Of a DNA stretch of 19,220 nucleotides, positions 1 through 19,220 are shown one piece after another. Under the pieces are notes generated by a model. That model did not search any database. It was not told the DNA's origin and worked only from the letters and a program-made list of their open reading frames with translations. Each line of letters opens with the position of its first letter. Positions within the stretch are counted from its first letter, which is position 1. The stretch lies in contig CAZGJX010000021.1 in the NCBI GenBank assembly GCA_964525635.1, positions 25,558-44,777 on the forward strand. The letters run 5' to 3'. Made by a program: the position numbers and the translations under genes. The stretch comes from an uncultured archaeon. GTDB lineage: Archaea > Asgardarchaeota > Lokiarchaeia > Sigyniarchaeales > SOKP01.

Positions 1-3000
1 TTGGAGCATGATATTAATGGAAATCGTCTTTTTATAGATGAGGATGGTGATGAATATCCTGATTGGCGATTTGATTTATATGATTTAATGAAAGTTTTTT
101 CATCATACGAATCATACCCTCTTACTAATGACAATTCCTTAACTTTCATGGCATTATTTAATGAAAGATCGGGTTTAGCAACAACGGATATTGTAAATAA
201 TTATATAGGAGATTTGAACGGTAATACAACATGGGATCAAGGGAGAAGAGGGAGTGCTTTATTCTTCGATGGTCAGGGAGATAAAATTATATTTGGTTCC
301 CCATGGCAAATGGGAGATGCAAATCATGATGGTAATGTTGATATTATTGATGCTCTTATTATTGCTCAATATTATGTAGGGCTAAATCCCCAGCCATTTT
401 TCACAGATCTTGCTAATGTGGATGGGAGCGGAACTATTGATATTGTAGATGCTCTCTTGGTTGCCCAATTTTACGTTGGTCTCTTACGTGAATTTCCAAA
501 TCAGGTAGAATCTTCGGTTCAATATATGAATTATGATTATGTTCAATATGGAAATATTTTAGATAATGCTTTAAGTAATTCAGATCAGTTTGTCATAACA
601 GCATGGATCAATCTAAATGAACTTCAATCTAATGAAAGTATTAATGGAATTCAAAATGTGTTTTTGGCAAAACAAAATGTTTTAGAATTAGGAGTTAATG
701 AATCTGGATATCTTCAAGTATATATAAATACATCTGAAGTATCTACAAAAGCCGAATATGGTATTAATGGAGCCATAATAAAAGATCAATGGACATTTAT
801 TGCTGTTCGGTATAATCAAAGCGATGTTGATGTCTTCATAAATGATCAATGGTATTTCTCAGCATTAGGGAGTATTGCAGAACCATGGGAAAGTTCTTCT
901 CTTACAGAACAAGGAGGAAATTTCACCATTGGTGCCGAGACATCTTCGTATAGTTGCTTTTCAGGTTTAATTGATGAGGTCTCTGTGTTTAATGAATCTA
1001 TATCCAATTTAAAAATCGAAGAACATAAGGGATATGATATGGTCCAATTTGAATGTCAGGTTCTTAAGAATGAGAATGAGGATTCTTGGACACCAATAAC
1101 AGAAAATGAAGAAATTGATAGACCTCTTTTGCTTAAAACAATTCTCCCAGTAGATCTTAATGCTCAAGTTGATACAATAACCTTTTATTTATCAGACTCA
1201 GAGCCTAATTTCCTCAATCCTGATGATGAGGCAAATTGGATTGAAATTATTGAATTTAATGGGACTCATCAAGAATATACATGGTGTATTGATTCATATG
1301 ATATTCCTGATTCCAATTCATGGTTTTTTATAGCTAAAGCAACGGATATTTACAATGATACCGTGTATGGGTATTATAACTACAATTTTTCTATTAATCA
1401 TTTAAAAGATTTAGCAGAATTTAACTATATAGATCTTGAGGGAAAAATTAACCAAAATTCCAATATTGGTGTTGTGGCTGAAGATCCTTTTGAGAACCAT
1501 ATTACATCCTTTAATGTTTATGTAAACAATTCAAATAAAATTGATTATCTAACATCTACCACATTTTTTGATATAAGTCAAAATAATAATCTAATTACAC
1601 TCCAATCTTTAGAAGAATGGAGTATTCTAAATAATGTAGAAGAACAAGAAATCTCTCTTAATTTCATCATTGAGGCTAATCTATCTTATTTCAATAGAGA
1701 GTATTATTTATTTAACTATACCTTATCAGAAATAATTGTTGATCTCCAAGCACCTCAAATAGCATTGCTTACAGGAGGTATCTATAATTTAAATTTGGGA
1801 GATGTGTATTCAGATCCTAATGAATATATATTACATGCTGCGATTGAATCTGCTCCAAGTGATTTTAAATATTTTGAGGTCTATTATAGATATGCAACGC
1901 CTTTAAATGATGCTTGGACTTTCTATGATTCATACCAACCAGGGAATATCCAACCTTATTATGATTTCTCAATAAATATTCGAGATTTAAAGGATGATCA
2001 AAAAATTGAGTTTATGATAAAATCTTATGACAACCTAGGAAACTCAAAAATATTTTTAAATGATTCCTATTGGTTTACAAAAGATATGAATAACCATGAT
2101 CATATATACATAGAAGGGATTGATGATGTAATAATTTATCAATTGGATGGTAACGGAATGATTGATATCAATCCAATTATATACCCTTTCGATAACGATA
2201 TCGATCGTGTAAGGCTTTATACTACATATGAGACATTTAATTTTAATATCAAATCTCTTGGAGAGGATTATATCTATTTTGATGAATCAGAATTTAATAT
2301 CCAGCTAAATTCCAATTATTATGATGTGTTTGCAGGGGAATTTAGAGATATCCTCATTACAATAGAACTATTTCAGGGTAATGATTTAATTAGTCAGACA
2401 CAAAGAGTAATTACAGTTACTCAATATCAATATCAAAATATTGTCAACATATCATCTATGGATGTAGATAGGGATACAGGTGATATTTTTCTTAATTTTG
2501 AGACAGGAGGGAATACATATAGATCTGAACATGAAATTCCTTATATTGTTCAAAATCAAAATCCTATGATTGAAATCTATAATTCTAAACGTCAGCTTAT
2601 TGATACTGTTATTCTATATCCCGTTAAAGATGATTCAGGAACTTATATATATAATCAAGACCAAATCGAGATTATCAACAATAAATTCAGTCTTTCATAC
2701 CCCTCTCTTAATCAAGGAGAATGCATGGTCTCCATAGATAAAGTTATCATTAACGGATCTGAATATAATTTTTATTATTATTTTGGTTCTGATGAAATTA
2801 TTATAAAATTAAGTAGTTCAAAGTTATTAGATGGGATATTTGGTCAGAGTATTCCTATCCAAATTCAGTATTCTATAAGCACCTCAATAAAGCAAGAGCA
2901 TCAATATTTTGGTAATTATAATTTCAAAAGTTTAACACAAGGATTCTTCACACTTGAGTGCATGTTTTATGATATATCTTCCTCAATTGTTAGAAATAAT

Positions 3001-6000
3001 ATTGATAATCTGCCAATTGATTATGAGGGTGTTAACATTTATCCCCAATTTGAAAGTATATTTTCAGTTCATCCTGAACATGGTTCATTAACATTTATTC
3101 TTGATGATATATCAGGAATTAAAGCTTATGATTTTAATATGAATTTATCAGGTTCTTGGTATATAGATGGACAATATTACACATTTTATCTTCATGATAC
3201 TAAGATCGAAGAAGGTTCATATCCTATAGCTCTTATAACCGAAGATTATCTAAACCAAGTAAGTACCTGTGAATTTATCTTAAAAATAGATAAAACACCA
3301 CCTAGTTTCTCACAGGTCTACTCTAATCCCCAGTATTGGGGGGGATTATTTTTAATTGAAGCAAATATTAGTGATTTTTCTTCCTTTAATATAGATGTTG
3401 AAATAAAACATATTTCAGGAGAGATTTATTCAGATATAGCATTTACAGAAATTGATAATAATGGTTTGACGCAGATTTTGGTTGATACAAATCAGCTACA
3501 AAATGGATTGTATGATGTTATCATTATAGCAACAGATAATGCAGGAAATGTAAATGAGTTAATTATTGAAGATCGTTATTTCGATAATGCTTATCCCCTG
3601 ATTGAAAGCATAGAAGAATTAGTAATTATGGATAACGACTTTATATATTCAGAAGAACTTATCGATATTATTTATTTTAACGAGAGAAAATATCTAAATC
3701 TCTCTGTCTATGATGAAATGTTCGATGAATTTAGCTGGGAATCCATAAATCATACATATTTCGAACAATTAGGCGTAAAAAGTGTTGAGATGTATTATAC
3801 AAAACCATTAACCTGGTATTCGATTCCTATTGCGGGAGACTTAAATTATAACCAATTAACCTATGAGGTCTTGGGGGATTGCAACTCTATAAAACAAATT
3901 AAAAAATTACGAATAAATTCTTATGAAATTGAGGAATTTACCGTATATAGAAGTGATGATTCTCTATATCTCAAGTTAGGTGAACAATATAGATATCTCT
4001 TAATCTCAAGTAGTACCATTGAAGCTCTCTACTATGAGGTAATTAAGACACCTCTTTCTTTAATTTATAATTCACAATTTCAGACATGGAGACTTAATTC
4101 CTCAGAAACAGATTATTTTAATATTTCACGATACCTAAATATATCAGAAGGAGATGAGTTCTTATTCTGGTTTAGCATAGAGGATGCCATGGGTATTAAT
4201 GGCGCTGAAGCTAACCAATTTATTTCAAAAACCTATAGGGGTATTTTTGATAATATACTTATGCAGGACAATATTGGAAAAGAGATTTACCAGTTTAGTC
4301 TTGGGACAACTATAGAGGGAGAAGGTATCTTAGTATCGGGTTCAGAGATTATGCAAGATTGCATGATTCAAATAAATATAAGCTCACTTATAAAGAATTA
4401 TAATGGAAATTCAGATATTAATAAAATATTTGTGTATGGTTCAGAAGACTCTATTAGCTTTACACCTCTTGGAAAAGCGTATGCATCTGAGAATGAGGAG
4501 ATATGGCAGTATTATTTATCTCCTGAACTTGTCTCTGAAATTACTTCAAGTCATTATTATATTAAGGTAATCATATTTGATAGAGCAGGAAATTATTTTG
4601 CCCAAAATAGTACTGTTAAAATCTTTGATTTCGGTGAAATTCAACTTATATCCGATATCGTATTTGGTGATCTCATACAATATGATGGAGATCATTTAGA
4701 TTTTACATTTACAGGAATGATTGATAATTTTAAAAATTCAACTGATCTTTATGAATTAATAATTGAATATTATGATTTTAATCAAAATGAATGGATTCCT
4801 CTGGCAACCAATCCGACTGAGGTAATATCTCAAGGATCATATGCAAACTATAACGTAATGTGGGATATAGAACAAGATAAGGAATTTCTTAATTCCATTA
4901 ATAATTTCACCTATGAATATCTGCCAATGAGAGTGACACCTTTAACAGATAATAATATATGGGGCACATGGGGCATGTTTAATAATCCATTAAATAATAG
5001 TTACAGACCACTTCTCATTTCAATAGAAGGTGTTATGCTAAATATTACGATTTATGATTTTGATCCAAATGATGGATGGGTTATTAATTCAAGTATAAGT
5101 GTTGAGGAGCCTATCTCTTCCGTCGATGGAGAAATTTTTAAATTGATTGATATAAATGAGGATAATTCCGAGGAAATTCTTCGTATGTGTCCTACTCATA
5201 TTGATGTAATTTATTGGGATGATAATGAAAATACATGGAAGCTAAAAGAGAATATTACAAATCTCTCTGGTTATAATTATTTAGCTTTTGATGTATTTTT
5301 TGATGAGGTTTCAAGATTAACCTATTTAATAACAGCACAGATCGATCTATTTGGGTGTATTACTCTATGGAAATATGAATTTACCTCATCTTATAGTTTA
5401 TTGGTTGTAAATTATATGAATGCTCCTGAAAATTTCACCCCCACAGCTATAAATGCTATAGAGTCTTTTGGCGTGAGTGCCTCAAAATCGATAATTGTTG
5501 CGGGACTAATGAGAAACTCCTATAGTTCGCAACTATTCGAATTTGATTTCGAATTTAATTTCAAAAATATAATATGTGATTATATTATAGGTAAAATTTC
5601 AATAATCGAAATAGGGGCTCAAAATCCCGATACGATCATGTTAGGAATAGAACGGCTCATGGTTTCTCAAATGGATATTGTTGTTATTTTAAAATACAGT
5701 AGTGCTTCTCAAACATGGATACAATATCAAGTATCAGATTTTGATGAGTCCGCTTTCAGAATAATTGATCTTCTCTGCATAACAGAAACTAATTATCAGA
5801 AACTAATTATCGCATCTGAAAATGGTATATTCCAAAATATATTAACGTTTACAGAAGATATCAAGACAATTATCAGCCCTGTCTGCTTTATTGAAGAAAT
5901 CTACTATAAAGAGGATCTAAATTCAAGCACTCCAACTATTGGCTTAAATCATATTCCTATTCAAAAAATTAATTCAATATATTATAAAGTAGATAATCAG

Positions 6001-9000
6001 AATTGGCTTGAATTACCTCGAAATTATTATATTAATTCCCGTTATGAAGTTAAAATAGATCTCACTGCTATATTTGAAAATCTTCTGAAAATAAAAATCT
6101 GCTATAGCTTTCTTTCTTTTTCTGACGAAAAAAAGTGTATAATTGATCCTAGTTTTCGATTCTATAATGCAAAAAGAACCAATAGAGAAAAAATAACAGC
6201 TTCAGGGACTTTTTATAATCTTTCTGAACTACCTATGCTATATTTAAATCAGGGCACATACTACAATGATCCATATGCAGATTGGAGGGAATTCAATGAA
6301 TTATCCTCTTGGGAGGAGAAAGGAATAAATTATCAATACGTACCAATAGTAAGCGGTCCGGGAACAACGGTAATCTACCCAGATGTAAGGACAGGTTGGT
6401 ATGATGATTTAGCTGAGGATTTCTACATGCCTGAATTAGACAATTCCTTTGCATATTATGGAGAGGATTATGAATCTGCCTTATTATCTGATGATCTTAC
6501 TGGTTATGGCGATTTTACCCAAAATAATTGGCTGGATGGAATATGGTTATCAGATCCCGCACTTTCTCAATCATATAATTTTACTGAAATGTATAACTCC
6601 CAGATTCATGACGAATCCAATCCATATGGATTATATAATTATTATGATTATGATGGGGATGGAATTGATGAGCAAAATATTCTTCTGAGAAATCGTCTTG
6701 TTGATTATAATCCAATTATGAGCGGTGATTCTGGAATCGGTGATTCAGGTTGGCTTCCTACAGATAATAATGTCTATGAATCCACCTATAGCTTTCAATA
6801 TGTAGAAAATGGTCAATTTCCAGATGATTCTGAATGGACACGGGAAGTAGATGAATTCGGAGATGCAAGAATAATCCAAGAAATGAACAATCACAGTAAA
6901 GTACTCCAACTTTCTGATTTTGAAAGTGGTAACAATAATGTAAAAATATCCTTAAATTTCTCAGAGTCTCAAGAGAAAAATTTTATTGAATTTTACTGGA
7001 TGACTGGAGATGCAGAAGATCCTATGGATTTTGCATTCTTACAATTAAGAAATGGAGAAGAAGAAATCTTGGAAATAAGATCTAATATTCAATTTATCTA
7101 TGTTGATGGTAAAGGACTCCAAATTACACCAATTGTTTTAAATAATCATTTATGGTATCATTATCGAATAGAATGGGATTGTACTAAAGGAACGTGGAAT
7201 CTTTATCTTAATAATGAATTAATCTGTAAAGATAGGTTATTTATCAATAATGTACCAAATATAGATAATCTATTTATTTATACAGAAGCAGGTAATTGTT
7301 ATAGCTATTTTGATGACTTTGGATTGCCCTGGGAAGGTTATACTTCAGGAGATAATCTTACTCCAAAAGAAATTCAAGAGTTCTCAGATAGTTCCCTAGA
7401 GGATGTTGAATATGCATTGTGTAGTTGGAATGAATATATCGCATTAGAGATGCTTAGTATTAATAGTTATTATGGTCTTGAAATTACAAATAAAATATCT
7501 ACAATTGATAAAGAAGGATTAAATGATATTCAAGTTGCATTTGATGTAGGTATGATAGGTTCGGAAAGGAATCCAATTACACTTCAAATATATAATTATA
7601 ATCAAGATAGGTGGGAATCTATTTTATTATCAGATGATAATAGCGCAAAAGAGTTTTGGACCTATCCTACACCTTCAATTGATGGAAGATTCCGACCTCA
7701 AATGGGAACCGATATCGCACTTCCAGATGCCTATATGAATACAATTTCTTTTGGGAGTACTTTTCCAATTCAAATAATTGGAAATGAGGTAAAGTTTGAT
7801 CCTTCACTTCTAAATGGCTCTAACTTTTTGTTGAACGATTATCATTTAATACCTGAATATTCACATAATTATAGGATAAATAACAAATGGTCTTCTGATG
7901 GTCATTTTATCATTTATGAGGAAAATCATCCAGTGAAAAAAATGCATAAATATCAGTTAGAAAATATTAAAATTGATCCAAATGAATTTCAGACAACTTT
8001 AGATCTTTTCCCAATTGAGAGCTCAGACTATATTACTCAAGATTTTTATAACGATTATTTAAATGATTTTAGTGAGTTTAAATTACGACTTATAACGAAA
8101 AAAGAAGAATCTGCTCCTTCTTATTTCTGTATTGGAGATTTCAAGAGTTATTGTCATACTGATACTAATTACTTAAATTATGCCAATTTTGAGAATGCGG
8201 GAAATTATAATACCACGATAAGTGATTCACTGGATCTTACTCCTTCTGGTTTAGAATTAAGAAAAAATTCAGGATTTAAATTAAAAGAAGATGATTCTTC
8301 TATAATCTTTAGAGATACATTTTCAAATACAAAAGATATTAAATGGGAGTTATATGGAACCGAAGAAAATGAGTTTGAGTTAGTTAGCCTTCCAATTGAT
8401 GATACTTGGGTTGATTCAGATCATAGAAATGTTAATTATGGGAATGATGAAAATTTATATTGCCAGACGGAAGGAAAATGGTATGATAATCCTTTATTAA
8501 CTCATTTAGTCTATTTAGGATTTACTGATTATCCTCAATATTTGAAAGATAACACAAGAGGAACTTCAGATTTCTTAAGATTATTTGGATCTCTTGGAGG
8601 AACTAATGGAAATTCTCAGACGTATTTTGTATATAAAACTTCTGAATTTGATGAAAATGCAATTACCTATAATTCAAGGCCCCAATTATCCAAGGATTTT
8701 ATTGGTGTACGTTATTGTTATGAGGAATTCTCAGACCAATGGATTACCATACCCATAAACGATCCTGAATATCTCTCTTATTATGTTTTAATGAATGTGC
8801 TCTCTTGTTATGAACCAGGGGCAGTATTTCATTCAAAAGAAAATAATATGAACATGCCTGAACTTCATCGTTTTATTAGAAAAAATTATCATGGAAGTGG
8901 TATGGCATATATGCAGACAAATAAACAAGAGACTTTAATTTTGAAAAGCTCTAAGTACAATTTAGTTCAATTAAATGAAGGGGATTATTTGATAGTTGAA

Positions 9001-12000
9001 TTTAAGACGACCGTTTCCAATAAAATTACATTATCTATGTTATCTGATGATATGTATGTAGAAAACTTTACCATTGTACCAGAGAATAATTATATCCATG
9101 AAAAACAATTCATAAAAATTCCAATCAATAGCTCAATAGCTTTTGATCAATTAATGTTTACTGGAGATTTTAACCCAGAGGAATATTTTATTGCTTATGA
9201 TATAGCAGCATATCCAGATGAAGAGAGATATAGTGAGGATTTTATAGAATATGATTATTATATTAATGGAGAGGATAATTCAATCATACTGAATTATGGC
9301 AGTAATGTCTATGATGCAGATTTTCAATCAATTTATTCCGAAGATGGTAAATATTGTACCATTAATTCTGAAATGAAAAATAGTAACCAAAATAGAGTTG
9401 AGATGGACGTTCTATTTGAAGATATTCATACAGAGGATATTGAATCTATCAATAAATTAGAATTGAAGATTAAAATAGATGATCTTTCCATCTCCCTAAA
9501 TTCATTTGAATTATTTTTGTGGAATTATCAATATCAAGCAAATATGGGTACTTATGAGAAATATGACTTTTTCAAAAGGGAGGATTATTTAGTTATTAGT
9601 ATTCCAAGAGGATCATTCTATAAATTTTATAATTCGGAAAATGGAATGTATTCATTTAAACTCAAATTAATTATTGATAATGAGCAATCTTTTACAATAA
9701 ATATAGACTCAATTAAACTGTCTGCGTTTATTCCATACCACACGTCATACGATATTTACAGATCAGATATGATCTTTACAAAATTAGCTGAATTTCAAAG
9801 TGGTAAGCTTTTATTTTCTCTCAATGATGAAATATACATTGAAATTAATGATACCGAACTGAATTATTATGGTCATCTAAATACACTTTCTTTTGTCTAT
9901 GAATATAATCTTTTTAAATTATCTGTTTATTTAAATAATAAAATCATTCTTAATCAGACAGGGATCTCCCTTAATAACATAAATCCTTGCATTGTAACCA
10001 CGTATGGAAAGAGTTCTACAAGTGGCCTTAAGATTGAATCATTAGAATCTTTATTTTTACAATATATTGAAGATGAGCAAGATTTCAGAGAATATAAAGA
10101 ACAGGTTAGCATAAGTTCAATGAACAATATGAACGTTGATTATTTATTTAATGAAAAAATGGCTGAAATAAGCCCTGAAAATACTTTCTTTAAATTCTCT
10201 TCTGATATAGAGGTAATCTATTCCTTCTCTGATGAGATGGATTCTATAAATATTTTTAATTATCAATTAAATCCAAGTTTTAGATCAAATAATAGCCTGA
10301 ATTTATGGAACTCAGATAAATATTATATGGAAGAGGGAATTATACCGAGTGGATATTCCCAATTTGAACGATCATATTTTAATGGTTCTTATGGGAGAGA
10401 ATATATTGAAGAAAATGCCCTTTTTATTAATCTTGATGATTCCTTATGGACACAGTTTCGACGCGATTTAAAATATAACGATATGGAAGATGGAACTCCC
10501 CGAATTCCAGATCCTCAATGGCAAGCAAGTGGACAGATAGATTCTTATAGAATAGCCCCAGATGGATGGTCTCAGTATGATGATGATATATATTCGTGGG
10601 TATATTCCGAAGATAAGAGCGGTTCGGATGTTGAGGGAGACCGGAATTATGCGAATTGTCTGGAGACCTATATGTTTGATACATTTTACAGTCAATATGC
10701 TGCTAGTGGCTATTATATAGCATCCCTTGAAATTGAGGTAAAGGTAAGAATTGATTGTGTTGGGCAATGGGATGATAATGCGTCCTTTTCTCAAATCTCA
10801 TTATTCGCGGTAAGAGACTATGATGGGAATATTGTAAACGAATATAGAAGTTGGGCAGAGCTAGAAAATGATAATCTCTGGCACACTTATAAATGGGATT
10901 TAACAAATTATTCCCGAGGTGCAGATGCTTGGATTGATGATGGACAGGTAAAAATCCAGATTGCAACACAGGTTGTATGCCCGCAATATTCACATGGAAT
11001 AGTAAATCAGCAAGTAAATAAAGCAATTGCAAGAATTGCTTGGGCAAAAAAAGGATCGGAAACCCATGGAGAATCATGGGTTGGATTTAATTTTGAAAGT
11101 GTTAATGGAGTTAATCCGCTTGGAACAAATAATGATTTCTTCTTTTATATAGATGCAAACTCCAATTATGATTGCCAAATGTGGTTTGACTCTAATGCAA
11201 TATCTAATTATATAGACATTAACGAGGAGATGGGAGATAATCCTATATTTCTAGATTTCTATGGTAATTGTAATGAAATCTATATTCAATTTAAGGATTT
11301 TTTAAATTATCCTGTCTCTTTAGACCCTCCTTTGGAAAGAATCATTGATATTGATTTTATGTACCTTGAGATGATAAATCAACCTATTTCCAAATATATC
11401 TATAATGATAAATCTATTTTATTAACTGAAGGATTATCAAGGAGATTGTATAATATCAATGGTTCAGATAAATCTACCGTCTTTGATGATGGACATTTTG
11501 GGAAAAACTGTGTATCGTTTAATTTACAAAATTCCATATTAACTCCTATATTTGGAAGAGAGAAAGGCGAACAAATAAGACTTGACCTAAAGCTTGAGGA
11601 TTTGGATTTATTTTTTAAATTATATCCAGATAATTTCCCAAATGATAGTAATTTAGTTGAAGGAGGGAATCCTCTAAAATATAATATCTCCTTGCTAGAT
11701 TATAAAAATAATCGATTCGGTAAGAGTTCTATTGATGATATTCAAATTCCTTTAATAACCCCCATTGATCTAACATTTAATGAACATGATTTAAAATCAT
11801 ATGATAATTTAGATTTGGAACTTAGTTTTAATTTGAATATATTATTGGAAAATAGAAAGAATGATATTGATTGGAGTTTACGTAATAGACTTGTATTTTA
11901 TAATTTTAGAACACAGCAATGGGAGGATTTTAAAGGGGAAATTAGAATTAAGAATAATAATATAAATAATGCCGTCTGGAATTATGAAGATGCTTCCAAT

Positions 12001-15000
12001 CCTCTATTTTACTTACAAAATATCGATGCTAACCAATTTGTACCTATAAGAAATGAAAATCCCGATTTGCAGATATTTAATCCATTTATTATTCAAGGGA
12101 TTAATAATGATACAATACAAGGAGGAAGAATGAGGATTGCTTTACTTTCATATATCCTTCCAGGTAACTTCTCAGAGAGTCAAGATATTTATCTTTCATA
12201 TGAGCGAGAAGATCCCAATATACCCATTAAAATCTCCCAAAATCTACAAATAAATGAATGTGTACTTTTATGTAATTCGCATAAGGTCTTATACCAGAGC
12301 TCTACGTTTGAATCAGAAATTAATTTAGATGGTGCTTACGAAATAGATTTAAATTCCATGTCCAATCCAGAGATAGGAGCGGTAATGAAAATCACAGAAA
12401 AATATGAAAACACTGAAAATCAGATTGAATTTATTCCTATATTTGATTATTCCGTCTCTGTAGATAATATCCTTTCAATTCGACAATGTAATATGAAACA
12501 TCTATTCACAAGCATTATCATCGAATATCTTCCTCAATTAGAGTTAATACAATATCCAGAGTATCCCAACTCATGGTTTGCTCCAAATAATTATCAACAT
12601 TATAGCTTACCCATTTATCTTTCAGATGTAAAAGATAATAATACAGACTACGGTTCATATGTCCATCCAAATATTCCAATAGATTATATCATGGGTTTTA
12701 ATGAGGGGTATGGCCTCTATATCAACTTTACAGACTCAATTGAACCAATTGGGACACCTAAAGCTTCAATATATTATAGCAAGGCTGATGGTAAATATAC
12801 GTATAGTATTCCGATTGAGGATATATTATTATTTAATTGTAAATTTTTGGAGAATCCATTAGATCTTTTAGGAGGTGAAATTCAGGTGGATCTTAATTTG
12901 GGACTTAATAATCTAAGATATTCTAGTATGTCCCAATTAAGGGCAAGCGATTTTAAAGTAAACCTTCGCTTTTATAAATATTGCGAGGGACAAGAACTAA
13001 TTGAAATCGGTACAACAGCAGTATTATTGAACACTTCAAGACTTGATTTCAGTTATCGTCAGATTAATGTTCCAATAGATTCAATTATTTTTTCACAAAA
13101 TGGTGCAGAACAATTAGGAGAAATCCTAACAAAAGGGAGTAAGGATAATTTATTAATAAAAATTCAAAGTACAATAGCAAATATAACCGTAGATGGGGCC
13201 ATTTTTAAGGGAGATTTCGCCCAGCAGATTATAAATGCAGCATTTAAGATAAAATCCCAAGAAGCAGACCTTTTATACAATAAAAATGCAATTTTTGAAC
13301 CTTATATATCTATTCCCCAAAATCAAATAGAGTTATCTTATAGTAATCAAGGAAAGTATCAAATCCCGATAAGTGAGCTATTATATGATTTTGATTATGA
13401 TATTATTGATTTATATACCGCTACCAATGATGTACTATGTAATGATGATTATATCTATGATCCTCTTGTACAAGAAATTACTTTTTTGGGTAATTATTCA
13501 ACCTATAAAGGAAAATTATATGTAAATATTAGTTATAAAGGATTTGAATGGAATAAGGATTCTATCTCAACATTAGAGCCGATTTTTTTTAATTTCTCAG
13601 GTTCTTATATTGAGAGATATACCCAATATATTGAAATCAAAGTTGAATTTAATCAAGATGGTATTCCTGGTTATGAACTCCGTGATTTTGATCATGAGAC
13701 GGGAAGGCTAATTCTTTGTGAGGAAGTGAAGGATGCGAGTCTCATGGATATTTATTTATACAATTACCAAAGATCTAAGTGGGAGATTGTTAATGCTGTT
13801 GTATATGAACGAATCAGTATAACTCAAGAAGGAATAATTCCCGCTTATTCTTATATTCTTGATAGAGAATTTACGAATTTTGAGAATTACTTCCAAAATA
13901 TAAATTCAGATGATTTCCATATGAAGGCTATATTCTCAGTCAAAGGGGATATTGGTAATAGCTTTTCTTCGAAATTGAGTTTAGGTATAGAGAATGCATC
14001 CTGCATGATCTATTACAATCTTCCTACAGAACATATTAACTTGAATCCTATAATTGATTTTGATATTGATCTCACAGAATTTTATCAAAGTAAAGACAAT
14101 GTTATAGAAGAAGTAAAACTATCTTTAGATTATTTTTCGGACATATCCTTTAAAGGCTTGAGTGAAATTGATCAAAATGTACTCATTCAAAAGAGTTATA
14201 ATTTATATTTTCTGGATAAATACTTCCTTGATTATATTTTGGTTAATTTTTCAGAAAATTCAATTATTTTAACTAGTGAACAACTCGAAAGATTTTTATT
14301 TACATCACAGGATCATCAAAAGAAATATATAAGGGCTCAATTAGAATATGATTGGAATTGTATTTTACAGATAAATTCCAATGTAAATTTAAATATGGAA
14401 GTAATTGCGTTTCTACGTTTACAAAAATATGAATTATCAGTAAAATATACATCGATTAAGACAAAAATGATCTCCGCACAGCAAGGAGATTATGATTATC
14501 AATTGCAGACAATAAATGCACCAAATTATATAGAATCTGATGGGACTCTCTATACTCTAGATAACGATGATGACATTGATATTGGTATTATGGGAGGATT
14601 CTTACGAAATGTGGATACCAGACAGAAATTAATGGTTAGGCAAAAATTAATCTATAAATTTTCAGAAAGTCAGGATGGACCATATAATATTATATTGGAT
14701 CAAGATGATACCGATACTATTCTCAGATTTACTAATTTAATTGGTTGTTTAGAAGGACCTATAACATTTAATCTGAATAATAGCCAACATTTCTCATTTT
14801 ATGCTGATTTCGAGATAATGAACATCTCAATGTATTATGATAATTTAGGGAATTATATAGGTGATATGATTCCTTCTTCAGAGGACTCTGGATGGTTTGA
14901 ATATGTATGGAATGATATTCAAGCTTTTACCCAGACTCAGACAGGAGATATGATATCAATTATCTTTCAATTGGAAGATATCTTAGGAAATTTAAACTCA

Positions 15001-18000
15001 ATTCGATATAATTTTACTGTTGATTATACTGTCCCTAATCCTTCAATTATTATCGGTCAGGATAATGATAATTATGAGATGAATCAGATAGCAACTCCAT
15101 TTACCTCAATTCAATTTATTCACAATGAAGAAACTGAATATGGTTTTAGCGAATTCTATAAGATTATTGACCTTGTCTCAGGGCAGGAAACTTCATGGAT
15201 AGAATTTAATTCATCTAATATCAATCATCTCAATGATTTTATTAATCTATCATCGAGATTTAAAATATTATATAAAATTATTGATATGGCAGGTAATATT
15301 GGATTATGCGATACTTATAATAATTATAATTATAAATATATTCAATTTTCTACGGAAACAGATCTTTTCTGGTATGATAATGATAATACCATTAATTTAA
15401 ATAGTGTTTTATTAGAGGAAAGAGAGTTAATCTTTCAAGCAGATTTCAATCAGACTTCAGAACTGGACGTATTAATTAATGGGTTTCATTACGGCTCTGC
15501 GATATATGACACGCTAAAAGATTATTATAAAGTGAATTTTGGAACTGAAAATAACTATGATTCATTGATCTGCTACTCAAATTCGCTCTTAAGCCCATAT
15601 ATTACCTCTAATATAAATCCCCTCGATCATATATCATGGGATATTTCAAATGAGGATTATTATGCTGTTGTAAAGCATGTATTATTAAATGGCGAGATTG
15701 AGATCGTAAATAGTCTTACCTATGATAAAATAACAACTTTTAACATTAATAACATTTATGATCGTGGGTTAATCCTTTCTGATTTAGTGAGAATTAAGCA
15801 AGTCTACTATTTTAACTCCTCTGATAGTGATACAATTTATAATTTGGATCTTGGTGACTATTTTGTTGATCAACAAGGTAAAATTACATGGCCAGACACC
15901 TCTCCTATTCATACTATATATAATGACTCTCAAGATGTAAAAGATGGACTTTTATATTTTGAATATGATGCATCTTGGTTTTCTAATGAGCTAAGATTAC
16001 AGAATGCAGACGGGTTTTTCATCAATCTTTCCATCCCTGATGTTTACTATCGACACACGACGATAGAACAATTAGCAATACAATTTATTGATATATTCGG
16101 AAATACCTTTGCAAAGACATATTCCAATATAGATTTAAGCAGATATTTCCAACCTGAAATTCGAGATTTCTACAATGAAAGAATTTTCGGTCTGGGAGAT
16201 ATGATGACAATACCGCTTTATATTCCTTTAGAAGAACTTGCTATGTCGAATATATACGCTGATCTAGACTTAAATCTATTGGAATCTATAAGTTTCACAA
16301 TTACCGATTCTGATATGTGGCCCTCATCTTTCTATGAAGAAAATGATGAAATTTCTGTATTAAATTTACCATATCAAAAATTTGCCATAAAAGATATTAG
16401 CCTCTATAATTTAATAATCGATGATATCCTTGAAAATAAAAATGGTATAGTTATATCTAGTATAGAAGTGAGAGCTCCTGAGTTCTATAATTATTATGCG
16501 TCATCAGAATTTCAATTAAAGAAAGTCAACATACCCTTAACGGATGTGAAAGTGTTCTATAATAGAAAGGAAATAACCGAGTGTGTAGACGTGGAATATT
16601 CGGATGATATTGAGGTCTATTTCTATTTTAACCACTCAAATTCACCTATTCTTATGGATGACCTAATGACAATGCAATTATGTCTTACTGATAACTCTTC
16701 TGGAGGTATCTACACCCAAGGAAATATCTATTTTATATCAAAACCCGATTTCTTGAGTCCTGCTGGTTATTTCAGCAAATATTATTATACGAAATTTAAG
16801 GTCCCAATAGAGCTTGACAATTATAGTTTAAAATTTACATCCTATGGAAGCCCAATTCATAATATCTATTTAGAAGAAAATATCTATTTTAAGATAAATG
16901 TCGTTCAAGAAAGCCTTTCAGAAGCCACACCTATTTATTTAGAACAAGATAATTATAAGCTAAACTATGAGGATTCAGTTATAATAAAAGGATGCCTACT
17001 GGATAATGATGAATATCTTGTTGAGGATAAGTTATATAGTTATAGATATCAAGATGCAATCGATGGTGAGAGCGCCTATCCATTATCTATTACCTTTCCT
17101 TATGAAAATGATAATATTATTGATAAATCTGAATTTATGGTCTATTATCTAGACGAACAGCTTGAAAAAGTACTACTTTATGTTAATTTTTATGGAGAGC
17201 ATTATAAGGATACCTCAATTTTAGACTTCAAGAGAGATCCCAAAATTAATTTTGTTAATAATGAGTATATTCTTACAATATATTGGAATTCAAACTCTCT
17301 TGATTTCATAGATTTTAACACCGAATTATTAATTTCAATTAAAAGAATTGATGGAAGGACGATTACCCCTATTTCTTATTCAGAAAGGGATCAATATGGC
17401 AACATACTATATCAAAATTACGTAGAGATTCCGTTTGTAAAATATGATATGATTCAAAATAAATATATAACTAAACAGAATTTTACAGAACCTTTTACCA
17501 TTACACAGCAATTAATGACCTTTGAGACTGAAAATCCGAGTGTATTACTACATAGACCAAAATATCAGGAAGGACCGAACACTATAGAGTTGGATATATT
17601 GGGAATTCAATCCGTCTATGTTAATAAATCCAATTCCTATCTTTTTGAAAGATTGGATGAGGTAAATTATTCCTCCTATATCACCCGTTCAGGAGATCTC
17701 CATGTCGATTACCATAATTTCTCTCAAGGAGATATTGTGCAAATTAACTATTATACATATCTTCCAATAGAAATAGAACATCCATTAAATAGTCCTATTT
17801 CTGAATTATATTCTGTTCGAGTTTATTCAATGGAAAATACTTCTCGGAGATATGAATTTACAAGTGATGAGATTGAAATTTCCGATGATGGACATCGATT
17901 GTATTTACCACATTTATACACTAATTTGGCATATAATAATTTTACCATATACGATAAGTTTGAAGTTCTATATTATAGTAGCCTTACAAAAAATATAGAT

Positions 18001-19220: not shown

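Follow-up and report, generated by a model that had tools for sequence, protein, structure and literature searches.

A giant open reading frame in a Lokiarchaeial genome probably encodes a megadalton, membrane-anchored surface protein with binding-type modules

The giant gene characterized here most probably encodes a megadalton, N-terminally membrane-anchored surface protein, which would act as a scaffold or adhesin and would be tied into a cohesin-dockerin network (we assign a probability of roughly 0.7 to this interpretation). The window, i.e., the whole analyzed stretch of 19,220 nucleotides on contig C21 of the genome (G000), represents the middle 19.2 kb of one real, intact, and very large gene, and this gene belongs to a small family of paralogous giants in the genome of a Loki-type Asgard archaeon. 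Sequence searches and structural models indicate that the predicted ectodomain consists of a long series of binding-type modules without sequence repeats, namely a dockerin, a LamG domain, Ig-like beta-sandwiches, a propeller, and a CBM96 module. The original prediction had proposed a giant surface protein, which is in agreement with the predicted anchor, the acidic ectodomain and the binding modules, but the protein is not of the repeat type and it does not have a signal peptide.

Within the window, frame +1 is devoid of stop codons for its full length of 6,406 codons (positions 1-19218; all features described below are on the plus strand), in contrast to the other five frames, which contain 456-926 stops each and have longest open runs of only 35-127 codons. 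In a control, the sequence was shuffled 200 times at the mononucleotide level, and no open run was longer than 164 codons. The GC contents at codon positions 1, 2, and 3 of the window are 0.395, 0.285, and 0.223, respectively, which fits to a coding sequence, and the residue composition is of the ectodomain type all along the window, with 4-8% K+R and 13-17% D+E. Therefore, the claim that an open reading frame of more than 6,400 amino acids fills the window holds, and the search for an in-frame stop in the translation revealed none. It had also been noted that the frame is absent from the ORF track. This is true, but it does not reflect a failure of annotation; the reason is technical, because the listing rule by default omits ORFs that are open at both ends.

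The window is limited by a scaffold gap of 100 N on the 5'-side (C21:25458-25557) and by the contig end on the 3'-side (C21:44777). The first 55 bases of the window (positions 1-55) are identical to the 55 bases just in front of the gap (C21:25403-25457). This duplicate is an assembly overlap with k=55 and not a biological repeat, and the gap is spurious; a second 100-N gap of the assembly, which is localized on contig C2, has the same k=55 overlap of its flanks. When the overlap is collapsed, the frame continues upstream and gains 829 codons up to an ATG at C21:22916, so that the window contains codons 830-7235 of the gene. Downstream, the gene stays open until the contig end, and thus there is not a single stop across 7,235 codons at a GC content of 30%. 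The visible residues alone amount to 844 kDa, in accordance with the expected mass of well over 700 kDa. The suggested extension along the contig has therefore yielded the start codon and, as described below, a predicted anchor of nine helices, but the contig ends before a stop codon is reached.

The presence of a gap in the scaffold, the end of the contig within the gene, and the interruption of two paralogues, by an in-frame TGA on C5 and by a frame change on C63, might be taken to indicate that the gene is an assembly artefact, a chimera, or a decaying pseudogene. However, we regard this as extremely improbable in the light of the uninterrupted 7,235 codons, of an uninterrupted relative of 11,376 codons in a sister genome, and of the alignment of the joined sequence across the gap junction to three homologues, which is free of any indel. 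In addition, the order of homologous blocks is identical in the C63 and C5 paralogues, in the copy of the sister genome (G001:C69), and in a protein (P0002) of an independent Lokiarchaeota MAG, i.e., in four independent loci or assemblies, and a chimeric assembly is therefore unlikely.

The homologues extend 4,274-5,199 amino acids past the position of the contig end. Judged by homology, the missing 3'-part would comprise about 4,300-5,200 additional residues, with a conserved hydrophobic helix and a variable tail at its end, and the full protein probably has a length of about 11,500-12,400 amino acids, corresponding to about 12,000 codons. No contig overlaps with the last 21-55 bases of the C21 contig end, a search of the bin for homologues of the expected 3'-stretch retrieved none besides the C5 and C9 paralogues, and an exact-match scan of the metagenome contigs for the continuation did not find any candidate. 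Two family fragments that are open at the 5'-end, C129 and C85, were considered as the 3'-continuation, but they match at least 2,500 amino acids further on and could not be assigned.

The start and the anchor had been expected outside of the window, and indeed nine hydrophobic segments are present just upstream of the scaffold gap (joined residues 271-571, identified by hydropathy). The predicted inner loops between the nine helices contain 7, 3, 7, and 18 K/R. The helices are preceded by an N-terminal domain of about 270 amino acids, which is basic (pI 9.8), in contrast to the acidic ectodomain (pI 4.3). An N-terminal signal peptide, which had been expected upstream, is absent, and its place is taken by this basic domain and the polytopic anchor. 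From the hydropathy and the charge distribution it is predicted that the basic domain is cytoplasmic, that the nine helices with their K/R-rich inner loops anchor the protein according to the positive-inside pattern, and that the ninth helix could be a signal-anchor, which would export all downstream sequence. The ectodomain would then project from the cell surface. Conservation of the anchor module extends to the C63 and C5 paralogues; the N-terminal module has no match in Pfam or NCBIfam and no usable match in the language-model atlas. Within the window, neither a signal peptide nor a convincing transmembrane helix was found, as had been stated, and its single hydrophobic peak falls within the beta-propeller.

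The first recognizable module of the window is a type I dockerin with two calcium-loop segments (positions 313-468; window residues 105-156, joined residues 934-985). It matches Dockerin_1 of Pfam with an E-value of 8e-07 (29.6 bits, cut-off 22.9), the dockerin of the ScaB adaptor was retrieved from the PDB sequences (4uyp_B, E-value 4.3e-05), and both loops of the pattern D/N-x-D/N-x-D/S-G...D can be read in the translation. A dockerin is present at the same position in G001:C69, but it is absent from this position in the C63 and C5 paralogues, and therefore it cannot be essential for the core function of the family. The genome contains 25 dockerin modules in a genome-wide Pfam search, including that of the giant protein, and cohesin modules are encoded on C10, C110, and C90, four of which score above the cut-off. 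The cohesin proteins of C10 and C110 combine a signal peptide with a hydrophobic, C-terminal anchor that is followed by basic residues, while the C90 protein contains three cohesins together with a dockerin that is 58% identical to that of the giant protein. It is predicted that the membrane-proximal dockerin plugs, in a calcium-dependent manner, into the cohesins of these surface-anchored proteins of the same genome, and docking of this kind would tie the giant protein into a cohesin-dockerin network. Because the giant protein carries an anchor of its own, the role of the dockerin would be cross-linking or recruitment and not anchoring.

Bacterial cellulosomal components and adaptor scaffoldins (ScaB dockerin, 4uyp) likewise contain type I dockerins with two calcium loops, and, like in cellulosomal systems, the genome also encodes surface-anchored proteins with cohesins. 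In contrast to cellulosomal components, the dockerin is internal and membrane-proximal, and the giant protein does not have a catalytic CAZyme module; Pfam and NCBIfam revealed no glycoside hydrolase or similar catalytic module linked to the dockerin, but only the LamG and CBM96 binding modules. Dockerin-containing giants have also been described for Omnitrophota (bioRxiv 10.1101/2023.11.21.568195). These are likewise predicted to be anchored and extracellular, they combine dockerins with carbohydrate-binding folds, and a role in attachment has been proposed. However, they are bacterial, have at least 30,000 amino acids, are highly repetitive (dockerin and thrombospondin repeats), and have C-terminal transmembrane and intracellular regions, whereas the protein described here is archaeal, non-repetitive, and has a single dockerin as well as a polytopic N-terminal anchor.

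The dockerin is followed by a LamG/concanavalin-like lectin domain (positions 532-1011; window residues 178-337, joined residues 1007-1166), which matches Laminin_G_3 of Pfam with an E-value of 1.2e-12 (48.6 bits, cut-off 27.6). Further downstream, a carbohydrate-binding module of the CBM96/DNRLRE type is present (positions 8392-8763; window residues 2798-2921), which matches CBM96 of Pfam with an E-value of 4.3e-13 (49.9 bits, cut-off 26); the match of the same region to DNRLRE_dom of NCBIfam (E-value 3.9e-06) is below the cut-off of that family. Window residues 3201-6406 do not have any match in Pfam, NCBIfam, or the PDB sequences, which agrees with the statement that most of the sequence is outside of families that can be named, and the language-model atlas added only weak LamG-like leads for window residues 3201-5150, with scores of at most 0.80. 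Scans with Pfam and NCBIfam did not detect an enzyme family in the 7,235 visible residues, and neither did the structural models, which covered about 2,350 residues. The reported lack of NRPS/PKS motifs was confirmed by the Pfam and NCBIfam scans, which did not reveal condensation, adenylation, ketosynthase, or carrier-protein domains. The second class of proteins that had been considered, repeat adhesins of the Bap/SiiE/LapA/RTX type, was rejected because internal sequence repeats are missing: a comparison of 250-residue tiles with one another using phmmer gave no match at E<1e-3, and Tandem Repeats Finder reported a single 29-base array and nothing else.

Structural modelling with AlphaFold2, which together with Foldseek had been proposed as a check, covered about 2,350 of the 7,235 residues, and within this part it predicted a propeller and a chain of beta-sandwiches. 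The propeller is putatively seven-bladed (positions 4912-6240; window residues about 1638-2080, joined residues about 2467-2909). The model that contains it (m0145360e1e30) is weak overall, with a mean pLDDT of 56.8 and 230 unpredicted residues, but pLDDT values per 10-residue block are 59-85, mostly 70-85, at model residues of about 590-790 and 840-920, and lower (36-56) in the flanks at about 518-590 and 790-840. VIA-align superimposed the propeller (model residues of about 518-960) onto the propellers of SF3B3, DDB1, Ski8, and ARPC1 with Z-scores of 17-18, 280-300 aligned residues, and an rmsd of 4-5 Å, and the best Foldseek matches were propeller proteins as well. The best-conserved block of the family is localized near the end of the window (positions 15454-19053; window residues 5152-6351) and has 40-50% identity to C9, C5, C63, G001:C69, and metagenome fragments. 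Its model (m561021bb5a8a, mean pLDDT 75.7) is nearly all beta and suggests a row of about ten Ig/MG-like beta-sandwich domains. Foldseek and VIA-align retrieved only generic multi-Ig matches, i.e., the archaeal S-layer proteins 8c8o and 7ptp, alpha-2-macroglobulin/complement, and titin. Single domains are superimposed with Z-scores of about 7 and an rmsd of about 3 Å, but global Z-scores do not exceed 8.8 at an rmsd of 25-33 Å, and a global fold match to complement/alpha-2-macroglobulin was therefore discarded as not meaningful.

At least three paralogues of the gene are present in the same genome, one of which has 14,266 codons, and the ORFs of the family sum up to 44,868 codons, about 3% of the genome. 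Members of the giant family reach 11,000-14,000 amino acids. Relatives were found only in Lokiarchaeota, and the database entries are nearly all partial "hypothetical proteins"; the closest ones are proteins from Lokiarchaeota/Promethearchaeota MAGs and a fragment from Loki's Castle sediment. An exhaustive HMMER search with the best-conserved block against 1.84 billion representatives resulted in 77 matches, all of which seem to belong to this one narrow family, either as members or as fragments, without a bridge to any named family. Even among relatives from the same taxonomic family the occurrence is patchy, and a match was present in 8 of 41 of them. The genome carries an actin gene (443 bits). 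The bin does not contain an archaeal or bacterial SSU rRNA, and therefore the taxonomic assignment rests on protein evidence, namely on the nearest relatives, on the actin gene, and on the adjacent genes for a Rad51-like protein and a protein with a TFIIB-type zinc ribbon.

The large share of the genome that is devoted to the family and the very large, acidic ectodomain, which is rich in N, S, and Y, would also be compatible with a surface coat, i.e., a mucin- or S-layer-like substitute that forms a hydrated acidic mesh without specific ligands. In the models the conserved block is similar to the Ig-like S-layer proteins of archaea (Nitrosopumilus maritimus, 8c8o; Haloferax volcanii, 7ptp), which are also strings of beta-sandwiches and were the top Foldseek matches, and an ordered S-layer is missing from a cultured Lokiarchaeon (PMC9834061). 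However, the S-layer matches are generic, with TM-scores of at most 0.09, and archaeal S-layer proteins have only about one tenth of the size, assemble into lattices, and have their anchor at the C-terminus. Moreover, the protein contains LamG, CBM96, propeller, and dockerin modules and not low-complexity or mucin-like repeats, and the patchy distribution fits better to an accessory role than to an essential envelope. Therefore, a mere coat is unlikely, and we favor a giant scaffold or adhesin that, according to its domains and predicted folds, could bind glycans, substrates, or partner cells.

Further information on the architecture comes from the C-terminal regions of the family, for which the evidence is derived from the paralogues and the sister-genome copy, as the tail of the C21 gene itself is not in the assembly. 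Seven copies in the genome share a conserved pre-tail block, but the tails of about 670-1,700 amino acids that come after it are unrelated to one another, and G001:C69 likewise has a conserved body and a variable C-terminal region. Tails outnumber heads, because the copies on C9, C91, and C4 are headless. A hydrophobic helix at a conserved position precedes every tail, and at this helix the composition switches from the ectodomain type to the cytoplasm type. A gene of the LRR family immediately adjoins five of the eight tail ends, although the whole genome contains only 23 LRR genes; these neighbors encode proteins of about 500 amino acids and are convergent to the tail gene in three cases. 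The tails of C5 and C96 are 48% identical, and their LRR neighbors co-vary (59%). This pattern of exchangeable tails, headless copies, and linked partner genes is reminiscent of CdiA/CdiI and Rhs systems, in which a huge conserved body also carries variable C-terminal regions, and the family might function as a contact-dependent, polymorphic-toxin-like stalk that presents an exchangeable effector while the adjacent gene protects the producer. We consider this to be improbable: no known toxin, nuclease, or other effector family was detected in the seven tails with Pfam and NCBIfam, nor in the three tails compared with the PDB sequences, and the preceding helix together with the change in composition suggests that the tails stay inside the producer. 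In addition, the partner gene encodes a large LRR protein and is often convergent instead of co-oriented, and the N-terminal polytopic anchor differs from the delivery via a signal peptide/TpsB or a T6SS.

The conserved pre-tail helix, the switch in composition at this helix, and the linkage to LRR genes point to another arrangement, which we put forward tentatively, although we hold it to be less probable than not. Instead of a fibre with a free tip, the family members may form megadalton loops whose two ends are both cytoplasmic, consisting of the N-terminal domain, the nine helices, an extracellular part of about 10,000 residues, the C-terminal helix, and a cytoplasmic tail of 670-1,700 amino acids, and the loop might couple contacts outside to signalling or the cytoskeleton inside. 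The variable tail may pair with the cytoplasmic LRR protein encoded beside it, and the whole protein may represent a giant transmembrane receptor or a mechanical tether for a partner cell or a substrate.

Cryo-tomography of Ca. Lokiarchaeum ossiferum revealed a single membrane with "complex surface proteins" and without an ordered S-layer, and these surface proteins are thought to mediate cell-cell contacts that are relevant for models of the origin of eukaryotes (PMC9834061). The gene family described here provides concrete candidates for these proteins of cultured Lokiarchaeia, being of megadalton size and having a predicted anchor, binding modules, predicted cytoplasmic domains, and a putative cohesin-dockerin link. 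The proposed loop, if true, would be such a candidate as well.

Giant LamG-bearing proteins of Lokiarchaea have already been listed in surveys. In a survey of huge archaeal proteins of at least 5,000 amino acids, 12 proteins with Laminin_G_3 near the N-terminus were found in Lokiarchaeota (PMC11573180). The C21 protein, with its 7,235 visible codons and its Laminin_G_3 match in the N-terminal part, resembles this class, for which little else is annotated and the function was described as "not understood". The survey does not contain an architecture beyond Pfam. The family analyzed here goes beyond this by adding the predicted nine-helix anchor with a cytoplasmic domain, the dockerin, the propeller, CBM96, and the variable tails at the family level. 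The gene is divided by a spurious gap and cut short by the contig end, and nearly all of its database relatives are partial, and therefore protein-length surveys undercount and under-size such genes.

Giant genes have also been described on the aloposons of Heimdallarchaeia, and it was suggested that other Asgard giants may be mobile, too (Wu et al., 2022; PMC8813620). Like the giants presented there (Extended Data Fig. 7; Otus/Ephialtes), the family described here is from Asgard archaea, comprises thousands of residues, occurs in several copies per genome, and is mostly unannotated. The distribution of the family is patchy. Nevertheless, it is highly improbable that the gene is the cargo of an integrating mobile element that carries tandem giant genes. 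Aloposons are characterized by tandem genes of 3,000-6,000 amino acids, tRNA integration sites, and an upstream ParA-like cassette, none of which was seen at C21. Contigs C21, C5, C63, and C9 do not contain a tRNA gene, and neither a ParA/MinD-like ATPase nor a four-gene upstream cassette was observed, the downstream flank of the C21 gene being missing from the assembly. Instead, the adjoining upstream genes encode TPR proteins, a Rad51-like protein, a protein with a TFIIB-type zinc ribbon, and small wHTH-like ORFs.

The giant ORF that the original prediction had placed across the whole window was confirmed. Frame +1 contains no stop in 6,406 codons, while the other five frames contain 456-926 stops each and have longest open runs of only 35-127 codons. 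Shuffling the window 200 times never produced an open run above 164 codons. The GC content in this frame drops from 0.395 at the first codon position to 0.223 at the third; the source bin (4.45 Mb, 245 contigs) has 26.8% GC. Frame +1 is a genuine coding frame. The ORF is indeed absent from the default ORF list, and the reason is a listing rule, not biology, because ORFs that are open at both ends of the source remain unlisted. Apart from it, the window contains just two ORFs of at least 100 aa, both antisense and inside the giant gene, at 10468-10794 (minus strand, 108 aa) and 10703-11077 (minus strand, 124 aa); they are most likely spurious.

The window corresponds to G000:C21:25558-44777. 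Its 5' edge directly abuts a run of 100 N (C21:25458-25557), and its 3' edge is the contig end. Bases 1-55 of the window are identical to the 55 bases that precede the gap, and at another 100-N gap of the assembly, on contig C2, the flanks likewise overlap by k=55, indicating that the overlap is a habit of the scaffolder. After collapsing the overlap the frame stays open for a further 829 codons, up to an ATG at C21:22916. The joined protein, to which its residue numbers refer (window numbering plus 829), aligns across the junction without any indel to homologues on contigs C63 and C5 and in the sister genome G001, and thus the gene starts upstream of the window. The visible gene comprises 7,235 codons (844 kDa), in agreement with the expectation of a protein larger than the window and above 700 kDa, and its 3' end is cut by the contig end. 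No contig of the assembly overlaps its last 21-55 bases, the terminal 55-mer had no match in a scan of public metagenomes, and within the bin sequences homologous to the missing part were found only on the paralogues of C5 and C9. Homologues extend beyond the equivalent of the contig end by 4,274 (C9), 4,531 (contig C69 of G001) and 5,199 residues (C5), and therefore the full protein probably has about 11,500-12,400 aa.

Extension of the frame across the gap recovered the start and a predicted membrane anchor, which had been expected outside of the window, upstream of the gap, while the stop lies beyond the contig end. The anticipated signal peptide was not found in residues 1-270, which are basic (pI 9.8, 60 K+R). 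Residues 271-571 contain nine hydrophobic segments, called from hydropathy alone. The predicted cytoplasm-facing loops carry 7, 3, 7, and 18 K/R, whereas those on the outside have a length of 2-9 residues. Hydropathy and loop charge thus predict that the topology is N-in, C-out, with helix 9 as the putative signal-anchor for everything downstream. The anchor module is retained in the C63 and C5 paralogues (29-36% identity), and the N-terminal module has no match in Pfam, NCBIfam, or a language-model atlas. Some 700 bases before the start codon of the gene, a divergent 101-aa ORF on the minus strand (G000:C21:21885-22190, L009:11886-12191 in the extracted locus) has weak winged-helix (MarR/DeoR-like) matches; a counterpart (39.5% identical) lies upstream of the C5 paralogue, and the C69 gene of G001 is preceded by a TrmB/wHTH-like ORF of 175 aa.

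The part between residue 575 or so and the contig end is evenly acidic (pI 4.3, 4-8% K+R, 13-17% D+E) and rich in N, Y, and S. Several modules were found, i.e., a type I dockerin (residues 934-985, sequence matches to Pfam and PDB), a Laminin_G_3 domain (1007-1166, Pfam), a seven-bladed beta-propeller (about 2467-2909), a CBM96/DNRLRE domain (3627-3750, Pfam, and NCBIfam below its cut-off), and about ten beta-sandwich domains in a row (5981-7180, model with a mean pLDDT of 75.7). The propeller is based on fold comparison and a partly confident model, with pLDDT values of 59-85 per block in the core (mostly 70-85) and of 36-56 in two flanking stretches; VIA-align matched it to the propellers of SF3B3, DDB1, Ski8, and ARPC1 with Z values of 17-18 over 280-300 residues. 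The fold matches of the beta-sandwich chain are generic, Ig/MG-like, and include archaeal S-layer proteins. Enzyme families of Pfam and NCBIfam were not detected anywhere in the protein, and neither were internal sequence repeats. Unlike most giant bacterial adhesins it is therefore modular in structure without being repetitive in sequence. It is very likely that this is a real gene for a giant membrane-anchored surface protein. The anchor, the acidic ectodomain, and the binding-type modules support the predicted giant surface scaffold or adhesin, albeit not one built from sequence repeats. A membrane-anchored surface scaffold or adhesin that is tied into a cohesin-dockerin network is the most likely function, with a probability of roughly 70%.

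The source genome encodes 25 dockerins in total, and cohesin modules are encoded on contigs C10, C110, and C90. In the proteins from C10 and C110 a signal peptide is present at the N-terminus, and at the C-terminus basic residues come after a hydrophobic segment; the C90 protein contains three cohesins and a terminal dockerin that is 58% identical to that of the C21 protein. The dockerin is present at the same position in the C69 gene of G001, but is missing there in the C63 and C5 paralogues and occurs elsewhere in C63; judged from the sequences, the dockerin of the giant family is a mobile module. A membrane-proximal dockerin in a protein with its own anchor would more likely recruit or cross-link cohesin proteins than anchor the giant. 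The C10 and C110 proteins (loci L025 and L026) share a C-terminal motif that consists, in this order, of P-G-Y-D/N-L-F, a hydrophobic helix, and R-K-R-R-Q and resembles archaeosortase-type (PGF-CTERM-like) sorting signals. In the literature only an incidental co-mention linking dockerins or cohesins to Lokiarchaeota was found.

The C-terminal region can be described from tail-bearing relatives (loci L015, L018, L010, L017, L034, L035, and L030), the end of the C21 gene itself being unassembled. All these copies share a conserved block that closes with a K/E-rich stretch and a hydrophobic helix, the latter being preceded by W-K-K/R and conserved in position in every copy. Past the helix follow 670-1,700 residues of mutually unrelated sequence, and the composition switches from an ectodomain-type net charge of -8 to -12 per 100 residues to 0 to -3, with 10-14% K+R, which resembles the cytoplasmic N-domain. 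The conserved helix and this switch suggest that the variable tails may be intracellular. An LRR-family gene without signal peptide (about 500 aa, Pfam LRR_14/LRR_8) adjoins five of eight tail ends, although the genome contains only 23 such genes; genes of this kind are found on C5 (G000:C5:24238-25764, spanning L037:9239-10000 and L010:1-765), C96, C4, C129, C85, and at L031:223-1902, and the C69 gene of G001 is likewise directly followed by one. The tails of C5 and C96 are 48% identical, and their LRR neighbours co-vary (59%). A megadalton tether with both ends inside the cell and a variable cytoplasmic tail would fit this pattern, with a rather low probability. The tails matched no toxin family and no other family significantly. 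Cytoplasmic tails account for these observations at least as well as exchangeable toxin tips would. Residues 18-70 or so of the C91 tail (L018:7722-7880) have a weak ThiS/MoaD-type beta-grasp match with Gly-Gly at its end, below the cut-offs in both cases (Pfam ThiS, E 1.6e-3; TIGR01687, E 5.7e-4).

The C21 gene belongs to a group of several collinear giants, and the ORFs of the family, 44,868 codons in sum, occupy about 3% of the genome. The C63 paralogue (minus strand, 5,508 + 2,479 codons) is also cut by a contig end and has a frame change beside a run of six C (L013:7417-7438, minus strand), where the C21 gene is continuous; the frame change is due to a sequencing error or else to a genuine frameshift. 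The largest paralogue, on C5 (minus strand, 1,540 + 12,725 codons, 14,266 in total), is split by a single in-frame TGA (G000:C5:63999-64001, L011:19000-19002, minus strand) in a conserved stretch. Possible explanations are a nonsense mutation, read-through, or a variant arising from sequencing or present in the population; selenocysteine is unlikely, because the C21 gene has Asn at this position. The C9 paralogue (5,541 codons) lacks the N-terminal part and begins at the position corresponding to residue 5,983 of the C21 protein, and shorter copies of the 3' region are present on C91, C129, C4, C85, C147, and C96. An ABC-2 type transporter pair (ATPase and permease) lies upstream of several copies, i.e., on C5 (L012:4626-6552), C9, C69 of G001, and at the start of C91, but was not found upstream of the C21 gene on its contig.

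The relative in G001 is an uninterrupted gene of 11,376 codons. Among 40 related genomes, an ectodomain query matched all three other members of the genus and four genomes of four other genera, one of the latter marginally (E 9.8e-4). The identity of only 31-46% even inside the genus indicates rapid divergence of the family. With the best-conserved block as query, an exhaustive search of 1.84 billion representatives yielded 77 matches, all of which look like members of this narrow family or pieces of them. The sole database relative of nearly the same length is a partial "hypothetical protein" of 6,636 aa from a Candidatus Lokiarchaeota MAG; further relatives are from a BAJALOKI MAG (labelled Promethearchaeota and Candidatus Lokiarchaeota), a marine sediment fragment from Loki's Castle, and JGI metagenome proteins. 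The source genome contains an actin gene (443 bits), the neighbours of the C21 gene include a TFIIB-type zinc-ribbon protein and a Rad51-like protein, and no SSU rRNA was found in the bin. The relatives, the actin gene, and these neighbours indicate that the source is an Asgard archaeon of Lokiarchaeia type.

A survey from 2024 reported 12 Lokiarchaeota proteins of at least 5,000 aa, and the commonest architecture of archaeal giants was a single N-terminal Laminin_G_3 domain, the function of which is not understood (PMC11573180). Such giant genes are thus already known at the catalogue level, and the C21 gene is a new, better-described member. The hallmarks of aloposons (Wu et al.) are absent at its locus, and the "Dockerin-type" giants of Omnitrophota differ in being bacterial and repetitive with C-terminal anchoring. 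A further large ORF of the genome (G000:C55:9485-17917, minus strand, 2,810 codons), which is unrelated to the giant family by BLAST, has about 54 hydrophobic peaks and, if real, encodes an extraordinarily polytopic membrane protein.

Follow-up and report, generated by a model that had tools for sequence, protein, structure and literature searches.

Known dockerins are found at a chain end, mostly the C-terminus, or between modules, and the locus examined here raises the question of whether such a module can reside within the fold of another domain. The window, by which we mean the whole stretch of 19,220 nucleotides that was analysed, is read through in frame 1 as one open frame of 6,406 amino acids. 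The original prediction held that a LamG domain near the start of this frame is broken by a complete dockerin and then resumed, so that a loop of the lectin-like fold would present the dockerin as a docking point in mid-chain. That observation is now confirmed by an alignment of homologues, by an ortholog, by an AF2 model and by assembly contigs, and the sequence strings with which it was described (ALFFDGQGDKIIFGS and DYVQYGN...FVITAWIN) are both present where they had been placed. The coordinates of the features are collected in Table 1.

Table 1. Features of the giant gene and of its nested LamG-dockerin module (window coordinates).
Feature	Position	Strand	Remarks
Giant surface-protein gene hosting the LamG-dockerin module	1..19218	+	Runs off the contig at its 3' end
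LamG N-terminal piece	139..273	+	aa 47-91, LTFMALFNE...ALFFDG; five predicted beta-strands, upstream of the region covered by PF13385
Outgoing neck	274..300	+	aa 92-100, QGDKIIFGS; predicted strand DKIIF (AF2 E55-59); block pLDDT ~64
Complete dockerin module	304..498	+	aa 102-166 (W of WQMGD through P of REFP); two F-hand Ca-loop/helix repeats
Returning neck	499..531	+	aa 167-177, NQVESSVQYMN; predicted strand SVQYM (AF2 E133-137)
LamG C-terminal piece	532..1032	+	aa 178-344, YDYVQYGNILD...EEHKGY; Pfam Laminin_G_3; pLDDT 83-98

The host gene extends 831 codons upstream of the window, over a 100-N scaffold gap and into a region rich in TM segments, giving a surface protein longer than 7,200 aa that is encoded in a MAG of 245 contigs from a salt-marsh archaeon of the Promethearchaeota (Lokiarchaeia-type Asgard). 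The 55 nucleotides preceding the gap are identical to positions 1-55 of the window. Between the N-terminal membrane-spanning region of this giant protein and the nested LamG, which lies on the outer side, there are about 300 aa.

Pfam matches to both domains exceed their cut-offs. Dockerin_1 (PF00404) is matched at aa 105-156 with 30 bits (cut-off 22.9), or 35.4 bits when the whole genome was scanned, and Laminin_G_3 (PF13385) at aa 178-337 with 51.5 bits against a cut-off of 27.6, covering profile positions 4-148 of 151. The split LamG hit that had been anticipated on either side of the dockerin did not appear, however, because the Pfam LamG model begins at the DYV strand and does not cover the N-terminal strands, which makes a split hit impossible with PF13385. 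The same match, which starts only after the dockerin and leaves a LamG that looks complete, could be taken as the signature of an ordinary tandem, wherein the segment ahead of the dockerin is an independent small module or linker. Bacterial proteins with an N-terminal dockerin followed by a LamG (P0064 and P0097) provide a precedent for this arrangement.

Homologues that lack the insert, which the original prediction had proposed to seek, argue against a tandem. Eight of them, including two paralogues from the same genome (on C5 and C63), show no break at this position in alignment A1, where they continue from the N-terminal segment into the DY(V/I)xFG strand, and the window LamG is 42-52% identical to three of these insert-less domains (L019, L020 and L025) over the whole aligned length, N-terminal piece included. 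Exactly at that site, right after the FDG motif, the window and its ortholog carry ~85 extra residues, which comprise a short strand leading out, the dockerin in full and a short strand leading back. Likewise, a PDB profile search found the G..G..FDG strand to be contiguous with the following strand in 5HON/5HO0, domain 4 of the Geobacillus stearothermophilus arabinanase AbnA and the closest solved relative among LamG/ConA-like sandwiches. By these alignments, the segment ahead of the dockerin (aa 47-91) is the normal N-terminal part of this type of LamG, homologous to contiguous strands in these relatives though lying outside the Pfam model.

Structure prediction gave a concordant picture. 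An AF2 model built from a 53-row alignment reached a pLDDT of 91.0 and a pTM of 0.78, with low confidence only in two linkers. The N-terminal piece forms strands E8-12, 21-23, 30-34, 38-42 and 45-51 (pLDDT 82-97), and the dockerin forms helices H76-86, a short H96-99 and H109-119 (pLDDT 91-97). With VIA-align, the whole 206-aa domain of 5hon_A (640..845) superimposes on model residues 4..305 with a Z of 21.4, an rmsd of 2.7 and 190 aligned residues, a number greater than the 167 residues of the C-terminal piece; the superposition takes in the N-terminal piece as well. Foldseek returned the same chain as its top match, and the N-terminal lectin-like domains of clostridial toxin Hc regions gave Z values of 18-20. 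The model shares with known LamG/ConA-like domains not only its fold but also the conserved FDG...DYV hairpin and the FxxxxW core.

The two LamG halves are therefore predicted to pack as one sandwich, as the original prediction had supposed, with the dockerin as a separately folded helical module. This packing is driven by homology to the insert-less relatives, and so the model is not independent of the alignment. A single-sequence AF2 run yielded a pLDDT of 32 and was not used; in the alignments that were used for folding (A4 and A5), the dockerin rows were trimmed to begin at GD and checked beforehand. A large alignment (A3) was discarded since it placed the WTxG...FDG of homologues on the WQMGD of the dockerin. 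Taken together, the homology of the pre-dockerin segment, its confidently predicted strands and the extent of the superposition make a tandem of separate modules very improbable, and they support the reading of the dockerin as a true domain-in-domain insertion on a loop of the lectin-like fold, as opposed to a module between domains.

The ortholog, from another species of the same genus (G001; open frame of 11,376 aa), has the same nested layout over query residues 8-302 at 45% identity. Nested dockerins were found in two of the four genomes of the genus. No nested ortholog was recovered with this query from the other two, G002 (98% complete) and G003 (89% complete), but giant genes are often fragmented, and these negatives are no proof of absence. 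The best 150 of 3,150 hits in a search of 1.84 billion representatives included no nested dockerin, a single-protein query of genome contigs found no related locus, and a weak, word-based and length-limited search among homologous proteins of 546-2,000 aa or 3,523-11,211 aa gave no further case. The backbone of the LamG scaffold tree is not resolved, and the LamGs of the window and the ortholog are neither joined nor separated as sisters; hence a single origin of the nested dockerin is not demonstrable from the tree.

Because the MAG is fragmented and has a 100-N gap just upstream, one might suspect a chimera, with the assembler having fused two genes through repeated dockerin sequence. In four salt-marsh runs, Logan contigs span positions 1-351 and 322/330-553 or beyond of the window, and thereby bridge both junctions. 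In all four runs the contigs break only at 322-351, a 30-nucleotide word common to other dockerins, and this speaks for such a scenario. Each junction contig is nonetheless odd by itself, the one running from the LamG N-terminal piece into a dockerin and the other from a dockerin into the LamG C-terminal piece. The link between the two contigs rests on depth, which matches on both sides in the four samples, and on the ortholog, whose genome was assembled independently; moreover, the frame stays open throughout. A chimera is scarcely credible on this evidence, and the nested feature is no assembly artefact.

How the insert came to be there is a separate matter. The original prediction saw the strand after FDG twice, as DKIIFGS before the insert and DYVQYGN after it, and suggested an insertion or recombination scar, that is, a single event that duplicated this strand. 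The two strings do share a weak protein-level likeness in the window, D-x-(I/V)-x-(F/Y)-G. No direct DNA repeat joining the two flanks of the insert was found in the window sequence, the flanks being ~52% alike at the DNA level by our own count. Nor does the ortholog preserve the strand ahead of the insert: its outgoing neck is GLGDKIYTNS, with DKIYTNS in place of DKIIFGS. Furthermore, the motifs GxGx(I/V)(I/T) ahead of the insert and Yx(D/N)(F/Y)DYV after it are common to homologues that carry quite different and much larger cassettes at this position, and therefore look like a conserved two-strand neck rather than a one-off scar. Residues 131-134 of the AF2 model, with pLDDT below 50, lead us to read the returning-neck stretch as a flexible linker. 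We regard strand duplication as improbable, and the claim of a scar is not upheld.

These cassettes were found by comparing the N- and C-terminal pieces of related LamGs. Among cluster representatives, 13 of 27 N-to-C pairs have the domain divided at one and the same position by 170-890 aa, as do 13 of 17 metagenome loci; gaps of 13-99 aa do not occur in any pair. The cassettes fall into three BLAST clusters, none of which contains a dockerin; their only Pfam matches are weak ones to H_lectin, and most belong to no family. An empty-site form (L056, FDGDGTEYYNFDYV) carries a 7-aa stub and is placed with a support of 99 within a cassette-bearing clade; its site has the same flanking motifs before and after it, which also tells against a scar. 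Thus, comparison of homologues shows a hairpin after FDG that holds nothing, a 7-aa stub or one of several unrelated cassettes, some of them H-type-lectin-like. The occurrence of unrelated cassettes in the same hairpin in about half of the family shows that the hairpin is an insertion hotspot, and its loop probably serves as a display site. A family-wide hotspot at this loop did not form part of the original prediction.

In the guest itself, the two tandem F-hand Ca loops, DANHDGNVDIID and NVDGSGTIDIVD, are each followed by a helix, and a 53-nucleotide internal repeat (331-383/430-482) corresponds to the usual dockerin duplication. Like the C-terminal dockerins of the genus, to which it is 70-77% identical, it has an aromatic residue at -3 (W; F in the ortholog) and a C-terminal proline (EFP), and it agrees with the family consensus at the II/IV and AQ positions, with both Ca loops kept. 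The pairing of an N-terminal aromatic with a C-terminal proline has been described as a ‘clasp’ of the termini in ScaA of R. flavefaciens and in further dockerins (PMC3821032). Since such a clasp would bring the ends of the module together, we infer that the dockerin fits into the hairpin with the host left undisturbed.

Its surroundings in the genome are also informative. Of 25 dockerins, 22 are C-terminal and lie 2-17 aa from the stop codon, and two besides the nested copy are non-terminal. Cohesin (PF00963) has eight matches, five of them above the cut-off, and two ORFs of ~775 aa (on C10 and C110) each encode a signal/TM segment, three cohesins and a C-terminal PGY-TM-KRRQ anchor. The prevalence of C-terminal dockerins alongside these membrane-anchored three-cohesin scaffoldins suggests that the nested dockerin probably links the giant protein from the side to a putative cohesin partner.

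It is conceivable that the nested dockerin has ceased to be a cohesin plug and persists as a Ca2+-binding structural knob or a relic, leaving the giant protein undocked. The loops do deviate, with DAN in loop 1 where DVN is expected and N instead of D at the first position of loop 2 (NVDGSG), and one of the other two non-terminal dockerins of the genome (on C63) is clearly degenerate. An N-start loop also occurs, however, in a C-terminal paralogue (C94), and the likeness of the nested module to the C-terminal consensus extends to the putative recognition residues and to intact clasp residues. Between the two species, moreover, the dockerin is 63% identical and the LamG halves 39-42%, so that conservation is higher in the guest than in the host. 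The two nested copies resemble the genus consensus more than they resemble one another, and these pairwise identities would fit purifying selection or gene conversion alike. On balance, loss of the docking function seems rather unlikely.

The best explanation, to which we assign a probability of about 85%, is that a whole dockerin is nested in the post-FDG beta-hairpin of a LamG/ConA-like sandwich, where it putatively docks the giant protein laterally. The guest in this genus belongs to the organism's own dockerin family. When bound to Ca2+, it could plug the giant protein sideways, near its membrane-proximal base, onto a three-cohesin scaffoldin, and both chain ends would remain free while the protein is co-located with other dockerin-bearing proteins. 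A broader proposal is possible but tentative, namely that the FDG hairpin is a cassette-exchange display site of Asgard giant surface proteins for unrelated binding modules (H-lectin-like, unknown beta and dockerin). In the dockerin version, a membrane-anchored protein longer than 7,000 aa would dock from the side and in mid-chain onto an archaeal scaffoldin, which would be a previously undescribed mode of cohesin-dockerin assembly.

Variable inserts in rim loops are a known theme in LNS domains, those of neurexin and agrin carrying splice inserts in their loops. Those inserts are short peptides, whereas the insert here is a whole autonomous domain and in relatives amounts to several hundred residues. 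The guest agrees with bacterial type I and non-cellulosomal dockerins (PF00404) in its two repeats of F-hand Ca loop and helix, in the aromatic just before the conserved glycine and the C-terminal proline (PMC3821032), and in the presence of cohesins in the same genome, but differs in being spliced into the hairpin of another domain in an Asgard archaeal host, with docking that is putative. The ‘Dockerin-type’ giant proteins of Omnitrophota, in which structure prediction places a CBM35-like barrel between two dockerin-like helices (10.1101/2023.11.21.568195), similarly fuse a beta module of sugar-binding type to a dockerin-like module within a giant surface protein. The nesting is inverted, however, since in those proteins it is the dockerin helices that are split by the beta module, and here it is the beta module that is split by the dockerin; their unit is also a tandem repeat in bacteria, while ours is a single copy in an archaeon. 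The A1-B-A2 order, with an autonomous guest of close termini in a surface hairpin of the host, is that of domain-insertion architectures in general (survey PMC13114784), and the main text of this survey makes no mention of dockerins or of LamG/ConA-like domains. Among the literature searched, no natural dockerin nested in another domain was found. The nested dockerin represents a genuine domain-in-domain design of moderate novelty, and the acceptance of several unrelated guests by one hairpin within one subfamily makes an unusually clear hotspot.

Dockerins are treated as terminal tags, and the pipelines used for annotation and for cellulosome mining look at chain ends. A dockerin displayed on a loop shows that such a plug can be mounted laterally on another domain, and the clasp of its termini would make it a natural loop-insertable module of relevance to the engineering of designer cellulosomes and protein scaffolds. 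The series of host and guest states at the hairpin (empty, 7-aa stub, 85 aa and 170-890 aa) should likewise be useful for studying how domain insertions originate and are exchanged. For the organism, lateral docking would mean a different organisation of the giant protein on the cell, its base fixed to a scaffoldin and both chain ends free, and because the host is an Asgard archaeon, this surface architecture bears on how such cells attach to partners or substrates. If the broader proposal is true, a giant adhesin would form part of a cellulosome-like complex on the cell surface of the lineage that stands closest to eukaryotes.

The dockerin near the beginning of the giant reading frame very probably resides within a single LamG domain (a probability of about 0.9). 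Pfam recognizes both domains, although the split PF13385 match expected around the dockerin is not seen because this profile begins at the DYV strand, downstream of the insert. The genome of the source MAG (G000) encodes 10 LamG_3 domains. Paralogues on contigs C5 and C63 have in common with the window both the upstream context YAGLE...FFID...PDW and the N-terminal segment, and in these proteins FDG leads directly into DY(I/V)xFG with the insert absent. Eight insert-less homologues from G000 and related genomes align continuously across the site, leaving ~85 extra residues right after FDG in the window and in the sequence from G001, another species within this genus. This G001 counterpart (FDGLGDKIYTNSEFKMGDVNHDG...YYVGLITEFPNSDPSEITYDNYDYINFG) lies in an open frame of 11,376 aa and aligns uninterrupted to query residues 8-302.

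Metagenome contigs also support both junctions. In each of four salt-marsh samples, Logan contigs span window 1-351, from the LamG N-terminal piece into the dockerin, as well as a stretch that begins at position 322 or 330 and reaches 553 or beyond, from the dockerin into the LamG C-terminal piece. Their sole break is a 30-nucleotide word (window 322-351, first Ca loop/helix) that is common to several dockerin genes, and contig depths are equal on either side of it. This shared word is a likely reason why dockerin genes are fragmented in these MAGs. Together with the insert-less homologues and the G001 counterpart, these contigs bear out the original observation that a dockerin lies within LamG at window 139-1026.

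Features of the nested module, the remainder of the giant protein and related loci
Feature	Position	Strand	Description
Dockerin_1	aa 105-156	+	Pfam match
Laminin_G_3	aa 178-337	+	Pfam match, from profile position 4
LamG N-terminal piece	aa 47-91	+	LTFMALFNE...ALFFDG; five strands in predicted model, last SALFFD
Outgoing neck			predicted strand DKIIF
Dockerin, predicted model	aa 102-166	+	three helices, blocks at pLDDT 91-97
Returning neck			predicted strand SVQYM
LamG C-terminal piece	aa 178-344	+	predicted strand YVQ, then remaining sandwich
CBM96 match	window 8392-8763 (aa 2798-2921)	+	carbohydrate-binding module
Non-terminal dockerin	G000:C63:3182-3337	-	degenerate
Non-terminal dockerin	G000:C22:34938-35090	+	aa 124-174 of 488-aa frame
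Scaffoldin-like L060	G000:C10:4303-6618		~775 aa
Scaffoldin-like L061	G000:C110:2913-5243		~775 aa, near-twin of L060

On the + strand the window reads as one uninterrupted frame of 6,406 codons, whose 3′ end remains open where G000:C21:25558-44777 reaches the end of the contig. A 100-N scaffold gap sits directly upstream of window 1 (region G000:C21:25403-25557), and window 1-55 is identical to the 55 nucleotides preceding this gap, as expected for the k-mer overlap of two contigs. Joining the contigs extends the frame by 831 codons carrying many hydrophobic membrane-spanning stretches, and therefore the protein exceeds 7,200 aa. This extension comprises a lysine-rich cytoplasmic head and ~10 hydrophobic segments. 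The LamG/dockerin module is located ~300 aa past the last of these segments. Beyond the dockerin, LamG and a CBM96 module (48 bits versus a cut-off of 26), Pfam yields almost no matches over the 6,400 aa. The host genome is 4.45 Mb in size with 100% marker completeness, and the G+C content of the window is ~30%. It encodes an actin that scores 443 bits with the Pfam Actin profile and shares 97-100% identity with genes from numerous MAGs, most of them named Promethearchaeota or Promethearchaeia; the organism is therefore a Loki-type Asgard archaeon. Some 20 salt-marsh metagenome runs from 2019 contain DNA almost identical to that of the window.

Structure prediction agrees with the original proposal that the two LamG halves pack as one fold. 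A prediction from the single sequence reached a pLDDT of only 32. AlphaFold2 supplied with a 53-row alignment of insert-less homologues, cassette-bearing homologues (those with other, much larger inserts at this hairpin) and trimmed dockerins yielded a pLDDT of 91.0 and a pTM of 0.78, with confidence dropping only across the two linkers, in blocks 51-60 and 131-140 of a model that starts at aa 40. The top Foldseek match is 5hon_A, domain 4 of the Geobacillus arabinanase AbnA. By VIA-align, the whole 206-aa domain (640..845) superimposes on model residues 4..305 (Z 21.4, rmsd 2.7) with 190 residues aligned. This number exceeds the 167 aa of the C-terminal piece, and therefore the N-terminal piece joins the same predicted sandwich, with the superposition passing over the dockerin. 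When PDB sequences are searched with a profile, the G..G..FDG strand likewise aligns contiguously with the next strand in 5HON/5HO0. The modelled packing of the halves derives from homology to insert-less relatives and is not independent of the alignment. The module is predicted to form one LamG fold that carries its dockerin on a short two-stranded neck.

There are 25 dockerins in G000; in 22 of them a stop codon follows 2-17 aa downstream, the position usual for dockerins. The only non-terminal examples besides the nested one are the two in the table; that on C63 lies mid-frame (2,479 aa) on the strand and contig of an insert-less LamG paralogue. The C-terminal dockerins have the common frame (W/F/Y)Qx-GDVNHDG...YVGLI(E/D)(L/F)P ahead of the stop codon, and the nested dockerin retains it in full (WQM-GDANHDG...FYVGLLREFP). 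In the known dockerin clasp, an aromatic residue before the conserved glycine contacts a C-terminal proline, and this contact stabilizes both the fold with Ca bound and the binding to cohesin (PMC3821032). A module whose ends meet in this way is well suited to a hairpin position.

The main rival explanation is that the nested dockerin has lost its function. Its loop 1 reads DAN rather than DVN, and its loop 2 starts with N, as does that of one C-terminal paralogue. The domain nevertheless shares 70-77% identity with the C-terminal dockerins found in the genus and has the same II/IV and AQ following the Ca loops. Between the window and G001 the dockerin is 63% identical, whereas the LamG halves are 39-42% identical, and thus the dockerin has been kept nearer to its family consensus than has its LamG host.

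Cohesins are encoded in the same genome. L060 and L061 share one layout: a signal/TM segment at the N-terminus, then three cohesins with Ig-like modules between them, and a PGY-hydrophobic-KRRQ anchor at the C-terminus; the cohesins are 72-81% identical among themselves. The tail resembles a PGF-CTERM archaeosortase anchor. We consider it reasonably likely that the nested dockerin docks onto a cohesin. When loaded with Ca2+, it would bind one cohesin of these scaffoldins and so fasten the giant protein, at its membrane-proximal base, to a scaffoldin with room for two further dockerin proteins. As a lateral plug, the dockerin would leave both chain ends of the giant protein free.

Dockerins normally reside at chain ends or between modules, and no natural dockerin within another domain was found in the searchable literature. 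The nearest published case, predicted for giant proteins of Omnitrophota, is a CBM35-like barrel between two dockerin-like helices, which is the inverse topology (10.1101/2023.11.21.568195). Domain insertion as such is common, and the main text of a survey on the subject mentions neither dockerin nor LamG (PMC13114784). Dockerins, LamG domains and domain insertion are each known kinds, but their combination here is new.

The insertion site is used widely within this LamG family. When 1.84 billion cluster representatives were scanned in full with HMMER, there were 3,150 matches. The best 150 contain 27 pairs in which the N-terminal piece precedes the C-terminal piece: in 14 the pieces adjoin (at most 12 aa apart), in 13 they are 172-888 aa apart, and gaps of 13-99 aa do not occur. 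Similarly, 13 of 17 metagenome loci with both pieces are split by ~170-580 aa. The break point is constant (FDG-xG-x(I/V)(I/T)..., cassette, ...Yx(D/N)(F/Y)DYVxFG). The cassettes form three BLAST clusters, with no dockerin among the clustered members; one type matches H-type lectin, and most have no Pfam family. One protein, P0002 (1,583 aa), carries a tandem LamG pair of this subfamily, the first intact (8-aa gap) and the second split by a 321-aa cassette.

These data partly support the original interpretation but oppose its reading of the strands DKIIFGS and DYVQYGN as a duplication scar. The necks are conserved motifs common to many guests, there is no DNA repeat between the window flanks of the insert, and the supposed first copy, DKIIFGS, reads DKIYTNS in the G001 ortholog.

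Locus L056 (2489-3031) has an empty site, its neck motifs linked by a few residues (FDGDGTEYYNFDYV), and is placed with support of 99 in a clade whose remaining members carry cassettes of 297-399 aa, suggesting that a cassette was lost or that this is the state before insertion. Cassettes also differ between sister sequences. In L019:1-2046 (G001:C95), an H-lectin-like cassette precedes an intact LamG and resembles one nested in P0004; therefore, the same module type occurs in both tandem and nested settings. The empty site, the differing sister cassettes and the tandem cassette all point to exchange at this site. Beyond the nested dockerin that had been predicted, then, the LamG hairpin after FDG is a family-wide insertion hotspot.
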